From IMG/VR virus record IMGVR_UViG_3300045012_000181, positions 61,607 to 125,606 of that record: a DNA stretch of 64,000 bases, one strand, 5' to 3'. The notes under the pieces are model-generated. The model saw nothing but the letters and a program-made list of their open reading frames with translations. It made no database searches and was not told the DNA's origin. The DNA comes from a virus. Positions 1 through 64,000 of the stretch are shown here, in pieces. The translations under genes and the position numbers were made by a program. Positions within the stretch are counted from its first letter, which is position 1. Each line of letters starts with the position of its first letter.

Positions 1-180
1 GGCGGTTCGATGTGCGCCAACTGCGAATACCTACGGGCCAATAATGTCTGCGCCCAGAAACTCTTTGTGCAGTGGAACGGCTCTTCCAAGATTCCAGCGC
101 CCATCAAAAATTACTGCTGTGACTTTTGGGAAGTCAACCCACGAGTGTTGGATGTCAAGCTTGAGGATGTAGGCCTATGA
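1..180 (+). CDS. 5'-truncated Cys-rich protein (GGSMCANCEYL...YCCDFW...), partial
   Basis: Manual translation of frame 1 is open from base 1 to TGA at 178-180; CxxC and CC motifs. Confidence 0.6.
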   Translation, partial: GGSMCANCEYLRANNVCAQKLFVQWNGSSKIPAPIKNYCCDFWEVNPRVLDVKLEDVGL

Positions 181-281
181 AGAAACTCCGGCCCCTGAAT
201 TTGCAGGAATGGCACGACAAAATCACAAAAGTTTTGGCCCAAAAAGCCAAGCGCCGGCTCTTAAGCCGGACCCCGAAGTAA
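177..281 (+). CDS. 34-aa basic peptide MKKLRPLNLQEW...
   Basis: ATGA overlap with the upstream stop; below the ORF-track cutoff. Confidence 0.35.
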   Translation: MKKLRPLNLQEWHDKITKVLAQKAKRRLLSRTPK

Positions 282-339
282 CACTGTGGACGAAGTCCAC
301 TTACTCAATAATCGAATAATCGTTATCGAAAGGAATTTA

Positions 340-630
340 ATGTCCCATCAAGTAAATCTAGCTTGGACAGCCAGTACAGACCCCGTCACAGGCTATAACG
401 TTCTTCGAGGCACCACGGCTACCGGTCCATTTACCGTCGTGAATAGCACGCCCTTGGCCTCCACTGCAACGACCTACACCGACGTGGGGCCCTTTCCTAA
501 CTTGGGGCCTTTCTTCTATACGGCTCAGTCCCTGAATGGCTCTGAGACTTCGGTCGATAGCAACGTTACCGCTGCGGTGTTTCTTCCCCCCTTGCCACCG
601 ACGAATTTGCAAGTGGCTTCCGTTTCTTAA
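340..630 (+). CDS. Stand-alone fibronectin type III-like protein
   Basis: VNLAWTAS..GYNVLRG..GPF..YTD..FFYTAQS..GSETS pattern; AAGGAA upstream of ATG340 (ORF-track start at 286 is likely too early). Confidence 0.75.
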   Translation: MSHQVNLAWTASTDPVTGYNVLRGTTATGPFTVVNSTPLASTATTYTDVGPFPNLGPFFYTAQSLNGSETSVDSNVTAAVFLPPLPPTNLQVASVS

Positions 631-667
631 TAGCATGCTCAGTAGCTGGTGTTATTGTAGGTAAATC

Positions 668-694
668 GGGAGGGCCTCTAAATGGGGCCCTTCT
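668..694 (+). promoter_or_regulatory. GC-rich stem-loop (11 bp incl. G-U), no U-tail
   Basis: GGGAGGGCCTC-TAAAT-GGGGCCCTTCT. Confidence 0.4.
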
Positions 695-714
695 CATCTA
701 AAGCGTGAGGGCTT

Positions 715-909
715 ATGTCAAGAGAAGTTTATGATAATCCGTGTGATGCCGGAATGCATCGCTACTTTGTTATTACGGATGGCACAGTTGAGGGTCTGGA
801 GACCATTAAGGTTTATTCCGTTATCGCCTGTACTGTATGTGCTGATAGCAGGCTTTTGGAGCACATCATGGTCAAGGATGCGGACAAGTTAACACAAAAA
901 GGAAAATAA
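715..909 (+). CDS. Small hypothetical protein with CxxC
   Basis: GTGAGGG SD-like, compact fit between genes, CTVC motif. Confidence 0.55.
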   Translation: MSREVYDNPCDAGMHRYFVITDGTVEGLETIKVYSVIACTVCADSRLLEHIMVKDADKLTQKGK

Positions 910-915
910 AACTCC

Positions 916-1584
916 ATGAGTTCTCGTCAATCCACAGTTGCCACCAGCGTCAGCCAGAATGCCCTGCAGTATCAGGCGCCTAATGGCTTCGCCGTTGTTC
1001 AAAATGATATCGCTCTGTCTAACCAATCCGGAAATCCGGCTCTTAAAGGCATCGTTAGCGGTTTGGGTACTACGGCGGCCGCCACACAAACCCTACCCAT
1101 CCTTACTTCTTCGGGTGCCAATCATGGCCTCACTAGTTCGGGCACCACGGCCACTTGTACCTTGGGCTCGCCGCATGGCTATGCCATAGGCGCCGGCAGC
1201 ATCACGGCTACTGTAAGTGCCAGCAATGCGGCCTATAACGTAACGGGTGCCACCGTGGCCTTCATAAGCCCTTATGCCTTCACCTATACGACTTCCGGTT
1301 CAAATTTGGCCGTCTCGGATGGCGGCACGGTTGTCATCACCACCCCGGCTTGGAGCACCACGCAGAGCGCCAATCAGGGCTTTAGCCCCCTGCCCGCCGG
1401 TACGGCCGTGGGAACCACGGGCCAGCCCTTCTATGGGGGCATCACGGGTACGACCTTTAATAGTGCCACCACGGGCACGATTGAAACTTGGGGCGATGGT
1501 ACCTTCTGGGATCTGACCAACAACCGAGCCGTCAGTGTAAATGCCCTGGGTTTTGATCCGGCCTTCCAAGGGCACTCGGCCTAG
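916..1584 (+). CDS. Putative virion protein, WxDG-WD-NNR paralog 1, with an inserted beta-barrel (FCCH-like) module
   Basis: C-terminal IETWGDGTFWDLTNNR..FDP shared with three neighbours; TATCTLGSPHGY..AFTY module resembles the one in the 25393 tailspike. Confidence 0.7.
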   Translation: MSSRQSTVATSVSQNALQYQAPNGFAVVQNDIALSNQSGNPALKGIVSGLGTTAAATQTLPILTSSGANHGLTSSGTTATCTLGSPHGYAIGAGSITATVSASNAAYNVTGATVAFISPYAFTYTTSGSNLAVSDGGTVVITTPAWSTTQSANQGFSPLPAGTAVGTTGQPFYGGITGTTFNSATTGTIETWGDGTFWDLTNNRAVSVNALGFDPAFQGHSA

Positions 1585-1614
1585 TTCTAAGTCCAATAAA
1601 AAGGAAAATCAAAT

Positions 1615-1902
1615 ATGGCTTCGCGTCTTACAGCAGTTTCAACAAGTGTTAGTCAGAACGGCAACCAGTATGGTGCCGGTCAGGCCGGGGCTTCTCAGGT
1701 GGATATTTTCCTGAGCCCCGTGCCGGCGCTCAATTTGGGTTCGGCCCTTTCAAACGCCATCCTCGGAACAACCATTCGTGGTAATCTTGTCAGTACCATC
1801 GAGTGCTGGTCTGATGGCGTTGTCTGGGACGTTACAAACACCCGTGCGCTTATTCCCAATTTGGATTACGATCCCAGTTTGCGGATGCGTTCCGGACTTT
1901 AA
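1615..1902 (+). CDS. Putative virion protein, WxDG-WD-NNR paralog 2
   Basis: N-terminus TSVSQN shared with the 916 ORF; IECWSDGVVWDVTNTR..YDP. Confidence 0.75.
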   Translation: MASRLTAVSTSVSQNGNQYGAGQAGASQVDIFLSPVPALNLGSALSNAILGTTIRGNLVSTIECWSDGVVWDVTNTRALIPNLDYDPSLRMRSGL

Positions 1903-1928
1903 AAATCTAACAATCCTGTGAGGGGAAT

Positions 1929-2666
1929 ATGTCAGAAGAAAGTAAAGCACCAGAATTTATCGGTGAAAGCCTTGAAAGTCTTTCTCCAGTAAAGAATAAA
2001 GTTGGTCTAATACTGGGTTTGCCTTTGGGTCGACAGGTGGTTCGTAGGGAATGGGCGCATGCCATGATGACAATTGGCTGGCCGCTTAACATAACCATAA
2101 TGCATAGCGTGGTTACGGATATGGCCATCTCGGATGCCCGGAACCTAATCTGTAAACAGGCACAAGAGGTTGGCGCCAAGTTTATTTGGTTCGTTGATGA
2201 TGATACCGTTGTGCCCTCGGCCAGCATTCGAATGCTCATGTATCAGTTGGAACAGCATCCTGATGTATTGGCCATTGGCGGTATTTATTGTTGCAAGACC
2301 GAACCCACCCAGCCCATGGTCTTTGCGGACTTCGGTGCGGGTTCATACTGGGATTGGACCCTGGGCGAGACCTTCGAGTGCGCGGCCGTTGGAACGGGCT
2401 GCATGTTAATTCGTACGGAACATCTAGAAAAACTACCCCAGCCTTGGTTTAAAACCATCGATGTGGTAGTGCACGGTGACCACCCCGACAGGGCCATTCA
2501 ATGCACGGATGATGTGTATTTCTGTAAGCTGGCCAAACAGGCCGGCCTTAAAATTTTAGCACATGGCGGGGTTCTGTGCCATCACTGGGATATGGAGACC
2601 GGCAAGGTCTACAAACTTCCCGAGGATAGCCTGCCCTACCTAAATAAACAAAAAAAGGAAAAATAA
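1929..2666 (+). CDS. GT-A fold (GT2-like) glycosyltransferase
   Basis: ARNLI..FIWFVDDDTVVP (DxD), GTGCMLI, DDVYFC..A..G.KI.AHGGVLCHH. Confidence 0.85.
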   Translation: MSEESKAPEFIGESLESLSPVKNKVGLILGLPLGRQVVRREWAHAMMTIGWPLNITIMHSVVTDMAISDARNLICKQAQEVGAKFIWFVDDDTVVPSASIRMLMYQLEQHPDVLAIGGIYCCKTEPTQPMVFADFGAGSYWDWTLGETFECAAVGTGCMLIRTEHLEKLPQPWFKTIDVVVHGDHPDRAIQCTDDVYFCKLAKQAGLKILAHGGVLCHHWDMETGKVYKLPEDSLPYLNKQKKEK

Positions 2667-2669
2667 AGT

Positions 2670-3056
2670 ATGGCTATTACAGGACAGACTCTTACTATTC
2701 AGCCTGCTGGCGCGCCCTCATTGACGCCTGCTGGACAGATTGTTTACGGGCCCGGTGACGTACAGGAACCGGCTTTTGTAGCAACTTTTACTTTTATTGG
2801 AGATGGTACTATCACCACCGTGCCAGTCAACTGGATTGACGGCACGCAAACCCTGCCCTTTACCCCAAAGGCCGTTTTGGCCTTCGCAATTCCGGTACTT
2901 TCAGGAAGCGCATCCACCACAGGCGTGTTGCAGGCTGAAGGTTCTTATGCGGCTCCTCGTGTAACCGCCATTTCTAATACCAGTGCCAGCATCGTATATT
3001 CTACGGTTGTGGCCAACAACTCTTCGGCGAGCGTTCTTCTCGTAGTGTATCGTTAA
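2670..3056 (+). CDS. Putative virion structural protein (S/T/A-rich beta protein)
   Basis: Composition and context; FIGDGTITT motif resembles GDxVST in the 14704/15018 ORFs. Confidence 0.65.
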   Translation: MAITGQTLTIQPAGAPSLTPAGQIVYGPGDVQEPAFVATFTFIGDGTITTVPVNWIDGTQTLPFTPKAVLAFAIPVLSGSASTTGVLQAEGSYAAPRVTAISNTSASIVYSTVVANNSSASVLLVVYR

Positions 3057-3080
3057 AGTCTAGGCTAAAGGAGAAAAAAC

Positions 3081-3467
3081 TTGAGCCAAAACTTTAAAGA
3101 TGCGCAGCTTACTTATTTCAACCAAGATCTCCAGCTGCCTAGCAAGGTATATGGAATCTTTCTCACTACGGCCTCGTTGACCTACACCTCGATTGCCACG
3201 GGCGCCACTCAGACCCAAACAACGTCCCTCAGGGGTGTTCGAGCCGTTAGCGGTAGCGGTACACCGCCCAACATCGAACCCGGCGACTTTGTGATTGCCG
3301 TCCCAACAAGCACCTTGGGCACGGGTATCGCACAGGCCGGCTCCTATATCAGTGCGGCCAATACGCTCACTGTGGCCTTAACCGCGGCCGCTACGGCCAC
3401 GCCTGGCGCCATCACCTTCCAGATTTTCATCGTGAAGATGGGCCAGAACGACGCCATCAACAGTTAA
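3081..3467 (+). CDS. Putative capsid decoration-type protein
   Basis: AAGGAG SD with TTG start; PGDFVIAVP..AGSYISAANTLTV pattern. Confidence 0.65.
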   Translation: MSQNFKDAQLTYFNQDLQLPSKVYGIFLTTASLTYTSIATGATQTQTTSLRGVRAVSGSGTPPNIEPGDFVIAVPTSTLGTGIAQAGSYISAANTLTVALTAAATATPGAITFQIFIVKMGQNDAINS

Positions 3468-3468
3468 C

Positions 3469-3741
3469 ATGGGCAGCCGACAAAATCAGGACCCAAAAAC
3501 CAAAGGCACACAGTTCGCTGCGCCTTTGGATAATACTGGAGCCATGATTCAGCAAAATGTCTACTGCAATACCGTGGGGGCCGTTAATAGCGGCCTCCGC
3601 GCTTTGCAAGGCACCACCATCAAGGGCCTTGTTGTCGGTCCCATCGAGAAGTGGGCCGACGGTGCAATCTTCGACACTGCAAACAATCGCTATCTATATG
3701 CCGGAAGTGATTTCGACCCGGCTATTCTAAACAGGGCCTAA
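3469..3741 (+). CDS. Putative virion protein, WxDG-WD-NNR paralog 3
   Basis: GTTIKG..IEKWADGAIFDTANNRYLY..DFDP. Confidence 0.75.
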   Translation: MGSRQNQDPKTKGTQFAAPLDNTGAMIQQNVYCNTVGAVNSGLRALQGTTIKGLVVGPIEKWADGAIFDTANNRYLYAGSDFDPAILNRA

Positions 3742-3743
3742 CT

Positions 3744-3947
3744 ATGTCAAACCGCACAACGCCCACAGATGTCAATTTGACTTTCTATGCCACCAGTACA
3801 TTGCCCGCAGTGGCACCCGGAACCTTCTTGGTGGGAACTTCAGGACAATACCAGGTTTGGTCCGATAGAGCCGTCTGGGACACCACCAACAACGTTTATC
3901 TTTATCCCGGGGTGAATTTCAGCCCCTATGCGCTTTTTGGAGATTAG
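3744..3947 (+). CDS. Putative virion protein, WxDG-WD-NNR paralog 4 (minimal domain)
   Basis: QVWSDRAVWDTTNNVYLYPGVNFSP. Confidence 0.7.
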   Translation: MSNRTTPTDVNLTFYATSTLPAVAPGTFLVGTSGQYQVWSDRAVWDTTNNVYLYPGVNFSPYALFGD

Positions 3948-3955
3948 CAACGACC

Positions 3956-4165
3956 ATGGCACAAGAAATCATAGGTAAACCTACTTCCGGTACGCAAACC
4001 AACGATAACAACAAGGCTGTGCCTAAACCCTCAGCTGCGGACTCGGACAAAAATCAAGCCCTTCCAAAAACTGATATGCAAAACGCCTTCCCTAAGGGGC
4101 CTTTTGGTATTAATAGGCCTGACAAGTCTGGAATAGGGCGCAGTATTTTCGACAAGGAAAGTTAA
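3956..4165 (+). CDS. Hypothetical protein
   Basis: ORF tiles the operon. Confidence 0.55.
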   Translation: MAQEIIGKPTSGTQTNDNNKAVPKPSAADSDKNQALPKTDMQNAFPKGPFGINRPDKSGIGRSIFDKES

Positions 4166-4167
4166 AC

Positions 4168-4902
4168 ATGCCCAAAGAACTTGAAGACAAACTAAAAAAA
4201 CAAGCGGGCAAGCACGGCAATTGGACCGATGAGCACAAGGACGCATATGTATACGGCGCCATGCGCAAGACCGGTTGGAAACCCAAACGGGAACAGCACG
4301 GCTCACTGAACGATATCGTCTTTCATGAAGAGGCCGACGCCAAAATGGGCGATAGGCTCTGTGATGCCTACACACATCCTGTACACAAGGGCTATGAGGC
4401 CTTCACGCCCGGGGAACTAGACCCCCCGGCTATGGACGAGACCGGGGTCTTTACCAAGGGCTCCCAGAGTTGCAACCGAGATGCCGGACAGGGCGTACAC
4501 TTTGGCGCACCAATTGATTTCTTCGGCCCCGATACGGATTACCGGGCCGAAGAAATCGACCCCTCGCAATATGGGCGTTCCTATGAACCCACGCCTTTTC
4601 GCGACTACTTTAAAACAGACGATAAGATGGCCGAACGTTCCTATAGACTTAGGGAACAAGATAAGTATGATACCTCTCCCACACCGGGTGTGGTAACGGA
4701 TAAACAACCAATGTCTGAGGCCTATGGTGCAGTCAATTATCAGGGCGCAGGTCCAGATGGTTGCGACGGGCACAAAGCCGGCGATTGTGACTATCGCAGT
4801 TTTGACAACCAGATAAAATACCTTCGTGCAAACAAGGATGCTCCGGAGTATGACGCCGCCACTTCTGGACTGGACACCAAAATGGGCGAAGATATTGAGT
4901 AA
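4168..4902 (+). CDS. Hypothetical protein with a basic N-terminal domain and acidic, disordered remainder
   Basis: ORF tiles the operon; AAGGA upstream. Confidence 0.7.
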   Translation: MPKELEDKLKKQAGKHGNWTDEHKDAYVYGAMRKTGWKPKREQHGSLNDIVFHEEADAKMGDRLCDAYTHPVHKGYEAFTPGELDPPAMDETGVFTKGSQSCNRDAGQGVHFGAPIDFFGPDTDYRAEEIDPSQYGRSYEPTPFRDYFKTDDKMAERSYRLREQDKYDTSPTPGVVTDKQPMSEAYGAVNYQGAGPDGCDGHKAGDCDYRSFDNQIKYLRANKDAPEYDAATSGLDTKMGEDIE

Positions 4903-4904
4903 AA

Positions 4905-5055
4905 GTTCCCCTTAACGGGGTTCCCTCTAATGAGGGTATATAGAGGGCAATTTTCCGTCCGGCCAAGCCAAGACCCCCTCACCTTGGCGCCACTGAAGTG
5001 GTCAAACCGGCGGATATCCGGGCGCGGCACTCGGGGTACAAAAATGCCGCAAATT
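4905..5055 (+). ncRNA. Candidate structured intergenic RNA
   Basis: Six hairpins in ~150 nt and a possible loop-loop ACCCC/GGGGT pairing; strand assumed from flanking genes. Confidence 0.4.
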
Positions 5056-5068
5056 TTCGAGGTTAAAA

Positions 5069-5344
5069 ATGACCGCTAGTCTATCAGCACCCTATGCCTT
5101 GGTTGGAGAGAAGACGCCCAGCCAGCCGGCCCACCAAAAGAGTCTCCCACCTGGTCCACCGCATGCCTCTATACAGGTCCCTGTTGCTATAGAAACCAAG
5201 CCTGTGACCAAGGCTTCTGTATCCGTCGTAAAGGCCAAGCCCTTAGCTAGTGCGCCTTTGGTGGTGACCAATGTTCCGGCCCTTCCGGCTGAACCCGTGG
5301 TAATCAAGAGTAATCTGCCCGATGTTCCGACAGCGGGCAACTGA
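5069..5344 (+). CDS. Pro/Ala/Val-rich hypothetical protein
   Basis: GAGGT SD; TGATG overlap with the next gene. Confidence 0.55.
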   Translation: MTASLSAPYALVGEKTPSQPAHQKSLPPGPPHASIQVPVAIETKPVTKASVSVVKAKPLASAPLVVTNVPALPAEPVVIKSNLPDVPTAGN

Positions 5345-5745
5345 TGAATCCCACTCTTAAAGCCCAGCGGGATATCCTAGGCGAAATTGCCAGCGAGAAG
5401 GTCATGCTGGTTTGCGGCAAGCACAACTACACGGCTACTCGCAAGCGCGTCAACGGTACGGTTTGCGTTCCGCCCAATACTCGGGGTTGTAAAGAGTGCT
5501 GGAAGGTTTACTATTTTTCGGATTTGGCCCTAACACCGCCTAACAAACGCCAAGAGCGCCTAGACGAACTGGAAGAAGTAATCCACCATGCCGTGGAATA
5601 TGAAACCAAGGGACAGTTCGGTAAGGACTTTGACCTATTCGAGCCCGGTGATTCCCGGTTTGGCGTGGAAGTCGAGAAAGATGCGGCCGACGACCTCACG
5701 GGTGAGGATAAGGTCGCGAATAATAACGAGGAGAAATTGAACTAA
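5344..5745 (+). CDS. Hypothetical protein with putative Zn-binding motif
   Basis: CGKH...CKEC; coupled overlaps at both ends. Confidence 0.7.
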   Translation: MNPTLKAQRDILGEIASEKVMLVCGKHNYTATRKRVNGTVCVPPNTRGCKECWKVYYFSDLALTPPNKRQERLDELEEVIHHAVEYETKGQFGKDFDLFEPGDSRFGVEVEKDAADDLTGEDKVANNNEEKLN

Positions 5746-6062
5746 TGGCAAACCTAAACCCTGGCAACCGTGATGGGCTGCCTGTAGCCGAGAACCGGGC
5801 CCTTCTAGATATCGCAAATAAAGAGGGCTCATTTAACAACGAGAAGGACTTCCGTAATAAGTTGGAGGCCTTTCAGAACCGCTTTAGAGAAAGCAAGCCC
5901 TCCGTTGTGGATGTTAGTTCGGATGCCTCTAAGCTCTTTAGGGCTGACTTGGAGAGTATTCATGCCTTGGCCAGCCTTACGGTGGACCGTGAGGTTAGCC
6001 GTTTGTGTATGGCCATGCTCAGGTGCTTGCAGTATCTGGCACATCGTCAGAACATCGAGTAG
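5745..6062 (+). CDS. Hypothetical protein
   Basis: TAATG overlap, GAGGAG upstream. Confidence 0.65.
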   Translation: MANLNPGNRDGLPVAENRALLDIANKEGSFNNEKDFRNKLEAFQNRFRESKPSVVDVSSDASKLFRADLESIHALASLTVDREVSRLCMAMLRCLQYLAHRQNIE

Positions 6063-6065
6063 GCC

Positions 6066-6419
6066 ATGAGCACTATAGACCTCTTGCCAGATTGCCGTAC
6101 CCGTGAGCCCAAAGTGGACTGGAATATAAGCAGTCCTGGTTGGGAATGGGAATTCCTCTTCTGTGGCTCCTGTGGCCGCGATGGCGGAAGGGTCCTAAAG
6201 ACCTATTTGCCTAAGGAATTCGCCTACTACATTTGTGAAGACTGCCTTCAAAAGCATGGTCATGTTGTAGGCACCTGGGTCGAACCCGATGAGGTTTTCC
6301 GTCAGAAGGTTGTTCAGGCCATGCAAGAAGAGTACGGTCACACCCTGACCGAGTTGGAAATTCTGGATGAGTTGAAAGACCCCTCCAGCACCATTAGTAA
6401 ACTAGAAAAGGAAAAGTAA
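6066..6419 (+). CDS. Zn-finger hypothetical protein
   Basis: CGSC...CEDC. Confidence 0.7.
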   Translation: MSTIDLLPDCRTREPKVDWNISSPGWEWEFLFCGSCGRDGGRVLKTYLPKEFAYYICEDCLQKHGHVVGTWVEPDEVFRQKVVQAMQEEYGHTLTELEILDELKDPSSTISKLEKEK

Positions 6420-6423
6420 AAAT

Positions 6424-6912
6424 ATGCCAATGGTATACACTAGCTCACTTGCCACTCCTGGCGTGAGCACAACGTCTGGTACGGGTAACACCGAAACAGA
6501 CGCAATTTATCTGAAACCCGCTAGCGCTGTTCCGGCTCGTAACGTGGCCTTCCAAGCGGCCTACGTAATCGGACGTGCTAGCGCCCTCACCACGATTAGT
6601 GGTATCGTGTTTCGTATCATGCGGGCCACTACGGCCTCTACGGCGGGAACGGCCACTACACCTTCCCCTAAAGATGCGGGCATGCAGGCCGCTACCGCTG
6701 TGGCCTCCACAGGTGGGACGGCCTCTTCGACAGGTCGTACTAACCACGTCATTTTCGGTTGTGGTGCGGCCGGTCCAGGTGGATGGGTTGCGCCCAATCC
6801 TGATAGCGTCGTCATGGTTACCTCTGCGGCCACCCAGCCCTCCGTTGACCTATTGGCAGCTTCAGCGACGGCCTCATTGACCTATGAGTTCAGCGTCGAG
6901 CACGTCGAATAA
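6424..6912 (+). CDS. Putative virion structural protein (T/A/S-rich)
   Basis: Composition, C-terminal YEFSVEHVE, context. Confidence 0.7.
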   Translation: MPMVYTSSLATPGVSTTSGTGNTETDAIYLKPASAVPARNVAFQAAYVIGRASALTTISGIVFRIMRATTASTAGTATTPSPKDAGMQAATAVASTGGTASSTGRTNHVIFGCGAAGPGGWVAPNPDSVVMVTSAATQPSVDLLAASATASLTYEFSVEHVE

Positions 6913-6915
6913 TAA

Positions 6916-7221
6916 ATGGCGTATACGGTCCAACTCGTATACGCAGTGCCCGGGGCCTTTTTGCCCCGGCAGTACTTCTTGCAATTAACGTGGACGGACT
7001 CCGTTGACCCCAATGCGGCCAGTAATAATATATACCGCGCAACGGTCAGCGGAGGTCCGTACACCCTTATTGCCAATGTTCCTGACGGTATCCAGCTCTA
7101 TAACGACTATGCCGTGACCCCAGAGGTCACCTATTTCTATGTTCTTACCGAAGTTAACAATGTTGGTGCCGAGAGTGCGCAGAGTTCTGAACAATCTGGC
7201 ACACCAGGATGGATTCCATAA
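6916..7221 (+). CDS. Stand-alone fibronectin type III-like protein
   Basis: LTWTDS..NIYRATVSGGPYTLIA..YND..V..TYFYVLT.VN..G.ES..S. Confidence 0.8.
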   Translation: MAYTVQLVYAVPGAFLPRQYFLQLTWTDSVDPNAASNNIYRATVSGGPYTLIANVPDGIQLYNDYAVTPEVTYFYVLTEVNNVGAESAQSSEQSGTPGWIP

Positions 7222-9846
7222 ATGAAACGTTTCACGCTTGTTATAGGGCTTTTGCTCTCTTTGGTACTACCGGCAACTGCACAGGTCCCAGACCCGTCAA
7301 AATGGGTTGTACTAAATCGTCTTGGCGATACAAGTAACAGTGAACTGGAATGCTATAAACCCTCTCAAATCACCACGGCCAGTAATGTTGCTACTGTGGC
7401 TGTTATTAGCCAAAGTACACCAACCTGTCACGATACAAATATGGACGGTTCCACTCGCACCACGCAATCCACAAGTTGGACTAGTGGTGCGATGCAGTCT
7501 ATTGGCACGTTTACTTTTGGGGACTTCCAATTTAATGCGCAGTTAAGCGGCGCTGGAACATGGCCGGGATTTCTGTGGTTGCTAGGTGCAAACTGCCAAG
7601 CCTCAAATATTCATAGTGCCGACAACATCGGCTCGTGTAACTGGCCCTTCGACACGTCCGATTCGGCGGAAATAGATATTGCAGAGGGCAAACCCGCTAA
7701 TCTTGGCAACAACGCCGTGGGACAGAACATTTGCTCGGGAGCCCCGGCGTGCGGAACCTTCACGGGGCAGGCGACCGTAAATAGCTATGCCTCTGGTAAT
7801 CACACCTACGAACTTATCTGGACATCCAGTTCCGTGACGTGGAAGGTGGATGGCGCTACGACGAACACCTATTCCGGGTCGAATATTCCACAGAACGCAA
7901 TGTTTATGATTGCCAATGTTGCGTTAGCGACTGCCGTTGGCGGCAGTCCACAGGCTGCGACTGCGAAACTAAACTGGGTGAAGGTCTGTTCCACGGCCTG
8001 TGCTAATGGCACAACGGGCGCACCGGCTTCAAATGGCGTGTTCTTCGACAATTTCCCTCAGCTAACACCGCCCTCTTTGTTCTTTAGTGATTTAGATAGC
8101 GGTGTGAATAGCGGTGGCGAAAATGTGGGGGGTTTTGCAGGTTCGTACGTTACGCTTTATGGGAAGAATTTAGGGGTTTCGCAAGGCACTAGTACAGTAA
8201 CTTGGAATGGGCTAAACTGTCTTCGTGTTCTTCCGTCAACTGGGGCCTATACCGGTTGGGGCATGGCCCATCTTTGGTATCAAGAGCTCATCGTTCAAAT
8301 AGGCTCCGGTTGCACCGCCGGCACCGGAAATTTCATTGTTACCACTCCTACCGGTACTTCAAATGCGGTGTCCTTTACCGTTCGTGCCGGCGGTCATATT
8401 TATTTCGTGGCGACCACAGGCAATGATTCCACAGGTACTGGTAGTATTGGCGCACCTTGGCTGACGCCGAAGAATGCCTTCAGTCATATGGGCGCGGGCG
8501 ACACGACCTACTGGGAAGGCGGCGTCATCGTTTCGAGCGGAGGCAGCGTTTCTGCTATGGATTGGGGTGCTAGCGGCACGGCCGGCAACCCCGTAGCAAT
8601 GGTCGCCTATCCAGGTGCGACGCCCCAACCGGGAGTGCAATGTACCGGTTGCACCAATGGTATCGCTGTTCGGTGCTCCGCCGGGTTCCCGTCCAGTTGC
8701 CAGTATTTCACGATGGCGGGACTATCAATCGCCGGAAACATCCAAGCATATTTCGACCAGTATAGCGGGAACAATGAACGCTTCGTCGGAAACTCCTATA
8801 CCTGCACGGGCAGTCCTGGTCAGGTCGGTTGTGTCCAAATCAGTGTGCATACGAACGTCAAGTTGTTTGGAAACGAAATCTCGAACATCGTGGGCAGCGC
8901 GCGTCAATATCACTCGCTTTATTTCTCGACGGACGCGAATCACATGGAGGCCGGATGGAACAGCCTCCACAACAACAACACTTGCCGGGATATCGTGTTC
9001 CATTCTTCGCCATTGGGTTCCGGGGGACCGACCGATCCAACAGGGCACCAGCAATACGATCTCTCTGTTCACGACAATTTGATCCACGACAACAAATGCG
9101 ATGGGATTGACTTCGCTAGCATCGATCCTTCGCAGGGAAAGGTCGAGGCTTACAACAATGTCATCTACAACGTTGGCAATGGCCCCGACCCGCCAGACGG
9201 AACCGGCAGTTACAGTGGTATCTATTTCGCGGATGCGTGTGAGGCTGGAAATGTTGGGTCAGGCGTAGCCGAAGTCTACAACAATACTTTCTATAATGTG
9301 GGCGGGCAAACGAGTATAGGCTTCGATAGTGCCATCACGAAATACGGCAACGGGCCCGGAGCGGCCTGCGGTGGCGGGAACAGTGCCATTACCATCAACG
9401 TCCGCAACAACATTATCCAGCAAACGAATGCCAACCAGGCCTATCTGGCGCAAGCCATAGCAGGAGGGCTGTCACAGATCCACGGCTCCAACAACGTCTG
9501 GTTCGGCAACGGCACAGGCCCGACTGCGGGTGCAGGAACATTCACAAGCAACATAAACTCCAACCCGGGTTTTATTAGCACTTCTACACCGGATTTTCAT
9601 TTAGTCGTTGTAAGCAGTCCGGCCAATGCTGCCGGAGTTGCAGTTACTGCAGGAAACACCTATAATAGCTATCCCCCGTGGCAAGGCAATGTTGCCACGG
9701 ATCATGACGGATTAGTCCGTCCAGCACCTCCGGCCATAGGCGCCTATGAGTTTTCGGCTGGCGTGGCCAGTACTTTAGCCCCGCCAACAAATTTACATGT
9801 TGTTCCACAAGTTCAACCCGCATTTGGTTTGTGGTTCCTTTTCTAA
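7222..9846 (+). CDS. Signal-peptide multidomain glycan-active protein: GH16 + IPT/TIG + right-handed beta-helix + choice-of-anchor-Q-like tail
   Basis: MKRFTLVIGLLLSLVLPATAQ signal; GTWPGFLWLLG...EIDIAE (ExDxxE); VTLYGKNLG..GTSTVTWNG; IYNNTF/NVRNNI repeats; DHDGLVRP..PAIGAYEF. Confidence 0.85.
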   Translation: MKRFTLVIGLLLSLVLPATAQVPDPSKWVVLNRLGDTSNSELECYKPSQITTASNVATVAVISQSTPTCHDTNMDGSTRTTQSTSWTSGAMQSIGTFTFGDFQFNAQLSGAGTWPGFLWLLGANCQASNIHSADNIGSCNWPFDTSDSAEIDIAEGKPANLGNNAVGQNICSGAPACGTFTGQATVNSYASGNHTYELIWTSSSVTWKVDGATTNTYSGSNIPQNAMFMIANVALATAVGGSPQAATAKLNWVKVCSTACANGTTGAPASNGVFFDNFPQLTPPSLFFSDLDSGVNSGGENVGGFAGSYVTLYGKNLGVSQGTSTVTWNGLNCLRVLPSTGAYTGWGMAHLWYQELIVQIGSGCTAGTGNFIVTTPTGTSNAVSFTVRAGGHIYFVATTGNDSTGTGSIGAPWLTPKNAFSHMGAGDTTYWEGGVIVSSGGSVSAMDWGASGTAGNPVAMVAYPGATPQPGVQCTGCTNGIAVRCSAGFPSSCQYFTMAGLSIAGNIQAYFDQYSGNNERFVGNSYTCTGSPGQVGCVQISVHTNVKLFGNEISNIVGSARQYHSLYFSTDANHMEAGWNSLHNNNTCRDIVFHSSPLGSGGPTDPTGHQQYDLSVHDNLIHDNKCDGIDFASIDPSQGKVEAYNNVIYNVGNGPDPPDGTGSYSGIYFADACEAGNVGSGVAEVYNNTFYNVGGQTSIGFDSAITKYGNGPGAACGGGNSAITINVRNNIIQQTNANQAYLAQAIAGGLSQIHGSNNVWFGNGTGPTAGAGTFTSNINSNPGFISTSTPDFHLVVVSSPANAAGVAVTAGNTYNSYPPWQGNVATDHDGLVRPAPPAIGAYEFSAGVASTLAPPTNLHVVPQVQPAFGLWFLF

Positions 9847-10590
9847 ATGGCTGCTCCAACAATACAGCAACATAAGGCTAATTTTACTAGTACAACTACG
9901 TCAACGAGTATTACCCTTACTAGTAACATAACCGCTGGTAACATGATTCTGTGTTGGATTGGAGCCGCTTCTGCGGCAGCGGGCAGCGGGCAGGTTATTG
10001 TAGGCACTCCAACAATGACCGGTGAAACCTTTGTAAAGGTGACCGGGGCATCCAATGCCGGAACTTCGGGCCATGGTCAAGTAGCCTGTTACGCCGTCAA
10101 TAGCGCAAACGGTGGACACAATGTTGTCAACGTCTCTACTAGCGGCGCGGGTGGTGCCAACGATGTCCACATTCATGTTCAGGAAATAACCGGGCAAATT
10201 GCCTCTCCTCAGGATGCCACAGGCAATACGGAATCAACTACGATTTCGGTTAGTACATCCGGCAGCACTTCAACAGCCAATGACTTAATCATTGCGTTCT
10301 TTTATGATGACATCAACAATCGCACGTATGTGGCAGAGAGCAGTCCTCTTGTTTATGCCCAAATCGATCAAACCAATAACGTAAGTGGTGGCGATGCGGC
10401 GTTCTCGGAATCGCTAACAGTTTCCTCCACGGGCATCAAAACAGCCACGGCTACCGGCACCTCTGGTGATACCATTGAGCAAGGCATCATTGCAATAGCC
10501 GGAACCGCCAGTGCAAACTTAACTTTTGAAGACGACAGCTACAACACAAATTTGGCTTGGCCTGTCGAACCACAAATCAGCGTTTGGTAG
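9847..10590 (+). CDS. Putative virion fibre/decoration protein
   Basis: SITLTSNITAGNMILCWI / ANDLIIAFF repeat-type beta domain; similar module near the C-terminus of the 28738 ORF. Confidence 0.7.
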   Translation: MAAPTIQQHKANFTSTTTSTSITLTSNITAGNMILCWIGAASAAAGSGQVIVGTPTMTGETFVKVTGASNAGTSGHGQVACYAVNSANGGHNVVNVSTSGAGGANDVHIHVQEITGQIASPQDATGNTESTTISVSTSGSTSTANDLIIAFFYDDINNRTYVAESSPLVYAQIDQTNNVSGGDAAFSESLTVSSTGIKTATATGTSGDTIEQGIIAIAGTASANLTFEDDSYNTNLAWPVEPQISVW

Positions 10591-10593
10591 AAA

Positions 10594-12081
10594 ATGCTAC
10601 GATACTTTTGGCCCAGTGACGATGAGCAGCTAGCCGGTCAATGGCAAGATAGCCATTTCGACGAGGATGCCGGTTGGTGGGTAAGTATTCAACAGGCCGG
10701 CGCTGTAGTAGCCTTGGCTGTCGGGCTAAGTATAGTCTCCACCAACACGCTGGCAGCCCAGCAGGTTTTTAGCCAGTCTCAAGACGATCCCGTTACTTTC
10801 TTTTCCAATGTTATTCCTATACAGGAAGAATACTGGCAGAATCCCGTACCGCCATTCAACTGGCCCCAAACTGCTGTCATAACAGATGACGATGTTCATC
10901 CCACGTATGCCCCGGTTTATCAACCGGATGAGGATCGTTGGGACCCCCAGATTCCGTCTGTCCCGGCAAGCAATTTTGTTCAGCTGCCTTTTGTTGATAG
11001 CGAAAACACGCCGACTTTCGTTGCGGCCGTTCCTGTCACTGACGAACAAAGTCCTTGGGTCCCGCAACCACCGCCTTACGATACACCCTGGACGCTCATG
11101 TTGTTCTTGGACGACGGCAGCACCGTGCCGGTCTTCCAATATGATGAGGATTTCTGGGCCAATCCCGTTTCGCCTCAAAACTGGCCTCAGCCTCAACAGC
11201 CTTTTTCAGCCTCTGACGAGGATACACAAGTAATCCAGTTCGTGGCCGGTGAGGATCCAATTTGGCTACAATTGGTCCAACCTCTTCAGGCCATCTTGAA
11301 CTGGCCTCAACAGTGGCCTTTCGAACAGAACGAATCCACTAATCTTATTGCGTTCACGTCCGAGGATTCTTGGCAGAACCCCACTCCGCCAGTTCCTGCT
11401 AGCATATATCGTGTAGACCAGTGGGCTTTCGAACAAACTGACGCCACTGGTGCCTTATATTTGGATTTGGATGAAGGCCTGTCAGGCCCTCTTCCGGCCC
11501 CGGTTCCGGCCAGTTTGGCCCTGCTACAACAGTGGCCTTTCGAAATGCACGAACCGGCTTTCTTCCTCACGGTCATTCATGAGGAGGATTTGTGGGCCAA
11601 CCCTGTAGCGCCTGTAGCCAGCTATCCCGTTCCGGCTATCTATGGTTATATTCAGGCCGGGGATTTTGATGAGATAATTGGCCCCTTTCCCACATCCACT
11701 TTGGATGAATTGTATGCCAGCGGGCAGTTTATGGCCCCAACGGTTGCACCAGTTATAGACCGTAACTTTCTGCTATTACCTTATGAACCCGAACCCGAGG
11801 AAATACCGGCCGGCAGTTTGGTGCCCTTCATACCACCTCCGCCGCCTTTCTGTCCTTTGCCGCCAGCTGGTCCGGATGCCGATATTAGTATCAGCACCTT
11901 TTCGAATTTTAAGGGCGGTCCCGTTCTGGCGCTATTCTGTCGAATCTGTATGAGCAAGAATCCCCTCGTGGTCCGCGGGGATTATGCCATCTGGTGTCAG
12001 GATTGTTGTGCCTTTGTTTCAAAGCAGGATACCTACATGGGCACTACACAGGCCCCGGGGCAGTTTAAGGCGAGGTTCTAG
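10594..12081 (+). CDS. Acidic Pro/Trp/Gln repeat protein with C-terminal Zn ribbon
   Basis: Recurrent (D/E)ED.W.NP..P.PAS and QQWPFE units; FCRIC...WCQDC. Confidence 0.75.
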   Translation: MLRYFWPSDDEQLAGQWQDSHFDEDAGWWVSIQQAGAVVALAVGLSIVSTNTLAAQQVFSQSQDDPVTFFSNVIPIQEEYWQNPVPPFNWPQTAVITDDDVHPTYAPVYQPDEDRWDPQIPSVPASNFVQLPFVDSENTPTFVAAVPVTDEQSPWVPQPPPYDTPWTLMLFLDDGSTVPVFQYDEDFWANPVSPQNWPQPQQPFSASDEDTQVIQFVAGEDPIWLQLVQPLQAILNWPQQWPFEQNESTNLIAFTSEDSWQNPTPPVPASIYRVDQWAFEQTDATGALYLDLDEGLSGPLPAPVPASLALLQQWPFEMHEPAFFLTVIHEEDLWANPVAPVASYPVPAIYGYIQAGDFDEIIGPFPTSTLDELYASGQFMAPTVAPVIDRNFLLLPYEPEPEEIPAGSLVPFIPPPPPFCPLPPAGPDADISISTFSNFKGGPVLALFCRICMSKNPLVVRGDYAIWCQDCCAFVSKQDTYMGTTQAPGQFKARF

Positions 12082-12082
12082 A

Positions 12083-12445
12083 ATGCAAGTTGCGGATTCT
12101 GCGGTAAATTTGACGGGCCAAACCACTTCAATACCCGTCACACAGGCCTTTGCCAATCCCGTTTGTTCGGGTATGTATGCCGTTTGGGTCGATGTCATGG
12201 TTACTTCCCCCGGGACGGCTGGCACAGTGGTGGTTACGGTGGAATGGTCTAATGGGCAGGCCGCCGTTGGGGCTAGCACCGTTAGTAGTGCGCCTGTAAG
12301 TTTGGCCAGTATAGGCGAAACGGGGCTCTTATTGGGTTGTTTTTGGGCTGTGGCCAATGAACCCATCAGTTATAGCACCACCGTAACGGGCTCAACGGGC
12401 AATCCCGTCTATGTGCTCAGGTTGCGTTTCGAGTTCTTGGGCTAA
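12083..12445 (+). CDS. Putative virion beta-sandwich protein
   Basis: ATG12083 follows the upstream stop and GAGGT; ORF-track start at 11984 overlaps the previous gene. Confidence 0.65.
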   Translation: MQVADSAVNLTGQTTSIPVTQAFANPVCSGMYAVWVDVMVTSPGTAGTVVVTVEWSNGQAAVGASTVSSAPVSLASIGETGLLLGCFWAVANEPISYSTTVTGSTGNPVYVLRLRFEFLG

Positions 12446-12627
12446 TGAATATCGCCGTCATGGAATTTGCTTTTAATCCCGGCAGTCCGCCGCCTCCAGG
12501 GCAGCCCATTGTGACGGCCGGCGGAAATTTTTTGAATGGTCTGCAACACTTGGAAAGACCCCTTAAACATCTATGCTTGCTCATGTTCTTGAATATGCCG
12601 CTGGTCTTACGTTGGCTCTTTACATAG
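12445..12627 (+). CDS. Small hypothetical protein
   Basis: TAATG overlap; overlaps the next ORF by 55 nt. Confidence 0.35.
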   Translation: MNIAVMEFAFNPGSPPPPGQPIVTAGGNFLNGLQHLERPLKHLCLLMFLNMPLVLRWLFT

Positions 12628-12788
12628 GTGTTGGGCTCTTGAATAGGTTAGTTGTGGAGCTCACCCGGGCCCGTTTGATTACAGTGCCGCTTATTATTTG
12701 CAGTAATTGTGCTATTACCACGGCCTCCTGGTTGCATCCCCGGTGCGGTGGCGCGTTGTGTCCTAGGTGTTCAATTTGGAAATGGTAG
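12573..12788 (+). CDS. Small membrane-anchored Cys-rich protein
   Basis: Hydrophobic N-terminus; CSNC..H..C..CPRC. Confidence 0.5.
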   Translation: MLAHVLEYAAGLTLALYIGVGLLNRLVVELTRARLITVPLIICSNCAITTASWLHPRCGGALCPRCSIWKW

Positions 12789-12800
12789 AGGGTTAGTAAA

Positions 12801-14702
12801 ATTTCAGACCAATTCATCCAAGTTCCACCGCAATCAACGGGCCTCAAAATAGACTGCACCGAGTTGGTCGTCGGGGCTAACACCGTGGAACGCGAGCGGC
12901 AAAACATCGCCGACCCCTCGAATGCCGCAGGTCTGGCCGGAGTCGTGAATTCCGCGCCCGGTGGCAGCACTTATGGCCTCGTAACATGGAACCAGCCCAG
13001 TGGTACACAGGCCGTTTCCGGTAGTATAACGGCCACACAGGCCACGGGTTCAAATTTGCACGTTGTTGTGGACACCGCGCCCACTACCACGGTTACGGGA
13101 ACGGTTGGGGCCACGCAGAGCACGAGCCCTTGGGTAGACAACCTTACACAGGTTGCGGGCACGGCCCTAGGCGCCACGGCTGTCGTGAATTATGGTTCAA
13201 CACCGGCTGCGGTTGTGGTGCCGGCTGTAAATGCCTTCGTCACGAATACCGTTCCGGTTACAGGGACCTTTTTTCAGGGCACGCAACCCGTCTCTGGAAC
13301 CGTAACCGCCAACCAAGGCACGGCCAACAGTTTGGCCAATGCCTGGCCCACGGAACTTACGGATGGCACCAATGGTCCAGCTGCCGTTAAGGCCGCCAGT
13401 ACTGCGGCCGTTGTTGCAGACAAGGCCCTTGTAGTAGCCGTTAGCCCCAATAATAGCGTGGCCGTAACGGGCACATTTTTTCAAGGCACCCAGCCCGTTA
13501 GTGGTACGGTCACGGCCAATCAGGGCACGGCCAATACCGCAGCCAATAGTTGGCAAGTTGAAGTCACAGACGGCACCAACGTTCTGGGCGTCTCAGCGCA
13601 TCCACTTCGCGTGGACCCCACGGGCACCACCACGCAGCCCGTTTCAGGCACAGTTACAGTAGGCAATGCCAGTCTGGCCGTTACACAAAGTACAAGTCCG
13701 TGGGTTGATAATATCACCCAGGTGGCCAGTACTGCACTGGGCGTACCGCAGACCTTTGGGACGGCGCCGACGGGCGTAGTAATCGGGACCAGTTCGGACA
13801 TGTATATCGCGGGTACGAGGGCCCGCTCAAATCAAACCACGACGGCGGCCGGTGTTCAGGATGTAAACCTTGTGGGCACACTGGGCGTAACCAACTCCGT
13901 GACTAATGGCTCCTTCATGGCCATCACGGACAACACCACCAAGGCCGGCGTCATAGCCGCTACGACGGCCCTCAAGACCGATTTGAGTTCCGTGGCTGGT
14001 ACGGCCACCAGTACGGCCGCTTCGGGCGTGCAAAAAGTCGGCATCACTGGAAACGCCAACGCCACTTTAGATAGCACAATCGGGGCGGCCACAGCACCGA
14101 CGAATGCCTTGGCCACGTCAGCGGTATATCAGACCACGGTTCCGGCCCTTACGGCTGGACAAGCTGTAGCTGTACAAGCCGACTCCACTGGTAGCACCTT
14201 CGTTAACATAGAAGGGCGTCGAGCAACTTATGCCTCGGGAAATTCCGGTCTAACATCGGTAGCGGGCGTTGGTGCTTTTCTTCAGGGTTCCTCAACCAAA
14301 ACAGTTCGAATTGTCAAGGTGGGTCTTAACTATATTGCCACGAGCACCACGCTGGCCTATCATACCATAAAGTTAAATCGTTACAGTGCACTATCAGGTG
14401 GCACAAACGTAGCGGACACCATTACAAAATTGGACACAAACAACGGTACGGCCACCGCAGTTTGCGACCATGTAACGGCCGTAAACACAACTCAAACTCT
14501 AGTGGGGACTGCAGTTTTAGACCAAGGTCTTGCACTTTCCACGACGGTAGTGGCCACTTGTCCAGTCTACAGTAAGGAATGGACGTTCGGCGGCTTGCCA
14601 GCCCAGGCTTTTGTTCTGAGGGGAACCACGGATTTTCTTGGAGTTTTGTTTGATGCCGCAACCCTAACCTATGGGTATTGGATAGAATGGACGGAAGAGT
14701 AA
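12801..14702 (+). CDS. T/A/G-rich fibre-like virion protein with internal repeats; proposed ATT start
   Basis: In-frame TAG at 12786, GAGGG SD, then ATT-TCA-GAC-CAA (xSDQFIQVPPQSTG..); duplicated GTFFQGTQPVSGTVTANQGTAN and TQSTSPWVDN.TQVA.TALG. Confidence 0.7.
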   Translation: MSDQFIQVPPQSTGLKIDCTELVVGANTVERERQNIADPSNAAGLAGVVNSAPGGSTYGLVTWNQPSGTQAVSGSITATQATGSNLHVVVDTAPTTTVTGTVGATQSTSPWVDNLTQVAGTALGATAVVNYGSTPAAVVVPAVNAFVTNTVPVTGTFFQGTQPVSGTVTANQGTANSLANAWPTELTDGTNGPAAVKAASTAAVVADKALVVAVSPNNSVAVTGTFFQGTQPVSGTVTANQGTANTAANSWQVEVTDGTNVLGVSAHPLRVDPTGTTTQPVSGTVTVGNASLAVTQSTSPWVDNITQVASTALGVPQTFGTAPTGVVIGTSSDMYIAGTRARSNQTTTAAGVQDVNLVGTLGVTNSVTNGSFMAITDNTTKAGVIAATTALKTDLSSVAGTATSTAASGVQKVGITGNANATLDSTIGAATAPTNALATSAVYQTTVPALTAGQAVAVQADSTGSTFVNIEGRRATYASGNSGLTSVAGVGAFLQGSSTKTVRIVKVGLNYIATSTTLAYHTIKLNRYSALSGGTNVADTITKLDTNNGTATAVCDHVTAVNTTQTLVGTAVLDQGLALSTTVVATCPVYSKEWTFGGLPAQAFVLRGTTDFLGVLFDAATLTYGYWIEWTEE

Positions 14703-14703
14703 A

Positions 14704-15006
14704 ATGGCTCTTAAAACCTATATAGGCTTTCTGGGACAGGTGAAGGGTGACGGTGTTTCTACCACTTGCTCTGTTAATTTGCTTACAGACCCTGTTGGCT
14801 ATCAGTTGCCCAGCAGTGGTGTGGCGCTGCCTTTTACAATAACAGCCACAATCTTGCCTACAACTATTACCGATCCATTCTCCTCGGATGGACAAACACC
14901 CACCATGGCTTTTGGGCTCACGCACAATATTGTAAATGTAACCTGGCCCTTAGCACCTGGTAATGGGGCCTTTTTGAGCTTTGGTGGAAATCTCTATTTT
15001 TCTTAG
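14704..15006 (+). CDS. Small virion protein, paralog of the next gene
   Basis: MALKT..G.V.GD.VST..L..DP shared with the 15018 ORF. Confidence 0.7.
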   Translation: MALKTYIGFLGQVKGDGVSTTCSVNLLTDPVGYQLPSSGVALPFTITATILPTTITDPFSSDGQTPTMAFGLTHNIVNVTWPLAPGNGAFLSFGGNLYFS

Positions 15007-15017
15007 AAGGAGTTTTA

Positions 15018-15302
15018 GTGGCGATTAAAACGGAATTTAACATTACTGGGAATGTGCAAGGAGACAATGTCTCAACGGTGTTTGTTCTCGACCTAGAGCG
15101 GGATCCATACACTATTGCGATAGGTACTCCAGTTATTAACTGGTTCGCCGTGGATGGAAAGTCCACCAAGGCATCGGGAATTGTAGGGTTAGATGGAAAT
15201 TCTTACAGTCTGCTGGATACTAAGGTTACTATAACCTTTCCTACTGCACCCGCCAATACGCCTACTAGTGCTGGTTTTACCTTTTTCTTACTTTTTGATT
15301 AA
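15018..15302 (+). CDS. Small virion protein, paralog of the previous gene
   Basis: AAGGAG SD with GTG start; MAIKT..GNVQGDNVST..L.RDP. Confidence 0.7.
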   Translation: MAIKTEFNITGNVQGDNVSTVFVLDLERDPYTIAIGTPVINWFAVDGKSTKASGIVGLDGNSYSLLDTKVTITFPTAPANTPTSAGFTFFLLFD

Positions 15303-15312
15303 AGGGGGTCCT

Positions 15313-15735
15313 TTGGCCACACTGGAATGGGCTGCAGGCTTTATAGACGGCGAGGGATGTGTGGATATTTGGACTACCAAGAAAGGACAGCAATGTGTTC
15401 GCCTGTCCGTTACTAATACACACTTACCAGCCCTGAAAGAACTACAAAGCCTTTTTGGCGGCGGACGAATTTGGTTAAGAAAAGGTTCAAAATATCCCAA
15501 TGCGTTGCCATGTTACCAAATTACATGGCATGGTAAAAAAGGTGTGGAACCGATTTTACAAGCTATTCTTCTGTATTCAGTTGTCAAACGAGAACAGATT
15601 AAGTTCGTACTGGACTCTTGGATGCCACGAATCAAGAAATCTGGTACGGGCAAGTTAACAGAAGAAGAAATTAAAATGCGTGGCGAACTAAAAGAGATGC
15701 TCTCCAAAATGAAGCATCAAGCCTATACACAATAA
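15313..15735 (+). CDS. Free-standing LAGLIDADG homing endonuclease
   Basis: WAAGFIDGEGCV, LSVTNT...L..LQ.LFGGG; AAGGGGG SD with TTG15313. Confidence 0.85.
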   Translation: MATLEWAAGFIDGEGCVDIWTTKKGQQCVRLSVTNTHLPALKELQSLFGGGRIWLRKGSKYPNALPCYQITWHGKKGVEPILQAILLYSVVKREQIKFVLDSWMPRIKKSGTGKLTEEEIKMRGELKEMLSKMKHQAYTQ

Positions 15736-15747
15736 GGGAGAACTTCA

Positions 15748-16101
15748 ATCGCCACATTTGCAGCAGTGTTTTCACCCAGCTCGGCCTCAGGCGGAGTGGA
15801 ATCTGTAACTAAACAGACAATCGCACCAGCGGCCTCCGGTGCAGAAATTGTCTTGGGTACCAACCAACTATTCGCCATCTGTGGAATTGCCGTTGGAACG
15901 CCCGGCGCCACTACGGGCGCCAATATCAATCTGGAGTTTGGTCCGCCGGGCCTTGGAGCCGCCTCAGCTGCTGACATGGGCCTTCCAGTCAATCAAGTCT
16001 TCACATTCGATATGAGTGACGAGTTTAGGAGTATTAGGGTCTTCAACAACTGCACCACAACCAACGTAGATGTATACGTAATGAAGCTCAAGCGCACTTA
16101 G
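15748..16101 (+). CDS. Putative virion protein; proposed ATC start
   Basis: GGGAG 7 nt upstream of ATC-GCC-ACA-TTT; GTG15766 has no SD. Confidence 0.6.
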   Translation: MATFAAVFSPSSASGGVESVTKQTIAPAASGAEIVLGTNQLFAICGIAVGTPGATTGANINLEFGPPGLGAASAADMGLPVNQVFTFDMSDEFRSIRVFNNCTTTNVDVYVMKLKRT

Positions 16102-16126
16102 CAGTACAGTGAGGGAACTTTAGAAA

Positions 16127-18526
16127 ATGGCTAATGCACTTCCAACGATGGCCTCATCGGACCGCAATCCCCGCAGGGCGCTAGGTACACACTACACCAC
16201 GCCCGTAGGTGGGATGCTCAACGATAATGCCAACCTAGATGATGATGTATCGGGAGCTGTTGATAATGCCGAACGAGCACGCCGAAATAAAAAGCTCCAG
16301 TTTGTCTCGGCTGAACTCAAAAGAATGAGGTATTTTAGGCGCCAATATGATCTACGGAGGGCGCACTACTATCGCCAGTACTTAGGCCAGCGGGACGATA
16401 AATACTATCCCGACAATCTAACCAAGCGTTCTAATACCTTTGTTCCATACCCGTTCTCCACGGTAGAAAATATTGTGGCGCGTACCATGGACGCCTTCTT
16501 CAGTATGGAGGATTGGTTCGAGACCAAGCCCAAACCGCCCTATAGCCAAGACGATCAGGCCGATCAGATGCAAGTGGCCCTACAGGATAAACTTCACAAG
16601 GCCGATTTAATCAGCGCCGTCGAACAGTTGGTTCGAAATTTGGTCATCTATGGTCAAAACGCCGTTAAGGTCGATTGGAATTTTGGCTATACCACCGTCG
16701 TAAGCAAAGAACCCATTTATTATCAGCAGCCCGTAATGCAACCCCTCGTGGACCCCGCCACGGGACAGCCCGCTATAGGGCCGGATGGTCAGCCCATGCA
16801 ACAGCCCGTGGTAGACCCCCAAACGGGCCAGCCGGCCATGCAACCCGTTATGGGACCCGACGGTCAGCCCATCATTCAGGGCTACAGGGCCAAGCAAGAG
16901 GAAGTGCCCAAGGCCTGCCCGCGCTTTACGGTCATAGACGTTTATGATTATCTATACGATCCGGATGGCGCCTATGAGGCCCATCTGACCGAGCGAACAT
17001 GGCGTGAGCTCAAGGAAGAGCAAACAGCCAGCCTGCAGGCCATGGACAATGATCCCAATAGGCAACCGGCCTACTTTCAAGAAGGCCTGGATACTCTGGG
17101 TCAGCGTCTAAGTAACGAGGAAAACGCCGACGAGATTGTTATAAGGCTGGCTGAGTTTTGGAACAAGAACGATAACACCTGGACCATCATGACCTTTGGT
17201 GAGGATCCCGAGGGAATCTCTTTCAAGGACCTACGGGCCAGCTTTAGGGCCACGGCCTATAGTCCCTACAAGCGCCGGATTTACGGGGGCGAGACCATCC
17301 TTTTGTTCGATGGTGACAACCCCTTCTTCCACAAGCGCTCGCCCATTCTGCACACGGATTTCATTAAATTACCCAACGAGGCCTTTGGCCTAGGCGCCAT
17401 CGAAATCATTTCGGATTTGTCTGAGAGCCTAAACCGCTTCGTCAACATGATTGCCGACAACTGGAATATTGGTATCAACCACCGATATGCCTATGATATC
17501 AATGCCGAAATCGACCACGAAAGCCTGCAGCGTTTTAACATACCTGGGGGTTTTGTTGGAACCGTTGGGGACCCTTCTAAGGTTATTTTCCCTTTGCCGC
17601 AGTTTACACCGGCCGCTGGGGATTATGCCATCCTAGATGTCTATAGGCCCATGATTGAGCAGGCCTCTGGAATAAGCGACTTTTATAGTAAGGGCGTTGG
17701 AAGCGGTGGTGGTAACAAGACCGCCACGGGCATCCAGCAAATCATTGGCGAGAGCAACTACCGTCTGAAGATGTTCATTCGCAATCTGGAAGTGGACATT
17801 TTGCAGCCCCTGTTGGAGATGTGCGCCAGCATGATTCAGCAGTTCGTGGATAGACCGTGGGATGCCGCCAACCCCAAGGCCGACGTGCCGGGCCAACCGC
17901 CCACAGTAACAGTGGACCCCAAGAGTCTAATTGGCACCTACCAGTTCAACATCGTTGCGGCTAACTATGCCACTTCCAAGATTGTTCGACAGCGTAATCT
18001 GATGGCCTTGGCCCAGATTATGAAAGATAATCCCTATATCAATGTGCAAGTTGCCACGAGGGAAATGCTCAAGACATTTGAGATTAAGCACATTGACCAA
18101 ATCATGAAGACCGATCAGCAAGTGCAGCAAGAGCAGCAACAGAACATGCAACAGCAGCTCATGATGCAGCAGATGCAACACCAGCAGGAGATGGAAAAAA
18201 TTCAAGCCAAAGGTCAAGCCGATGCCCTGGTTGCTGCTAACAGTCCCAGCCCCATTGCTCCTAGTGGTGAGTCTATTGGTGGTCAGCACGAGTCTAACGA
18301 TAATGCTGGCAAGTCTGCTGACAAGAAGGCTGAGAAATCTGCCAAACCGGGAGGTCCTCCAGGTGCTAAAGGCGCTCGAAGCCCAAAGACGGGCCGACCC
18401 ACCAAGTCCCAGCACGAGGGCCGAATTCCGGGATCTAATATAGATACTATGGCCAAAAAGCTAGGCGGGGCGGGCGGCACGAGTGCTCTGGGCCTCAGTC
18501 AGCTGGGCAACATGCCCCCGGAGTAA
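16127..18526 (+). CDS. Portal protein (P22-like/podovirus type)
   Basis: RSNTFVPY..VENIVAR, GLGAIE, IEQASGISD, KTATGIQQI motifs; Gln-rich coiled C-terminus; lies before scaffold and capsid genes. Confidence 0.85.
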   Translation: MANALPTMASSDRNPRRALGTHYTTPVGGMLNDNANLDDDVSGAVDNAERARRNKKLQFVSAELKRMRYFRRQYDLRRAHYYRQYLGQRDDKYYPDNLTKRSNTFVPYPFSTVENIVARTMDAFFSMEDWFETKPKPPYSQDDQADQMQVALQDKLHKADLISAVEQLVRNLVIYGQNAVKVDWNFGYTTVVSKEPIYYQQPVMQPLVDPATGQPAIGPDGQPMQQPVVDPQTGQPAMQPVMGPDGQPIIQGYRAKQEEVPKACPRFTVIDVYDYLYDPDGAYEAHLTERTWRELKEEQTASLQAMDNDPNRQPAYFQEGLDTLGQRLSNEENADEIVIRLAEFWNKNDNTWTIMTFGEDPEGISFKDLRASFRATAYSPYKRRIYGGETILLFDGDNPFFHKRSPILHTDFIKLPNEAFGLGAIEIISDLSESLNRFVNMIADNWNIGINHRYAYDINAEIDHESLQRFNIPGGFVGTVGDPSKVIFPLPQFTPAAGDYAILDVYRPMIEQASGISDFYSKGVGSGGGNKTATGIQQIIGESNYRLKMFIRNLEVDILQPLLEMCASMIQQFVDRPWDAANPKADVPGQPPTVTVDPKSLIGTYQFNIVAANYATSKIVRQRNLMALAQIMKDNPYINVQVATREMLKTFEIKHIDQIMKTDQQVQQEQQQNMQQQLMMQQMQHQQEMEKIQAKGQADALVAANSPSPIAPSGESIGGQHESNDNAGKSADKKAEKSAKPGGPPGAKGARSPKTGRPTKSQHEGRIPGSNIDTMAKKLGGAGGTSALGLSQLGNMPPE

Positions 18527-18529
18527 ACG

Positions 18530-18685
18530 ATGGTCAAGTGTGAAATCTGTGAGGCCCAGCCTTCAAGCTACATCGACCCCGTGGACTTCCAGCAAGTCTG
18601 CCGGGATTGTTTCTTTAACGTCGTGTTCCACATGCTAGACCCTGAAATTTCGGAGGAAGACCTTGCCCAGCAAAACCAAAACTAA
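18530..18685 (+). CDS. 51-aa Zn-finger peptide MVKCEICEAQ...VCRDC
   Basis: Manual translation; two CxxC. Confidence 0.55.
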   Translation: MVKCEICEAQPSSYIDPVDFQQVCRDCFFNVVFHMLDPEISEEDLAQQNQN

Positions 18686-19040
18686 TGCCTTGTTATTTGT
18701 GGAAGTAGACAAAGAGGATGTCAGACCCCTTGGTACTGGCAAGGAACTTAGCGGTGCTATTCTCTCTCTTGGAGGACAGTTGGGCTTTCAAGAACTACTC
18801 CGGCGCTTCAGAGTCACTAGGGCGTTACTTAGAAGCCGGCTGGAACAGCCCACCGAAGACGAAAACCGCCACCAACTACGTGCATTGATAGAGGCCTATG
18901 GCTTTGTGGAGCGGCAGCTACGGCAGGAAAGCGGCCGACCAACCGAAGAGGCCCGCGAGGCCTATCAGGAGGAGCGGCAGGAGTTTGAAAGACTGGCGAA
19001 GTACGTGGAAATTATAGGCAGAAGTGGGGAAGCCAACTAG
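18663..19040 (+). CDS. Helical hypothetical protein (portal-adjacent)
   Basis: GGAGG SD with TTG start. Confidence 0.65.
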   Translation: MPSKTKTNALLFVEVDKEDVRPLGTGKELSGAILSLGGQLGFQELLRRFRVTRALLRSRLEQPTEDENRHQLRALIEAYGFVERQLRQESGRPTEEAREAYQEERQEFERLAKYVEIIGRSGEAN

Positions 19041-19256
19041 ATGGCCATAGGCGGTCCCGTACGCTACTACAGCCTTAAGAGCGGTTGTTGCCATGGCCTT
19101 AACATAACCCTGTGCGATGCCCATTTGGCGGCCCGAATTAATTCCGGGTGGAAGCTTGGTCAGGATAGAGGGCCTGATAACCAAGTTTGCCACGATTGTC
19201 CAAAAAGTTTACCCGCTACCACAAGTAGCGGAAATCCAAATACGCCACAAGCGTAG
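19041..19256 (+). CDS. Small Cys/His-rich protein
   Basis: GCCH..LCDAH..CHDC. Confidence 0.5.
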   Translation: MAIGGPVRYYSLKSGCCHGLNITLCDAHLAARINSGWKLGQDRGPDNQVCHDCPKSLPATTSSGNPNTPQA

Positions 19257-19264
19257 GAGAATAA

Positions 19265-20296
19265 ATGCAAGAACAGCAACAGGCCCTTCCAAACGAAGGC
19301 GAGACACAGGCCCTTGCGCCCGTTCCGCCCCCACTGGAACAGCCAGCAGTCGAGCCACAAGCCGGCTGGAACCCCCCGACGGGAGACGAAGATTTTGATT
19401 CGCTCTTTCAGCGGGTTGGTGTTGATGGTGAGAATCTCACCAATAGCAACACCGTTCCCACGGAACTGACAACAGCTGCCGAGGAACCTGCACCTCAAAC
19501 ACCCGCAGTGACACCTACGGAACCCACGAAGTGGTCTGAACTTAAGACCAAGACTGGTACGGTTTACAAGACCGCCGAGGATGCCATACAGGGTATTGAG
19601 ACCAAAGATCGTACCATCGAACAATTGCGTTCGATGATTGCGGCCGTCACAGGCGAAGACCCACTTAGCAAATCGGGTATTAAACCCGGCACTACAAATG
19701 CCCCGCAGAAGCCCGTTAGCTATTTACAAGATCGTCGACGGTTTGCGCAAGACCTTACCAAAGCCGCAGAACTTGGACAAAAAGAAGACCAATGGGACCC
19801 CTATGGAAACGTACTGGGTCAATATGTCTATGAGATTGTTCAGAGTGCGGTCGGGCCCTATATGCCCGTGGTCCAGAATGTCGGAAAGCAGCAGGCCCTG
19901 GAGAACGTTTCCAAGGACGTGCCGGATTTCCGAAACTTCTATGGTTCACAGGAATATCAAAAGGTCTTGGAACAGAGGCCCAAACTGGCTGGCTATATTA
20001 AAACCCTGGAAGGCAATCCCACCATGCAAGAGGATCTTGCGGAACAATATCGCGATGTTTGGAATGAGCACCAGGTTAAGAAGCTGGCCGAGCTGGCGTC
20101 TAGACCGACTCCAGTAGCCCAAAACCCCACACCTAGAACACCCCTACAGCCCCGAACTTCGGACTTTAAGCAAGAACCCAACGATGGTATGCGGCGTAAT
20201 CAACCGCAGACCAAACCCACTTTGGCAACCAAAGAAGGTCGTAGGATGCTTATTGAGGAACTGGAGAAACGCGGGCTGGCGGACGTGAATTTCTAG
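19265..20296 (+). CDS. Capsid scaffolding protein (putative)
   Basis: Acidic Pro-rich N-terminus, helical core, GTVYKTAEDA motif; directly upstream of the capsid gene. Confidence 0.75.
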   Translation: MQEQQQALPNEGETQALAPVPPPLEQPAVEPQAGWNPPTGDEDFDSLFQRVGVDGENLTNSNTVPTELTTAAEEPAPQTPAVTPTEPTKWSELKTKTGTVYKTAEDAIQGIETKDRTIEQLRSMIAAVTGEDPLSKSGIKPGTTNAPQKPVSYLQDRRRFAQDLTKAAELGQKEDQWDPYGNVLGQYVYEIVQSAVGPYMPVVQNVGKQQALENVSKDVPDFRNFYGSQEYQKVLEQRPKLAGYIKTLEGNPTMQEDLAEQYRDVWNEHQVKKLAELASRPTPVAQNPTPRTPLQPRTSDFKQEPNDGMRRNQPQTKPTLATKEGRRMLIEELEKRGLADVNF

Positions 20297-20324
20297 GTCG
20301 GTAATTCCTTAAAGGAGAATTACT

Positions 20325-21290
20325 TTGGCAGACGTTATTACAGTAACTGCGGGGAGTGCGGGACAAGCAGGTTCTACAGCAGCCGAATTGATTACCTACA
20401 TGAGTGCGCGGCTCCTCGAAGTTGCGGAGCTTAACACCATCCTGGATCAGTTCGGTGACAAACACCCGTTGCCGGCGAATTCGTCCAAAACGATTCGCTT
20501 CACGAGGGAAGAGAAGCTGTCTGTTGCTGCTACTCCTACTCAGTTGACAGAAGGTGTGCCGCCCGATGCTTCGGCGCTCACTATTAACCAGTTTGAAGCA
20601 ATCACCGAACAGTACGGCGCTCTCGTTCGTTTGTCGGACCTTGCAGAATTGACCGCGAGACATAATCTCGTCGAACGTACAATTTACGTTCTTGGCTTGC
20701 AGGCCGCAGAAACCTACGATCAGCTTATCTATAACGTACTGAATTCCGGTACCACGGTCTATCGGCCCAACAACAAGAGTTCGGATACAGCCCTTGTGGG
20801 CTCGGATGTCGTGACTGCTGTGGACCTCGTTGAGGTTGAGGCCACACTTAACGGCAACGGCGCCCGTCCATACGAGAGCGGTTATTACGCCTTCGTTACG
20901 AGCCCCCAGCCCTATGCCGCATTGCTCAAGGACCCGGATTTTAAGGCCGCCGCTCAGTTTCGAGCGCCCGAGAAAATCTGGCGTGGTGAAGTCGGTGAGC
21001 TTTATGGCTTCCGAGTCATTCGGAGCAATTCTCCGGCCTTCGCCGCAACCTCGCAGGTCACTGCGGGTCAGTCCAGCTTGGTTTACACCAGTCTGGCCAT
21101 TGGGCGATTTGCCTACCAGATCTCGGACCTCCAGAACCTCCGTGTCTACGTTGTGGCTCCCGGTGGACAGGCCGACCCCTTGCAGCAAAGCCGCAAGATT
21201 GGTTGGAAGTTCGCTTTCAAGTCGCTCATAACCAACCAGAACTGGGTAATCGTGGTTCGCAGTTCGGGTCTCAATAGCAAAACCAACTAA
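20325..21290 (+). CDS. Major capsid protein, N4-gp56-like family
   Basis: LDQFG...LP.NSSKTIRF..., LTEGVPP, QYG...LSD, EIWRGEVG.LYG.R, DPLQQ.RKIGWK; AAGGAG SD with TTG start. Confidence 0.9.
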   Translation: MADVITVTAGSAGQAGSTAAELITYMSARLLEVAELNTILDQFGDKHPLPANSSKTIRFTREEKLSVAATPTQLTEGVPPDASALTINQFEAITEQYGALVRLSDLAELTARHNLVERTIYVLGLQAAETYDQLIYNVLNSGTTVYRPNNKSSDTALVGSDVVTAVDLVEVEATLNGNGARPYESGYYAFVTSPQPYAALLKDPDFKAAAQFRAPEKIWRGEVGELYGFRVIRSNSPAFAATSQVTAGQSSLVYTSLAIGRFAYQISDLQNLRVYVVAPGGQADPLQQSRKIGWKFAFKSLITNQNWVIVVRSSGLNSKTN

Positions 21291-21303
21291 CAATTTTCTG
21301 GCT

Positions 21304-21327
21304 AGGGGCCTCTTCATGGAGGTCCCT
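21304..21327 (+). promoter_or_regulatory. Stem-loop after the capsid gene (terminator or processing site)
   Basis: AGGGGCCTCT-TCAT-GGAGGTCCCT, 10 bp. Confidence 0.45.
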
Positions 21328-21347
21328 GTGGCCACAAAGGAAAAAGA

Positions 21348-21692
21348 ATGGGAAACTGGAAACCAAATCCGCTGGGCTTGCTTGAAGGCGAGATCGTGTG
21401 GAACGGTATTAATGAGAAGGGCACTAGCAACGCCGAAATTGACGTTGATACTGCGCCTTCCTTCCGTGCACAGGTCCCCGTCAAGGAAGGCCTCGCGGCT
21501 CAGGATACGTTCAAAATGGACGCCTCTCAGCCCTCCAGCCGAGCTCCCGTGGAACTCCGCCGCATGCACCTTGCGGGCGGGGAAGACGTGGGTGAAGGCT
21601 CCGAGGTCCTCAAGGGCTCCAACATGTTTAACGAATTCGGTGGTGGGACTGGAAAGTCCGCCGGCGAATTCACAGCTAATGAGAATAAGTAA
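21348..21692 (+). CDS. Hypothetical protein
   Basis: AAGGA SD; tiles the operon. Confidence 0.65.
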   Translation: MGNWKPNPLGLLEGEIVWNGINEKGTSNAEIDVDTAPSFRAQVPVKEGLAAQDTFKMDASQPSSRAPVELRRMHLAGGEDVGEGSEVLKGSNMFNEFGGGTGKSAGEFTANENK

Positions 21693-21711
21693 GAAAGAAG
21701 GGTGACCAAAA

Positions 21712-22395
21712 ATGGCAGTTAAGAAAACGGTAGCAGCGCCTCACACAGAGGCGACTATTCCGGAAACTGCTTCGACGGATGGCGAACTTCAAGCCGCCGA
21801 AGAGGTCACGGCAACCACAGGGGCCGCTGAACAGGCGGCCCTTGATGCAGCTGTGGCGCAGTCCAAATTAGTGGCGTTGGCCAAGGCCCGGGCGGCCAAG
21901 GCTGCCAAGGCCCAACAGGCTAAAATCGAAATCCAGGCCAAAGAACTGGCCCGGCGGGAGGCCGCTGAAAGCATTAGCAGCATTCAGAGCCTTCTGGCGG
22001 CCGAACAAACCAACGATAGACACAGTTTTGGCGATATCAGAGAAGTTGCCAAGACCATGCCCACGCGAGAGGAATACGTGAAGGTTGAAATTCCCTTGGC
22101 CGATCTTTTCGATCACAGCCATCCGGGCGTACAACTCAATCGACACAAGTTCGAACCCGGAAAGACCTATTTGCTTAGGGGTGACGTTGCCCTGGAAGTC
22201 AAACGTCGATTGGCCATGTTTCACGATGAGCAGGTACGCTTGCTGAGGCCCAATGCCGACCGTAAGGCCCTGAATGACGTGAACCGTGGGAGTCAGTGGA
22301 CCTCTAGAGGCGGAAATTCCGTCGTCCCATTGGGACGATTGGAAGACATCCCTACAGCTGCAGACGAGCGTATCTATACCGTTGACTTCGATTAG
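21712..22395 (+). CDS. Hypothetical protein with Ala-rich helical N-half
   Basis: Tiles the operon. Confidence 0.7.
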   Translation: MAVKKTVAAPHTEATIPETASTDGELQAAEEVTATTGAAEQAALDAAVAQSKLVALAKARAAKAAKAQQAKIEIQAKELARREAAESISSIQSLLAAEQTNDRHSFGDIREVAKTMPTREEYVKVEIPLADLFDHSHPGVQLNRHKFEPGKTYLLRGDVALEVKRRLAMFHDEQVRLLRPNADRKALNDVNRGSQWTSRGGNSVVPLGRLEDIPTAADERIYTVDFD

Positions 22396-22408
22396 AAACT
22401 AACAAGAG

Positions 22409-22504
22409 ATGCACGCGAAGCGCACCCTAGGGTGGACAGCTGAGTGCGTGAAGGCAGTCTTGGAGGCCTATATCCTGCTACAACAAAGAAGGCCCAAACT
22501 TTAA
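22409..22504 (+). CDS. 31-aa peptide MHAKRTLGW...
   Basis: Fills the gap exactly, ending 1 nt before the next ATG. Confidence 0.35.
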   Translation: MHAKRTLGWTAECVKAVLEAYILLQQRRPKL

Positions 22505-22505
22505 T

Positions 22506-22832
22506 ATGCCAAATCAAGACAAGAAACAACTCAATTCCTATACAAGTGGCCCGGGTAAGCTGAGTGGACCGCCGCCTAAAGTCGCAACAACCGATCCCAT
22601 AGGTCCTGGACAGTTAAGCAAGCCTGCCAAAGAGTATCAACCCATCAAGGAAAAGGAACGTCCCTATATGGACACCCTACGCCCTGGAGACAAAGGCTCT
22701 TTGGTGGGACCCAAAGGCCGTTCAGTCAACGTGACGGCCACTGTGCCCGAAGAGGAACAAAGCTCCTCGGTCTTTACCCCGGATAAATCCGAAAACTACA
22801 GTATCCGGCAGCCCGCCCCCCAGGACAGGTAA
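22506..22832 (+). CDS. Pro/Lys-rich hypothetical protein
   Basis: Tiles the operon. Confidence 0.55.
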   Translation: MPNQDKKQLNSYTSGPGKLSGPPPKVATTDPIGPGQLSKPAKEYQPIKEKERPYMDTLRPGDKGSLVGPKGRSVNVTATVPEEEQSSSVFTPDKSENYSIRQPAPQDR

Positions 22833-22833
22833 G

Positions 22834-23232
22834 ATGGCAGATTTCCAAGTGGCCGTGAACTTAGTAATGAACCACGAGGGCGGCTTAGTGGACAATCCCT
22901 CTGACCCCGGAGGACTCACCAATTGGGGTATTAGTCTTAGATGGCATCCCGAACTGGGCGCCGACGGTATCCGAAACCTAACTAAGGCACAGGCCTCGGA
23001 CATCTACCTAAAGAAGTATTGGACCCCGGCCATGGACCAAGAACCAGACCAGCGCATGGCCAATGCCATGTTAGACACTGCGGCCAACCAAGGCCCGCCG
23101 GTTGCCGTTCAGCTTTACCAACAATTTGGACACAGTATCAAGGAGTTTCAGTTGGCCCGTCTATTGCGCTACGCCGCCTTGGGAAAGCCCCAGAACAATC
23201 ATAGTTGGTTTGAACGCGTTTTGGATGTGTGA
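22834..23232 (+). CDS. Endolysin, glycoside hydrolase family 108
   Basis: HEGGLVDNPSDPGGLTNWGIS; DTAANQG. Confidence 0.9.
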   Translation: MADFQVAVNLVMNHEGGLVDNPSDPGGLTNWGISLRWHPELGADGIRNLTKAQASDIYLKKYWTPAMDQEPDQRMANAMLDTAANQGPPVAVQLYQQFGHSIKEFQLARLLRYAALGKPQNNHSWFERVLDV

Positions 23233-23245
23233 GGCCTAAAAACAT

Positions 23246-23836
23246 TTGTGTATTTACTTCTATCGCCATGGCCAGACCAACGAGGATCTACCAGACAACG
23301 ATTTGGTTAGTGGCTGGAATGATATTCCCTTGAATGCCGAAGGCCGTCTAAATGCCTCACGAGCGGCCCGGCGTCTAAAGGAACTTGGCATCACGAGCAT
23401 AACAAGCTCGGATACCAAGAGGGCCCTTCAGACCTCGGAAATAATTAGCCGATATGTGGGTATCCCGATTGTTACGACGGAGCGTCTTAGAAGCTGGAAC
23501 ATGGGCTCGCTACAGGGCATGGACCACAAGGCCGCGGACCCCTTCTTGGAATTCTTTGAGCGCCATCCAGATGTCCGGGTGCCTGGTGGAGAGGCCTTCA
23601 GGACCTTCTACAACCGCTTCAAAACCGTATTCTTCTATTTTGTGGGCTATGTTAGAAAGTTTCCCAATGCCCGGCCAGCCTTGGGCACGCACAGCCAAGA
23701 CTTGGATCTTATATCCTGGCTAATTGAGGGCATCGAGCCGGGCAAGCAACTTGAGTTTGGCAAGGGCATCAAGCCAGGCGGCATACTAGAAGTTTCTGTG
23801 GACGACAAAATTACTGTACGAAAGCTGAGGGTCTGA
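23246..23836 (+). CDS. Histidine phosphatase (phosphoglycerate-mutase superfamily)
   Basis: YRHGQT, SSDTKRALQT, LRSWNMG, PGGE, THS. Confidence 0.9.
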   Translation: MCIYFYRHGQTNEDLPDNDLVSGWNDIPLNAEGRLNASRAARRLKELGITSITSSDTKRALQTSEIISRYVGIPIVTTERLRSWNMGSLQGMDHKAADPFLEFFERHPDVRVPGGEAFRTFYNRFKTVFFYFVGYVRKFPNARPALGTHSQDLDLISWLIEGIEPGKQLEFGKGIKPGGILEVSVDDKITVRKLRV

Positions 23837-23839
23837 TCT

Positions 23840-24271
23840 ATGGCTGTGGACTGGACAAGTTTGGTTGGGGGTTCTGTGGCCGATGCCGTGGCCAAGATTG
23901 TTTCCCTGTTTAAAATCGATCCCACGGTGGCCCTACAAAATCGGACCGAGATAGAAAGAATTCAACTGGGCATGCAGTCCCAGCTTATCGCGCAGGTCTC
24001 GGCGCAGATTGCCGTAGACCAGCAAGAAGCCGCCAGCCCAAGTATGTTTGTGGCGGGTTGGCGACCGGCCATCGGATGGATTTGCGGCCTGGGCCTCTTC
24101 ACGCAGTTTATAATCAATCCCTTGGCCACTTGGTTGGCGGCACTGTTCCATCATCCAATTGCGTTTCCCTCGCTGGACCTAGGAACCTTAATGACCCTCT
24201 TGTTCGGTATGCTTGGATTGGCTGCCGGTGAGCATTACGAAAACGTTCAAACCGCTGTAAACGGAAAGTAA
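23840..24271 (+). CDS. Holin, 3-TM (GTA-type) family
   Basis: FVAGWRPAIGWICG..; hydrophobic helices. Confidence 0.8.
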   Translation: MAVDWTSLVGGSVADAVAKIVSLFKIDPTVALQNRTEIERIQLGMQSQLIAQVSAQIAVDQQEAASPSMFVAGWRPAIGWICGLGLFTQFIINPLATWLAALFHHPIAFPSLDLGTLMTLLFGMLGLAAGEHYENVQTAVNGK

Positions 24272-24961
24272 ATGGCCCTTACGGTTTCCAGTATCGCCTC
24301 GGACAGTTCAATCGACATCCGTCAGGTTCTTGTGGCCACGGACACCAAGTTTATCGGTTGGATTGATCGCATACACAAGGACTGTATGCACAGTTCGGTT
24401 TACAGCCCGTTTATTGTGGCCCGACAGAGTCTTATAACGATTGCCGGGCAATCCAACTATACACTGGCACCTACAGCGGGTGTTACGGGAGCCGGACCGG
24501 GCATCCGTCGAATTTTGGGCGTTTTCGACAGCACTCGGAATCGTATACTCTTCCCGATTGAACGTGCAACATCACCTATTTCGCAGGTTGATAAACAAGA
24601 GCCTAGTCCGGGCCAGCAGGGCAGTCCGCAAATAGAGTTTGGTCAACCCTTGGCTTCGCCTATCTCCCTACAAGCCGGACAGCCGGGTTATTTCAGATAC
24701 TTCCCTAATGCCGCCCTGAATCCACCGGCCATCTCGCTTATTCCCACACCGGCCGCACCACTCACCATCAGCGTCACCTATGAACTACAGGTCGTTACAC
24801 TTGTGAATCCCACCGATACGCTCTTGGTACCTGAAGATGGCCGGGATATGGTTGTGGCGGGTGTGAACTATTTGGCCAATATTTTCCTTAAGCGCATGGA
24901 CGAGGCCCAGATTTGGGCCCAGATTTACTCGGCTCTCAAAAAAGGAGAAAGTCTTGTTTAG
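24272..24961 (+). CDS. Head-tail adaptor / tail ring protein, paralog A
   Basis: Shares LLVP.D..D.VVAGVNY...FLK and overall layout with the 31574 ORF. Confidence 0.65.
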   Translation: MALTVSSIASDSSIDIRQVLVATDTKFIGWIDRIHKDCMHSSVYSPFIVARQSLITIAGQSNYTLAPTAGVTGAGPGIRRILGVFDSTRNRILFPIERATSPISQVDKQEPSPGQQGSPQIEFGQPLASPISLQAGQPGYFRYFPNAALNPPAISLIPTPAAPLTISVTYELQVVTLVNPTDTLLVPEDGRDMVVAGVNYLANIFLKRMDEAQIWAQIYSALKKGESLV

Positions 24962-25397
24962 GCGGCTTATTGTTTTGGTGGGAGCTTTATTGCTTAGTCT
25001 ACCCGCACAGGGCGGCCCCCGGGATTGGCTAAAGCACAATTGGAAACCGCTCCTGATAACGGGAATCAGTTTAGGAAGTTCTTTGGCCATGACACATGAG
25101 GCCCATACCTGCCGAGTGCAGTTTGGGCCGGCGCCCTGTGCCGGCGGTTACGGCGAATTCGGGGCCCGGGAGGGTCTTAGGTTCGGCACCTCCGCGCTTA
25201 TGAGTGGTCTCTCGTGGTACGGCTACAAGCAAGGCTACAAGGATTGGTTCTTGCCTGCTGTGGGATTCGCTACTTATAACGGCATATCGGCATATCGTCA
25301 AACCCTTGTGGGTTGTCCCTCGGGTGAGCACTTCCTATATGGCACCAAATTCACCTGTGTAGACAATTATAGCGAGAACAGCTGGAGCAGCCATTAA
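24954..25397 (+). CDS. Signal-peptide membrane protein
   Basis: AAGGAG SD with TTG start; MFRRLIVLVGALLLSLPAQG; hydrophobic segments. Confidence 0.65.
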   Translation: MFRRLIVLVGALLLSLPAQGGPRDWLKHNWKPLLITGISLGSSLAMTHEAHTCRVQFGPAPCAGGYGEFGAREGLRFGTSALMSGLSWYGYKQGYKDWFLPAVGFATYNGISAYRQTLVGCPSGEHFLYGTKFTCVDNYSENSWSSH

Positions 25398-28300
25398 ACA
25401 CGTCTTCGACACCGTAGCCAATCAGGCCAACGTATTGGTGGCCAATGCCACTGTTACTGTTTACGTGACGGGTACACTTACGCTTGCGCCCTTGTTTGTG
25501 GACGATGGCATCACGCCCGGAAGTAACCCCGTCTTTACCAATAACCTGGGTGTCTTTAACTTCTACGTGGCCGACGGGCGTTATGACATTCAGGTCTCCG
25601 GCCCTAACATTAGTACCTTCGTGCAGAAGAATGTGGAAATTTCGGATGTTACCGAGGCCGGACCGGGAACGGGCGATTTGCCTTGGCAAACGGATCTTAT
25701 CGATTTTGTTAATCAAAGCGCCGTGCCGCCGGTTCCGCCAGCTGGAACCGTGGACCTCTACACACTGGCCAGCAATCGGCATATTTACATTCAGGACAGC
25801 ACCGGTACTATAACAGACCTCACGGCCACTGGAGGTGGTGGCGGTGTAAGTAGTTTGAATGGTTTGACCGGTGCGCTTAATATTGTAGGCGGAAGCGGGA
25901 TTGCCATTTCGACCGGTGGCAGCAGTGTCCAAGTGTCCGCCACCGGCGGGGGTGGAGGGGGCTCACCAGCGGGTCCTGTTGGAACCGTTCAGGTCACAAA
26001 CAGTTCACTCAATGGCTTCGCGGCCAGCTCGATTAATGATAATGGCACCGTTGTCAGTATCGCGGAAGAAGTAGAATTTAGGGGCCCCGACCCCTATACA
26101 GACGTTCGTCAATTTGGTGTGCGCGCCACTGCTTCAAATACCGTTCCCGCCATCCCTGGTATTACGGCCACAATTAACGCGGGTTCGTCTTTGGCCAGTC
26201 TCTCCTCAGCCAGTAGTTTTCAAAACGGCGATGGCGTGGTTATCTACGGGGCGGGTTCGGCCCTTGTAATCACCCCGCCCGCTGGGACGGCTATTACACC
26301 CAGTTTGGCCGCCGCAGGAACCGGTACGGGATTGGTTGTACCGGCAAATACCGGTGCAACAACGTATAACTACCAAATCGTGGCGCGAGATGTGGTTGGG
26401 GGCCTAACGGCGGCCTCTGCTGTGGCCTCAATAGGCAATGGCATACCCTTGGGAAAGAATTCCATTGGCATCACGGGCTTTAGTCGGAGCGGCACCACGG
26501 TTACTGTGAATACCTCCAGCGCGCATAGCCTGGTAGCCGGGGCTATGGTTTATATCAGCGGCTCCAGCGACAATTTGAACTTTGGCGGTTGGTATGTTGT
26601 GGGTACCGTTCCGGATGCCTTGCATTTTACCTATATTACGGGAATGGATGTCGCCAACGGCGCCAGTACTTCGGGTACGGGCGGCACGGCTGTATGGTTT
26701 AGTTGCAATCACGTAACTTGGACGCCCGTGCCTGGGGCCTTCACCTATTATATTTACGGGCGCACCGGAGGCAGCCTTACGCTACTGGGGGCCAGCAGGC
26801 CCCAAAATCCCGGACAAGGCCTCATTGACGCCACTTGGGATGACTTTGGCTCGCCCATGATGGACGGCATTACGCAGCCCTTTTTTGTGCCGAGTACGCC
26901 TCCAGTAAGCACCCTTAACGATCCCTTGGTGGCTATTATAGTTTCTGGAGCTGGAACGCCTACATTGACACTGAGTGCAACTGCGAGTACGGCCGTAGCC
27001 GGGGCTCCGATTTTGTTTGATAATACCCCCAATATTCAAACAGCCGCGGCCCGTACAGTACAAAGTGGCTTGCTTTACTTTCCTGGAGGGACGTACGTTA
27101 CAAATTCTTTCCTTACAATACCCGGTGGTGTGGCCGTTTCGTTGGCCGGAGCCAGCCTAGTGCTTAATGACACCATGCAAATAGGTAATGGTGATAGATT
27201 CTATGGCAATCTGGGGGCACAAGGCAACAGCGGTCCACAGTTTAGTTGGCCTCAGGGCGGTATCATAATCGCTGCCAAGGCCAACCCCGGTGTCTGGGCT
27301 ATTAATGGCGGGGGCGTAATTTTAGACGGTATAAACCTCCAAGGCTCTGCAAACGGACAGCTTTTAATGGCCTTGGATGGCGGGGGTGGGAGCAGCCAGA
27401 ATCAGTTCAAAAACACCAATTTCAGTGACGGTGGCAGTGGGGACTATATGGGTGTCAACCTATTGGCCCGAGGGGGTTTTTGGAATAAGTTTGATACCGT
27501 CACATTCGCCACTGGTCCGGGCCAGCAGGGCGGGGGCTTCACGGGTTCTACTTGCACACCAGCAGCCCTCTTTAATAGTGGCAGCACGACGTTTAGAAAC
27601 ATGTCCGTACAGGATCGCGGGATATTCTTTATTCCGGGAGCTGCCGGCGCCAACGTCGAATTTACTGGTACTTCCAGGGCTCAGGGCATCATCACGCCTT
27701 TCTTTATGACCTATGGTCTTAATGCCGGGGGCTATTTCAGTTTTTCCGATGTTGAGTTGGATACAACTTTTCAGGCCCTATTTGCTAACCTTTCCCCCAA
27801 CACCACGGGTTTGTCATTCCCAACTGTGGCCATTGTGCCAGGTATAAACGGTGGAACTGGAGGGGGATTTGGTACGCTTACAGGCAAGCCCATTGGGAGC
27901 AGCCCAGGTACAGGCCTTGTACTAGGACCCGTATCGGGTCAAAATGTTAACCTGGTCTATGGCTTTAATTTTAGTAACAATCCCGCAAATGTCACTGGTA
28001 CAGGGGCTTTTCAGTATCCCGTATCGGTCTCAGGCGCACCCGGTGCGATTGTAAGTGCCGGTGGAAATGTTGGTATAGGCAATCTTAGCTATATTGTAAC
28101 CTATATTGATATCAACGGGCGCGAAAGCACGGCCAGTGCTTTCACTAACGTTAGCACGACACCCGGCAATCAAACGGTTACAATTACTCCCCCACCGGCT
28201 CCACCGGGAGCGGTGGCCTGGAGGCCTTGGCGTTGTAATCCCAATGGCCTAAACTGTAACGAAGTAAACCTGGGTCCATGCCATCAGGCCTCGTTGACCT

Positions 28301-28647
28301 TTGCGCAAAACTATGTGGATAGCTTTTCTTTCGTGTGCGATAGTCTTAATCCGCCCGTTGTAAACTACGCCGGGGCCTCGTCCATTTCACAATTTGGCGT
28401 CACGGGAACGAACTTTAACGTTGTGGGCGGCGGTTTCTTTAGTCAAATGACCGGGACTTTCACAGGCAACCGAACCATAATGCTACCAGATAGCAATGCC
28501 ATTCTAGTGGGTCTTAGCACGTTTGCCACCCTAAATCCGGCCATTCCACTCAGTCTGTGCGCGGATTGCACCATTGCAAATCCCTGTGCCGGTGGCGGTA
28601 CGGGCGCGTTGGCCAAGCGCCTAGGCGGAACGTGGGTGTGCAATTGA
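25393..28647 (+). CDS. Tailspike/depolymerase (beta-helix) with N-terminal anchor; proposed ATT start
   Basis: IKHVFDTVANQANVL aligns with MFHYYDTVANQANVL of the 28738 ORF; YTDVRQFGV..., LYFPGGTY pectate-lyase-type entry; C-terminal CADC..CAGGGTGA. Confidence 0.8.
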   Translation: MKHVFDTVANQANVLVANATVTVYVTGTLTLAPLFVDDGITPGSNPVFTNNLGVFNFYVADGRYDIQVSGPNISTFVQKNVEISDVTEAGPGTGDLPWQTDLIDFVNQSAVPPVPPAGTVDLYTLASNRHIYIQDSTGTITDLTATGGGGGVSSLNGLTGALNIVGGSGIAISTGGSSVQVSATGGGGGGSPAGPVGTVQVTNSSLNGFAASSINDNGTVVSIAEEVEFRGPDPYTDVRQFGVRATASNTVPAIPGITATINAGSSLASLSSASSFQNGDGVVIYGAGSALVITPPAGTAITPSLAAAGTGTGLVVPANTGATTYNYQIVARDVVGGLTAASAVASIGNGIPLGKNSIGITGFSRSGTTVTVNTSSAHSLVAGAMVYISGSSDNLNFGGWYVVGTVPDALHFTYITGMDVANGASTSGTGGTAVWFSCNHVTWTPVPGAFTYYIYGRTGGSLTLLGASRPQNPGQGLIDATWDDFGSPMMDGITQPFFVPSTPPVSTLNDPLVAIIVSGAGTPTLTLSATASTAVAGAPILFDNTPNIQTAAARTVQSGLLYFPGGTYVTNSFLTIPGGVAVSLAGASLVLNDTMQIGNGDRFYGNLGAQGNSGPQFSWPQGGIIIAAKANPGVWAINGGGVILDGINLQGSANGQLLMALDGGGGSSQNQFKNTNFSDGGSGDYMGVNLLARGGFWNKFDTVTFATGPGQQGGGFTGSTCTPAALFNSGSTTFRNMSVQDRGIFFIPGAAGANVEFTGTSRAQGIITPFFMTYGLNAGGYFSFSDVELDTTFQALFANLSPNTTGLSFPTVAIVPGINGGTGGGFGTLTGKPIGSSPGTGLVLGPVSGQNVNLVYGFNFSNNPANVTGTGAFQYPVSVSGAPGAIVSAGGNVGIGNLSYIVTYIDINGRESTASAFTNVSTTPGNQTVTITPPPAPPGAVAWRPWRCNPNGLNCNEVNLGPCHQASLTFAQNYVDSFSFVCDSLNPPVVNYAGASSISQFGVTGTNFNVVGGGFFSQMTGTFTGNRTIMLPDSNAILVGLSTFATLNPAIPLSLCADCTIANPCAGGGTGALAKRLGGTWVCN

Positions 28648-28737
28648 GACAGGTTAAACATCCTTATAAGCAAAAATGGGACCAAGCCCGTCGTTCTGAA
28701 GAAAACGAAAATTTTAGCGCAGAAACCTTAAACTAAC

Positions 28738-31314
28738 TTGTTTCATTACTACGACACTGTCGCCAATCAAGCCAACGTCCTAATACCCAATGCCACTGTA
28801 ACTATCTACGTGGCTGGTACTCTGACGCTGGCCCCATTGTTCATTGACGATGGTCTGACGGCCGGTCCTAATCCCGTCTTCACAAACAATTTGGGGGTCT
28901 TTAATTTCTTCATTGCGGACGGGCGTTATGATATCGCCGTCACGGGCCCAAATATTTCCTCGTTCACTCAGCAGAACGTCGAAATCTCTGATGTAACACA
29001 GGCCGGTCCTGGAACGGGAGATTTGCCCTGGCAAACCGATAACTTCGAGGTGGCCGAATTGGCCTTGGCCAATGTACCCGGAACGCCCCCTTCGGGCTTC
29101 ATGAGCGTCTATAGCAAACTAAGCCCCAAGCACCTGTTTGTGAAGGATGATACTGGGCTGGAGACGGATTTATTTACGGCTGTGGGCTCGGGTGCCCAAC
29201 CCCCGCTTAACAGCCTACAATATGATAGCGCCGGCAGCCTAGCGGGCTCGCAGTTCATTTACAACCCCACTGATAATAGCGATGTAACCTGTGCGGCGCC
29301 CTGTGTGAGCCTTACGGTTTCGGGCCGTAATTCTGGAATTCTGCTGGAAAGCCCTAGTGGGAATAATTTTGTAAATATTGCTGCCGAGGACACCGAAGAC
29401 GGGGCCAATCTGGTTGTACAGAGCAGCGTCACAAGCCCGGCCTTCATAACCACCGGGCAGGCAAGCTTCTCCTATATTGGAGGTAACACCCCCGGGGGTT
29501 CTTGTTTCGATACCACGGGCTCCTTGGGCTCTTCGAATCCCTGTGCTCAGGGCTACGTGTCCTACCCCTCGGATATCGGCACGGAAACCCTTAATGGACA
29601 GGATTTACTGGGCTTTCTATCTTCGCCACTGCTCAGCAAGGGCCCTGGTCAAACCATTGGTACGTTGGCCAACTTCGTCGTCAACAAACCCGTGGCGCAG
29701 ACGGCCCTGGGGGCCTATGTACCGGCCGTCGAAAATACCACTAATAGTTATGGCCTGCTGGTGCAGGATCAGGGTGGTTTTAGTACTGTCGAGACTGCAG
29801 CGGTTAAGATACTTCCACAAACCCTGCCCAGTGCTGGAACGCTCTACGGTATCGAAGCCCTACCAGGCTCGGGCATCAACCTTCTCAGCGACGGCATAGA
29901 TTTAAGCAATGAGCCCTTCCCCCCGCTGCCGCCCTTGGGGCGTATACGAGTCTACAGCAATAGCACAACAGGCAATCTTAGTTGTGTGACCTCGACGGGC
30001 GCCAATTGCCTCCCAGTGCCCAGCGGTGGGACCGGTACCGTAACCAGTGTGGGCCTCAATATGCCCCCGCAGTTTCTGGTGAGCAATTCACCCGTGACTA
30101 CGGCCGGCGTCCTGACGGCCACGCTTACAAATGAAGTTCCTAATACGGTATTTGCCGGACCGGGCCTCAATACCATAGGAGGTATTTTTGACGGCGTGGT
30201 GGCTGGAGTTTCGTCAGCCGTGGCCACAAGTATATCCCTGACAAACACGCCCACTACGGCGCACGACTGGGCCTTTTTCCTCTCCATGGCGGATAACAAT
30301 ATCGGCGAGAGTTCGGCCACTACGGTAACCGGAACGGGAACTTGGAATCCGGTCTTTCTTAATAATAACCAGGGCGTGCTCTATAATCAGATTCTGAGCT
30401 CTGCGGCGCCCCTGACGGCTACGGCTACCTTGCCTACAGCCACCAACTGGGCCGCGCAAATGTTTTTCCTGGCCCTGCCACCGGCCGTTACGCCTACAAT
30501 TGTACAGCAGCATGCCGTCACAGGCGCCGTTACACCCGGTAGCAGTGTAACCTTTCTATCGCCCACCACACCAGGTAATTCCATTCTTGTGGTGTTACTG
30601 GGTGCGCCTAGTAACCCCGCTAATACCATCAGCAGTCTTGTAACAGACTCCCAAGGCAATGCCTACACGCCCATCGCCGTGGAACAAAACACCTTTGGGG
30701 CCGGTGAGGTGGTGCAGTCCTGGCTAAGTGCCGGTACGCATGGCGGCACATCGGCAACAATCACTTGGGGTAAGGGCTCCGGCAATGGCGTTAGTGGCTC
30801 GTTGCTCATAATGGAGTTGAACAATCTGGCCATACCCACCGGTCAGCCTTCGTTTCGCTTCCTACAGAAGGGCGATGTTAGCAGTGCGGGCCTGTTGCCC
30901 ATCCAGAGTTTTAGTAACGCCGTTTTGCCCATCAATGTAAACGTGCTGGCCAATACTCTAACCACCGTGGCCACACAGAATATTACAATGCCCCCTGTGG
31001 GGGGTCCGTGGCGGGCCTTTGTTAGCTATTCCATGTCTGTTAGTACGGGTAGTAGCGGGGTGGGCTATGCCTTTTGGGTTAATGATGGCGGCACGAGTTT
31101 TGCCGGTGTGGTGACGGGTCAGAGCAATGGCTCTTCAGGCGGGCTGACATCGGCCTCTTATGGCGGCTATAGCACAGTCACCTATAGTAATGGCGCCAAT
31201 ATTACTTTTACTTTGGCCACCCAAGGCGATCATGGCTATGTGGTTCAGGCCGTGCCTTTTATCGGTAGTGGCCCCAATAGTAGTTTCCAAATTGTCATAG
31301 TGAGCAGCAACTGA
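28738..31314 (+). CDS. Second tail fibre/spike sharing the N-terminal anchor domain
   Basis: First ~100 aa highly similar to the 25393 ORF (NPVFTNNLGVFNF..ADGRYDI..GPGTGDLPWQTD). Confidence 0.8.
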   Translation: MFHYYDTVANQANVLIPNATVTIYVAGTLTLAPLFIDDGLTAGPNPVFTNNLGVFNFFIADGRYDIAVTGPNISSFTQQNVEISDVTQAGPGTGDLPWQTDNFEVAELALANVPGTPPSGFMSVYSKLSPKHLFVKDDTGLETDLFTAVGSGAQPPLNSLQYDSAGSLAGSQFIYNPTDNSDVTCAAPCVSLTVSGRNSGILLESPSGNNFVNIAAEDTEDGANLVVQSSVTSPAFITTGQASFSYIGGNTPGGSCFDTTGSLGSSNPCAQGYVSYPSDIGTETLNGQDLLGFLSSPLLSKGPGQTIGTLANFVVNKPVAQTALGAYVPAVENTTNSYGLLVQDQGGFSTVETAAVKILPQTLPSAGTLYGIEALPGSGINLLSDGIDLSNEPFPPLPPLGRIRVYSNSTTGNLSCVTSTGANCLPVPSGGTGTVTSVGLNMPPQFLVSNSPVTTAGVLTATLTNEVPNTVFAGPGLNTIGGIFDGVVAGVSSAVATSISLTNTPTTAHDWAFFLSMADNNIGESSATTVTGTGTWNPVFLNNNQGVLYNQILSSAAPLTATATLPTATNWAAQMFFLALPPAVTPTIVQQHAVTGAVTPGSSVTFLSPTTPGNSILVVLLGAPSNPANTISSLVTDSQGNAYTPIAVEQNTFGAGEVVQSWLSAGTHGGTSATITWGKGSGNGVSGSLLIMELNNLAIPTGQPSFRFLQKGDVSSAGLLPIQSFSNAVLPINVNVLANTLTTVATQNITMPPVGGPWRAFVSYSMSVSTGSSGVGYAFWVNDGGTSFAGVVTGQSNGSSGGLTSASYGGYSTVTYSNGANITFTLATQGDHGYVVQAVPFIGSGPNSSFQIVIVSSN

Positions 31315-31547
31315 TGATTAAGGTGCAAACTACGCCCTTGGTGGTATGCGATGTGTGCCGAATTTTAGAGAGCGATTTGACGCTCAAATACTGCGACTAT
31401 TGCGGTCTTTGCGATTCGTGGATTTGCAAACAAGACCAAGAGGCCTGGTGGCGCCGAACCAAGGCCTTCTGGAAGCGTCGAGTGGAACCCAATTTCAGGG
31501 GCGATCCCAACTATATTAAGTCCGAAGGAGAACCGCCATCCCCATAA
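31314..31547 (+). CDS. Small Cys-rich Zn-finger protein
   Basis: CDVC..CDYCGLC..IC. Confidence 0.6.
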   Translation: MIKVQTTPLVVCDVCRILESDLTLKYCDYCGLCDSWICKQDQEAWWRRTKAFWKRRVEPNFRGDPNYIKSEGEPPSP

Positions 31548-31573
31548 TCGTTACAACTGGAACAAGTACCGGA

Positions 31574-32761
31574 ATGGTTGCGGGTTGCGTAGGCGTCTAT
31601 CCTACGGCCCAGCAGGTTGTAAATAGCGTTTCAACGGACCTCCTACAACGCATCGCGCCCGAAGACCCGGTATTGTTGGACTACATAAATCGTGTGCAAT
31701 TACAGCTTCTACGGGTGAGCCGCTGGAAGTTTCTCAAGAGCCCCTTACAGAGCTTCGTCACCAGGATTGGTCGGAGTGATTACTGGATTGGACCGGCGGG
31801 CTCGGGGCCCCTGGACGTTGTGGATACTGGGCTCAACATCAGCAATTTGGGGCCCATCGACAGCGATAGCTTCTATGACCGCACCAATTACCGTTTGCTG
31901 AAGCGTATTAATGAACAGATTCTAAGCGCCACGTTTGCCTACAGGGATAGCTCCAGCCGATTGGGACCGCCCAGGGAATTTCGAGTAGACCCCTCCACGC
32001 CCTGTACGATTAATCTTTATCCCGCACCGGACAACCAGAACAACTATCAGCCCGTTCCGGAGAATCCGGCCGTTAGTGCCATTGCCGGCGGGGCCTTGCC
32101 GGCGCGCATCTACTGGGTGCGTACAACTTTCGTGGATAGCCTGGGCAACGAGTCCAGTGCCTCTTCGGAGGCCTATCAGTTTATGCCCGCAGGCAGTTTA
32201 CTAGTGGTACAGCCCCCACAAGAAATCCCAAGCGCGGATAGCGGTGTGCAGTACAACCGATATAACGTGTATGTTTTTAGTGCCGGCACAAACGAAACGG
32301 CCACCAACGGCAACGAAACCCTGGCCACTCAGGGCGGCCCACTCTCGACTGCAACGGCCTACCAGGAGCCTCCAACGGGCTTCCTAACGGGCGGACTGAG
32401 TTTTCCCACGGCCAATAACGTGGCACAAATGGGCGGCTATTTGATTCAATTTCGCTACTACCAGGCCAAGCCCCAGATAATCAATCTTAACAATATCCTG
32501 TTGATTCCTTCGGATTATTTTGACGTGCTGGTCGCCGGGGTTAATTACTTTACGGCACAATTCCTAAAGGACGAGGGCGCGCAGGCCTATTGGAAGAGCG
32601 AATATGATTCAGGTATCGTAGGAATGATTCGCGATAAGAATCTATTCCCCAAGGGCCCGGCCTTCATCAGTCCGGATCCCACATCCCAGAGCCTTGGAAA
32701 CTACTTCGGCTATGAAACGGAACTTCTTGGTGGGTTTACCGGTGGAACGGGTAACGGATAA
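31574..32761 (+). CDS. Head-tail adaptor / tail ring protein, paralog B with Ig-like insertion
   Basis: LDYINRVQ, GPPREF..INLYPAPD, LLIPSDYFDVLVAGVNY; insert YWVRTTFVDSLGNESSAS. Confidence 0.7.
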   Translation: MVAGCVGVYPTAQQVVNSVSTDLLQRIAPEDPVLLDYINRVQLQLLRVSRWKFLKSPLQSFVTRIGRSDYWIGPAGSGPLDVVDTGLNISNLGPIDSDSFYDRTNYRLLKRINEQILSATFAYRDSSSRLGPPREFRVDPSTPCTINLYPAPDNQNNYQPVPENPAVSAIAGGALPARIYWVRTTFVDSLGNESSASSEAYQFMPAGSLLVVQPPQEIPSADSGVQYNRYNVYVFSAGTNETATNGNETLATQGGPLSTATAYQEPPTGFLTGGLSFPTANNVAQMGGYLIQFRYYQAKPQIINLNNILLIPSDYFDVLVAGVNYFTAQFLKDEGAQAYWKSEYDSGIVGMIRDKNLFPKGPAFISPDPTSQSLGNYFGYETELLGGFTGGTGNG

Positions 32762-33408
32762 TGAAAACTAAGACTTGTTCTAAGTGCGGAATCGAAAAAC
32801 CCCTAGACGGATTCTATCTCAATCACGGGAAGCCTCGTTCTTCGTGCAAAAAGTGTTGCAGTAAAGCTGGATATCGCGCTAAAGGTCTAAACAAACAGTA
32901 CGGGCGCACTTCAATCATTGACGGCGTAAAGGAATGCAACCACTGTCATGAAATCAAACTTGTATCTGAGTTTATGGTCTCCGCTACTGGAACTCGTGTT
33001 AATCCTTGCACTACATGCAACAACAGGCGTTGTAAGGATTACAAAAGAAGTTTTTCAGAGAATGAAAGACTTGTGGAAAATGCACGTACAAGGGTCTATC
33101 GAATTGCTCTTCGCAACCAAGCCCTTGAACTTTACGGAAAAACATGTGCATGCTGTGGCGAACACAGATATGAATTCCTTGACATCCACCACGTCGAGGG
33201 CGGTGGTAATAAACATCGGAAATCGATATCTGGAAACAAGAATTTCGGAGGATACCTTTTTTTGCTTTGGCTAAAAAGAAACAACTGGCCTTCTGGCTTT
33301 CAGGTGCTGTGCAGCAACTGTAATGGTGCTGATGGGTTTCATGGCGAATGTCCGCATCAAAAGGAATTTCGTGAGCTTAGTGTGCTGTCTTTAGTTGGGG
33401 CTTGTTAA
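32761..33408 (+). CDS. Free-standing HNH endonuclease
   Basis: KTCSKCGIEKPL..F; YGKTCACCGE..EFLDIHH..GGG; GFQVLCSNCN. Confidence 0.85.
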   Translation: MKTKTCSKCGIEKPLDGFYLNHGKPRSSCKKCCSKAGYRAKGLNKQYGRTSIIDGVKECNHCHEIKLVSEFMVSATGTRVNPCTTCNNRRCKDYKRSFSENERLVENARTRVYRIALRNQALELYGKTCACCGEHRYEFLDIHHVEGGGNKHRKSISGNKNFGGYLFLLWLKRNNWPSGFQVLCSNCNGADGFHGECPHQKEFRELSVLSLVGAC

Positions 33409-35949
33409 ATGGCCGAGACAAGCATAGTTGCAGGTAGAGAGGCTGAGCGCTATTACCCTTATAGCGGAATGTTTTATGCCAATCGGCACTCTTTTTGGTC
33501 CGCCGGTCAGGATTCCTGGACCCTACCACCGGCCCAAGAGCAGGATAGTTTTTTGCAGCTCATCAACGTGGAGCCCGTTCTTCAGGGCGTATTACAACGC
33601 CGGAGGGGCTATCAGGTATTTGGGCCCTTTGCCGGCAGTAGCACACCGGCCTTCACACACAGTTACGCCTTCAGGAATGATGATTTGGGCCTGCGCAGGG
33701 TCATATGGTGTTCGCCCGTTAAGGGCCCCATGGCCACAGATGAACAGGGCAACATAGTGGCGAATCCCATCTACAATCCCATTGTAACTGGGATAAATAC
33801 ACCCAGCCCTCGGATGGTTCTTAGCCGGGATTATGCCTATTTTTCCGATGGCCTACAGGGCGACAGTGTCAAGTGGGATGGCGTGAATCGCTCGCCGGCC
33901 AGTAACGTAACAAATTGGGGCATCCAGATTGGCTCCACGCCCATTGCGGCCTTTGGGCCCAATCCGGCCGGTACGGGTACGGATGTTATAGTCGGGGCTG
34001 GCACGGTGGCTTGGTCAAATCCCGGCAACGTCACGGGACCACCGGATGGCAATTTCGCCACGTTAGCTCTGGCCGCGGGCCAGACGGGCGATTTCCTGCA
34101 GGCCAGCAATTATGGCTTCTCTTTTACGGCCGCAGCCGGACCCGTAGTGGGTATCACTGTGACCTTCACGGGCTTCCAGAGTACGGGCATTTCAGGTATC
34201 AACAGCCACGTGGTTTTGCTTAAGAATGGTATCGCCAGCGGAATTGGCAAAACTCTGACTATGAACCCCGTTGTGGGGCCCATTACGCTTGGTGGGAACA
34301 ACGACCTGTGGGGCAATACCTTCCTGGCTTCGGATATCAGCGCCAACACATCTTTTGGTGTGCAGATTTTTTATAGCAACGGCACGGCCTCCACACCGCT
34401 CAATGTGGGCTTCGATAGCATCCAAATTACCGTAACGTGTGCCGGTGGAAGTATTGCCTTCACCACGAATACCGCCTCCACCAATGTGGTGCTCCTGAAT
34501 GGCCGGACTTATACATATGCCTTTCAGAATGCCACGACACTGACCACCTCGGATTTGGGGCCCTTTAGTGTAAGTACAGGCCCGTTGGCCGGTAATCAGA
34601 TTAATCTTTCAAATATTCCGGTTTCCACCGACCCACAAGTCACGACCGTGTTGATACTGGCCACGGCCGATGGCAACGATGAAACCACACTGTATCTATT
34701 GGGCACGGTGGCCAACGGCACCACGACCTTCGTGGACAATATCCCGGATAGTCTCTCGGCCACCTATATCAGCGGGCCCACACTTTTGACAAACAGCCTC
34801 TATCAGGATACGGATGCCTTTGGCAATCTGCATGGCATCGCCAACAATGTGCCTCCGCCCGTGGGGCTGACCTATATGGTCAAGCACAAAGGCCGTTTGT
34901 ATGGTGCGGTCGGCCGGGCACTTTATTACTCCAAGAACTTGGATGATGTTACCACGGCCAACGGTCTAATTACCTCCAAATGGGAAGAGGCCTGGCCTAC
35001 TATCAATCAGTTTGATATTTCGGAGACGGCCGAGACCATCCAGGGCCTTCTATCGGATGGCGAGACGCTTTGGATCGGTACGGAAAGCCACATCCGAAGG
35101 CTCATTGGCGATTCGCCCAGCAACTTCCAGATACCCGAAATTCAATTCAACGATGTGGGCCTCTTTAGTCAGGATGTTTGGAAAATAGTGTTTGCCGAGG
35201 GCGCTCCAGTAGGCACCATGTGGCTCACCAAGGACCTTAAGGTCATGGCCTCGGACTTTAATACCTATCAGGATGTGGGCCGGCCAATCCAGGATATTCT
35301 TAATAGTATAAATACCCAGGGCCAATTGCATGCCGCTTTCGTGAGCAAGGGCCCGGCCAACTACTTCATGCTCTATCTGACAATCGGCGGGCCGGATCTC
35401 ATACCCAATACGGTCTGCGTCTTCAATCTGGTGAGCAAGAAGTGGTTCATATGGAAACCCGCGGATGAGATAAGTACGAGTCTCTTCTTGATTGATGCCT
35501 CGGGCCAGCCCCGGTGGTTATTTGCCTCGGCCTTTCCGAGTATTGAAACACAGTCCTATTTCTTTGAGTGGACCTATGGACTATTCCAAGACCGCTTCAA
35601 CTTGGCGCCCACTAATTACGCCGTAACCATCCAAACCACGTGGTTTGACATGGGCGATTATGGCCTCCGGAAATTTGTGAACCAGATTATTCCCACGACC
35701 GCGGACAACGCAGCCCTGACCATACAAGTGGAGGCGGCCTCCAACGAACAGGACTTCAATAGTCCACTGCTGGTGGTTCCGCCCACAACGGTCACGCCCG
35801 CGTCTATTCCGGATGACGTGTTTGTACCCCTGGCAAGCGGTCCAAGCCACAACAGGGCCTTTAGATTCACCTTCGTGAGCCCGGCCTCCACGATTCAGAA
35901 TGTCCTGACGGGCTTCTCGATTGAAGCCGGGGTAATGCACAGATACTAA
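33409..35949 (+). CDS. Tail nozzle / DNA-stabilisation protein (P22 gp10 / T7 gp12-like, beta-propeller)
   Basis: NVEPV..GVLQRRRGY; HKGRLY; LYYSK; IQTTWFDMG; position between adaptor and ejection genes. Confidence 0.75.
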   Translation: MAETSIVAGREAERYYPYSGMFYANRHSFWSAGQDSWTLPPAQEQDSFLQLINVEPVLQGVLQRRRGYQVFGPFAGSSTPAFTHSYAFRNDDLGLRRVIWCSPVKGPMATDEQGNIVANPIYNPIVTGINTPSPRMVLSRDYAYFSDGLQGDSVKWDGVNRSPASNVTNWGIQIGSTPIAAFGPNPAGTGTDVIVGAGTVAWSNPGNVTGPPDGNFATLALAAGQTGDFLQASNYGFSFTAAAGPVVGITVTFTGFQSTGISGINSHVVLLKNGIASGIGKTLTMNPVVGPITLGGNNDLWGNTFLASDISANTSFGVQIFYSNGTASTPLNVGFDSIQITVTCAGGSIAFTTNTASTNVVLLNGRTYTYAFQNATTLTTSDLGPFSVSTGPLAGNQINLSNIPVSTDPQVTTVLILATADGNDETTLYLLGTVANGTTTFVDNIPDSLSATYISGPTLLTNSLYQDTDAFGNLHGIANNVPPPVGLTYMVKHKGRLYGAVGRALYYSKNLDDVTTANGLITSKWEEAWPTINQFDISETAETIQGLLSDGETLWIGTESHIRRLIGDSPSNFQIPEIQFNDVGLFSQDVWKIVFAEGAPVGTMWLTKDLKVMASDFNTYQDVGRPIQDILNSINTQGQLHAAFVSKGPANYFMLYLTIGGPDLIPNTVCVFNLVSKKWFIWKPADEISTSLFLIDASGQPRWLFASAFPSIETQSYFFEWTYGLFQDRFNLAPTNYAVTIQTTWFDMGDYGLRKFVNQIIPTTADNAALTIQVEAASNEQDFNSPLLVVPPTTVTPASIPDDVFVPLASGPSHNRAFRFTFVSPASTIQNVLTGFSIEAGVMHRY

Positions 35950-35964
35950 AGGATTTAGCACAAA

Positions 35965-36336
35965 ATGCCCGCACGACCCTCTAATATCGGCGGTACGCAG
36001 GACATCCTCCCGACAGTCAACCAGCTCATCCGGGAGTTGCAAATACGCGTCGATAGCCTGAATAAGATTCTGCCCATCCATCGGACGGTGGCCGCCACGG
36101 GTACCTTGAATTTCGGGAGCATTCCGGCCGGTAGTTCCGTTGAACGCACCATACAGGTCGCCGGGGCGCGCCAGAACGGCACGGCCTTTGCCTCACCGCA
36201 ACTGGAACCGGGCGCACATCTTATGTGGTCGGCCAAGATAACCGGAACGGGCATCGTAACAGTAAGGTTGGTCAATCCCACGAGCGCTCCAATTACGGCC
36301 AATACCGTGGTTTGGAATGCCACGGTCTCGCAGTAG
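35965..36336 (+). CDS. Small tail-associated protein
   Basis: Coil followed by TLNFGSIPAGS..TVRLVN beta domain, similar to the 3081 ORF type. Confidence 0.65.
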   Translation: MPARPSNIGGTQDILPTVNQLIRELQIRVDSLNKILPIHRTVAATGTLNFGSIPAGSSVERTIQVAGARQNGTAFASPQLEPGAHLMWSAKITGTGIVTVRLVNPTSAPITANTVVWNATVSQ

Positions 36337-36348
36337 TCCAAAGGACTT

Positions 36349-36672
36349 ATGAGTGCACTTGGTGACAATAAACAACTGGATGCGGTCATTGCCGCTCTGG
36401 AGCGCATCGAAACCCGAGCCGAACGCTTGGATACTCGAACGGCCATGTTGGATGAGCGCACGGCCCGCTTGGATGAACGTTCCCTGACTATCGTAAAGGC
36501 CGTGGAAGGCAACGGCATGCCCGGTCTTAGGCAGCGAGTAGAGGACCTAGAGGCCGTTAAGAATAAGGCCACGGGCGTTGTGGCCGTACTTGGGACAATT
36601 GGTGTGGGCATTTGGGGATTTTTGGAATGGGCTTTTCATGCTGCTGGGAGGGGGAATATTGCGCCACATTAA
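36349..36672 (+). CDS. Coiled-coil protein with C-terminal TM helix (holin/hemolysin-like)
   Basis: ERLDTRTAMLDERTARLDER heptads; GVVAVLGTIGVGIWGFL. Confidence 0.65.
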   Translation: MSALGDNKQLDAVIAALERIETRAERLDTRTAMLDERTARLDERSLTIVKAVEGNGMPGLRQRVEDLEAVKNKATGVVAVLGTIGVGIWGFLEWAFHAAGRGNIAPH

Positions 36673-37114
36673 AACAGTTGCAATAACCAGAAAATGTAGA
36701 ATCTGTAAGAAATACAAACCAAACAGTAGTAAGCACTTTCGGTTCAATGGCGGTGGCCATCGTAGTCTGCGTACCACTTGTAGAGTCTGCGAGCGCGTGT
36801 ACAACAAGGAATTTGCAAAAGGCCACAGGGAACATCGCAAAGCTAAAACGAAGGCCCATTACAATAAGTGGCGATTAGCTGTTTTGGAGCACTTAGGTAA
36901 TAAGTGCGTGCGTTGTGGTTTTTACGATATTCGTGCTCTTCAAGTAGATCACATACGAGGTGGTGGATGTTATGATACTCTACACACAGGTACTAGAAAA
37001 TACTTTGAGCACGTTAAGGCAAATCCCGAAAAATATCAGCTCTTATGTGCCAACTGCAATTGGATAAAACGCGTGGAAAACGATGAGACCAGGAAAATTT
37101 CATGCGCCATATAA
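36659..37114 (+). CDS. Free-standing HNH endonuclease
   Basis: CRIC; LGNKCVRCG..ALQVDHIRGGG; YQLLCANCNWIK; GGAGG SD with TTG36659. Confidence 0.85.
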   Translation: MRHIKTVAITRKCRICKKYKPNSSKHFRFNGGGHRSLRTTCRVCERVYNKEFAKGHREHRKAKTKAHYNKWRLAVLEHLGNKCVRCGFYDIRALQVDHIRGGGCYDTLHTGTRKYFEHVKANPEKYQLLCANCNWIKRVENDETRKISCAI

Positions 37115-37458
37115 GGCTGGCAACAACCGAAGAAATAGATAGTATAAGGGATAAAGCGGATTTGATGCCCGACAACACGCACGTGTTGGCCTTGGATGCC
37201 GATAAGGGCTCTCCGGATATCGCGGTTGTGCGCAGGTGCGTGGAGGTCAATCCCGTGATTTACGGTTCCGAAACTAACGACCTACGGCGCGTGAGATTCA
37301 TATATAGTTTAGAAGAGCGTCTGCTGGGTGCTGGCGTGGACCGCTACTACAGTCAGTTTGACGCCTCCAAAGAAGATTACATGAAGGTCATGGAGCATTA
37401 TGGCTTCGAGCGCATTTCGCCCCAGCCAGAGTACAGATATCTTAGGATCATAAAATAA
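37102..37458 (+). CDS. GNAT-like protein (pre-ejection-gene position)
   Basis: IRLAT..E; KVMEHYGFE; synteny. Confidence 0.5.
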   Translation: MRHIRLATTEEIDSIRDKADLMPDNTHVLALDADKGSPDIAVVRRCVEVNPVIYGSETNDLRRVRFIYSLEERLLGAGVDRYYSQFDASKEDYMKVMEHYGFERISPQPEYRYLRIIK

Positions 37459-37459
37459 T

Positions 37460-38125
37460 ATGGGCACCACTCAAAAAAGTACACAAGCCAACACCTACGA
37501 TCCCAGTTCCATGGGCACCTTTCAGAGCTTCATGCAGGGCCTGGGCCAGATTCTACCGGGCTTCATGAACAATCCCTTCGGCACGCAGCAGTTTAAAACG
37601 GGCCAGCAACTGGGCACCAATCAGGCCCATAATCTAAATCAGACCGCCACATCTGGGCTGATTAATAACATGACCGGAAGTGGGATGACCGGAGGGGCCT
37701 CTAATCCCGCAGCCACGGAGATGCTCCAGAATCAGGCCCGGGCGGGTACAAATACCCAGTCCAATTTGGGTTTCATTCAACCCACACAGAATGCCCTACA
37801 GATGCAACAGGGCGCCATTAATACCGCTGCGGGCTTCAGGCCCTTGCAAACGGGCGGAACCAATACCCAGAGCACACAGGGCCTTGGTACTTGGCTGCCA
37901 CAAGTGGCCAGTGCGGCCCTTGGAGGCCTCTCGGGCATGGGCGGCATGTTTGGCGGAAGCGCTCCCTTTGCCAGCAACAATCCTCAAATGCAGGGCTTTC
38001 AAGGCGGAACCGTTGGCGGGGCTTTGCCTACTGGGGGCTTTGCCGGTGTGAATTTACCGCCTCCAGCCGCCGGCGGTCAGATGCCCGGAGGCTTTTTTGG
38101 CGGCAACTGGTCAACTGGGGAGTAG
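37460..38125 (+). CDS. Internal virion / DNA ejection protein (Gly/Gln/Thr-rich)
   Basis: Composition; QSTQGLGTWLPQVASAALGG; synteny. Confidence 0.65.
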   Translation: MGTTQKSTQANTYDPSSMGTFQSFMQGLGQILPGFMNNPFGTQQFKTGQQLGTNQAHNLNQTATSGLINNMTGSGMTGGASNPAATEMLQNQARAGTNTQSNLGFIQPTQNALQMQQGAINTAAGFRPLQTGGTNTQSTQGLGTWLPQVASAALGGLSGMGGMFGGSAPFASNNPQMQGFQGGTVGGALPTGGFAGVNLPPPAAGGQMPGGFFGGNWSTGE

Positions 38126-38145
38126 GAACCGGCTAAGGAGCCTTT

Positions 38146-38532
38146 ATGAGATTGCCGGATTTCAAACACGCCCTGCAAATGTTTTGGGTCTATGTGGGCT
38201 GCAGCGTGGCCGATATTATTAGTTCCTTGCACATAAAGGCGCCCTTCGAGGAAACCAATCCCTTCAGCCGGCACGCCGACGGAACCTTTTGGCTAAAGCA
38301 CGCTCTGGTGTGCGATGGCATACATACGCTGGAAATTTTGTTCCTGTCCGCGGCCGTCTATTTGGCCGCCAGGCCTCTGGGAACTAGAGTAGCCCGTGTG
38401 GCCATGGGTTTGCCTTGGCTCTATTACGGCTACTTGCACCTGGATGCGGCCTTCAACAACGCACTACTACAAACTCCGCACTTGTACGTCGAGACGGCAC
38501 ACGGTCTTCTCGGCAGATTGCTAGGATACTAG
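38146..38532 (+). CDS. Membrane protein with D..S...E.NP motif (DUF5658-like)
   Basis: VADIISS..FEETNPF; three hydrophobic segments. Confidence 0.55.
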   Translation: MRLPDFKHALQMFWVYVGCSVADIISSLHIKAPFEETNPFSRHADGTFWLKHALVCDGIHTLEILFLSAAVYLAARPLGTRVARVAMGLPWLYYGYLHLDAAFNNALLQTPHLYVETAHGLLGRLLGY

Positions 38533-38535
38533 AAA

Positions 38536-39930
38536 ATGGCTGACGGCTCCAGTATTGGATACTTTCCAGGGATGTCGCGTCTGATGGGCGAAGTCGACAG
38601 CCCAACGAATGCCCAACCCCTGACCTCGCCGCAATTTGGCGGTTCGCCGGAACAGATGATGGCCTTTTTGCAGAGTCCGCATGTACAGCAGACTCTGCAA
38701 CAGTGGGGCATCAACTTTGATCCCTCAAAGATGCGCCAGAGTCCGTTCTTTCCCAATAGCTTCATGCAGCATCACCCACACCTAGGTGGGGCCATGTCCG
38801 GTGCAATGGCCAATGTTGCGGCCACTCCCGAGGCACCGCTGGTTTCAGGTGCGGGCTCGGGCATGACGCGCGCCATGCAGGGCATGCTGGGCGGCCCGGA
38901 GATGCAACGGCAGTATCAGGTGCGCCAGATGCTGGCGCCCATGCAAGCCATGGGCATGCAGATGCCCGAAGCGGAATTTCAGCGCAAGCAACAACTGCTG
39001 GAGGCCTTGAAACAGGATTTGGATGCCCGAGAGGCCCAGGGTCAGGCCGCGCTTAGACAGCGAGGCGAGGAGCAGCGGCAAAAGAACGAGGCCATCCAAC
39101 CCCGTATCTATCAAGTACCCGGCGGTTATGTAGCCAACCAAGAGATACCAGGTCAGCCTCAAGGTGGCCCATCTGGGGATCAATTTAGCATGCAAGGGCA
39201 ATCACCTATGCGGCCACAGATAGACCCCTCTACAGGACAAGCATGGCTGGCACCCGGGGCAGGCCTAACACCCGAAACACAGACGCAGTGGAATTCGCAG
39301 TTTCATCCCACTGATCCGGCTTTGTTGGCAGCACAGTCGGCTGCAAAAGACCCTCAAAAGGGTGCCTTGGCCAAGAAATACGACGCCCAAGGCAAGGAAA
39401 TTACTGATGAAAACCTTGCGGGCCGTCCGGCGGCCGTAGTGGGCGACATCGGCGCTCAGACAGATCTCCGACGAGCCCAAGCCGGAACCGAGGGGGCCAA
39501 ACAGGGCGCCCTAGGTGCACGAGCCGAACGCGACAGGGCTGCGGCGCAAAATCCCGGTGGGCGCTTTGGACAAGCCGCTAAAGACCGATATGCTCAAGAA
39601 TACAACAGGGCTGAACAACATGCCCAAGATCAAATTAGCCGGGTACAGCAATTGATGCAAATGCCTCCTGACAAGGGAGGTTTAGATAAGGCTACAGGTG
39701 AGGCCCAAATCCAACAGTGGCAGAATTGGCTGGGCACACAAAAAGAAAACATTGATCGCCAGATGGGCAAGCCCGGTCAGAGCGCCCGAGAAGCTGGAAC
39801 ACAGCAGAAGAAGACTACGGATTTGCCTAGGCCCGTTTCACCTGGAGCCAGCCCTAATGGCGGCGTTAGTTCACAGAATCCCAATGTAGCCCTCCCAACG
39901 CCTCCAGCGGCTCCTGAGAACCCCTACTAA
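38536..39930 (+). CDS. Internal virion / ejection protein (Gln/Met-rich)
   Basis: Composition, synteny. Confidence 0.65.
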   Translation: MADGSSIGYFPGMSRLMGEVDSPTNAQPLTSPQFGGSPEQMMAFLQSPHVQQTLQQWGINFDPSKMRQSPFFPNSFMQHHPHLGGAMSGAMANVAATPEAPLVSGAGSGMTRAMQGMLGGPEMQRQYQVRQMLAPMQAMGMQMPEAEFQRKQQLLEALKQDLDAREAQGQAALRQRGEEQRQKNEAIQPRIYQVPGGYVANQEIPGQPQGGPSGDQFSMQGQSPMRPQIDPSTGQAWLAPGAGLTPETQTQWNSQFHPTDPALLAAQSAAKDPQKGALAKKYDAQGKEITDENLAGRPAAVVGDIGAQTDLRRAQAGTEGAKQGALGARAERDRAAAQNPGGRFGQAAKDRYAQEYNRAEQHAQDQISRVQQLMQMPPDKGGLDKATGEAQIQQWQNWLGTQKENIDRQMGKPGQSAREAGTQQKKTTDLPRPVSPGASPNGGVSSQNPNVALPTPPAAPENPY

Positions 39931-39939
39931 GACCTCTGA

Positions 39940-42900
39940 ATGCCTCCACTACCTCAACAACCCGATCAGCAACAAATTCCGCCTCTGCCTTCGACTGATC
40001 CGTTTGAGCAGTCCTATCAAAAGCACAAGGCCGAAATTGAGACTCCACAGGCGCCCCCAAAGGCGCCTGTTTCTCAAGGCGCCGATCCACGTGTGAGCGC
40101 TGACCCCCTTAGGGGCATTCTAGACCCCGTTCAGGTGGACAATGGTATCAAGCGACAGGCCTGGGATGCCTACCACGGGGCCAAGACACCTGAGGAGTTC
40201 CGGAAGTTCTTTGATAACGCCCAACTACCACAGGAAACCAAAAGAGCCCTTTGGAACCTGAAGTTCCAAGCACCTATTGAAACTGTGCAGGGCGCTCAAC
40301 AGGCCATCCAGCAGGCCGCTCCTCAAGAGACCTATCAGCAGTTTGTGGCTAAGAACTATCCAGCTTGGTCTCAGGCCCAGGCTCGTCCAGATGAACCCTC
40401 CGTGCCAATTCCCAGTATGTTTGGAACTCTCAATGTTCCGACATGGCACCAGTTACAAAAGAGCCTGGCACAGGCCCCGCCAAGCGAACAGGAGTGGCAG
40501 GCCCAGAATCAGTTGTGGAATAATCCCCAACAGGCCTTCCAGCAGATGGTCGGACAGATGGCCGCGCACCCGACCCAGACCGCTTTGGGCATGGTTGGTA
40601 CGGCCAGCGGGGCTCCAGAACAGGGAGCCCTGCCCTCCAAGCCCACTGTGGATGTCCAGAGCCTCTTACAGCCCAAGGGTAAGTTTGGCCAGGGCGCCGC
40701 TCAGGGTCTTAGCGAACTAACCAGCCCACAAAATATTGGAATGCTTCTTACAATTCCGGCCGAGCGTTTGATTGGCCTGTATTATAAGGGCCAGATGAGC
40801 TTGGATACCCTTCAACTGGTCAACCAAGCCCGTGCCAAGTATATGGCCGGTGATAATGCCGGTGCGCAGGAACTTCTTGGGCAGGCTGCCGTTACGGGCG
40901 GTATGGTTGCGGGCATGGAAGCCAGTGAACGCACGGGGCGTACGGCCAGTCAAACAACTCCACAGGGCCCCGCACGTGTCTCCGATATGGGCCGCGGGGA
41001 GGGCCAGCAGATGGCCGGTCCGGGAGTTCCCGGGCAGCCCACACCCGTTCAAATCGGGCCCACACAGACCGCCAACGTTGGCGTAGAGGGCGGACCCCGT
41101 CCTAGCATGCAATCCGGTCTTACGGCCGCCCAAGAGGTCACGGGCCGCAGTACGGGTGCCGGTTTGAGGGCTCCCACAAGTGCGCCCATCGAGCGCGGTG
41201 GCACCACGGCTGGTGGTACGGTTGGAACCGTAACGCCCAAGCCATCGACGCTGCCCTTGCACGTGCCGGAACAACGCACGGCCGAACTGGACCGCCGTCA
41301 AACCCTTGATCTGCCGCCGGCCGAGGGCGACCGCCGTTTGCAAGATCGCCGGAACATTAATGATGTGGCCCGGGAACAAATGACCCAGGGCCTGCAGGGA
41401 CAGCCCACACCGGGCCAGCAGCTTGAACAGACCATGCGCCAGGGTCTGCCCAAACCCGGTATTGATGAGGCTCAGGTCTGGCAGTATATTACTCAAAAGG
41501 GCATCAACAATCCGACTTGGTACGCGGAGTGGAAACGCCAGTTTGAGGCTGCTGCGGTTAAGAATCCCAGAAATGGGCCGGGCGAAATGCTCAAGGCCGT
41601 TCAGGCCGAGATGGAGGCCTCTAAGCAGCCCCAAATTCAGGCCCAACCAGTTGCTACACCGCAACCATCGGCCTTAGACAAAGTCCGCCAAATTCAAGGA
41701 GCTCCAACAGATGCCCAAAGGCCGTCCGGGCTTCCCCAAGCCCCGTCCAATGCCCCCGCCGAGCCAACCGGGCCAGGGCAACAGCCCGTTCGAGCAGCCC
41801 AAGCCCCCGCTGGTCCAGCCGGGGAACCCCTACCAGGCACCAAAGAGCCCGTTCGGCTAGCCGCGGCTACGCCGCGTGAACAGCAAACCAAACCGCAACC
41901 CAAGCCCTACGTCCCGCTTCCGCCGGGAGAGCGCCCACGCATGGTCGTGGGACCAAAGGAACCCGTTGGGGGCTCTAAAGAGGCGCCTCCGCCTGGGGCT
42001 ACGGCGCCGTCAGCTCCAGTTGAGATTCCCAAGGCCACACCCCGACCGGCTGGTGCGATGAAGCCCGAGTTGGAGTCTTGGAAGGAAACCCGCCGGACCG
42101 AGGCCCAACAGCGTAATGAGATTCTAAAACAGAACGCCCAAGGTCGAGAGCCTAAGGCCGATAACAGGGGCGAGCTGCACAAGGTCGTGGACCGTTATTT
42201 GAAGAGTCCCGGAGACTCGGCCCGCAGGGGCTTCGAGCTCGACCAGGCCGTGGAGGCCATCCGCAAGCAAGGCCCCGAGGCCATAGAGCGGGAGCATGCC
42301 GAGCTGTCCCAGAAGGCCACCCGAGCGGAGAAGATGGCCGATTGGGGCCACAAGGCCTTGGATAAGGGCGTTGAAGCCTGGGACTTGGAGATGCGCGATA
42401 AGGCCCACGCCGTTAAATTTCCGGCCTATGAGGAAGGCGGAGCAACCTATTTCACTGGCAAGACCACCGATGAGGGCAAACCCGAGGCCCACCTGAAGCC
42501 CTCCCGGGAGTTGCCAGCCGATGAGGCCGAAGCCATCGCCCGTCTGCGCGGGAACACGCTTAAAGAAGTCGGGACGCCCCGAGATGTGCCCGAGGAGGAA
42601 AAGGCCCAGCTTAAAACCTGGGAAGAGAACCGCGATAGGCTTGTGGAGGAGATTCGCAAGCGTGGCGGTAAGGTCACTGAGCAGGCCTACAAGCAGCTAC
42701 AAACATATATCACAGGTATCCAGAGCATCAAGGGCACGCGGTTTATCGTGGCCGGTGGTCCCGAACTAACAAAGGGCCCCGAGGGCGCACTGGAGCGCAC
42801 CGGCACTCGCACCACTCAGCAGATGTGGAACACGTTCCTAGGGCATCCCGAGGGGGCGCACTTTGCCCGCCCCAGCCGGGAACGCGTGGAAACACGCGTG

Positions 42901-45900
42901 AAGGAATTGGAGCGTGAGGCCCAGAAGTCCCGGGAAATCATGGGCGCTCTTAAGGGCGAGGAGCCCGCTGAGAAGGCCGAGCCCACAAAGACGCCGCTTT
43001 ATCCTAGCGTGGAGAAGGCCCCAGCACCCGAAGAGAAGTCCGAGGAGAGCGGTGGGGACTTCCTCATGCGCTTCTTTGAGAGCGAGGACCCCCGAATTAA
43101 GGAACTACTGCCCAAGGAAGCCGTGGAGGCCCTTAGCCGGTTGCATGACAAGATTGGTGAAACGCCCGAGCGCGAACAAGCGGCCAAAGAGGTTCTGGAG
43201 AGTATTGCCAAGAACAAAGGCAAAGACGCCATCGTAGATGCGGCCAAGAAGTACGGCAAGGCCTTACAGGGCTTGGTCCGTGAGGGCCTGTCTGAGCCCA
43301 AGGCCGAGCGACAGTTGCCAGCGCCCAAGGCCGAAGAGCCAACAGAGACCAAGGGCGGTTTTACCAACAAAACCCGAGAACTTTCCGAAAAGAATGCAGC
43401 CCAAGGTCGCGCGGACCGTCAAGACGGCCCATTGGATGTAGCACGTTTTAAAGGCCCAGCGCCCAAACAGCCGGCCGAGCCCGCCAAGACGCTCAGCGAC
43501 GAGGATGTCATGCACGACATCCAGAACATGCCCCACGTCAAGGAGGTCTACGATAAGCTCTCGGCCCAACAAAAACTGGAATTCATCGACCGCTACAAAG
43601 ACCCCAATCAGCATCCGGATGTGGACATTTTGGCGCCGCCTGAGCTGCGAGAACGTACAAAAGCCCCCAAGCCAGCCGAAAAAGAGCCCAGTGCCTTAGA
43701 AAAGGCCGAGGAGCTCTTTGAGCGCGCCAAGGCTTCGGGCGATTCCGAGGTGATCCAGCGGGCCAAGGACCTCCGAGACAGCCTACTAGAAACCAAGGCC
43801 AGCCCCGCTACACCGACAAAATCCGAAACCTCGTCTCCCGACACTCTTAGGCGAGCTGCAGCACGGGCTCCCCGTGAGGCCTCGCCTGAGGCTCTCAAGA
43901 AGCACGCCGAAAAGACCTCTAAAATTGAAGGCGAATACGCCCAAGATCGGGCCAAACATGCCGAGCGCCTGAATGAAGTACAGGCCCTAAGGGCCGTTGA
44001 CCCCAAGGACTACACGCCGGCCTTTGTGGACCGCTTGGAGAGATACGGCAAGGGCCTGCTGGATGCCGAGGGCCAACACGATTTTCTGGCCAAGGTCTTT
44101 GAGGCCCGCCAGAGATTCCGCGCGGGTGATGACAAAGCCGGACATGCCGCCGTAACTAGTGCCTTGGCCATGGCGGACCAACGCCTTTTTGTGCCCAAAG
44201 AGCCTGTCCTGCCAGTCAGGCCCTCAGTGCCAGCCGAGGAGGCACAACGGGGGCAGAGCAAAGCCGATTCGATTCGGGAGCAACTAGGCCGGATTGCCCA
44301 GCACGTCCAAGGTGTGCCTGTTGGCGAAGACCGCACCAACTTGGAACAACGCCTGCAGACCATCAGTTCCAAACTCGAAGAGACTGCCGCCAAGATGAAA
44401 TTGGCCATGCGCAATATTCGAGCCATGGAAGAGCGGGGCGAATTCGAGCGCACCTACAAAGACAAAGACGGCAAACCCGTCACAGAAACCCTCGATCAAA
44501 TCAAGGCCCGGGTGCGTAATTTGGGCTTGGAGCGTAGCCGATACGTTGAGGAACACCTGCCCGCTCTGGAGGTGGCTGCAAAGGCCTTAAGCCATTCGAC
44601 GGGCGAGAAACCCATTGACTATAAGCAGCCCAAGCCCGGGAAAACGGTGGCAGATGTTACGCGTTATGAGCCCGATCCCCGGACGGGCAAGCCCATACCT
44701 GTGCGGACGCAGCCCGAGGTCGTGGAGGCTCCGCAGGCCGGAACCCGAACCAAGGCCGAGCTCATAGATGATCTTAAGCAGGCCCAAGAACACCTCAAGA
44801 ACCTGATTAATAAATCCGTTGAGACGGAGTTTGATAAAACGGGCAAGGGCTCCAAGAAGTTCGGCTCCAGCGCGGAACAAAAGGGCGCTTCGGATCTGCG
44901 CAAGCTCATCACGGACTTGCAGCGCCAAATCGGGCCCAACGCGCCCGGTGCGGCCGAGGGCACCAAGGAAACCATCGAGGGCCAGGGCCTCCTTAAGGCC
45001 TCGGGTGCATTCCAGAAGCCCGCTGGCGAACGCATGACCGCGGGCGAGCCCACAGGACCCGCTCCAGAGGACCCCGTTGCGGACCTGCATGCCTACTTGA
45101 ATGAGTTCGCTGAAGCTCGCGATAAGGAAACCGGCGCTTTAAAGTGGGGCATTGACCCGACTGCGATGGAGTATATCAACAAGGCCCTTCCGAGTGGAAG
45201 TGCTGCCAAGACCTTCGGGCCCGCAGCCGAACACCTGGCTCGTCCGATTTTTGAGGCCATGCAAAGGGGCTCTATCATGCCCGATGTTGCGGCCAAGCGC
45301 CTTGAGCGCTCACTGCGAGCGCTGGCCAAGGGCCTTGCGGATGCCAAGAAGGCCCCGGCCGAACAACAGATTGACATCAGGAAAGCAGCCGTCTCGGAGG
45401 CAAAAAAAATCGCCCGCGGCGAAGGGCCAACGGGCGAGAAGGGTTCCTTTGATATCGGTAAGGAGCGGGGCCGTGGTCTAGAGGCCGCGAAGCGCATCCG
45501 CGAGGAGCGCGAACGCGAAGAGAAGGGCCCCTTCTACAGCATGTCCGAGAGGGTCGTACGGGAGAATTGGCCCGGCGGACCGGATGCCAAGGCCTCGCCT
45601 AAGGACATCGGTGGGATGCTCGCGAATGCAGGTGTGTCTAAGAACGAACTCAAGTGGTCCGATGTGGACAGCTACTTGCTGAAGGCCCAGAAAGAGGGCC
45701 GGCAGGTCACAAGGAAGGAAGTGCTGGATTATCTGAAGGAGAAGAATCCCCGGGTTGAGGTGACTGAAAAGAAGTTCGATAAGGCCGCAGCCACAGCGCA
45801 CCAAGAAAAACTTCGTGAATATTCCAACAAACTTGCGCAGGGCTTTGAGGAAACCAAGAACGCTCTAAAAGATGCCTTGGGCATTTCGGACAACAACGCT

Positions 45901-48900
45901 GCTGCACTGATACACAGGCATTCCGAGCTACCAGAGGACCGCGGTGGATCGGCCTACGCTAGGGAACAAGAGCTAAAGCAGCTCCGAAACGACGTGGAGG
46001 ATATTGCCCTGACTAAGGGCAAACACATCTCCATTGCCGAGTTGGACAAGCTCTTTGAAAAAATGGACCAGCACAACATACAGGCCTACAATTTTGAGAC
46101 CTTCCGGGATAGTCCGGAAATGCAAGGGGGTGCTAATGGCCCGCGCTACGAAAGCTATAGCATGCCCGGCGGCGACAACTACCGGGAGGTGCTGCTTAGA
46201 ATCCCCTCTGAAGGTATGAAGGGCGAGAAGATCGGAGAGGGTGCCGAGGCCAAGGACGTTTACCATGGTCCGCACTTCGACGAGCCCAACGTCGTGGCGC
46301 ACCTGCGCCTCAAGGACCGCGTGGATGCCTCTGGCAAGAAGACGCTCTTCATAGAAGAGGTTCAGAGCGATTGGGCTCGTGAGCTCCGAGAACAGCAGAA
46401 AAAAGGCGGTGAGGCGGCCTGGTTCGGTAACCCCCGCGGAGCCGGGATCGGTGCTCCGGATATGCCGTTCACCGAGGGCCACTGGCTCGAACTGGCCATG
46501 AAGCACGTGCTCAAGGAGGCCGCAAACAAGGGCTATGACAAGGTCGCATGGACCACGGGCGAGCAACAGGCCGCCCGATACAGTCTCCGAAAGCGTTTCG
46601 ACCGCATTGGTCTAGAGGAAGACCGAGACGGCCACGTGCACTTGGTCGGCCGTACACCGGGGAATGCCGAGGCCTACAATCCCTACAACACTCTAGAACG
46701 AAACATAGACCTTTCCAAATTGCACGAGTACGTAGGCCGGGAAAACGCCCAGAAACTACTGGAGGCCTACAGGGGCGCCGACCAACAGAAGCCCTCTAGA
46801 GCTTATATTGAAGCCAAGGATTTTGCCAAAGGCGGCGAACACCACCTCCAACTCTACGACAAGATGATTCCGCAATTTATGGAACGGTATGGCAAGAAGT
46901 GGGGCGCCAAGGTCGGGCAGAGCACTCTGGACACCACGGACATGGTTAAGGCACATGTGTCGCCTGGCGGAGCTGAAGCAACGTCCGCCACCGTACACAG
47001 CATGGACATCCCCTCGGCCATGCGCGATGTCCTCAAGCAACCCCTCCGGCAGATTGGCGGAAGTCAGGCCGGATTTGTGCGGCCCTTTGGCAAGAAGGCC
47101 ACCGAAGCGGCGGAGCGCAAGACCGCCAGGGAGAAGCAGGCCCAAGAACTCCGGGACGCCGTGGAGCAAAACAAGCCCCATCAAATCGCCCAGAAACTGG
47201 AGGGCTTCGTCCGAAGTCTGCCCAAGGGCACCGTGGACGAGCGCCTGAAGATGGCCAACGAGGCCATCAAAGCGCAGCCCTCAACAGGTCCGGGCCGTGT
47301 AAAGCAGGCCCTCCTGAACGCCCGAGTGAATCTGAAGACCATGGCCAGCTGGTACTGGAATGGCGAAAAATCCGGTATCAAACTCCGGGACGCCATGAAA
47401 GGCAACACCGATCCCAATGTGGGCTTCAAGAAGGCCCTAGGCCATTACAACGAGGCCTATCAGACCGCAGCGGCTGACGCCCACGCCGTCGTCGTGAACA
47501 TGCGCAAGGCCCATCCCCAGCACGTATTGGATGCCCTACATCTGGCCATGGACACCAACTTCGACAAGGACCTGCTGGCCAAGGCAGCCTCTAACGAGAA
47601 GTTGGACGCCCGCTTGCGCAAGGCCGCGCATGTGGCCCAGAATCTCACGCCTGAGGAGCTGGGCGCCGCGAAGGCATACTCGCAATTTTTCGAGGAACAG
47701 GGCCAGATGCTCAGCCGCATAGGCGCTCTGAGGCACATGCTCGAAAACTACGTCCCGCATATCGTCGACCCCGAAAGCGTACCGGGGCAGAAGTTCATGA
47801 GCGAATTGCGTGCGGGCGTCTTTGACACCAACTTCAAGTACGCCAAACAGCGCATCCACGAAACCATGCTCGATGGTGCCCAGAAGGGCATCAAATACCA
47901 GCTGGGCATCGACCGCGCCTTCTGGGATTATCACCGCCGGAGCACGCAGAGCATCGCCAGCCGGGCCTTCATCAAGGAACTCAATGGCGTTTCGCAAGAA
48001 GACAACAGGCCCGCACTGGTCCCGGGCTACAACACCATCCAGCCCATTTTGCCGGCCGAGTACAGCAAATACCCACAAATCAAAGAGATGCTCGATGCCA
48101 AACCCGAACTCAAAAAAGGCCTTGCGGACTCCTACATGTTCCGAGATAATCGGGGCCCTTCAGGTCCAATAGCCGACGTAAGCACATTAGAGGCCCTGGG
48201 CATCAAGTACAACGAAAAGACCCTAACGGAAAACGATAAGGCCCGGCTGGACGTGAGCGACTACAAGCACGTCGACCACCCAGATTTTAAACAGACGGTT
48301 TACGTTGGTAAGGGCCCGGACGGCAAGCCGGTCTTCTACAAGGCCGACCTCTATGCGCATCCGGCCATCTACGACCACCTCAAGAACATCTACGAGGCCT
48401 CACAGTTCAGAACAAACAAGGTCACGCAAACTGCGCTGGCCGTTACGGCAGCTTCCAAGCGCCTGCTTCTAAAGGTTCTGCCCAGCGGTTTCCACTACAG
48501 CCAAGAGGGCCTGCACAGCATCGGGCATGGCATAAACCCCTTCAAGAAGGACATCTGGAACGGTCAAACGGCCCGGGCCTCTCTAAACGACCCCGTTGTA
48601 AAGCGCGGTCTGCGAAGCGGCCTGCAATTGTTCGACTACGATAACGCCGACGCCATGGAAGGCATCAAGGGCGTCAAGGGCTTCGAGAAGGATTTCGAAA
48701 ATCACCTGTTTGGCAAATTCATCCCCGGCCTCAAAATCGAGACCTTCAAAAAGCAGGTGCACGAGAATCTGGAAATCTACGGCAAAAAGGGCTACTCCGA
48801 GGACCGCATCTATGAGATGACGGCTCAGCAAATCAACAACGCCTACGGAATGCAGAACCGACTGTTCACCGGTCGGACAAAGTTTATGCAGGATTTGTTC

Positions 48901-49509
48901 CGCTTGACGGCCCTAGCTCCGGACTTTCTAGAGAGTCGGGCAAGATTCGTGGGGAGTGCCTTTAGGCCAGGTGGCCGTCAACAGGCCATGGCCCTCATGC
49001 GCCTTGGATTGTACATGTACGGCACGGCCCGAGTTCTGAACGCCATCAGCAACGATGGCGACGCCAAATGGCACCCCAAGGACTTCTTCACATGGCACGT
49101 CCGCGGGCATGAATTCAGCATGCGCTCCGTGCTGACGGATGCCATCTTCGCCGCCACGGACCCCAGCGCCTTCCTGGCCTCTCGTGGAGCCCTGTTGCCC
49201 AGGGCCGTGTTTGCCGAAGGCCAGAAGGCCGGCACGCCCAAGTTTCTCAAGGACAAACAGCCCTCTGGAGTCATGCAGGGTCTCGTTCGGAGTCTGTCGC
49301 CCATCGTGGCCCAGAGGCCCATCATGGCGCTCATGCGCAAGGCCTATGAGCAAAAAAACGGCCCCAGTATTGCCTGGGAAACTTTCGCAGGCATACTTGA
49401 GGCCGTGGCAGGTGTTAAGGAAAAAGAGGAAACTTCCGACGGATCAACGCGGAGGTCGGGGCCTTCTGGGCCGCACCTGCCCCGAATGCCGAGGCTTTCC
49501 AGTCGGTGA
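39940..49509 (+). CDS. Giant (3189 aa) ejection / polyvalent-type protein
   Basis: Last gene of the ejection trio; embedded globular domain YREVLL..HF..PNVVAHLR..LFIEEVQSDW; NYVPHI..KYAKQR motif. Confidence 0.8.
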   Translation: MPPLPQQPDQQQIPPLPSTDPFEQSYQKHKAEIETPQAPPKAPVSQGADPRVSADPLRGILDPVQVDNGIKRQAWDAYHGAKTPEEFRKFFDNAQLPQETKRALWNLKFQAPIETVQGAQQAIQQAAPQETYQQFVAKNYPAWSQAQARPDEPSVPIPSMFGTLNVPTWHQLQKSLAQAPPSEQEWQAQNQLWNNPQQAFQQMVGQMAAHPTQTALGMVGTASGAPEQGALPSKPTVDVQSLLQPKGKFGQGAAQGLSELTSPQNIGMLLTIPAERLIGLYYKGQMSLDTLQLVNQARAKYMAGDNAGAQELLGQAAVTGGMVAGMEASERTGRTASQTTPQGPARVSDMGRGEGQQMAGPGVPGQPTPVQIGPTQTANVGVEGGPRPSMQSGLTAAQEVTGRSTGAGLRAPTSAPIERGGTTAGGTVGTVTPKPSTLPLHVPEQRTAELDRRQTLDLPPAEGDRRLQDRRNINDVAREQMTQGLQGQPTPGQQLEQTMRQGLPKPGIDEAQVWQYITQKGINNPTWYAEWKRQFEAAAVKNPRNGPGEMLKAVQAEMEASKQPQIQAQPVATPQPSALDKVRQIQGAPTDAQRPSGLPQAPSNAPAEPTGPGQQPVRAAQAPAGPAGEPLPGTKEPVRLAAATPREQQTKPQPKPYVPLPPGERPRMVVGPKEPVGGSKEAPPPGATAPSAPVEIPKATPRPAGAMKPELESWKETRRTEAQQRNEILKQNAQGREPKADNRGELHKVVDRYLKSPGDSARRGFELDQAVEAIRKQGPEAIEREHAELSQKATRAEKMADWGHKALDKGVEAWDLEMRDKAHAVKFPAYEEGGATYFTGKTTDEGKPEAHLKPSRELPADEAEAIARLRGNTLKEVGTPRDVPEEEKAQLKTWEENRDRLVEEIRKRGGKVTEQAYKQLQTYITGIQSIKGTRFIVAGGPELTKGPEGALERTGTRTTQQMWNTFLGHPEGAHFARPSRERVETRVKELEREAQKSREIMGALKGEEPAEKAEPTKTPLYPSVEKAPAPEEKSEESGGDFLMRFFESEDPRIKELLPKEAVEALSRLHDKIGETPEREQAAKEVLESIAKNKGKDAIVDAAKKYGKALQGLVREGLSEPKAERQLPAPKAEEPTETKGGFTNKTRELSEKNAAQGRADRQDGPLDVARFKGPAPKQPAEPAKTLSDEDVMHDIQNMPHVKEVYDKLSAQQKLEFIDRYKDPNQHPDVDILAPPELRERTKAPKPAEKEPSALEKAEELFERAKASGDSEVIQRAKDLRDSLLETKASPATPTKSETSSPDTLRRAAARAPREASPEALKKHAEKTSKIEGEYAQDRAKHAERLNEVQALRAVDPKDYTPAFVDRLERYGKGLLDAEGQHDFLAKVFEARQRFRAGDDKAGHAAVTSALAMADQRLFVPKEPVLPVRPSVPAEEAQRGQSKADSIREQLGRIAQHVQGVPVGEDRTNLEQRLQTISSKLEETAAKMKLAMRNIRAMEERGEFERTYKDKDGKPVTETLDQIKARVRNLGLERSRYVEEHLPALEVAAKALSHSTGEKPIDYKQPKPGKTVADVTRYEPDPRTGKPIPVRTQPEVVEAPQAGTRTKAELIDDLKQAQEHLKNLINKSVETEFDKTGKGSKKFGSSAEQKGASDLRKLITDLQRQIGPNAPGAAEGTKETIEGQGLLKASGAFQKPAGERMTAGEPTGPAPEDPVADLHAYLNEFAEARDKETGALKWGIDPTAMEYINKALPSGSAAKTFGPAAEHLARPIFEAMQRGSIMPDVAAKRLERSLRALAKGLADAKKAPAEQQIDIRKAAVSEAKKIARGEGPTGEKGSFDIGKERGRGLEAAKRIREEREREEKGPFYSMSERVVRENWPGGPDAKASPKDIGGMLANAGVSKNELKWSDVDSYLLKAQKEGRQVTRKEVLDYLKEKNPRVEVTEKKFDKAAATAHQEKLREYSNKLAQGFEETKNALKDALGISDNNAAALIHRHSELPEDRGGSAYAREQELKQLRNDVEDIALTKGKHISIAELDKLFEKMDQHNIQAYNFETFRDSPEMQGGANGPRYESYSMPGGDNYREVLLRIPSEGMKGEKIGEGAEAKDVYHGPHFDEPNVVAHLRLKDRVDASGKKTLFIEEVQSDWARELREQQKKGGEAAWFGNPRGAGIGAPDMPFTEGHWLELAMKHVLKEAANKGYDKVAWTTGEQQAARYSLRKRFDRIGLEEDRDGHVHLVGRTPGNAEAYNPYNTLERNIDLSKLHEYVGRENAQKLLEAYRGADQQKPSRAYIEAKDFAKGGEHHLQLYDKMIPQFMERYGKKWGAKVGQSTLDTTDMVKAHVSPGGAEATSATVHSMDIPSAMRDVLKQPLRQIGGSQAGFVRPFGKKATEAAERKTAREKQAQELRDAVEQNKPHQIAQKLEGFVRSLPKGTVDERLKMANEAIKAQPSTGPGRVKQALLNARVNLKTMASWYWNGEKSGIKLRDAMKGNTDPNVGFKKALGHYNEAYQTAAADAHAVVVNMRKAHPQHVLDALHLAMDTNFDKDLLAKAASNEKLDARLRKAAHVAQNLTPEELGAAKAYSQFFEEQGQMLSRIGALRHMLENYVPHIVDPESVPGQKFMSELRAGVFDTNFKYAKQRIHETMLDGAQKGIKYQLGIDRAFWDYHRRSTQSIASRAFIKELNGVSQEDNRPALVPGYNTIQPILPAEYSKYPQIKEMLDAKPELKKGLADSYMFRDNRGPSGPIADVSTLEALGIKYNEKTLTENDKARLDVSDYKHVDHPDFKQTVYVGKGPDGKPVFYKADLYAHPAIYDHLKNIYEASQFRTNKVTQTALAVTAASKRLLLKVLPSGFHYSQEGLHSIGHGINPFKKDIWNGQTARASLNDPVVKRGLRSGLQLFDYDNADAMEGIKGVKGFEKDFENHLFGKFIPGLKIETFKKQVHENLEIYGKKGYSEDRIYEMTAQQINNAYGMQNRLFTGRTKFMQDLFRLTALAPDFLESRARFVGSAFRPGGRQQAMALMRLGLYMYGTARVLNAISNDGDAKWHPKDFFTWHVRGHEFSMRSVLTDAIFAATDPSAFLASRGALLPRAVFAEGQKAGTPKFLKDKQPSGVMQGLVRSLSPIVAQRPIMALMRKAYEQKNGPSIAWETFAGILEAVAGVKEKEETSDGSTRRSGPSGPHLPRMPRLSSR

Positions 49510-49563
49510 AATAAGGAAATAGATGGCCATACTCACTAACGCGAGGAAACCCAGACTCAACAT

Positions 49564-49866
49564 CTACTGATTCTCGATTTGTTCGTTTGAAGCCTCCTGC
49601 ATTACAACTACAGTTTCATTCAGCCCCGGTTCAGTCGCCGGGGCTGTTGCATTTTCCGGGCCATTTTCAGCGGGACCAGTTGGTTGTGAGGGCTCTGCCG
49701 CGGCCGGCTGGGAGGGGTTGTTCTTGAGCTGGGCCCTTCGGCTGTACCAATCCGTGCGACTCTGAAGGAACTGCTGGATGGCCTTGGAGTTGATTGTGTC
49801 CATCCGGAGCATCTTCAAGAGGATGAGAATTTCCAGTAGCATCAGCAATCGGTCCAGCCAGTTCAT
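49564..49866 (-). CDS. Small protein with hydrophobic N-terminus
   Basis: AAGAGGT SD; last gene of the minus arm. Confidence 0.55.
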   Translation of the reverse strand: MNWLDRLLMLLEILILLKMLRMDTINSKAIQQFLQSRTDWYSRRAQLKNNPSQPAAAEPSQPTGPAENGPENATAPATEPGLNETVVVMQEASNEQIENQ

Positions 49867-50212
49867 TTTCAGACCTCTTAGTATCCAAATGTGGTGGCCC
49901 AGTCGGAACCTGGCATTCGGCGGCTTCTATCTCAAGTTGCAGGAGGGCCAGACATCTCCAGGCCATTTTTGCTGAATGCCTCGTGCCATCCTCATCCAGC
50001 GTACCGCGTTCCATAAAGTGCCGGATTATGCAATCGGCGTGATCCGTGCTTTTCTCGCGGGCCCAGTGCAGGGGCTGGCCGGGATTGTGCTGCTGATTTC
50101 CTATATAGCTGACGTGGGCCACAGCGGCAATGGCATCCGGGAAGTACCCCAAGACGCCGCTTCCAATGGGCATTTCCTTACGGGCCTGTTTATCCGTGGG
50201 CAATTTGGCCAA
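49667..50212 (-). CDS. dATP/dGTP diphosphohydrolase-like (DUF5664-type) protein
   Basis: YFPDAIAAVA.VS..GN.QHNPG.PLHWAREKSTDH.DCI.RH..ERG..D.DG.RHSAK.AWR.LA.LQ. Confidence 0.75.
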   Translation of the reverse strand: MAKLPTDKQARKEMPIGSGVLGYFPDAIAAVAHVSYIGNQQHNPGQPLHWAREKSTDHADCIIRHFMERGTLDEDGTRHSAKMAWRCLALLQLEIEAAECQVPTGPPHLDTKRSENELAGPIADATGNSHPLEDAPDGHNQLQGHPAVPSESHGLVQPKGPAQEQPLPAGRGRALTTNWSR

Positions 50213-50778
50213 TTGTCAATTCCTCCGTCAAATATTCATCCAAATTTTCAACAATATGCACGCCATCCGGGAACGGGCTAGCGCTATTGTAGGGCGCCAG
50301 ATGGGCATAGCTCTTGATGCCAGCTTCGTGCATATCAATTATGGTGGCCCTTTTGTCATCTATAAACGACGATAACTCCAGAGCCTGGGCAATGGCGGCC
50401 TTCTGGCCCGGTTTGTCAACAACTATGACAGTGGGGTAGGTGATGCCAAACCAGTTCCTGAGGGCCCAACAGGCCTGCTCGCGGGGCGTCATGCCAGCTG
50501 TGGGCACCCGGCTGGTTATGAAGAAAAATTCCGCCCGTTTATGCATGTACTGCAAGTCCCTCGTGGCGGGCATGGGCTTGAGCGTCATCCAGAAATTCTT
50601 GATGCGCCGGATTTCGTCCCAGACCTTGTCCACCTGTTCGGGCGAATATTCGTCCTCGAAGTCCCAGGTTAACTGCGGTCCGGAGTGATTGGTACCGAAC
50701 ATGGGATTGGCGATTCTGTAGAAAGCCCCCACGAAATCGAACACCACACCGTCAAAGGTCCACCCCAAGTTTTCTCAT
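50190..50778 (-). CDS. HAD-family 5'(3')-deoxyribonucleotidase-like phosphatase, split by a +1 frameshift
   Basis: ATG50778 (ATGA-coupled) MRKLGVDL + frame-shifted DGVVFDF gives DxDGV; FFITSR; FIDDK. Confidence 0.8.
50751..50766 (-). promoter_or_regulatory. prfB-like +1 frameshift cassette GGGGTG-GAC-CTT-TGA-C
   Basis: SD-like hexamer 3 nt before CTT TGA C, the same geometry as in RF2 genes; could be an assembly indel. Confidence 0.5.
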
Positions 50779-51068
50779 GGACACTGTTGTGTTCCTTTCT
50801 CTAGGTCTTGTTGGAAGTAATGTTTATCCAACTTTTCTATCAAATCCGTTAAGAGGCCCAACTCGCGCTTATCAAAGGTCATACGAAATTCCTCTTTGGG
50901 GTTTTTACCCTTGACCACGAACTCCAAAAAGCGCTCATCAATGGTCCCCAAGGCGCTGGCCTCACAGGACAGCGTTAAGGCCACTGCGTCCGGTAACACA
51001 TCCAACTCGACTCTTTTGGCCTCTTCTATTTCGTTTGTAGAGGACTGCGTAAGCTTCATTATCACCAT
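50775..51068 (-). CDS. Hypothetical protein
   Basis: GGGAG SD before ATG51068. Confidence 0.6.
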   Translation of the reverse strand: MVIMKLTQSSTNEIEEAKRVELDVLPDAVALTLSCEASALGTIDERFLEFVVKGKNPKEEFRMTFDKRELGLLTDLIEKLDKHYFQQDLEKGTQQCP

Positions 51069-51069
51069 A

Positions 51070-51267
51070 TCAGCTCCCAAACATCTTAACAACATCCGCG
51101 TACGTCTCGTTGGCCTCCAGAACCTCACCGGCCAGCATACAGAGATAGCTCTGCGGCCCGCCCCACTGGGCCTTGGGCACGGCCTGAACCCAAACCACGT
51201 GCTCGGTATTCACCAAGCAGTCCAAATTGCCCCCGGGCAGGGCCCGCGTTATCGTAATGAATGGCAT
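51070..51267 (-). CDS. Small hypothetical protein (phage accessory type)
   Basis: FITI..LVNTEHVVWV..EVLEANETYADV pattern. Confidence 0.65.
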   Translation of the reverse strand: MPFITITRALPGGNLDCLVNTEHVVWVQAVPKAQWGGPQSYLCMLAGEVLEANETYADVVKMFGS

Positions 51268-51270
51268 CTT

Positions 51271-51570
51271 TCAGAGCCTCCAGTTGCGTGTTCCAAAATA
51301 CAGGTGCGCTGCGGATTGAACAAAACCCCCCACGCCCATAACCAATCCGGCATCATGGTTGAAGTGGCTAATCAAGAAGGCCACGAGTATTTCCCCGGCG
51401 ATAAGGGCCGAGCCCTCGCCAAATATTCGTAATGTGCTGGGCCTGGGACCCAGAAGGGGATTGGCCTCCACATAGCCGGGCTTTTTGAGGAAGTGCACCG
51501 TACTGAGACCATCGTAGAAGGCACTCAGACCCAGTGTTATGGCTGCGATTGTTAGAAACATTAGTGACAT
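51271..51570 (-). CDS. Membrane protein with D..ST...E.NP motif (DUF5658-like)
   Basis: AGGAG SD; YDGLST..GYVEANPLLG. Confidence 0.6.
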   Translation of the reverse strand: MSLMFLTIAAITLGLSAFYDGLSTVHFLKKPGYVEANPLLGPRPSTLRIFGEGSALIAGEILVAFLISHFNHDAGLVMGVGGFVQSAAHLYFGTRNWRL

Positions 51571-51935
51571 TCTCCTTTGCAGCCCACGTGGTTGCACTTG
51601 GGACAACAGGGGCCGAATTCGGCCTCATCTAGAGACATGTCCGCACAACGGCCATGACGTTTGGCCGCTCGGGTCTCTAGTTGCCACAGGGCTTCTTTTA
51701 GGTGGTCAAGCGCCAACAGGTCTTCTACAGCGGGCACTTGCTTGTACACATACCGAAGTCTGTCGCAACAGGCCCGCAGGACCTCTTGAAGAGTCGTGCC
51801 GGAATAGTGTCCCACATTTCCGGGGTACTTGGGGCCCTCTCGCTTCACAAATTGAAGTGTTAGCAAGGACTCCTTGCGGTCGTTATAGTCCAGTTCGTTT
51901 AGTAGGTAGAAATGGCCCGGGTCAAGAACTTTCAT
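51561..51935 (-). CDS. Tad1-like (anti-Thoeris sponge family) protein, putative
   Basis: H.Y.L...TLQFVK...G...EVL...DRL...E...ALDHLKEAL..L..R...R. Confidence 0.6.
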   Translation of the reverse strand: MKVLDPGHFYLLNELDYNDRKESLLTLQFVKREGPKYPGNVGHYSGTTLQEVLRACCDRLRYVYKQVPAVEDLLALDHLKEALWQLETRAAKRHGRCADMSLDEAEFGPCCPKCNHVGCKGECH

Positions 51936-52051
51936 TGGTGCCCACCTGTATGTAAAATCCTCCAGATAAAATACAAATTGGCCGCCGAAGTTATAAGCGC
52001 TCCGATTGTGCGGATGATGCTAAAGGCGAATTGGAGCTCTTGTCGGTTCAC
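51932..52051 (-). CDS. Small membrane peptide
   Basis: GTGA overlap with the upstream gene; hydrophobic. Confidence 0.45.
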   Translation of the reverse strand: MNRQELQFAFSIIRTIGALITSAANLYFIWRILHTGGHQ

Positions 52052-52227
52052 GTTTCTTCTTTTACTAAAACGGGCTCGCCGTTCAATTCCGGGGGGTAAT
52101 GGCGGAGAATCCATTCAAGCCTCTCCGGGCTCACGTACAACTCCCGCCTTTCGGCGGCCATGATGAGGCCATACAGCTCAAGACGGCGGCCCCGCATGGG
52201 ATTCTGGCTGTTCTTCCGATAGGCCAT
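52048..52227 (-). CDS. 59-aa hypothetical protein MAYRKNSQNP...
   Basis: Manual translation; abuts the vWA stop. Confidence 0.5.
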   Translation of the reverse strand: MAYRKNSQNPMRGRRLELYGLIMAAERRELYVSPERLEWILRHYPPELNGEPVLVKEET

Positions 52228-52893
52228 CTAGGGCTTGGAATCGTCCGGCGTGGTGTTGAGGGCGCTTGTGGAGCTCGTGATGAAATTGCAGCTGGCCAAG
52301 GCCTGACCAGAGGCATAACTATTGGTTGCGTTATATAGGCTCTTGTAGATGTTAGGAATGTTGAAGGGGTTGTTGTAATCGGTTGCCACAGAGAAGTTGA
52401 AGCCAAGGTTTTGTCCAACGCTCCAGCTATCAGGCCCGGAACCCAAGAAAACAAACTGAAAGTTCTCCGAACGCCTCTCGTCGATAAGACGGCGGACCTG
52501 TTGCAGGGAGTAGTCCCGACTGCGGTTCTCTTGGCCATCTGTAATTACGACTACTAAATTCCTATAATGGCTATCAGAATATCGAAAGGATTCCAGCAAC
52601 AGACCCACAGAGTCCAATAACCTCGTCCAACCCTCCGGACGATACTCTGAGTGTTCCAATTGACCAACATCCCGGATGTCCTTTCGGGATATTAGAAAGT
52701 CCGTCCGTTCATTGAAGACCGCCACGGTAATTTTATACCGCTGTCCGTCTTCTCGGAGCCTGTCCAGATAGTTGTTAACCTCTCGGATGGTCTCATCCCG
52801 GCGCACATCCATGCTACCACTGGCATCCAGCAGCAACGTGACGTTCGTCAAACCCCCAATGGGGTATTGCCTACGACGTTTGTTACTAAGCAT
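52228..52893 (-). CDS. von Willebrand factor A domain protein
   Basis: LLLDASGSM (MIDAS), T.LLDSVG, VVITDGQEN, FVFLG; AGGAG SD before ATG52893. Confidence 0.9.
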   Translation of the reverse strand: MLSNKRRRQYPIGGLTNVTLLLDASGSMDVRRDETIREVNNYLDRLREDGQRYKITVAVFNERTDFLISRKDIRDVGQLEHSEYRPEGWTRLLDSVGLLLESFRYSDSHYRNLVVVITDGQENRSRDYSLQQVRRLIDERRSENFQFVFLGSGPDSWSVGQNLGFNFSVATDYNNPFNIPNIYKSLYNATNSYASGQALASCNFITSSTSALNTTPDDSKP

Positions 52894-52894
52894 T

Positions 52895-53347
52895 TTATTC
52901 CTTCTCCTTGTAAACCTTGGTCTCGCGACCCCATCTATCAAGATATTCTAAGATAACGGTACGATTCTTTTCAAACCAACCCAAAGCCGGATTGCAGCGA
53001 GTGCACAACAGTTCCCGCACCTGTCCGGTATCGTGGTTGTGATCGACGGCCAACCGGGTTTTTATGTTGGTACGCTTACAAATGGCGCAAACTCCGGCTT
53101 GTGCAATCAACATCTTGTCGTAGTCTTCAACGGTTATGGCGTATTTGCGCTTGTAAAGCAGTGCCCGGTTTTGCGCACACCGTGCTTCACTGTATTTCTT
53201 GTTGTAGGCTTTGTGGTAGGCGTTGTGCTTCTCGCGCACCCCGGGAGCCTCCCAATGCCGCCATACTTGGTAGCAGTTTTTGCAACGGCCTCTGCAATAG
53301 TAAGGACGGTCTGTATACGGACAATCAGTTATCTGTTTTCTCTGCAC
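52895..53347 (-). CDS. Endonuclease VII-like homing endonuclease
   Basis: KYAITVEDYD.M..AQ.GVCAICK..LAVDHNH.TG.VR.LLC..CN. Confidence 0.85.
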   Translation of the reverse strand: MQRKQITDCPYTDRPYYCRGRCKNCYQVWRHWEAPGVREKHNAYHKAYNKKYSEARCAQNRALLYKRKYAITVEDYDKMLIAQAGVCAICKRTNIKTRLAVDHNHDTGQVRELLCTRCNPALGWFEKNRTVILEYLDRWGRETKVYKEKE

Positions 53348-54041
53348 GCGTAGCCCGACCCCATCTCCTGCAGCTTTTGCAAACAAAACGCCGGTACTGC
53401 TTATTGTTGACGTAGGCAAAGCCCCGATATTCCACAGCTCCACCGCACACACCGCATTTCGAACGGTCCATCACCAAACGGGTGTGCGCGTTGTCGAAAG
53501 GCCGGAGTCTAAAGTAAAGTTCCTCGGTGGTTCGAACATCCTGACGGCAATAGTCGACCATTCGGTCCAAAACGCTCAAATCTCCGCGCAACAAGTCCAT
53601 CCAGGATTCCGGAAACCGCAGGCCCTTGTTGCTCTTTTTGTTCTTTAGCTTGAGCACTCGGCCCAAGTTGTCCAGACTATTGGACTTGTACTTGGCCACA
53701 CTGCGTGCAATCAAGCAGGTATCGCGGATTTTAGAATTGGGCAGCGGGGGTAAGTCATGAAAAAGCAAGCGCCCGTTTATAAAACGGCGATCGAAAACCG
53801 CGGCAAAGTGCCCCACCAATATGTCGGCCTTCTCGAACACAGCGGCGGCGCGTTCCAGCACGCTCCGGTCGTCTAGGGCCAACAGTTCCTTTTCTGAAAC
53901 CGTGATGTCATAAACTTTGGGATCGTCAGCCCATTTATAGCACAAGGTGACAATCATGCCCTGATCGGCGTGCAGGGCGCCTACCCCGAGCGTTTCTATA
54001 TCGAACGTGAGCACTCGAACTTCGTTACTTTTGTTTGCCAT
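53325..54041 (-). CDS. RNase H-like 3'-5' exonuclease (DEDD, YprB/RNase_H_2 type) with C-terminal Zn ribbon
   Basis: TFDIET, VGHFAAVFD, DTC, YCRQDV; CGVC..CKSC. Confidence 0.85.
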   Translation of the reverse strand: MANKSNEVRVLTFDIETLGVGALHADQGMIVTLCYKWADDPKVYDITVSEKELLALDDRSVLERAAAVFEKADILVGHFAAVFDRRFINGRLLFHDLPPLPNSKIRDTCLIARSVAKYKSNSLDNLGRVLKLKNKKSNKGLRFPESWMDLLRGDLSVLDRMVDYCRQDVRTTEELYFRLRPFDNAHTRLVMDRSKCGVCGGAVEYRGFAYVNNKQYRRFVCKSCRRWGRATRAEKTDN

Positions 54042-54354
54042 CTATTTCCTTTAGGACCTGCTGCGCAGGGGGATTTTTTAGATACTCAACCATATTCTGA
54101 AGCCAAGAAATGTTGTCCACACGACCCAGTCGGCGGTTACAGCCATAGTGCCGGCCGCCACAGAGCAGGCCCCGTACTGAGCGCCTTTTGTCTTTTATCC
54201 TGTGGTCGTGGTCGGTTTCCACGCGGAGGCCCTGTTTTGAGCCGCGGCGAAGGGGCCGCTTACAAGCCGCACACAACCAGTTCTGAAAGTCGCCGATGGC
54301 CGTCCACTCCTCCAGTGTTATGCCGTAAGTTCGCTTAAGATAGGCGTTGTTCAA
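54025..54354 (-). CDS. Endonuclease VII-like homing endonuclease
   Basis: YGITLEEW..Q...CAAC..TDHDH..VRGLLC..CNRRLG. Confidence 0.85.
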   Translation of the reverse strand: MNNAYLKRTYGITLEEWTAIGDFQNWLCAACKRPLRRGSKQGLRVETDHDHRIKDKRRSVRGLLCGGRHYGCNRRLGRVDNISWLQNMVEYLKNPPAQQVLKEIDGKQK

Positions 54355-54593
54355 CGGAGCTTCCGAACGCGTTTTACCATTCCGCGTGGAATGAAACTCG
54401 GCAACAAGACCTTCTCCAGTTCTTTATCCTCATTGTCGATGCCCGAGGCCAAACAGATTCCCCGTTTTGTGTTTCGAACCAATATACCGGCACTCACAAC
54501 CTCCACGCCCTCCTCATAGGGTGCACACCAGCCCCGACCGCCACAAGCATCTTCCCAGATGACCTCTACGCAATCCCCGATTTTGAGTTTCAT
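54351..54593 (-). CDS. Hypothetical protein (V.W.DA motif)
   Basis: VEVIWEDA..SAGIL..IPRGMV.RV. Confidence 0.7.
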   Translation of the reverse strand: MKLKIGDCVEVIWEDACGGRGWCAPYEEGVEVVSAGILVRNTKRGICLASGIDNEDKELEKVLLPSFIPRGMVKRVRKLR

Positions 54594-54811
54594 CGAGTGC
54601 CCTCATCACTGCAGACAAACAAAAGTTTGCCATCCGTGGGCCTGACAAAAATTTCTACTGTGTCGGTAGCCTCGGGGGTTTTTCTGATGGCGTAGACCCT
54701 CACAAGACCCTCAAAGGGCGCAGCATATGTGATGTGGTAGTCCTTGCTGAAGGGCGCCAGTGCAGTGGCCGTGGCATCCCGGATGAGTAAATCGTAGAAT
54801 TTTACGTTCAT
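54590..54811 (-). CDS. Hypothetical protein
   Basis: ATGA overlaps at both ends. Confidence 0.55.
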   Translation of the reverse strand: MNVKFYDLLIRDATATALAPFSKDYHITYAAPFEGLVRVYAIRKTPEATDTVEIFVRPTDGKLLFVCSDEGTR

Positions 54812-55671
54812 AGGTCTTTGTACTTTCCTTTCGGCCATCCAGTGGCTTTTTCGGTAGGCCCTCCAAACGTAAAGGACTCTCCCAACCACTGTATCGTTCC
54901 GTTACGCAAGCGGCGTACGAACAAATCCTCAATAGGCTCCCCCCGCCGCAGTTCAAAGGATAGTTTCAGAACGGGTTCGGGTGTGTGTTCGCTACTAAGC
55001 CTAGTAACCTCCAGGAGCGTGTCCAAATCTCCATAAAGCGCACTGCTACCGCGCATGCGGTCACCACCACGCTTCTGCTTGGCCGGATCAGGGTCTTGTT
55101 TACCAATGTGGTGAATGAACATCACGGCGGTTTTGTGGTCCTCGATTATATGATCCGCTACTCGCATGAGTGCGCCCATTTCCTGGCTATCATTTTCATT
55201 GCTTAGGTTGAACTTAGCAAAGGGATCGAACACGATCACCTCGGGTTTGATATCCTTAATCAAGCAGTTTATGTAATCTCGTCCTTCTGCTGTATCCAGA
55301 CGCATGGCCGTATCTCTGGATTGAATAAAGAACGGGAGTCCTTCGGGTTCCACACCTGCCGTCAGCCCCGGCAAGCCTTCTTTGCCTCTTAGTCGCTCCA
55401 ATAGACCCTGTTCGCCCATCTCCATTTCCAGATACAAAACCCTTCTAGGTTGCGGAACGGGCAGTACAGGTACGCCGGAAGCATAGGAGGCGTCGAACAA
55501 TCGTCTGCCGCGGGCGATGTCAAGCATTATATTCAACATAATAAAGGACTTGTTGGTTTTTGGACTCCCGGCCATAAAAAGTTTCCCGCCGCAGGGGAGT
55601 ACCCCTCTGCCTATCACGTGCGCCCCGGGTTTATACTCCAGTTTCAAGAAGTCCGCCAGAGACAGGGCCAC
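54808..55671 (-). CDS. RepA/AAA_25-type SF4 helicase
   Basis: GSPKTNKS Walker A, YLEME, VFDP, IHH..K, RGSSAL.GD.D. Confidence 0.85.
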   Translation of the reverse strand: MALSLADFLKLEYKPGAHVIGRGVLPCGGKLFMAGSPKTNKSFIMLNIMLDIARGRRLFDASYASGVPVLPVPQPRRVLYLEMEMGEQGLLERLRGKEGLPGLTAGVEPEGLPFFIQSRDTAMRLDTAEGRDYINCLIKDIKPEVIVFDPFAKFNLSNENDSQEMGALMRVADHIIEDHKTAVMFIHHIGKQDPDPAKQKRGGDRMRGSSALYGDLDTLLEVTRLSSEHTPEPVLKLSFELRRGEPIEDLFVRRLRNGTIQWLGESFTFGGPTEKATGWPKGKYKDL

Positions 55672-56170
55672 TCAAGACCTCCATGCCCAAGTTAGAGGGT
55701 TTCTGTAAATTACGCGGTTGCTCATCTTTTGTTTTGCGTTTCTTCCAATTACAGTTTGCGCACAGCAGCTGGTATTTTCCGGTTGTGTCGGCAATAACTT
55801 TCTTATGGAAACGAGAATGGTTATACTTTAGAGCTTTATGTTCTTGTACACCTCCGCCGTCGACATGATCGATTTGCAGCATGTCCTTATCAGTGCATCC
55901 AAATGTACCATCCTCGTTTAGCCATCTACAGTTGGGATTCGCGCACCTATTTCCTAGCTTATCAAAAGCAGCATCTCGAAGTTTGTTGTAGTATTTCTTA
56001 TCGGCCACTCTGTGCCTTCCGAAGAACCTCTGTTTATGTTTTTTATTTTTCTCTTCACAATCTTTACATGTCACCCTACCCGCAGGAACCTTATTTCTTA
56101 TACAGGTCGGGCATATTCCAGCGGCTTTGTTTCGCTTGTAACGTTCTCGTAACCAAGCCGCAGTTGGCAC
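55631..56170 (-). CDS. Free-standing HNH endonuclease
   Basis: CPTC..CKDC; LGNRC..LQIDHVDGGG; YQLLCANCNWKK; GAGAGG SD with GTG56170. Confidence 0.85.
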   Translation of the reverse strand: MPTAAWLRERYKRNKAAGICPTCIRNKVPAGRVTCKDCEEKNKKHKQRFFGRHRVADKKYYNKLRDAAFDKLGNRCANPNCRWLNEDGTFGCTDKDMLQIDHVDGGGVQEHKALKYNHSRFHKKVIADTTGKYQLLCANCNWKKRKTKDEQPRNLQKPSNLGMEVLSGPVSGGLLETGV

Positions 56171-56574
56171 TAAGCCTCTCTTTTGGGATAAATGATTGCT
56201 ACAAGCGTTCCGTCTGTGGGATTGGCACTCAGGCCCTCTCGAATAAAGTGCACACGCTTTCTGAATAGGCGCAACTCCGCACCATGTTGCTTTAGCACGT
56301 GGAACCATTCCGTGTCCGTGCGGGCCGGAACCACGTAGACCACCACGCGAGCCCCGCTTGATAGGCCTTTTAGGACCCAAGGCCCAATATCGGACCAAGG
56401 CGGATTTACAAAGACTCTTTTGTCGGTCCAATCCAACTTCAGACCATCCGAGTCCTTCTCGGGATCGAATTGGGAGTTCAGGGGACAGGGGTCCAAGTCG
56501 AAATCGAACTCCGTGTTGAGGGCTTGGAACAGGTAATCCGGGGTGGCGTAGTTGTTATTGCCCGACCATTTCAC
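56170..56574 (-). CDS. Phage DNA N6-adenine methyltransferase (Dam-like)
   Basis: YATP..LF..L..EF.FDLDPC; DGL..W; FVNPPW; PARTDT.WFH. Confidence 0.9.
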   Translation of the reverse strand: MKWSGNNNYATPDYLFQALNTEFDFDLDPCPLNSQFDPEKDSDGLKLDWTDKRVFVNPPWSDIGPWVLKGLSSGARVVVYVVPARTDTEWFHVLKQHGAELRLFRKRVHFIREGLSANPTDGTLVAIIYPKREA

Positions 56575-56812
56575 AGAGCTGTTCCTCCAGTTGGGCTATC
56601 CGTAACGTATTGGACCGTATCTGGGCGTCCAAGTAGTAAATCTCGGATTCCAGTTTTTTAATGGCCCGGAGATTTTGTACTTCGGTTTCGGCTTCCCGGC
56701 GCTGAATATCAACGTCCAGGATTTGAGTAACAATGTCCGAATTCAGACCCCGTGCCAGTTGGTTCTCGCGATAGCGCTCGGGCCTTAACCGCATGTCCTT
56801 GATGTCGTGCAT
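56555..56812 (-). CDS. Coiled-coil hypothetical protein
   Basis: Tiles the operon. Confidence 0.55.
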   Translation of the reverse strand: MHDIKDMRLRPERYRENQLARGLNSDIVTQILDVDIQRREAETEVQNLRAIKKLESEIYYLDAQIRSNTLRIAQLEEQLCEMVGQ

Positions 56813-57100
56813 CTAGTTCATCTTCTTGAAACTCAGGCCCGCCGGCATGGCCAGAGGCCCATCGGCCACGTCCATCTCCTCTGCAGCGATGGCGTTCCGG
56901 GCCTTTATTGTTGCGAGAGTGCGCTGAGTTTGTTCTTGGAGAGTTTCAAGCTCACAACTTGGAAAGATACCCAACCTATAGCGAATTCCATCCTGGCCCA
57001 TTATGGGCCTGTGCACCAAGGTTAGGTACCTGAATTCCCGCAGCACTATGCAGGGTTCATCAGTGAGCACGTTATACAAGACTTCACCGTATTTATTCAA
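56813..57100 (-). CDS. Hypothetical protein
   Basis: AAGGA SD with TTG start. Confidence 0.6.
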   Translation of the reverse strand: MNKYGEVLYNVLTDEPCIVLREFRYLTLVHRPIMGQDGIRYRLGIFPSCELETLQEQTQRTLATIKARNAIAAEEMDVADGPLAMPAGLSFKKMN

Positions 57101-57257
57101 TTGTTTTCCTTAAAAACCTTAGAAGAGCCTTGGAACAGTCTTGACACAGCTCTTTGTCCACATCAAGAGACAGTCCCTCCAGACTTAAACGACATTGTTC
57201 ACAAAACTCAGGTATGTCTTTAGCACATCTATCACATCTGACTACGGTTTTTCTCAT
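57093..57257 (-). CDS. 54-aa Cys-rich peptide MRKTVVRCDRC...LCQDC
   Basis: ATGA overlap with the polymerase stop; three CxxC. Confidence 0.6.
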   Translation of the reverse strand: MRKTVVRCDRCAKDIPEFCEQCRLSLEGLSLDVDKELCQDCSKALLRFLRKTIE

Positions 57258-59752
57258 TTCGCCTCGCCCCAACTTCCCCCCACACCTGTTTCAACAGGAA
57301 AACTGTAGCCTCCAAACTCTTTCCAAGGCTGCGTAAGAACCTTCTCTAAAACGGTCTTTACCTCATCCACCATATTCAGGGGGGTCTCCAAAACAAAACT
57401 ATCGTGCACAGTTACCAACAGACGAGCCGGATGCGGTAGAGGATGATAAACCTGAACCACCTTTTGAACCTCAGATTCAGGCCAACCGATTCTGTCGTAC
57501 ATCAGGGCAATCATGCAACGGATAAGAATCTCGGCGCCGCAACTTTGAGGGAGGAAAGAAATCGACTCAGTATGGGCGCTGGAAGTGTAGAAAAAACGCT
57601 TGCGCCCGAAGGGATTTGTTAGATAGCCGTCGGCTTTGGCTCGGGCTGCGGTTTCGTTCTGCCAAGCGATGGTTTTGGGATTGGCAGCCTTCCATTTGTC
57701 CACCAGAACTTTTACCTCGGCGTAGGGCAAGTCGTTAATCTTGGCTATCTTCATAGCCCCCTCAGCGTAGTTCAAGCCGTGGGTGACCTTCTTGGCCTTT
57801 GTGTATGGACTGTCTCCTGCGGAATCTTTTACGACTTCATCGTAGGGAATATCAAATAGGGTGCTGGCATTGTATTTATGCTCGGAATAACCAGGTTGTG
57901 CCAACCTATCTAGGCGTTCGTAGTCATTAGACAACAACGCCGTTAGGCGGTTCTCCAGGGAAGCAAAGTCCGAACTTACGATAACCCAATCGTTGTGACT
58001 GGGAACGTAAATATAGCGAGCACTTGCAGGAAGATTTTGAAGATTGGGTCCGCTACTCGATAGTCGCCCCGAGGCAGTTCCATGAACATTAAATGAGGCA
58101 TGAATGCGCTCGACACCGCTGTCCTCCCAGCTCTCCTTCACGAAAGTGCTTAGCAAGCTGGCAATCTGTCTTAGCTGTTGCAGGACTCGCAGGGCCTTGA
58201 GGACTTCGAGGGCTTTGTCGAGTCCGACTTCCTGTTCGTAGGCTTTTCGGGAAGCCGCCCGGATGAGCTTGGGAAGGGCGACCTTGTCAACAGTCGGTTC
58301 ATTCGTCTTCGCATGCGTTTGTACTGGGAGCTTCGCTTTCGCATATAAGTAATCCTTCAGAACCTCAGAGCTCTTCCAAGGCGTAACACTCTCGGTGGAG
58401 TCCGTCATCACATATTTGAGGGGCTTTTTTGTGCGCTCGGACAGAGTTCCAGGAGGCGCCAAAACGCGTTTGCGTATCGGGACCTCCTGGGTCTGTAATT
58501 CCGCTGGAAGTTCGTTCTCCAGCTCTTTTGACTTGTGCTCCAAGTCTGCCCGAACAGTTTTGAGACGGGCGGGATCGATTCGGAATCCGGTTTCGTGCAG
58601 CAGATGGCAGATACGGGCCAAGGGCACTTGGACATTCTGGTACAAATCCAAGAGTCCCTCATTCCGGAGCATTGGCCGCAGTTGCTGGTAAATTTGAAAG
58701 GTCGCGTCACAGTCCCTTATGTTGTAGAGGGTTTCATCGTCGCCGGATAGATGCTTCCAAGCGGTCTTATTAAGCAGGAAGCTTCCAACGAAGCCCAAGC
58801 CATGAGGCATATCAGGGAAGCACAAATGTTCCATAAGCATGCCATCCCACGAATGGAAGTCCTTGGGAGGCTCTATGCCGATGGCCTTGAGACGGGGCAA
58901 ATCGAACTGCTCACCATTCCAAGTTACAATGTCCGTGGCGTTGGCAAAAATACGCTTGAGCTCAGTTAGATAGACGCCCTTTGGGGGCACACTTAATCCG
59001 GTGTACTTTTGGCCGCACAGACCCACCATGGTAATTTCGCCGGTGGTACGGACCGTTTCTATGTCCGTCGCGAATTCCCTGAACTGAAAGGCCCTCACGT
59101 CCTCCAAAGTTGGAGTGGTGTTGTAGTGTTCCGGAGCGAGGTCTAGCGTTTTCGAGAGGTCTTTGACAACCGCTGGGATGTAGCTTTGGTCGCGGGCGAT
59201 ATAGGCCGGGTGCAACGTCGGGACTGTAAGGGGCTCCGGACCGCACGCGGGAACTGCGAGGGGAGAACCGCGCCATCGCATGATTCCAGTTTTTCCGGTG
59301 AGCGCAATAAGGCTCTTATCGCCAAAGCAATCAATCCGAGTCCAATTACGACCAGTGAGAACGGGCTTAACATGGTTGTTCCAGCATTGTTTTAGTGCGG
59401 CTTCCGCCTCTTCCTTCGATATGTAATCTCGTGCATCAGGATCAGTAGGAAAAATATTACCAGGGGGCCTACAACCCAATACGTTGCACTTCGAAACGGT
59501 TGCGCCTTCGACTCCAGCAGCGCGGTATAAACCTCCTGAACGCTTGCCATTTTCACCCTCTTTTCCGAACAGCCAGCCACCGCTCGTGCCCACGAAGGGC
59601 TCGGAGCGCTCGGCCTCAAGTTCACCGGGCGCCTCGCCCACACACAGGCGGCTACCAGCAACCAAATGGGCCGGAACAAAGTTGGAATTCGGGAAGAGCC
59701 GCGCCATGGGACATCCGGCACAGCCTGGAGTTTCACTAACGGTCTTAGGCAA
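57254..59752 (-). CDS. polA: Family A DNA polymerase with N-terminal uracil-DNA-glycosylase-like domain (SPO1-type fusion)
   Basis: CAGCPM/VGEAPG/HPAY UDG motifs; TDIET, WNGEQFD exonuclease; GRLSSSGPNLQN, DFASLENR, KKVTHGLNY, VHDS. Confidence 0.92.
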   Translation of the reverse strand: MPKTVSETPGCAGCPMARLFPNSNFVPAHLVAGSRLCVGEAPGELEAERSEPFVGTSGGWLFGKEGENGKRSGGLYRAAGVEGATVSKCNVLGCRPPGNIFPTDPDARDYISKEEAEAALKQCWNNHVKPVLTGRNWTRIDCFGDKSLIALTGKTGIMRWRGSPLAVPACGPEPLTVPTLHPAYIARDQSYIPAVVKDLSKTLDLAPEHYNTTPTLEDVRAFQFREFATDIETVRTTGEITMVGLCGQKYTGLSVPPKGVYLTELKRIFANATDIVTWNGEQFDLPRLKAIGIEPPKDFHSWDGMLMEHLCFPDMPHGLGFVGSFLLNKTAWKHLSGDDETLYNIRDCDATFQIYQQLRPMLRNEGLLDLYQNVQVPLARICHLLHETGFRIDPARLKTVRADLEHKSKELENELPAELQTQEVPIRKRVLAPPGTLSERTKKPLKYVMTDSTESVTPWKSSEVLKDYLYAKAKLPVQTHAKTNEPTVDKVALPKLIRAASRKAYEQEVGLDKALEVLKALRVLQQLRQIASLLSTFVKESWEDSGVERIHASFNVHGTASGRLSSSGPNLQNLPASARYIYVPSHNDWVIVSSDFASLENRLTALLSNDYERLDRLAQPGYSEHKYNASTLFDIPYDEVVKDSAGDSPYTKAKKVTHGLNYAEGAMKIAKINDLPYAEVKVLVDKWKAANPKTIAWQNETAARAKADGYLTNPFGRKRFFYTSSAHTESISFLPQSCGAEILIRCMIALMYDRIGWPESEVQKVVQVYHPLPHPARLLVTVHDSFVLETPLNMVDEVKTVLEKVLTQPWKEFGGYSFPVETGVGGSWGEAK

Positions 59753-59768
59753 TCAAACTCCTGTTTCT

Positions 59769-60050
59769 AAAAAGTGGACCGACGGGGTGTACGACCTTCT
59801 GGTCCTCTTATCGCAGGTTCCTCAGCCGGTATAAGCTAGCATTGCCGGCAAGATTGCGCCCGGGCGCCCCTAGAATGTCCCCTCGGCCCGAGGGCTTGGA
59901 GGGTCTAGGGGAACTCAAATTCTCGTGGCAGTAACGAGCTCACACAGTCTACAGGGCCTTTTGAGCCCTGTGCGCATACCCTGCGCTACCCCCCGGAGGG
60001 GGTTTGGGGTCGAACCGAAGTAACTGTGCAATACGACATGCCACGAAACC
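59769..60050 (-). ncRNA. Large structured RNA containing a permuted tRNA-like domain (59942-60029)
   Basis: At least 10 helices by inspection; T-arm, closed acceptor hairpin, D-arm and anticodon arm in permuted order. Confidence 0.6.
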
Positions 60051-60052
60051 TG

Positions 60053-60526
60053 TTACAAAATCGGACGTTGTTTCTCAGCAACTCGGATGGCCTCGTCCAG
60101 AGGTTTGCCCATATTAGAAGAACCCCAGCCAAATTTAGTCCCCGAGACGTAGGCCCCGGTATAGGTGGCCTGGATGCCCTCGCGGTACTTCTCCTGTGCC
60201 AGCTGGCGCTCGCGATCCGACTGCCAAGCCAGTATGACGGCCTGCAACTGCCAAGGGTCCGTTGGAACCTGGGCGTCCTCCATGCCCTGTGGGAGCCAGA
60301 TTCCGGCCATCACCCGGGACCACTCGGCATCCCTTGCACGGGCAACCAATCCACGATACATCAGCAGAGATTCCGTGGCGCCCCTCAGCACGCTCCGGCG
60401 GATATCCTGCATCAATTCATGCTGGACCTTCGAGACGTGCTCGAATACGGCCTCGCCTGTTACAAGGTTGGCTACCCTATTGGCCAGCTCTTCAGTTTGC
60501 TGACGTTCGTTTTTTTCTTCGCTCAA
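60053..60526 (-). CDS. Hypothetical helical protein
   Basis: TTGA overlap with the upstream gene. Confidence 0.6.
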   Translation of the reverse strand: MSEEKNERQQTEELANRVANLVTGEAVFEHVSKVQHELMQDIRRSVLRGATESLLMYRGLVARARDAEWSRVMAGIWLPQGMEDAQVPTDPWQLQAVILAWQSDRERQLAQEKYREGIQATYTGAYVSGTKFGWGSSNMGKPLDEAIRVAEKQRPIL

Positions 60527-60705
60527 GCTGTCTCCTGTGTGCTTCTAAAAATTGCGCCGGCGAGGATTTCGCGTTTGTCACCTCGCATGCTGCCCTGTAT
60601 CCCTGCCTCACGGCTTTGAAAAGGGTTGGACAGCGGTAGTCCTCGGGTCGTTGTTCCGAGCACGTGAGAGACTATAATTACCGCGTCTACTATTTCCCAC
60701 TTCAC
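60523..60705 (-). CDS. Small hypothetical protein
   Basis: GGAG SD with GTG start. Confidence 0.45.
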   Translation of the reverse strand: MKWEIVDAVIIVSHVLGTTTRGLPLSNPFQSREAGIQGSMRGDKREILAGAIFRSTQETA

Positions 60706-60719
60706 TCCAGTGGATGCGC

Positions 60720-60995
60720 GCTATTCACGCCACGGCGCTAAAAATTTTGGGACTGTTTAGGCAAGGCACAGTCCCGAGCCTAGTATCTTATTTATAAGGC
60801 GCTAGGATACTTCGCGCCTCTGCTTACGAGCCGTCCCGAAAGCAGATGAAGTAGGACGGCGCGAACCTTGGCAACCGCTGTGTTCGGCAGGTAGAAATTA
60901 GATGCGGAACTCGGCTGCCAGCCCGCAAGATACTCTTTCCTGTCTTAAAGTACGCGGCTTCGTCTGGGACTACGCCGCGCTACCGTGCTGGACCT
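60720..60995 (-). ncRNA. Structured intergenic RNA with H-type pseudoknot
   Basis: Crossing 7-bp stems 60819-25/60840-46 and 60830-36/60854-60; 8-bp hairpin 60749-60775 followed by a T-run on the minus strand. Confidence 0.5.
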
Positions 60996-60998
60996 GTA

Positions 60999-61466
60999 CT
61001 AGGCCGCTGGCTGAATTGAAAAATATTGCAGGCGAGGTCGACCAACTTTTTCCTCGCCATCCTTGATGTAGCGGTTTTCGCTAACGTCCGCCGTGAACTT
61101 ACCAGCACCGTTGCTGGCTAGGCGGTTCAAGGTATCTACAAGTTCCTCACCGGGCTGGTGCGTTCCACCGAGGGCCTTGATGAGCAAACTGGCGGCCTGC
61201 ACGACCCACTTGCCCTTGTCAGGCGTGGGCAAAGAGGCGAAAACATGTCGCTTGGACTGCGGGCCCTCTGTGATTACCAAATCGATGTCCGTGGTGCCGA
61301 CCTGATATGGACTAGGCTTGGCGCCAACCAATCGAAAGGCATAATTTCCCGCGGGAACTTCCGTGCGCTCCGTGGGCTGCGTGTCAACCACGTTCAAATT
61401 CAGGTTGGCCCAGCTGAGCGTTGTACTGCCGTTGCCGTTCGTTTCAGTTTCTGTCATTTGTGGCAT
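60999..61466 (-). CDS. DUF669-like ssDNA-binding protein (putative)
   Basis: VPAGNYAFRLVGA..; follows the AAA_24 ATPase as in Sak4/SSB modules. Confidence 0.6.
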   Translation of the reverse strand: MPQMTETETNGNGSTTLSWANLNLNVVDTQPTERTEVPAGNYAFRLVGAKPSPYQVGTTDIDLVITEGPQSKRHVFASLPTPDKGKWVVQAASLLIKALGGTHQPGEELVDTLNRLASNGAGKFTADVSENRYIKDGEEKVGRPRLQYFSIQPAA

Positions 61467-61482
61467 TCATTTCCTTTGTGTG

Positions 61483-62325
61483 TTAGATTGAGATTGAAGT
61501 ACTTGAAGTGGCCGCTGTGGGAACTGCACTCGCAGACGCGGCTTGATGACCTGCGAGAATCTTGTTTAGAAGGTCTGGAAAGGAGCCCTGGCCGGTTTCC
61601 TTGTCGAAAATTTCTTCCTGACTCAAGAAAGGCTTTCCACTGTTATTTCTGTCTTTGGCTAAATGGACGGAGTCGGCTTGCGTTATCAAGTACCGTTGCA
61701 TGTACGCACTCTTAGGGTCGCGAGGGTCTTTTAGAAGCTTGCGTACTTTTAGATACATACAACTGTCGAACATGGCTGCTGCGGCGTCTCCTAGAGCCCC
61801 TGGCAAATCTGGTTTTATACGCGTGATAACACCATTGTCATCTTTCTCGTACTTGGCCAATGCTGTTACAACTATATGCTTCTTTTGCCCAAGCAGCGCA
61901 TTAAGAAGATTTCTGGTAACCTCGCTTATTTCTCCAAAATCAAAACCGCTAGGGATTCCGGCTTGGCGTCGCATCGCCTCACGTGGATTCTTCGCAGGAA
62001 AAGATGTAAGCACGTGCTCTTTGATAAAAGATTTTACCATGTACGACAAACTATCCAAAGCGATTGTACGCTTTTTTTGAAAGGGCGCGAAGGTGTCGTA
62101 ACAAATACTCCGGAAGTCAGCAAAGCTCTTGGGTTCCACAAAGTCCACTCCGGCTTTAACAATACTCAACGTGCCCGAACCCTCTCCGGGTTCACAAGCT
62201 GCTATCCCAACGTCCGGCGCGGTGGCAGCCCAAGTGGATTTCCCAATTCCGGGATCAGCCACCAAAAGCACCTTCCAATTGTAACTCTCGGGCTTGATTA
62301 AGTCTTTCGTGTTCCTTAGCTCCAT
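61483..62325 (-). CDS. AAA_24 / Sak4-like ATPase
   Basis: ADPGIGKSTWA, TIALDSLS, IKPDLPG..A..FD, AKDR; AAGGAG SD before ATG62325. Confidence 0.85.
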   Translation of the reverse strand: MELRNTKDLIKPESYNWKVLLVADPGIGKSTWAATAPDVGIAACEPGEGSGTLSIVKAGVDFVEPKSFADFRSICYDTFAPFQKKRTIALDSLSYMVKSFIKEHVLTSFPAKNPREAMRRQAGIPSGFDFGEISEVTRNLLNALLGQKKHIVVTALAKYEKDDNGVITRIKPDLPGALGDAAAAMFDSCMYLKVRKLLKDPRDPKSAYMQRYLITQADSVHLAKDRNNSGKPFLSQEEIFDKETGQGSFPDLLNKILAGHQAASASAVPTAATSSTSISI

Positions 62326-62708
62326 TGTTCTCCTTTGGGTTGTGCGGGCAATAGCCAAAATGTCCAAGGGAGTGGTTACAATTCATACATAAAACCCTGA
62401 AGCCCTCGGGAAAGTTGTGATTTTTGAGCCAACGATAGATTTTTACTGCGCTTGGGTCTTCCTTACGGTGCTTGTTGCCGTTTCCGGCTATGTGGTCAAT
62501 AGAAAGAAACTCTTCGTGAGTCTCTTTGCAGCAGGCGCACACAGGAAACGACCCACTGCTGTAGTGCAACAAGACTTCGTGCTTTTGCTCACGGTCTTTT
62601 TGGCGCGTGTAGGCATTGTGATAGGCCTTGTTTTCCCAGTAACGCTTTGAGGTACGTTTATTGCACTCCGCCTTGTTAGCCACGTAAAATTCTCGACTCT
62701 TTCTCTTG

Positions 62709-62878
62709 GGGAATTATATACTTAACTTCCTAACTTCAAATATCTTTCGGCTCTCCGCTAGAAAACACAGCGGCTAAACCTACAAAAATGATGATGATGA
62801 TAAGTCCTGCAAAGAATAGTCCGCAATCCATTGGTTTAAGTCCTTTCTTTTCTTGAGGAAGTCAAGTATATAACTCCC
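62709..62878. mobile_element. 170-bp MITE, IS1595-family (ISNwi-like ends)
   Basis: 23-bp TIRs with 2 mismatches (GGGAATTATATACTTAACTTCCT / GGGAGTTATATACTTGACTTCCT); 8-bp direct repeat TTCTCTTG at 62701-08 and 62879-86. Confidence 0.85.
62736..62831 (-). CDS. 31-aa single-TM passenger peptide MDCGLFFAGLIIIIIFVGLAAVFSSGEPKDI
   Basis: AAAGGA SD; lies entirely inside the MITE. Confidence 0.5.
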   Translation of the reverse strand: MDCGLFFAGLIIIIIFVGLAAVFSSGEPKDI

Positions 62879-63075
62879 TTCTCTTGTGATAGGCTTTACG
62901 CTTCTCTGGGTCCTTAATAGGCATTCGCGGACTCTTGCACCTACACCCCTCCGCCGCGTCGGTTGAGGCCCTGAGGGCCCAGCAGGCAATAAAAGACACG
63001 GAAACCGTGATGGTCAGATTTAGGGTGCGTCAAAAGAGTCCTTTAACCGTGTTAGGGATTCACTGCGGGAGGGAA

Positions 63076-63663
63076 CTAGGACAAGATGGTATGCCAAATG
63101 CTGTTGCTATTCCAGTCGTTGGGACCGTAGAGCCTGGAGAGGTCCTTGGCCTTAACAATACTAGGGAAAAACTCATCTACGGCCTGCATGACACCGGGCC
63201 AAGCCGTGGCGTAGTCATGACCACAGAACAGCCCGCCGGATGCACACAAGGGCCTCCAGGCCTCTATGTCGGCTCGCACGCTCTCGTAGTCATGAGAGGC
63301 GTCTATGAAAATCATGTCGAATTTCCTATCGGACAGGGTCTTTGCACCCTCCAACGAGGTCATACGCATAGGCACAACCACGTCACAATAGGACCCCAGA
63401 TTGGCCTTAAAGGTCTCAAATAGCCAGTTTGAGGGCTTGTCGGCCAGCAGGGGCTTTAACTCCTCGGAGCCCTCCCAAGTGTCGATGGCCCAGACCATTC
63501 CGGGTGTGTTCACGGCCAGCGCAGTTGTAGAACGCCCCATCCAGGAGCCTACTTCCACGATACGGCTGTGCGTGCGGGCCTGATTGGCCAGCCAAGTGAG
63601 CTCGGTGGGGTTCATCCAACCGTCGATTTTTAGAGACCGAGAGATGTCAGGGATTTTTGTCAA
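63076..63663 (-). CDS. Class I SAM-dependent methyltransferase (Methyltransf_24-like)
   Basis: VEVGSWMGRST, IDTWEGS, FDMIFIDASHDYE.V.ADI..W..L...GG..CGHDY. Confidence 0.88.
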   Translation of the reverse strand: MTKIPDISRSLKIDGWMNPTELTWLANQARTHSRIVEVGSWMGRSTTALAVNTPGMVWAIDTWEGSEELKPLLADKPSNWLFETFKANLGSYCDVVVPMRMTSLEGAKTLSDRKFDMIFIDASHDYESVRADIEAWRPLCASGGLFCGHDYATAWPGVMQAVDEFFPSIVKAKDLSRLYGPNDWNSNSIWHTILS

Positions 63664-63783
63664 ATAAGTCCTGGAGTGAAAAAGCGTCCGCTACGCGTGA
63701 CGCAGATGCAAAACAAGTACGTGCCAAATCGTGTTTTTGCAACCACTTGGAGGGATTTATTTTTGGAGTGCACCGCAAGCGTG

Positions 63784-64000
63784 CTAGAAGGGCCTCTGGG
63801 TATCGATTCTGAGGCGTATTAGGCGCTTGCTAATGGCCTGATGACTCATGGAAAGGGCCTCTCCGATTTCCTCCTGTGTTAGACCGTCTTGGAGCATCTT
63901 GGCGATGGCCCTATCGGTGCCATCCAGGCTTTTTAACCACTCGTCAAATAACAGGCGCTTCTCCGCGGTGAGCTCCTTAGAGGCCCCCAGAGTATTTTCA
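63784..64000 (-). CDS. Sigma-70 region-4-like HTH protein, C-terminal fragment
   Basis: Manual translation ..LDGTDRAIAKMLQDGLTQEEIGEALSMSHQAISKRL.. Confidence 0.7.
   Translation of the reverse strand, partial: ENTLGASKELTAEKRLLFDEWLKSLDGTDRAIAKMLQDGLTQEEIGEALSMSHQAISKRLIRLRIDTQRPF

Follow-up and report, generated by a model that had tools for sequence, protein, structure and literature searches.

A probable prfB-type +1 frameshift site formed by insertion of a T in the catalytic motif of a phage deoxyribonucleotidase-like gene

We consider the phosphatase-like gene described here to carry, with a probability of roughly 65%, a real +1 frameshift site of the prfB type that is young and convergent and that has been made repeatedly by T insertion. 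The DNA that was analyzed, hereafter the window, is a stretch of 64,000 nt comprising bases 61607-125606 of the 125.6-kb IMG/VR virus record IMGVR_UViG_3300045012_000181. According to our reading of this gene, one extra T between the Leu-CTT and Asp-GAC codons of motif I (DxDGV) breaks the frame after codon 8 and thereby produces the sequence CUU-UGA-C.

The minus strand of the window, to which all positions in this paragraph belong, reads ATG AGA AAA CTT GGG GTG GAC CTT TGA C GGT GTG GTG TTC GAT TTC at this site. The ATG (50778-50776) opens a frame-0 leader of 8 codons, MRKLGVDL (50755-50778), which matches the family N-terminus MK(K/R)LG(I/V)DxD and contains the GAC codon of the nucleophile Asp7 (50760-50758). 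The shift heptamer CTT-TGA-C occupies 50751-50757, with CTT at 50757-50755, TGA at 50754-50752 and C at 50751, and 3 nt 5' of its CTT stands a Shine-Dalgarno (SD)-like hexamer, GGGGTG (50761-50766), that is made of Gly-Val codons and has a predicted anti-SD duplex energy of -9.2 kcal/mol. The +1 frame (50190-50753) contains the intact body of an NT5C-type HAD phosphatase, which extends from the GAC of Asp9, the general acid/base, to a stop at 50192-50190. The product of the open reading frame (ORF) track starts at a TTG in this +1 frame (50766-50768) and begins MGWTFDGVV. Upstream lies an ORF of 117 aa (50775-51128) without a family match, and its TGA stop overlaps the phosphatase ATG in the form ATGA, which suggests that translation of the phosphatase is coupled to that of the upstream ORF. 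This upstream gene (stop at 50775-50777) shares its frame with the +1 body of the phosphatase, and nothing but its TGA and two sense codons lies between it and the +1-frame TTG. The string, its ATG and the CTT-TGA-C are exactly as given in a preliminary description of this DNA, which had also reported the ATGA overlap that we find.

The heptamer is not enriched by itself, with 4 copies in the 64,000-nt window against 8 expected. What goes beyond chance is its phase and place, for a +1 step at this point restores HAD motif I, and three unrelated NT5C genes share the interruption. A second convincing CTT-TGA shift candidate was looked for across the 125.6-kb record and none was seen, and nothing stands out in the RNA structure around the site (z = -0.07).

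When TGAC is taken as one step, the gene yields a protein of 195 aa (P0001) that begins MRKLGVDLDGVVFDF. This protein matches the Pfam family NT5C (PF06941) with 43.2 bits against a cut-off of 24.8 (E 5e-11), and the match starts at its residue 4 and at profile position 4. Among the PHROGs it matches phrog_420 (1.6e-16) and phrog_2643, a 5'-3' deoxyribonucleotidase (4e-6). Its motif aligns with the DMDGV...DF of the human mitochondrial deoxyribonucleotidase 1mh9, in which we take the first Asp to be the nucleophile. The HAD motif I, D7-L-D9-G-V, is present only in the +1-restored reading. The ORF-track product, which starts at TTG 50768, is without this motif and its first, nucleophilic Asp, and is expected to be inactive. 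Both points had been made in the preliminary description; the NT5C match and the 1mh9 alignment agree with the claim that a +1 shift rebuilds the full motif I, and the TTG-start sequence confirms the loss of the nucleophile. The window protein also retains all of the invariant residues of the family, namely T88, S89 and R90, which are invariant, and K126, D140 and D141, which are nearly so; the T-S-R, Lys and DD columns presumably represent HAD motifs II-IV. The gene is best read as encoding a phage 5'(3')-deoxyribonucleotidase-like HAD phosphatase of the NT5C family. It resembles this family (PF06941; 1mh9; phrog_2643 and phrog_420) in the motif I DxDGV...DF, in size, in a match above the Pfam cut-off and in its place among phage nucleotide-metabolism genes, and differs from it in that motif I is divided over two reading frames.

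Because the extra T is a one-base difference in a short T run of a metagenome-assembled contig, and because the comparison was made at the level of contigs, it might be a sequencing or assembly error, in which case the true genome would read CTT GAC. A contig made by a second assembler (Logan; 102,361 nt, mean depth 16.3) is identical to the window over 50300-51200, with no base gained or lost. This contig comes from the sole public run that contains the whole stretch, which is probably the source sample, and the comparison is one of contig to contig. A second soil run has a relative, but with no coverage of the shift site. With two assemblers agreeing at depth 16, an assembly slip is very unlikely; a true mutation would agree with this evidence, taken alone, just as well. 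Moreover, the identical insertion is present in three further assemblies from other studies, and the ORF of one of these copies (L085, described below) was recorded from both ENA and JGI contigs. An Illumina consensus seldom gains a base in a run of 2-3 nt. We regard the probability that the T is an error as close to negligible.

The pattern GAY-CTT-TGA-C-GGN-GTN was found exactly at motif I of three very distant NT5C genes, which we call L010, L085 and L175. L010, on a groundwater contig, has the ribosome-binding site GGAGGAGGAAG and an ATG, and reads MTKRLKLGIDL, a stop and then, in the +1 frame, DGVVSDF, so that the shift falls at codon 11/12. In L085 (IMGVR_UViG_3300027910_000011), the ATG at 3743, with GGAG 6 nt upstream, opens 21 codons ending in INVDL, followed in +1 by DGVLVDF (shift at codon 21/22). 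L175 (IMGVR_UViG_3300049919_000129) has the ribosome-binding site TAGGAGGT and an ATG, and its MNKIYLDL is continued in +1 by DGVLVNF (shift at codon 8/9). The +1 frame carries on the conserved protein in each case: once restored, all three give matches to NT5C or phrog_2643 that begin at the N-terminus. These genes are otherwise open until the normal stop. Each of the four genes, including that of the window, has a single lesion, and the TGA is followed by C in all four copies. One NT5C gene each, and no second one, was found in the three viral records searched (those of the window, L085 and L175). Pairwise identity among the four shifted proteins is only 20-37%, and for three of them the nearest relative, at 79%, 93% and 92% identity, is in frame. 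Together, these values indicate that the interruption arose at least four times, each time recently. Furthermore, that three phage NT5C genes have independently come to carry the heptamer at this very codon favors a site that is repaired in translation and disfavors a dead gene.

The NT5C family is large, with 12,961 representatives at E <= 1e-3. A tblastn search of cultured phages found no relative, and neither did a scan of viral_contigs with the family alignment. The DxD is in frame in 169 of 177 family proteins from the subfamilies of the window gene and L010 and in 80 of 88 proteins of the L085 subfamily. About 250 relatives are in frame in all, and every close relative of the window gene is among them, including the two closest, at 79% (MKKLGIDCDGV) and 74% (MKKLGIDLDGV) identity. 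The site is therefore young and shows no conservation at the level of a clade. The preliminary description had proposed to see whether homologs keep CTT-TGA-C, and by this criterion of its own the in-frame close homologs count against a conserved device. A sporadic site with in-frame relatives is unlike the classical programmed shifts and would fit a transient variant.

Several other members of the family differ at motif I. In two full-length members, P0073 and P0098, an Ala replaces the nucleophilic Asp (GIALDGV and GLAVDGC), and these should be natural variants that are catalytically dead. The called starts of P0127, P0198 and P0221 lie exactly after the DGV of motif I, like that of the shifted L085 ORF. 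These three occur on contigs of 8 to 67 kb, P0127 on 8 contigs, and judging from their starts they may be further shifted copies. More generally, the six short-start relatives P0004, P0015, P0127, P0173, P0198 and P0221 may carry the same site.

The distribution of lesions among the relatives bears on whether such an interruption could be ordinary decay. In 19 loci found by homology alone, which contain 10.7 kb of open NT5C frame, the sole break is the L010 heptamer. The in-frame motif GAY-CTT-GAC-GGN-GTN..GAY-TT was found at 83 loci in viral_contigs, 60 of which are HAD gene starts. These 60 in-frame viral HAD genes amount to 28.9 kb and have no premature stop or shift, and all 50 that end inside their locus keep at least 134 aa past the motif. 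If breaks were evenly spread, the chance that a single one would fall at this inter-codon site would be 17/10,734 and 61/28,948 for the two sets, or about 0.002 each, with the window's own break left uncounted in both estimates. As a control, we considered copies in which this run had become one T shorter, a change that by slippage should be at least as frequent as a gain but that creates no shift-prone site. This search gave six matches (two distinct sequences), of which none was a HAD gene, in numbers that are small. The viral scan with the most general shifted pattern returned L085 and L175 together with seven chance matches that have frames of 18-33 codons. The narrower pattern G-(I/V)-D-L-shift-D-G-V had no match in viral_contigs; in cellular genomes it had 64 matches against about 69 calculated by chance, none of them at a HAD gene start. 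The scans with shifted patterns covered the form CTT-TGA-C in DxDGV motifs.

Selection was assessed by comparing L010 with its in-frame sister L009, from which it differs at 94 of 588 bases. The dN/dS ratio is 0.063 at a dS of 0.89, a sign of purifying selection, and of the six codon differences within the leaders, five leave the frame-0 amino acid unchanged. Pseudogenes are recognized by several lesions and by relaxed selection; here, there is one lesion per gene, and the ratio for L010 against L009 is 0.063. Among the many lesions that are possible, the surveyed relatives showed none except that which makes the best-known +1 shift site. On the basis of the lesion surveys, the controls and the signs of selection, an error is rejected and a plain neutral loss of function is hard to hold.

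The main rival to the frameshift reading, which we judge to be unlikely, is that the gene is freshly dead, the T insertion having inactivated it so recently that it has not yet decayed, and that the recurrence reflects an unrecognized mutational hot spot at CTT|GAC. The in-frame state of all close relatives, which makes each interruption recent, is in accordance with this explanation, as are the lack of an SD-like stimulator in three of the four copies, the frequent dispensability of such phage accessory genes and the existence of the family members P0073 and P0098 with Ala at the nucleophile. However, four independent lesions at the same inter-codon position all make the one heptamer that is known for efficient shifting, and no other lesion was seen in the 10.7 and 28.9 kb of relatives. 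The equally likely one-T deletion was unseen. Moreover, a run of two T is a poor target for slippage compared with longer runs in the same genes, and the dN/dS of L010 is low.

A working product might also be obtained by routes other than a frameshift, either by starting at the +1-frame TTG or by re-initiation after the leader, both of which give a protein without the nucleophile. We think it very improbable that the functional product is such a shortened (TTG-50768) or re-initiated protein acting as a non-catalytic nucleotide binder. The window, L010 and L175 do have a +1-frame TTG shortly before the stop, and family members with Ala at the nucleophile exist; however, L085 has no such TTG and has only a GTG after the motif. 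The shortened protein would lose the catalytic Asp alone and keep all of the other catalytic motifs, which makes little sense as a design, and many simpler mutations would remove the Asp. In addition, the leader still encodes the family N-terminus in frame 0, where most of the leader differences between L010 and L009 are synonymous. The remaining explanation, to which we allow only a slight chance, is that the insertion shields the gene against cleavage by a homing endonuclease directed at the conserved coding sequence of motif I and is tolerated because the ribosome repairs it. It is suggested by a GIY-YIG homing endonuclease gene (phrog_314, E 3e-30) at L085:2982-3689 on the minus strand, which directly adjoins the shifted L085 gene. 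However, only one of the four copies has such a neighbor, since the shifted genes of the window, L010 and L175 have no adjoining endonuclease gene, and for this reason a general link with homing endonucleases was rejected.

Three further readings of the site were considered and rejected. Decoding of TGA as an amino acid would lead into frame 0, which has no homology past the stop. If ribosomes read through the TGA of the upstream gene and went on in the +1 frame, they would fuse two proteins without supplying the nucleophile, and the run of three T is too short for transcriptional slippage. A search for a phage tRNA or suppressor found none.

In the frameshift reading that we prefer, ribosomes would initiate at the ATG that is coupled to the upstream gene and translate MRKLGVDL. 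Two outcomes would then be possible. Either RF2 would release a peptide of 8 residues, or the peptidyl-tRNA-Leu would slip from CUU to UUU, so that GAC would be read as Asp9 and the full active enzyme would be made, with LGVDLDGVVFDFVGAFYR as the predicted junction peptide. In the window, the GGGGUG 3 nt upstream would stimulate the slip, as AGGGGG does in prfB. The output of enzyme would be sub-stoichiometric, set by RF2 against slippage, and would fall as the RF2 activity of the host rises; this RF2 dependence would follow from the frameshift mechanism itself. We infer both actual shifting by ribosomes and its efficiency from the sequence. With regard to origin, GAY-CTT-GAC is one T away from the cassette, so that the site could arise repeatedly, as it would have done in at least four phage lineages, and it might persist because this particular lesion still yields enzyme. 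The caveat in the preliminary description, by which a T added to the codons would yield an identical string, is thus an account of how the site arose and not an alternative to frameshifting.

The mechanism is modeled on that of bacterial prfB. RF2 is slow to terminate when UGA-C occupies the A site; the peptidyl-tRNA-Leu shifts its pairing from CUU to UUU, GAC is decoded, and an SD-like element 3 nt upstream stimulates this slip (PMC12421855, PMC10798248). CUU-UGA-C shifts at about 50% in E. coli and B. subtilis and at about 7% in Flavobacterium johnsoniae and Mycobacterium smegmatis, where SD pairing is not used (PMC12421855, PMC10798248). Natural prfB sites without an SD element still work at a lower level (PMC12421855, PMC10798248). 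In E. coli, prfB shifting is almost lost when the SD element is mutated (PMC10798248). The window site shares with prfB (AGGGGG, a 3-nt spacer and CUU-UGA-C) the identical heptamer, the identical Leu-Asp junction, an RF2-specific stop with the weak C at +4 and, in the window copy, an SD-like hexamer at the equal 3-nt spacing. It differs in that the product is a phosphatase and not RF2, so that there is no autoregulatory loop; in that the site is placed at codon 8-22, inside a catalytic motif; and in that the insertions are young and independent, with no clade-wide conservation and with the SD-like element missing in three of the four copies.

The SD-like element deserves separate consideration. 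The duplex of GGGGTG with the anti-SD, at the energy given above, ranks in the top 2.3% of the 18-mers of this genome, compared with -10.7 kcal/mol for the prfB-like AGGGGG of E. coli. The pairing and the 3-nt spacing that the preliminary description had pointed out are thus borne out for the window copy. It had also suggested seeing whether homologs keep the SD-like codons, and the other three shifted copies are without them, as no SD-like element was found near the heptamers of L010, L085 and L175 (duplex -1.5 to -3.1 kcal/mol). Being made of Gly-Val codons, the hexamer in the window may be a coincidence. SD-like 5-mers precede 26% of the first ATGs in this phage, the background being 6%, which indicates that the host probably uses SD pairing. 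TGA accounts for 36% of this phage's stops, among which TGAC is the rarest TGA context (5/35). The site corresponds to a prfB-type cassette in the CTT-TGA-C and in the +1 frame that carries on the conserved protein, and departs from it in conservation among homologs and in autoregulation; it could act as a switch in the manner of prfB, although without the feedback.

The statement in the preliminary description that no phage example was known is too strong, since +1 shifts at stop codons reportedly occur in structural genes of the Listeria phage PSA. The two cases are alike in that both concern phage genes in which a P-site tRNA would slip +1 while a stop waits in the A site. They differ in that PSA makes C-terminally extended structural proteins with a different slippery codon, whereas the window gene uses the prfB heptamer and would need the shift for any active product. 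No literature linking a deoxyribonucleotidase to frameshifting was found.

Whether the arrangement is adaptive is a separate question. It is possible, although we hold it as a tentative idea and think it less probable than the opposite, that phages have convergently put a deoxynucleotide phosphatase under +1 control, with a low level of enzyme that rises when RF2 termination in the host weakens, and that this would be an adaptive use of CUU-UGA-C outside prfB, reborn and not inherited. A phage might benefit from RF2 dependence through a low dose of an enzyme that destroys dNMPs or through a coupling to the termination capacity of the host. The role of a translation-state sensor that had been proposed for the enzyme would follow from what is known of prfB alone.

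According to the PRFect paper, all CUU-stop +1 sites in RECODE belong to prfB (PMC10885494), so that prfB is the only known signal of this kind there. In addition, the frameshift finder GeneTack, on which the largest of the surveys consulted was based, overlooks breaks that lie up to 50 nt from a start (PMC3711429), and such sites have therefore been annotated as truncated genes. If ribosomes do shift at the sites described here, the prfB device would be a general and easily reinvented switch, available by a one-base insertion at any Leu-CTT that is followed by Asp-GAC; a number of phage "pseudogenes" and of ORFs with a short N-terminus would be full enzymes; and phage nucleotide-pool enzymes could be tied to the state of translation termination in the host. 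The four sites, with and without the SD-like stimulator, form a natural series for the effect of the heptamer alone.

The phosphatase gene stands at the end of a minus-strand module of replication and nucleotide genes. The other members are a family A DNA polymerase with a UDG-like N-terminal part, an AAA_25 helicase-like protein, an RNase H-fold exonuclease, an endonuclease VII and a VWA protein. The gene immediately downstream (49667-50212, minus strand) encodes a dATP/dGTP diphosphohydrolase N-terminal domain (PF18909, phrog_27780) and begins within the last codons of the phosphatase gene; the overlap places the two genes in one nucleotide-pool module. No PurZ was found in the 125.6 kb. In the 181-aa frame of the downstream gene, PF18909 covers residues 21-99 only, and the rest matches nothing in Pfam or PHROGs; an ORF of 100 aa in another frame (49564-49866, minus strand) overlaps this remaining part. 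The family A DNA polymerase (57254-59752, minus strand; 832 aa) weakly matches both uracil-DNA-glycosylase-like and RNase H-fold domains in its N-terminal part. On the plus strand, a single ORF of 3189 aa (39940-49509) stops just short of the nucleotide module; Pro, Gln, Ala and Glu are abundant in its N-terminal third.

What the first reader, a model, noticed from the sequence alone, without database searches (positions are those of the whole stretch)
59942..60029. Circularly permuted, tip-closed type-II tRNA-like fold upstream of the DNA polymerase
Seen (minus strand, in order): GCACAGT, TAC, T-arm TTCGG-TTCGACC-CCAAA, a 14-nt hairpin CCCCCTC/CGGGGGG (exactly positions 66-72 joined to 1-7), TA, D-arm GCGC-AGGGTAT-GCGC, A, anticodon arm CAGGG-CTCAAAA-(GG)-CCCTG, TAG, ACTGTGT. 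The flanking 7-mers pair as a long variable arm through which the RNA enters and leaves. U8, A14, G15, G18, G19, Y32, U33, R37, C48, G53, T54, T55, C56, A58 and C61 are all in place, and the CAA (Leu) loop fits a long-variable-arm tRNA. With no discriminator/CCA and a 2-nt anticodon-arm insertion, it looks like a mimic rather than a working tRNA. Known: permuted tRNA genes are described from some algae and an archaeon; I know of none in phages. Inference: a decoy for anticodon nucleases, a LeuRS/RNase P/ribosome-binding leader controlling the TTG-started polymerase, or a precursor opened at the acceptor tip.
Basis: partly seen in the sequence, partly recalled or inferred. Interest (0 to 1): 0.88.

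Follow-up and report, generated by a model that had tools for sequence, protein, structure and literature searches.

The report
Orphan tRNA-like Y RNA in phage
The tRNA-shaped fold is real, but it is a Y RNA of the already known YrlA type, the small RNA partner of the Ro60 protein that this phage also encodes, placed unusually far (80 kb) from the Ro60 gene; it is not a new kind of permuted tRNA.

Summary
The order T-arm, tetraloop-capped acceptor hairpin, UA, D-arm defines YrlA-type Y RNAs (Chen 2014, PMC4201824), which were described in bacteria and 22 phages.

The same 125.6-kb phage record encodes a Ro60/Rsr (TROVE) protein with four Y RNAs beside it, plus an RtcB ligase.

The element is really about 136 nt (window 60052..59917, minus strand). 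The "flanking 7-mers" are the inner part of a long bulged stem. That stem carries the Ro60-binding motif (UGUCGUA), the conserved UUAC(UUC), and the 3'-strand motif CUCGUUAC.

A covariance model built only from 47 Y RNAs of other phages finds it full length at 33.9 bits (E about 5e-7). It is the only hit in the window.

It differs from typical phage YrlAs in four ways:
- It has no V hairpin.
- It has an extra 7-8-bp hairpin after the D-arm.
- Its T-stem is weak.
- It lies 80 kb from rsr, just upstream of the DNA polymerase gene.

No ortholog was found. Verdict: a new, slightly aberrant member of a known family. Binding to Ro60 is inferred, not shown.

The parts
59917..60052 (-). Whole Y RNA (about 133-136 nt); starts directly after the stop codon of the upstream ORF
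   Evidence: Full-length match (model positions 1-146) of model R2, built from other phages' YrlAs, at 60049..59917: 33.9 bits, E about 5e-7. Fold z = -5.39.
60039..60051 (-). Outer stem, 5' strand; pairs with 59917-59930
   Evidence: MFE and pair probabilities 0.95-1.0. Corresponds to helix 1 of the family, which covaries strongly.
60032..60038 (-). UGUCGUA: a bulged U followed by the putative Ro60-binding motif GNCG(A/U)A
   Evidence: Published motif GNCGAAN0-1G. The motif with its spacing to UACUUC occurs 7 times in this genome (4 in the rsr array) against 1 in 913 kb of control DNA.
60022..60031 (-).
   Evidence: Pair probabilities 0.93-1.0. Corresponds to family helix 2.
60020..60023 (-). 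UUAC, the conserved YUAY of YrlA; in the phage family it extends to UACUUC
   Evidence: Invariant columns U28, C30, U32, C33 in alignment A5. YUAY is described in PMC4201824.
60003..60019 (-). T-arm mimic UUCGG-UUCGACC-CCAAA; weak stem with a C.A mismatch
   Evidence: Aligned to the family T-arm by R2 with one non-standard pair. Low thermodynamic probability. L205 has the same fusion with UUCGG/CCGGG.
59989..60002 (-). Closed acceptor-stem mimic: 5 G-C pairs plus a UCCG tetraloop
   Evidence: Pair probability 0.997 or more. Same geometry as the rsr-linked YrlA, CGGUC-GCAA-GACCG.
59972..59988 (-). UA (U8, A9) plus D-arm mimic GCGC-AGGGUAU-GCGC
59952..59970 (-).
   Evidence: Treated as an insertion relative to the family model. 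Pair probabilities 0.82-1.0. A smaller hairpin at the same place exists in L284.
59931..59941 (-). 3'-strand motif GAGCUCGUUAC; family consensus UCGCUUGUUCC
   Evidence: consensus; alignment. Its A pairs with the U of GUCG, a position that covaries in the family (pair 15-160).
57254..59752 (-). Context: downstream UDG-PolA DNA polymerase gene. Not part of the RNA
   Evidence: Pfam DNA_pol_A 8.8e-39; homologues.

Best explanation
The element is a phage-encoded Y RNA of the YrlA class. It is a roughly 136-nt RNA whose 5' and 3' ends pair into a long bulged stem that carries the Ro60-binding motif. The apical part folds into a tRNA-like head made of a T-arm, a loop-closed acceptor stem and a D-arm.

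It most likely binds the Ro60/Rsr ring protein encoded 80 kb away in the same genome. It would then act, as other Y RNAs do, as a gate and tether that couples Ro60 to a tRNA-recognising or RNA-degrading host factor such as PNPase.

Shown here: the fold, its family membership by sequence and structure, and the presence of Rsr, four other Y RNAs and RtcB in the genome. Inferred: transcription, Rsr binding and the effector.

Compared with typical phage YrlAs it has lost the V hairpin, gained a hairpin after the D-arm, and is unlinked from rsr.
For: 1. The genome encodes a TROVE/Ro60 protein and an RtcB ligase. Rfam YrlA hits just upstream of rsr (33 bits).
2. The order and geometry match the rsr-linked YrlA exactly: T-arm, then a 5-bp tetraloop-capped hairpin, then UA, then a 4-bp D-arm. 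These are the only two such sites in the genome.
3. The 5' module G-N-C-G-(A/U)-A, then 9 nt, then UACUUC is present with the same spacing as in Y RNA arrays beside rsr in other phages. It occurs 7 times in this genome against 1 in 913 kb of control DNA.
4. Model R1, built from this element alone, hits Y RNAs next to rsr in other phages: L284 at 35.6 bits (E 1e-5), L165 at 26.4 bits, and about 20 more.
5. Leave-one-out test: model R2 was built from 47 YrlAs of other phages. Its structure is backed by covariation (87.5% of cells paired, covariation score 0.68 against 0.20 in shuffles). R2 finds the element full length at 33.9 bits, E about 5e-7. It is the sole hit in the 64-kb window and one of five in the genome.
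6. The U of GUCG and the A of GUUAC form a U-A pair at a position that covaries in the family (G-C, C-G, U-A, A-U).
7. Phage Ro60 binding to phage Y RNA-like molecules, and assembly with host PNPase, are experimentally documented for Thermus phage phiLo (PMC12135203).
Against: - It is 80 kb from rsr. Published YrlAs are nearly all within 4 kb. In five complete Rsr phages all 19 full-length hits lie in the array beside rsr.
- Rfam RF02553 does not report it even at E up to 10. The rsr-linked phage YrlAs also fall far below that model's gathering score (25-37 against 69 bits).
- The Ro60 motif deviates from the published one: GUCGUAUUG against GNCGAAN0-1G.
- The T-stem is weak.
- No ortholog was found, so this copy has no covariation of its own.
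- There is no expression evidence and no recognisable promoter.
Confidence: 0.8

Rival explanations
1. It is a decaying, non-functional duplicate of a Y RNA gene that landed upstream of the polymerase gene and is no longer used.
For: Weak T-stem with a C.A mismatch. Loss of the V arm. A singleton with no ortholog. Lower family score (33.9 bits) than the main YrlA (97 bits).
Against: All other helices are intact and very stable, including a 14-bp outer stem and a 10-bp closing stem. The Ro60 motif, UUAC and the 3' motif are kept. Its score equals that of three bona fide members of the rsr array (30-46 bits).
Confidence: 0.1
2. It is a remnant of two adjacent tRNA genes, the 3' half of one followed by the 5' half of the next. 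This is a known false positive for YrlA searches.
For: Chen 2014 warn that dimeric tRNAs can mimic the T-then-D order. Relatives carry tRNA genes upstream of their polymerase genes, for example tRNA-Thr at L086:2063-2136. Rfam tRNA gives 14 bits on the 5' half.
Against: - There is no discriminator or spacer, and the two acceptor strands pair with each other through a tetraloop.
- It is flanked by the Y-RNA-specific bulged stem, the GNCG(A/U)A motif, UACUUC and the CUNGUU(A/C)C motif.
- No tRNA gene exists anywhere in the genome.
Confidence: 0.04
3. It is a cis-acting leader that controls translation or transcription of the downstream DNA polymerase gene, for example by binding a synthetase, RNase P or the ribosome.
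For: Position about 165 nt upstream of the polymerase start, on the same strand. A weak terminator-like alternative hairpin lies at 59938..59922.
Against: - Polymerase homologues at 60-78% identity have no such element.
- The intervening 164 nt are not significantly structured (z = -0.21).
- The element has all the marks of a trans-acting Y RNA.
Confidence: 0.04
4. It is a true permuted pre-tRNA, or an anticodon-nuclease decoy, that is processed (ends joined in the variable arm, acceptor tip opened) into a tRNA-like molecule, perhaps using the phage RtcB ligase.
For: The re-permuted sequence is called a tRNA by ARAGORN. The phage encodes RtcB. M. smegmatis YrlA is cleaved by RNase P and receives CCA.
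Against: - There is no BHB motif, and no splicing endonuclease is expected in bacteria or phages. Known permuted tRNA genes have a 1-74-nt intervening sequence and are confined to algae and one archaeon.
- There is no discriminator base.
- The acceptor stem is only 5 bp.
- The 'anticodon' loop closes to 5 nt.
- No CCA-adding enzyme was found in the phage.
Confidence: 0.02

Closest known systems
YrlA (Y RNA-like A), Rfam RF02553; Chen et al. 2014 (PMC4201824); structure in Wang et al. 2018 (bioRxiv 10.1101/312249)
   Same: - 5'/3' stem carrying a GNCGAA-type Ro60 motif.
- YUAY.
- T-arm, then a loop-closed acceptor stem, then UA, then a D-arm, with tRNA tertiary-contact nucleotides (U8, A14, G15, G18/19, C48, GUUCGA).
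- No free CCA end.
- Encoded by a genome that has Ro60, on the same strand as rsr.
   Different: - 80 kb from rsr rather than within 4 kb.
- No V stem-loop: UUAC runs straight into the T-stem.
- A 7-8-bp hairpin lies between the D-arm and the closing stem, so the entry stem sits at the variable-arm position and the extra hairpin at the anticodon-arm position.
- Motif GUCGUAUUG.
- Weak T-stem.
- Not reported by the Rfam model.
   Same: Same bulged stem, UACUUC motif, 3' CUUGUU(C/A)C motif and tRNA-like head. L284:2811-2941 also lacks a V hairpin and has a small hairpin (ACCC-GAAA-GGGU) after the D-arm. L284 and L165 share the GUCG...GUUAC variant.
   Different: Those all lie in tandem arrays directly next to rsr. 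Most have an anticodon-loop-like V hairpin and a strong T-stem.
Yrl1/Yrl2 of Thermus phage phiLo (PMC12135203)
   Same: Phage-encoded Y RNA-like molecules with a CGAA-type motif in a stem-bulge-stem. They are shown to bind phage Ro60 and to assemble with host PNPase.
   Different: Located upstream of the phage Ro60 gene. No tRNA-like head is described in the passages I read. No sequence comparison was made here.
Circularly permuted tRNA genes of Cyanidioschyzon merolae, green algae and Thermofilum pendens (review PMC3978253)
   Same: The 3' half (T-arm and 3' acceptor strand) is encoded before the 5' half. The flanks pair.
   Different: Those have BHB motifs cut by the splicing endonuclease, an intervening sequence removed by RNase P and tRNase Z, and CCA addition, and they give working tRNAs. 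Their junctions lie at 20/21, 37/38, 50/51 or 59/60. None of this applies here.
Deinococcus radiodurans Yrn1
   Same: A Ro60-bound Y RNA with a T-arm-like loop and, in one drawing, an anticodon-arm-like hairpin.
   Different: Different orientation of the arms and a different lineage. No full D-arm.

Membership tests
YrlA-type Y RNA | A Ro60/Rsr (TROVE) protein is encoded in the same genome | tested here: met
   PF05731 over cut-off at G000:C1:40191-41045, in a 464-467-aa frame.
YrlA-type Y RNA | Encoded within about 4 kb of rsr and on the same strand | tested here: not met
   Same strand (minus) but 80 kb away: C1:121523-121658 against rsr at C1:39687-41081. In five complete Rsr phages all full-length hits are beside rsr.
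YrlA-type Y RNA | GNCGAAN0-1G motif near the 5' end, in a stem formed with the 3' end | tested here: inconclusive
   It reads GUCGUAUUG, with U instead of A at position 5 and two N. The same A-to-U change occurs in the rsr-linked Y RNAs of this phage (GCCGUAG) and in many other phage units. The bulged stem is present.
YrlA-type Y RNA | Conserved YUAY after the stem | tested here: met
   UUAC at 60023..60020, part of the UACUUC motif that is invariant in 47 phage units.
YrlA-type Y RNA | T stem-loop, acceptor-like stem-loop and D stem-loop in that order, with tRNA-like conserved nucleotides | tested here: met
   The T-stem has one mismatch and is thermodynamically weak.
YrlA-type Y RNA | Score at or above the Rfam RF02553 gathering threshold (69 bits) | tested here: not met
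   No RF02553 match at E up to 10. Rsr-linked phage YrlAs also reach only 25-37 bits, so this model is poorly suited to these phages.
YrlA-type Y RNA | Recognised by a covariance model of phage YrlAs built without it | tested here: met
   R2: 33.9 bits, E about 5e-7, full length, the only hit in the window and one of five in the genome.
YrlA-type Y RNA | Physically bound by Ro60/Rsr; carries pseudouridine 55 and dihydrouridine | not testable with these tools
   Needs immunoprecipitation, gel shift and modification mapping.
tRNA gene | Contiguous cloverleaf with a free acceptor end, a discriminator and a 7-nt anticodon loop | tested here: not met
   ARAGORN finds none. Rfam tRNA gives 14 bits against a gathering score of 29. 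The acceptor is closed by a tetraloop. The loop closes to 5 nt.
Circularly permuted tRNA gene (algal/archaeal type) | BHB motif at the junction; an intervening sequence between the 3' and 5' acceptor ends; matures to a working tRNA | tested here: not met
   There is no intervening sequence or discriminator. The flanks form a long Y-RNA stem rather than a 3-4-3 bulge-helix-bulge. Only the re-permutation test is positive, as expected for any good tRNA mimic.

The most novel reading that the evidence does not exclude
The orphan copy is not a stray duplicate but a specialised Y RNA. Its extra hairpin sits at the true anticodon-arm position and the Ro60-binding stem enters at the variable-arm position. 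It is encoded at the head of the replication module rather than with rsr. It could therefore load the phage Ro60 at a different time of infection or onto a different partner than the rsr-linked Y RNAs do. It might even link Ro60/Y RNA to DNA replication, as reported for vertebrate Y RNAs. That last point rests on my own knowledge and on the abstract of a review listed (PMC11825425), which names DNA replication among processes Y RNAs are implicated in; I did not read further.
Probability: 0.08. Interest if true: 0.6.

Novelty: new member of a known kind. Interest (0 to 1): 0.3.

Why it matters
It removes a tempting but wrong headline ("first permuted tRNA in a phage") and gives the locus a testable identity.

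It shows that Y RNA genes can lie far from the Ro60 gene. Published searches were restricted to, or validated by, a 4-kb neighbourhood of rsr, so dispersed copies would be missed.

It adds a topological variant to the tRNA-like heads of Y RNAs: no V arm, and a hairpin after the D-arm.

This phage carries Ro60, five Y RNAs and RtcB but no tRNA genes. That makes it a compact system for asking what phage Ro60 particles do. Two possibilities are hijacking host PNPase, as proposed for Thermus phage phiLo, and tRNA repair or counter-defence.

Tried and rejected

Homolog searches that found nothing:
- Megablast of the region against phage genomes: no match.
- BLAST of the element and the whole intergenic region against 160 polymerase loci: nothing beyond self.
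- Model R1 on polymerase-homologue loci: no hit. The element is therefore not a conserved polymerase leader.
- IMG/VR pattern scan for UACUUC fused to a T-loop: 67 hits, nearly all coding sequence or ordinary tRNAs. Only L205 was relevant.
- IMG/VR pattern scan for TGTCGTA-N8-TTACTTCG: 78 hits, but only the already known L284 contig resembles the element.
- The polymerase protein is absent from five Rsr phages, so Rsr phages are not relatives of this phage.
- The genome search with R1 missed even the L165 match that cmsearch finds directly, so its negative result is uninformative.

Rejected ideas:
- A shared 'slot' with L086's tRNA-Thr: the upstream ORFs are not homologous.
- A roughly 280-nt ornate RNA including 59753-59916: that part has z = -0.21.
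- Two further 5'-motif matches, at C1:58035(+) and C1:89261(+), have no support from R2.
- The alignment made by R1 (A4) was too ragged in the core to use. It was replaced by A5.

Full report
OBSERVATION

- GCACAGU, UAC
- UUCGG-UUCGACC-CCAAA
- CCCCCUC/CGGGGGG
- UA, GCGC-AGGGUAU-GCGC, A
- CAGGG-CUCAAAAGG-CCCUG
- UAG, ACUGUGU

The 88 nt fold at -45.2 kcal/mol (z = -4.42; no shuffle is as stable). ARAGORN finds no tRNA in the window or in the whole 125,606-bp virus record. Rfam finds nothing at gathering thresholds. A permissive scan gives only tRNA at 14 bits (E = 7.5) on the part running from the 5' acceptor strand through the D-arm to the next hairpin.

When the pieces are re-joined in tRNA order with an artificial loop on the flanking stem, ARAGORN calls a long-variable-arm tRNA at default settings.

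Base-pair probabilities give these results:
- The closed 'acceptor' hairpin (5 G-C pairs plus UCCG), the D hairpin, the fourth hairpin and the flanking stem are essentially certain.
- The T-stem, which has a C.A mismatch, is weak (0.11 or less).
- The fourth hairpin closes to 7-8 bp with a 5-nt CAAAA loop, so it is not a convincing anticodon loop.

WHAT SURROUNDS IT

The element lies between a 157-aa ORF (60526..60053) and a UDG-PolA polymerase gene (59752..57254).

Folding with flanks shows that the 'flanking 7-mers' are only the inner part of a long interrupted stem reaching 60052 and 59917 (-66.1 kcal/mol, z = -5.39). Its parts are:
- a 13-14-bp outer stem;
- a bulged U;
- a G-C/U-A step;
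- an internal loop;
- a 10-bp inner stem.

The remaining 164 nt down to the polymerase start are not significantly structured (z = -0.21). No sigma-70-like promoter is seen.

THE KEY CONTEXT

The same virus record encodes a TROVE-domain Ro60/Rsr protein at C1:39687-41081, on the same strand and 80 kb away. It also encodes an RtcB RNA ligase. I found no CCA-adding enzyme.

Just upstream of rsr, Rfam's YrlA model matches at 33 bits. The match reads GCGGG-UUCGAGC-CCCGU, CGGUC-GCAA-GACCG, UA, GCUC-AGUUGGGA-GAGC. That is the same order and geometry as the element under study.

Chen et al. 2014 (PMC4201824) define YrlA Y RNAs by exactly this design:
- a 5'/3' stem with a GNCGAAN0-1G motif for Ro60;
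- a conserved YUAY;
- an optional V stem-loop;
- then the T, closed 'acceptor' and D stem-loops, with tRNA tertiary-contact nucleotides and no free CCA end.

They reported these RNAs in 254 bacteria and 22 phages. They also warned that dimeric tRNAs are the main false positive.

TESTS OF MEMBERSHIP

1. A mechanical scan for 'T-arm, then a closed hairpin, then U-N, then a D-arm' finds two sites in the genome: this element and the rsr-linked YrlA. In 0.9 Mb of polymerase-homologue loci it finds only one evidently spurious site, inside a coding region.

2. The 5' module G-N-(C/U)-G-(A/U)-A, then 8-10 nt, then UACUUC occurs seven times in the genome. Four are in the rsr array and one is here. It occurs once in 913 kb of control DNA. 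The same module heads every unit of the tandem Y RNA arrays beside rsr in other uncultured phages.

3. A single-sequence covariance model of the element (R1) hits Y RNAs next to rsr in other phages: L284 at 35.6 bits (E about 1e-5), L165 at 26.4 bits, and about 20 more. The matches share the stem motifs UGUCG(U/A)A and GCU(N)GUUAC.

4. I collected 47 complete YrlA units from 80 Rsr loci of other phages and aligned them (A5). Their common structure is strongly supported:
   - 87.5% of cells are paired, against 63% in shuffles.
   - The covariation score is 0.68, against 0.20 in shuffles.
   - Slid controls score 0.09-0.16.

5. Model R2 was built from that alignment. Neither the element nor anything else from its genome went into it. 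R2 finds the element full length at 60049..59917 with 33.9 bits (E about 5e-7). It is the only hit in the 64-kb window (the next best is 7 bits). R2 also finds four Y RNAs in the rsr array at 97, 46, 39 and 30 bits.

6. The U of GUCG pairs with the A of GUUAC. That position covaries across the family (G-C 40, C-G 2, U-A 2, A-U 1).

HOW IT DIFFERS FROM ITS FAMILY

- In typical phage units, UACUUC opens a V hairpin that often has an anticodon-like CU-NNN-AA loop. This is followed by AGGUC and then the T-arm. After the D-arm an A-rich linker leads to the closing stem.
- Here UUAC runs directly into the T-stem (UUCGG), so the V hairpin is absent. R2 deletes 21 positions at this point.
- A 19-nt hairpin is inserted after the D-arm.
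- The closest analogue is L284:2811-2941. It also lacks a V hairpin and has a small ACCC-GAAA-GGGU hairpin after the D-arm, but it sits next to rsr.
- A unit in L205 has the same UACUUCGG-UUCGACU-CCGGG fusion with a fully paired T-stem.
- The location is unusual. In five complete Rsr-phage genomes all 19 full-length R2 hits lie in one array beside rsr.

SEARCH FOR ORTHOLOGUES

Polymerase homologues at 60-78% identity do not carry the element. One of them (L086) has a genuine tRNA-Thr upstream of its polymerase gene, but the upstream protein genes are not homologous.

Two IMG/VR pattern scans found no further relative. The element is therefore a singleton. Its own helices cannot be tested by covariation, and a recently stranded or decaying copy cannot be excluded.

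MECHANISM

By membership, the RNA most likely binds the phage Rsr ring through the 5' strand of its bulged stem and presents a tRNA-like head to a host or phage factor.

Documented for relatives:
- Ro60-Y RNA-PNPase complexes in Deinococcus and Salmonella.
- TruB and DusA modification of Salmonella YrlA.
- A phage Ro60 that binds two phage Y RNA-like molecules and assembles with host PNPase (PMC12135203).

Inferred for this RNA: that it is transcribed, that it binds Rsr, and what its head recruits. Opening at the acceptor tip is unlikely, because RNase P cleaved only the YrlA with a 7-bp stem and this stem has 5 bp. A true permuted pre-tRNA is very unlikely, because there is no BHB motif, no intervening sequence and no discriminator.

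RELATION TO EARLIER NOTES OF THIS SCAN

I reached the Ro60/YrlA link independently before consulting the notes.
- The notes on the rsr-linked array (anticodon-like V hairpins; two head topologies) agree with what I saw.
- The note that this element is nested in a roughly 280-nt ornate RNA is not supported.

VERDICT

The interpretation as a novel permuted tRNA-like element is superseded by a known class. It is a new, somewhat aberrant and unlinked member of the YrlA Y RNA family. Confidence is about 0.8 and interest is modest.

Noticed in passing
G000:C1:39687-41081 and C1:41092-42524 (outside the window; loci L162, L317-L321): Phage Ro60/Rsr gene with at least four tandem Y RNAs upstream (R2 scores 97, 46, 39 and 30 bits). 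Only one has a full tRNA-like head. A possible fifth unit lies near C1:41873, where the 5' motif occurs without an R2 hit.
   Followed up: partly
G000:C1:32072-33148 (outside the window): RtcB RNA ligase gene (PF01139, 159 + 57 bits) about 7 kb from rsr. This matches the gene set of the Salmonella rsr-yrlBA-rtcBA RNA-repair operon. No tRNA genes and no CCA-adding enzyme were found in the record.
   Followed up: partly
L086:2063-2136: A genuine tRNA-Thr(UGU) lies about 320 nt upstream of the 67%-identical UDG-PolA gene. Other polymerase relatives have tRNA-Asn, tRNA-Pro and tRNA-Gln within 2.5 kb upstream. The region ahead of this polymerase family often holds small RNA genes.
   Followed up: partly
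L141:1245-1313 and L035:1077-1151: ARAGORN calls 'tRNA-???' with a two-base anticodon (tg), meaning unusual anticodon loops, upstream of polymerase homologues.
   Followed up: no
L239, L165, L288, L304, L303, L287, L296 and others (alignment A5, columns about 33-52): In many phage YrlAs the V hairpin starts inside UACUUC and has a 5-bp stem with a 7-nt loop of the form CU-NNN-AA (for example CUGCUAA, CUAUUAA, CUGUUAA). This is an anticodon-loop look-alike at the variable-arm position.
   Followed up: partly
Alignment A5, pair of columns 15 and 160: The second base of the GNCG motif covaries with a base in the 3' motif GUU(N)C (G-C, C-G, U-A, A-U). So this part of the putative Ro60 site is a base pair, not a single strand.
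   Followed up: yes
window 59922-59938 (minus strand): An alternative local hairpin CUCGU-UACUGCC-ACGAG followed by AAUUUGAGUU (terminator-like) competes with the 3' strand of the Y RNA outer stem. It could mark the 3' end or an alternative conformation.
   Followed up: no
window 59753-59916 (minus strand): The rest of the intergenic region contains several G+C-rich hairpins, but as a whole it is no more stable than shuffled sequence (z = -0.21). A 280-nt 'ornate RNA' is not supported.
   Followed up: yes
P0003 (1132 aa), P0016, P0030, P0058; L083:2047-5439, L086:2501-5371: Several close UDG-PolA homologues are about 250-350 aa longer than the window's protein. One (P0058) carries an intein-splicing Pfam domain, which suggests intein insertions in this polymerase family.
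   Followed up: no
L205:772-1591: A phage contig with a tandem array of at least four Y RNA units of different head types: a full tRNA-like head, a short-V form and minimal forms. This shows how variable the heads are within one array.
   Followed up: partly
G000:C1:58035(+) and C1:89261(+) (the latter is about window 27655): Two further matches to the 5' Y RNA motif (GUCG(U/A)A, a spacer, UACUUC) on the opposite strand, with no R2 support. Probably chance.
   Followed up: partly

What the first reader, a model, noticed from the sequence alone, without database searches (positions are those of the whole stretch)
59769..60050. The tRNA-like domain is nested in a ~280-nt ornate RNA
Seen (minus strand): TTTCGTGGCA (60048-39) pairs 10 bp with TGCCACGAGA (59920-11), enclosing the cloverleaf. 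Downstream are CCCCTAGA/TCTAGGGG (8 bp) enclosing CCCTCG/CGAGGG, then GCCGG/CCGGC, and GGACC/GGTCC followed by TTTTT just before the polymerase SD. An alternative GAGCTC/GAGTTC plus CTCGT/ACGAG hairpin competes with the 10-bp helix, as in a switch. It matches no tmRNA, RNase P, SRP or group I consensus I can recognise.
Basis: partly seen in the sequence, partly recalled or inferred. Interest (0 to 1): 0.7.

Follow-up and report, generated by a model that had tools for sequence, protein, structure and literature searches.

The report
Y-RNA-like tRNA mimic plus polymerase leader
The 300-base gap before this soil phage's DNA polymerase gene holds two folded RNAs side by side: a diverged copy of a known tRNA-mimicking "Y RNA", whose sister copy sits beside the phage's own Ro60 gene, and a knotted leader RNA absent from Rfam that six related metagenomic contigs also carry before their polymerase genes.

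Summary
The gap folds better than shuffles (z -3.1). It is a composite, not one uniform "ornate RNA".

(B) Window 59916-59776 (minus strand) is a pseudoknotted motif with stems P1, P2 and P3 and a CGGG/CCCG pseudoknot. Six metagenomic relatives share it, always sense-strand upstream of a UDG-PolA polymerase. In the six CM-aligned members 97% of cells pair, 12 pairs carry double changes, and 0 of 500 shuffles match this. One compensatory pseudoknot variant was counted by tool; a second was read by eye. Rfam has no match. It is most likely a cis-acting leader of the polymerase mRNA; the effector is unknown.

(A) Window 60048-59921 is the 10-bp helix closing a T-arm, tip-closed acceptor, D-arm module. 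This is the YrlA (bacterial Y RNA) layout. The same genome encodes a Ro60/TROVE protein 80 kb away, with a paralogous module 620 nt upstream of it that hits Rfam YrlA (E 2.6e-4). This copy hits YrlA only weakly (12.8 bits). None of the six relatives has it.

The proposed "switch" is not supported. This scan had already noted the tRNA-like fold on this same stretch (e1-5969504). Transcription is untested.

The parts
60039..60048 (-). P0 5' strand (UUUCGUGGCA): terminal stem of the Y-RNA-like domain
   Evidence: Pairs 10 bp with 59930-59921; pair probability 0.9-1.0 for the inner 8 pairs.
59921..59930 (-). P0 3' strand (UGCCACGAGA)
60031..60038 (-). 5' side of the internal loop (UGUCGUAU) between P0 and the inner stem; candidate Ro60-binding site
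   Evidence: It occupies the same position as UGCCGUA in the Ro60-adjacent paralogue. It is a near match, not an exact one, to YrlA's GNCGAAN0-1G (PMC4201824). The role is inferred.
60022..60031 (-). Inner stem 5' strand (UUGCACAGUU), pairing with 59949-59940
   Evidence: MFE helix list.
59947..60019 (-). Circularly permuted, tip-closed tRNA-like module. T-arm 60019-60003 (loop UUCGACC); acceptor-like hairpin 60002-59989 (tip UCCG); U8A9 59988-87; D-arm 59986-59972; A-rich-loop hairpin 59970-59952; UAGAC 59951-47
   Evidence: ARAGORN calls a tRNA once the two halves are swapped in silico: 0 of 300 shuffles, the only compact call in the window, and one of two in the whole genome. The best Rfam alignment is YrlA T-AS-D at 60020-59972.
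59776..59916 (-). Conserved pseudoknotted polymerase-leader motif. GAGUU 59916-12; P1 59911-04/59874-67; J1/2 with CGGG 59862-59; P2 59857-59813 (closing GC/GC, long insert); GAUAAGAG 59812-05; P3 59805-01/59780-76; loop L3 AGAA...CCCG with CCCG at 59786-83 pairing to 59862-59
   Evidence: Seven members. Covariation. Single copy in the genome. No Rfam match.
59750..59773 (-). Ribosome-binding region of the polymerase gene: U-run 59773-69, AGGAG 59762-58, UUG start 59752-50
   Evidence: A similar UUUUUAGAAgCA context is found at 60565-60540 before another gene, so this is the phage's usual RBS context and not part of the motif.
57254..59752 (-). UDG-like + 3'-5' exonuclease + family A DNA polymerase, 832 aa, UUG start
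   Evidence: Pfam and PHROG. The N-terminal xPKTVSExxGCxGCP is conserved upstream of the annotated ATG.

Best explanation
The gap holds two adjacent RNA elements transcribed in the polymerase direction. Element A (60048-59921) is a Y-RNA-like RNA of the YrlA type. It is a diverged paralogue of the YrlA-like RNA that sits just upstream of this phage's own Ro60 (TROVE) gene. By analogy it is probably cut out of, or acts on, the replication-module transcript and binds Ro60 or another tRNA-elbow-binding partner. Element B (59916-59776) is an RNA family absent from Rfam: three covarying stems tied by a 4-bp pseudoknot, with about 40 conserved unpaired bases. It is present upstream of the UDG-PolA gene in a small clade of metagenomic phage-like contigs and most likely controls how much polymerase is made, either translationally or by mRNA processing or stability, in response to a protein or small molecule not yet identified. 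Shown: the structures, their conservation and covariation, the gene context, and the Ro60 gene with its paralogue. Inferred: transcription, Ro60 binding, and the regulatory role.
For: Element B. The motif is shared by the window and by L082, L083, L084, L085, L086 and L090, always sense-strand upstream of the polymerase. On the six CM-aligned members, 97.4% of cells pair against 77% in shuffles; 12 of 23 pairs change on both sides; 0 of 500 shuffles reach this; slid registers drop to 36-50%. The pseudoknot was not in the covariance model, yet it is 100% paired, with a compensatory CGGA/UCCG in L084. L085 has CGCG/CGCG, read by eye. The wobble pairs are G-U on the sense strand. Motif nucleotide identity is 69-73%, at or above that of the adjacent coding sequence at 63-70%. 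It is single-copy in the genome. Rfam has no hit in any member. All seven polymerases start at UUG, CUG or GUG, never AUG.

Element A. ARAGORN calls a tRNA on the un-permuted construct: 0 of 300 shuffles, the only compact call in 128,000 window positions, and one of only two loci among 9 million whole-genome constructs. The second locus lies 620 nt upstream of, and on the same strand as, a 464-aa TROVE+vWA protein. That protein's best solved relative is the Thermus phage phiLo Ro60 (PMC12135203). The second locus hits Rfam YrlA at 33 bits, E 2.6e-4. The window copy aligns to the same T-AS-D positions of YrlA and to the paralogue. Both copies share the stem / internal loop (UGYCGUA) / stem / tRNA-like layout. 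YrlA RNAs are known in phages and are processed from operon transcripts (PMC4201824).
Against: Only seven members of B are known, six of them aligned by a model fitted to the structure, and L085 is recognised only by eye and by nhmmer on its 3' part. No expression platform is evident. The conserved fold does not sequester the SD, and in L084 and L086 other ORFs lie between the motif and the polymerase. For A, the Rfam score is far below the gathering threshold (12.8 against 69 bits). The GNCGAA motif is not matched exactly. The element lies 80 kb from the Ro60 gene. No relative carries it, so it could be a recent and possibly decaying duplicate. The un-permutation join was first chosen by eye; the genome-wide control scan reduces this concern but does not remove it.
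Confidence: 0.6

Rival explanations
1. One reading: one ~280-nt RNA in which the tRNA-like domain and the 3' pseudoknot fold and act together, for example as a riboswitch-like leader whose P0 arm carries a sensor or docking domain.
For: A stem (P0) lies immediately 5' of GAGUU in all seven members. In L084, L085 and L090 it is a 7-10-bp long-range helix abutting the motif and enclosing a structured insert of 42-138 nt. L090's insert holds a canonical T-arm. In the window only 4 nt separate P0 from the motif, with no promoter or convincing terminator between them.
Against: The P0 inserts are unrelated in sequence. The permuted tRNA-like fold is absent from all six relatives. In L082, L083 and L086 P0 is a short hairpin followed by a U-rich linker that could simply end the upstream gene's transcript. 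The element A architecture is complete on its own and is duplicated elsewhere in the genome without element B.
Confidence: 0.2
2. Element B is a self-cleaving or nuclease-guiding processing element that separates upstream structured RNAs (Y-like RNA, tRNA, T-arm minihelix) from the polymerase mRNA.
For: Many strictly conserved unpaired bases plus a pseudoknot are typical of small ribozymes. Immediately upstream lie a Y-like RNA (window), a genuine tRNA-Thr plus P0 domain (L085) and a T-arm minihelix (L090). From general knowledge, HDV-like 'theta' ribozymes sit just 3' of phage tRNAs.
Against: No ribozyme family in Rfam matches. The helix order (hairpin, x, hairpin, y, x', y') does not map onto the HDV, twister, pistol or hatchet topologies; this was compared by eye only. 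L082, L083 and L086 have no tRNA-like element upstream.
Confidence: 0.1
3. Element A is non-functional debris: a remnant of tandem tRNA genes (the 3' half of one and the 5' part of the next) or a decaying duplicate of the Ro60-linked Y RNA.
For: It is absent from relatives. It has a T-stem mismatch, a non-canonical 6-bp 'anticodon' stem with C33 and an AAA triplet, and a weak Rfam score. Chen et al. note that dimeric tRNAs can mimic YrlA hits (PMC4201824). It sits within a ~950-nt window-specific insertion relative to L086.
Against: The genome has no canonical tRNA genes at all. The acceptor halves abut with no discriminator or spacer and form a clean capped hairpin. The tRNA tertiary positions are kept (U8, A14, G15:C48, G18G19, U54U55C56, A58, G53:C61; read). 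Two perfect enclosing stems of 10 bp each are maintained. The paralogue has the same unusual layout.
Confidence: 0.08
4. The conserved structure acts at the DNA level, as single-stranded hairpins of a replication origin or primase loading site next to the replication genes.
For: It is located inside the replication module (Sak4-like ATPase, polymerase, helicase).
Against: There are no iterons or AT-rich block. The wobble pairs are strand-specific (G-U on the sense strand would be A-C on the other). A compensated pseudoknot and a tRNA/YrlA-like fold are RNA features.
Confidence: 0.02

Closest known systems
YrlA (Y RNA-like A), Rfam RF02553; bacterial and phage Ro60-associated Y RNAs (Chen et al. 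2014, PMC4201824)
   Same: A terminal stem with an internal loop, then a tRNA mimic laid out as T-arm, loop-closed acceptor-like stem (AS) and D-arm, with the tRNA tertiary positions kept. The genome encodes a Ro60 orthologue. YrlA RNAs are known in phages and are processed from operon transcripts.
   Different: 12.8 bits against a gathering score of 69. It has GUCGUAUUG instead of GNCGAAN0-1G. An extra hairpin with an A-rich loop lies between the D-arm and the closing stem. It lies 80 kb from the Ro60 gene, in the replication module and directly in front of a conserved mRNA leader.
Thermus phage phiLo Ro60 with its Y RNA-like RNAs Yrl1 and Yrl2 (PMC12135203; PDB 9KOP, 9L5Y)
   Same: A phage-encoded Ro60 (the best solved relative of this phage's TROVE protein, E 7.5e-22) with stem-bulge-stem RNAs encoded upstream of it. 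It was shown there to form complexes with host PNPase.
   Different: Those RNAs carry a CGAA bulge and lie only next to the Ro60 gene. No tRNA-like module and no link to a polymerase gene is described in the passages I read.
Autogenous translational operators of T4-type replication genes (gp43 polymerase hairpin operator; gene 32 leader pseudoknot)
   Same: A structured RNA just 5' of the ribosome-binding site of a phage replication gene. In gene 32 the RNA is a pseudoknot. This would give a plausible logic for polymerase dosage control. The gene 32 pseudoknot is mentioned in PMC10690425; the gp43 operator is from general knowledge.
   Different: There is no sequence or architectural similarity. 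Element B is larger (three stems plus a pseudoknot, about 95 nt minimal) with many conserved junction bases. Protein binding is untested.
H-type pseudoknot riboswitch aptamers (for example the preQ1-II, SAM-II and ZTP classes)
   Same: Variable-length covarying hairpins, strongly conserved junction nucleotides, and a pseudoknot between a junction and a 3' loop, located in a 5' leader.
   Different: No Rfam riboswitch model matches, no ligand is suggested by gene context, and no SD-sequestering or terminator platform is conserved.
Circularly permuted tRNA genes and other tRNA mimics (tmRNA, mascRNA, viral tRNA-like structures)
   Same: An L-shape-compatible T-loop/D-loop elbow in a non-tRNA context; the order of the halves is permuted relative to a tRNA.
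   Different: The acceptor end is closed by a loop, so no aminoacylation and no normal RNase P or CCA processing is possible. No splicing or ligation signals are present. ARAGORN finds nothing in the native order.

Membership tests
YrlA / Y RNA-like (RF02553) | Scores at or above the Rfam gathering threshold (69 bits) | tested here: not met
   Window copy: 12.8 bits, E 3.8 in a 132-nt scan and nothing in wider scans. The paralogue next to Ro60 scores 33 bits, E 2.6e-4, also below gathering.
YrlA / Y RNA-like (RF02553) | T stem-loop, then an acceptor-like stem-loop, then a D stem-loop, in that order, with tRNA-invariant bases (PMC4201824) | tested here: met
   T-arm 60019-60003 (UUCGACC loop), AS 60002-59989, UA, D-arm 59986-59972 with GG. 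Aligned this way by cmscan and by ARAGORN after un-permutation. The T-stem has one C-A mismatch.
YrlA / Y RNA-like (RF02553) | GNCGAAN0-1G motif near the 5' end (putative Ro60 contact) | tested here: not met
   The 5' internal loop reads GUCGUAUUG (60036-60028), with one base off in the core. The phage's Ro60-adjacent copy likewise has GCCGUAGA, so a lineage-specific variant is possible but unproven.
YrlA / Y RNA-like (RF02553) | Encoded within about 4 kb of a Ro60/TROVE gene on the same strand | tested here: not met
   It is on the same strand, but about 80 kb away (Ro60 at genome 39,687-41,081; the element at 121,527-121,654). The paralogue meets the criterion, at 620 nt upstream.
YrlA / Y RNA-like (RF02553) | Bound by Ro60/Rsr; carries tRNA-type modifications | not testable with these tools
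   Needs EMSA or co-immunoprecipitation and modification mapping.
tRNA | Cloverleaf in canonical 5'-3' order with a free acceptor end | tested here: not met
   ARAGORN finds 0 genes in the window and in the whole genome. Rfam tRNA gives no hit. A tRNA is called only after swapping the halves in silico.
Riboswitch (any Rfam class) | Match to a known aptamer model | tested here: not met
   No hit at E up to 10 in the window region, nor at E up to 5 in six relatives including the 98-nt minimal forms.
Riboswitch (generic definition) | Direct ligand binding that changes an expression platform | not testable with these tools
   No conserved terminator or SD-sequestering alternative was found by inspection.
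Intrinsic terminator (for P3+U-run and for P0) | GC-rich stem, short loop, and a U-tract directly after the stem | tested here: not met
   P3 has a 20-nt loop and is not called. P0 equivalents are not called in L086 or L082. The only calls are a weak CTCGT/ACGAG site in the window and a TTCGG/CCGAG site in L083.
T4-type autogenous translational operator | Binding of the encoded replication protein to its own leader with repression of translation | not testable with these tools
   Only the position (P3 ends 24 nt before the UUG) and the weak start codons are consistent.

The most novel reading that the evidence does not exclude
A Y-RNA-type module has been recruited in cis to an mRNA. The YrlA-like domain in front of the conserved polymerase leader would tether the phage's own Ro60 (and, as in RYPER complexes, host PNPase) to the replication transcript, so that Ro60 and Y RNA biology directly sets DNA polymerase mRNA processing or decay. 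The pseudoknotted leader itself would be a new riboswitch or ribozyme class.
Probability: 0.12. Interest if true: 0.85.

Novelty: new variant of a known kind. Interest (0 to 1): 0.6.

Why it matters
Element B adds a well-supported structured RNA family that is absent from Rfam. It sits in front of a core phage replication gene in uncultured soil phages, and its compact 98-nt forms could be tested directly for ligand binding, protein binding or self-cleavage. Element A shows that Y-RNA-like tRNA mimics in a Ro60-encoding phage are not confined to the Ro60 locus. One copy sits inside the replication module, abutting an mRNA leader, which gives a concrete place to ask what phage Ro60/Y RNA systems act on. 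This question is open even for the characterised bacterial systems. It also shows that Rfam and ARAGORN miss diverged permuted tRNA mimics, which a simple half-swap scan recovers.

Tried and rejected
This limits the family to 7 members.
- IMG/VR pattern scans: the 26 hits of the 3' core pattern were all chance matches in coding sequence. The stricter two-gap pattern found none. The single-protein polymerase scan of IMG/VR found nothing.
- Genome contigs: neither polymerase relatives nor the motif pattern were found.
- The covariance models found no motif in polymerase relatives at 44-50% identity, nor elsewhere in six related IMG/VR genomes. Most of those relatives have no long leader.
- MAFFT misaligned the variable stems. 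Model R2 still misses L085. With filters off, the window hit fell below threshold.
- Repeated promoter hypothesis for TTGAGTTCCCC: rejected, because it is a single exact copy with background-level near matches. TTTGAGTTC is mildly enriched genome-wide (5 against 1 expected), but this was not interpretable.
- Recalled resemblances to the T-box, ZTP, ykkC and HDV-like folds were rejected: no Rfam hit, and the topology does not map.
- No permuted tRNA-like fold was found in the relatives' upstream regions (1.2 million constructs).
- P0 inserts of L090 and L085 against Rfam gave only insignificant tRNA-like hits (mascRNA, tmRNA T-arm) for L090 and nothing for L085.
- The second gap (60706-60998) gave no Rfam hit and no homologue among the held loci.
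- The supplement of the 10,006-csRNA catalogue (PMC10690425) is not held, so I cannot say whether element B is listed there.

Full report
**Context.** The window is the right-hand 64 kb of a 125.6-kb IMG/VR phage contig, estimated 82% complete. The finding lies in a 300-nt ORF-free gap on the minus strand. Upstream is a 157-aa ORF with no family match (60053-60526). Downstream is an 832-aa protein with UDG-like, 3'-5' exonuclease and family A polymerase domains (57254-59752, UUG start 6 nt after AGGAG). The gap sits inside a replication module that also contains a Sak4-like ATPase and a helicase. ARAGORN finds no tRNA or tmRNA in the window. Rfam finds nothing at gathering thresholds, nor at E up to 10 over 59500-60300.

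**Checking the observation.** The only error is that TGCCACGAGA lies at 59930-59921, not 59920-11. The gap folds at -122.6 kcal/mol against -105.8 +/- 5.5 for dinucleotide shuffles (z -3.08). In the partition function the inner eight pairs of the 10-bp helix have probability 0.9-1.0. The proposed competing hairpins (CTCGT/ACGAG and GAGCTC/GAGTTC, which overlap each other) have about 0 probability. I therefore do not support the "switch".

**Relatives.**
- IMG/VR holds no close polymerase relative; the best is about 50% identity.
- One scan of JGI metagenome contigs returned loci L082-L091.
- nhmmer and inspection of their upstream regions showed a shared block corresponding to window 59922-59771.
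- Covariance models built step by step (R1, R2) recover it in the window, L082, L083, L084, L086 and L090 at E 1e-16 to 1e-27.
- L085 carries a more diverged copy, recognised by eye and by nhmmer on its 3' part.
- The motif is single-copy in the phage.
- It is absent from polymerase relatives at 44-50% identity and from six related IMG/VR genomes, from IMG/VR pattern scans, and from 185,000 prokaryote genomes.

**Anatomy of element B (59916-59776).**
- Layout: GAGUU; P1 (CCCC.../...GGGG, variable tip); CACCGGGCG; P2 (13-45 nt, fully covarying); GAUAAGAG; P3 (4-5 bp), whose 20-nt loop starts with AGAA and ends with (A)CCCGUC.
- CGGG in the first junction pairs with CCCG in the P3 loop, giving an H-type pseudoknot.
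- On the six CM-aligned members, 97.4% of cells are standard pairs (77% after shuffling). Twelve of 23 pairs change on both sides, 0 of 500 shuffles reach any measure, and sliding the partner by 1-3 columns drops pairing to 36-50%.
- That alignment was fitted to P1-P3, which favours them. The pseudoknot was not in the model, yet it is 100% paired, with L084 showing the compensatory CGGA/UCCG. L085 shows CGCG/CGCG.
- Wobble pairs are G-U on the polymerase-sense strand, which argues for RNA in that orientation.
- Motif identity between members (69-73%) equals or exceeds that of the adjoining polymerase coding sequence (63-70%).
- No Rfam family matches any member, including the compact 98-nt forms.

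**Context of element B.**
- It is always upstream of the polymerase and downstream of a conserved 155-aa gene. The window's 60999-61466 is 65% identical to L086's upstream gene.
- In the window, a ~950-nt insertion lies between that gene and the motif. It comprises a 293-nt structured gap plus ORFs of 60 and 157 aa.
- All seven polymerases begin at UUG (four), CUG (two) or GUG (one). A conserved N-terminal xPKTVSExxGCxGCP lies upstream of the ATG used in the database annotation.
- P3 ends 24 nt before the UUG in the window.
- In L084 and L086 extra ORFs have been inserted (an HNH endonuclease cassette and a 47-codon ORF). Their AUGs lie 9 and 7 nt after P3, with no SD of their own, while the SD-like GAUAAGAG sits just 5' of P3.
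- This hints that folding of P3 could present a split SD. It is an observation, not a demonstrated mechanism.
- The U-run and AGAAACAGGAG after P3 are the phage's usual RBS context; a similar string precedes another gene.

**Element A (60048-59921).**
- The 10-bp helix (P0) and a second 10-bp stem (60031-22 / 59949-40) enclose a T-arm (UUCGG-UUCGACC-CCAAA), a hairpin of C5/G5 capped by UCCG, UA, a D-arm (GCGC-AGGGUAU-GCGC), a 7-8-bp hairpin with an A-rich loop, and UAGAC.
- Swapping the two halves in silico makes ARAGORN call a 77-nt tRNA at default settings. No call arises in 300 shuffles.
- Applying the same swap at every position of the window gives compact calls only at this locus.
- A 9-million-construct scan of the whole genome gives exactly two loci, this one and one at genome ~41.7 kb.
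- None of the six relatives has such a fold upstream (1.2 million constructs). The cloverleaf is therefore specific to this phage.

**The second locus explains the first.**
- It lies in a 420-nt ORF-poor gap, 620 nt upstream of, and on the same strand as, a 464-aa protein with TROVE and Ro60-type vWA domains.
- That protein's closest solved relative is the Ro60 of Thermus phage phiLo (E 7.5e-22). That Ro60 binds phage-encoded Y-RNA-like RNAs and forms complexes with host PNPase (PMC12135203).
- Rfam's YrlA model hits this locus at 33 bits, E 2.6e-4, aligning T, AS and D.
- Chen et al. (PMC4201824) define YrlA by exactly this order (V, T, AS, D), by tRNA tertiary bases, by a 5' GNCGAAN0-1G motif, and by proximity to Ro60. 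They report YrlA in 22 phages and note processing from operon transcripts.
- A 132-nt Rfam scan of the window copy ranks YrlA first (12.8 bits, E 3.8, not significant alone) with the same T-AS-D alignment.
- The two copies align through the core and the following UCAAAA(A)G.
- Both share the Y-RNA layout of outer stem, internal loop (UGUCGUAU here, UGCCGUA there), inner stem and tRNA mimic.
- I therefore read element A as a diverged YrlA-type paralogue. Formal membership is not established, because it fails the score, the exact motif and the Ro60-proximity criteria.

**Are A and B one RNA?**
- A stem lies immediately 5' of GAGUU in all seven members.
- In L084, L085 and L090 it is a long-range 7-10-bp helix enclosing unrelated structured inserts. 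L090's insert contains a canonical T-arm. L085 has a genuine tRNA-Thr just upstream.
- In L082, L083 and L086 it is a simple hairpin followed by a U-rich linker.
- The position is thus a hot spot for structured, often tRNA-like, RNA modules abutting the leader, but the modules are not homologous.
- I favour two adjacent units (confidence 0.6) over one integrated RNA (0.2). End-mapping would decide.

**Function.**
- For B, I commit to a cis-acting leader that controls polymerase expression.
- The basis is its invariable sense-strand position before the polymerase, its proximity to weak non-AUG starts, its single copy per genome, and riboswitch- or operator-like conservation of junction bases with covarying variable stems.
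- Whether the effector is a metabolite, the polymerase, another phage protein or Ro60 is unknown.
- A new self-cleaving or processing element (0.1) and DNA-level roles (0.02) are less likely.
- For A, the best analogy is YrlA: an RNA that tethers Ro60 to a partner through a tRNA-like module.

**Novelty.**
- YrlA-type RNAs and phage Ro60 are known.
- A YrlA-like module far from the Ro60 gene and abutting a conserved polymerase leader is a new variant.
- Element B is not in Rfam 15. I could not check the 10,006-candidate IMG/VR catalogue, because its supplement is not held.
- Earlier notes of this scan had flagged the tRNA-like fold on this same stretch (e1-5969504) and structured polymerase leaders of other, unrelated sequence in other phages (e1-5349439).

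Noticed in passing
Outside the window: L119 (G000:C1:38500-45000), ORF 1188-2582 minus strand: The phage encodes a 464-aa Ro60/Rsr orthologue (TROVE E 1e-18, Ro60-type vWA). Its best PDB relative is the Thermus phage phiLo Ro60 (9KOP/9L5Y).
   Followed up: partly
L119 2932-3350, minus strand (genome ~41.43-41.85 kb): A 420-nt gap upstream of the Ro60 gene. It holds a YrlA-like RNA (Rfam 33 bits, E 2.6e-4; genome 41,664-41,804), a second perfect T-arm (GUGGGUUCAAACCCCAC) after a GCAA-capped hairpin (YrlB-like?), and three to four copies of UGCCGUAGA. The 104-aa ORF called across it (L119 3037-3351) is probably spurious.
   Followed up: partly
It contains GACGAAG (60964-60958), an exact GNCGAAG as in YrlA, inside a long hairpin. 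It also has GGUAGCGC (60984-60977), matching the D-arm start of element A. It may be another Y-like RNA. There is no Rfam hit and no homologue among the held loci.
   Followed up: partly
window 60053-60998: Relative to L086 (and to the similar gene order in L082, L083 and L085), the window carries a ~950-nt insertion between the conserved 155-aa gene (60999-61466) and the polymerase leader. It comprises the 293-nt gap plus ORFs of 60 aa and 157 aa with no family match.
   Followed up: partly
window 59708-59752 and the polymerase starts of L082-L090: The polymerase start is UUG, CUG or GUG in all seven members. The database protein (817 aa) starts 15 codons too late and cuts off a conserved GCxGCP (CxxC) N-terminus.
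   Followed up: yes
L084 1087-2017; L086 2865-3008: Extra genes are inserted between the motif and the polymerase: a 96-aa ORF plus an HNH-HTH endonuclease in L084, and a 47-codon ORF in L086. Their AUGs lie 9 and 7 nt after P3 with no SD of their own, so the SD-like GAUAAGAG 5' of P3 may act as a split SD.
   Followed up: partly
L085 2608-2681 and 3001-5934: A genuine tRNA-Thr(UGU) lies 16 nt before the P0 stem. In this contig the polymerase is read as three ORFs (301, 141 and 544 aa), consistent with an inserted element.
   Followed up: no
L082 2886-2892 and ~2925-2935; L083 and L086 P1 tips; L085 ~2745-2760: A hairpin with the loop core GGUGCAAC recurs at different positions of the RNA (the P1 tip, P2, and the P0 insert). 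This suggests a modular protein-binding or tertiary-contact hairpin.
   Followed up: no
whole genome G000: ARAGORN finds no canonical tRNA or tmRNA gene in the 125.6-kb contig, although it carries at least two tRNA mimics.
   Followed up: yes
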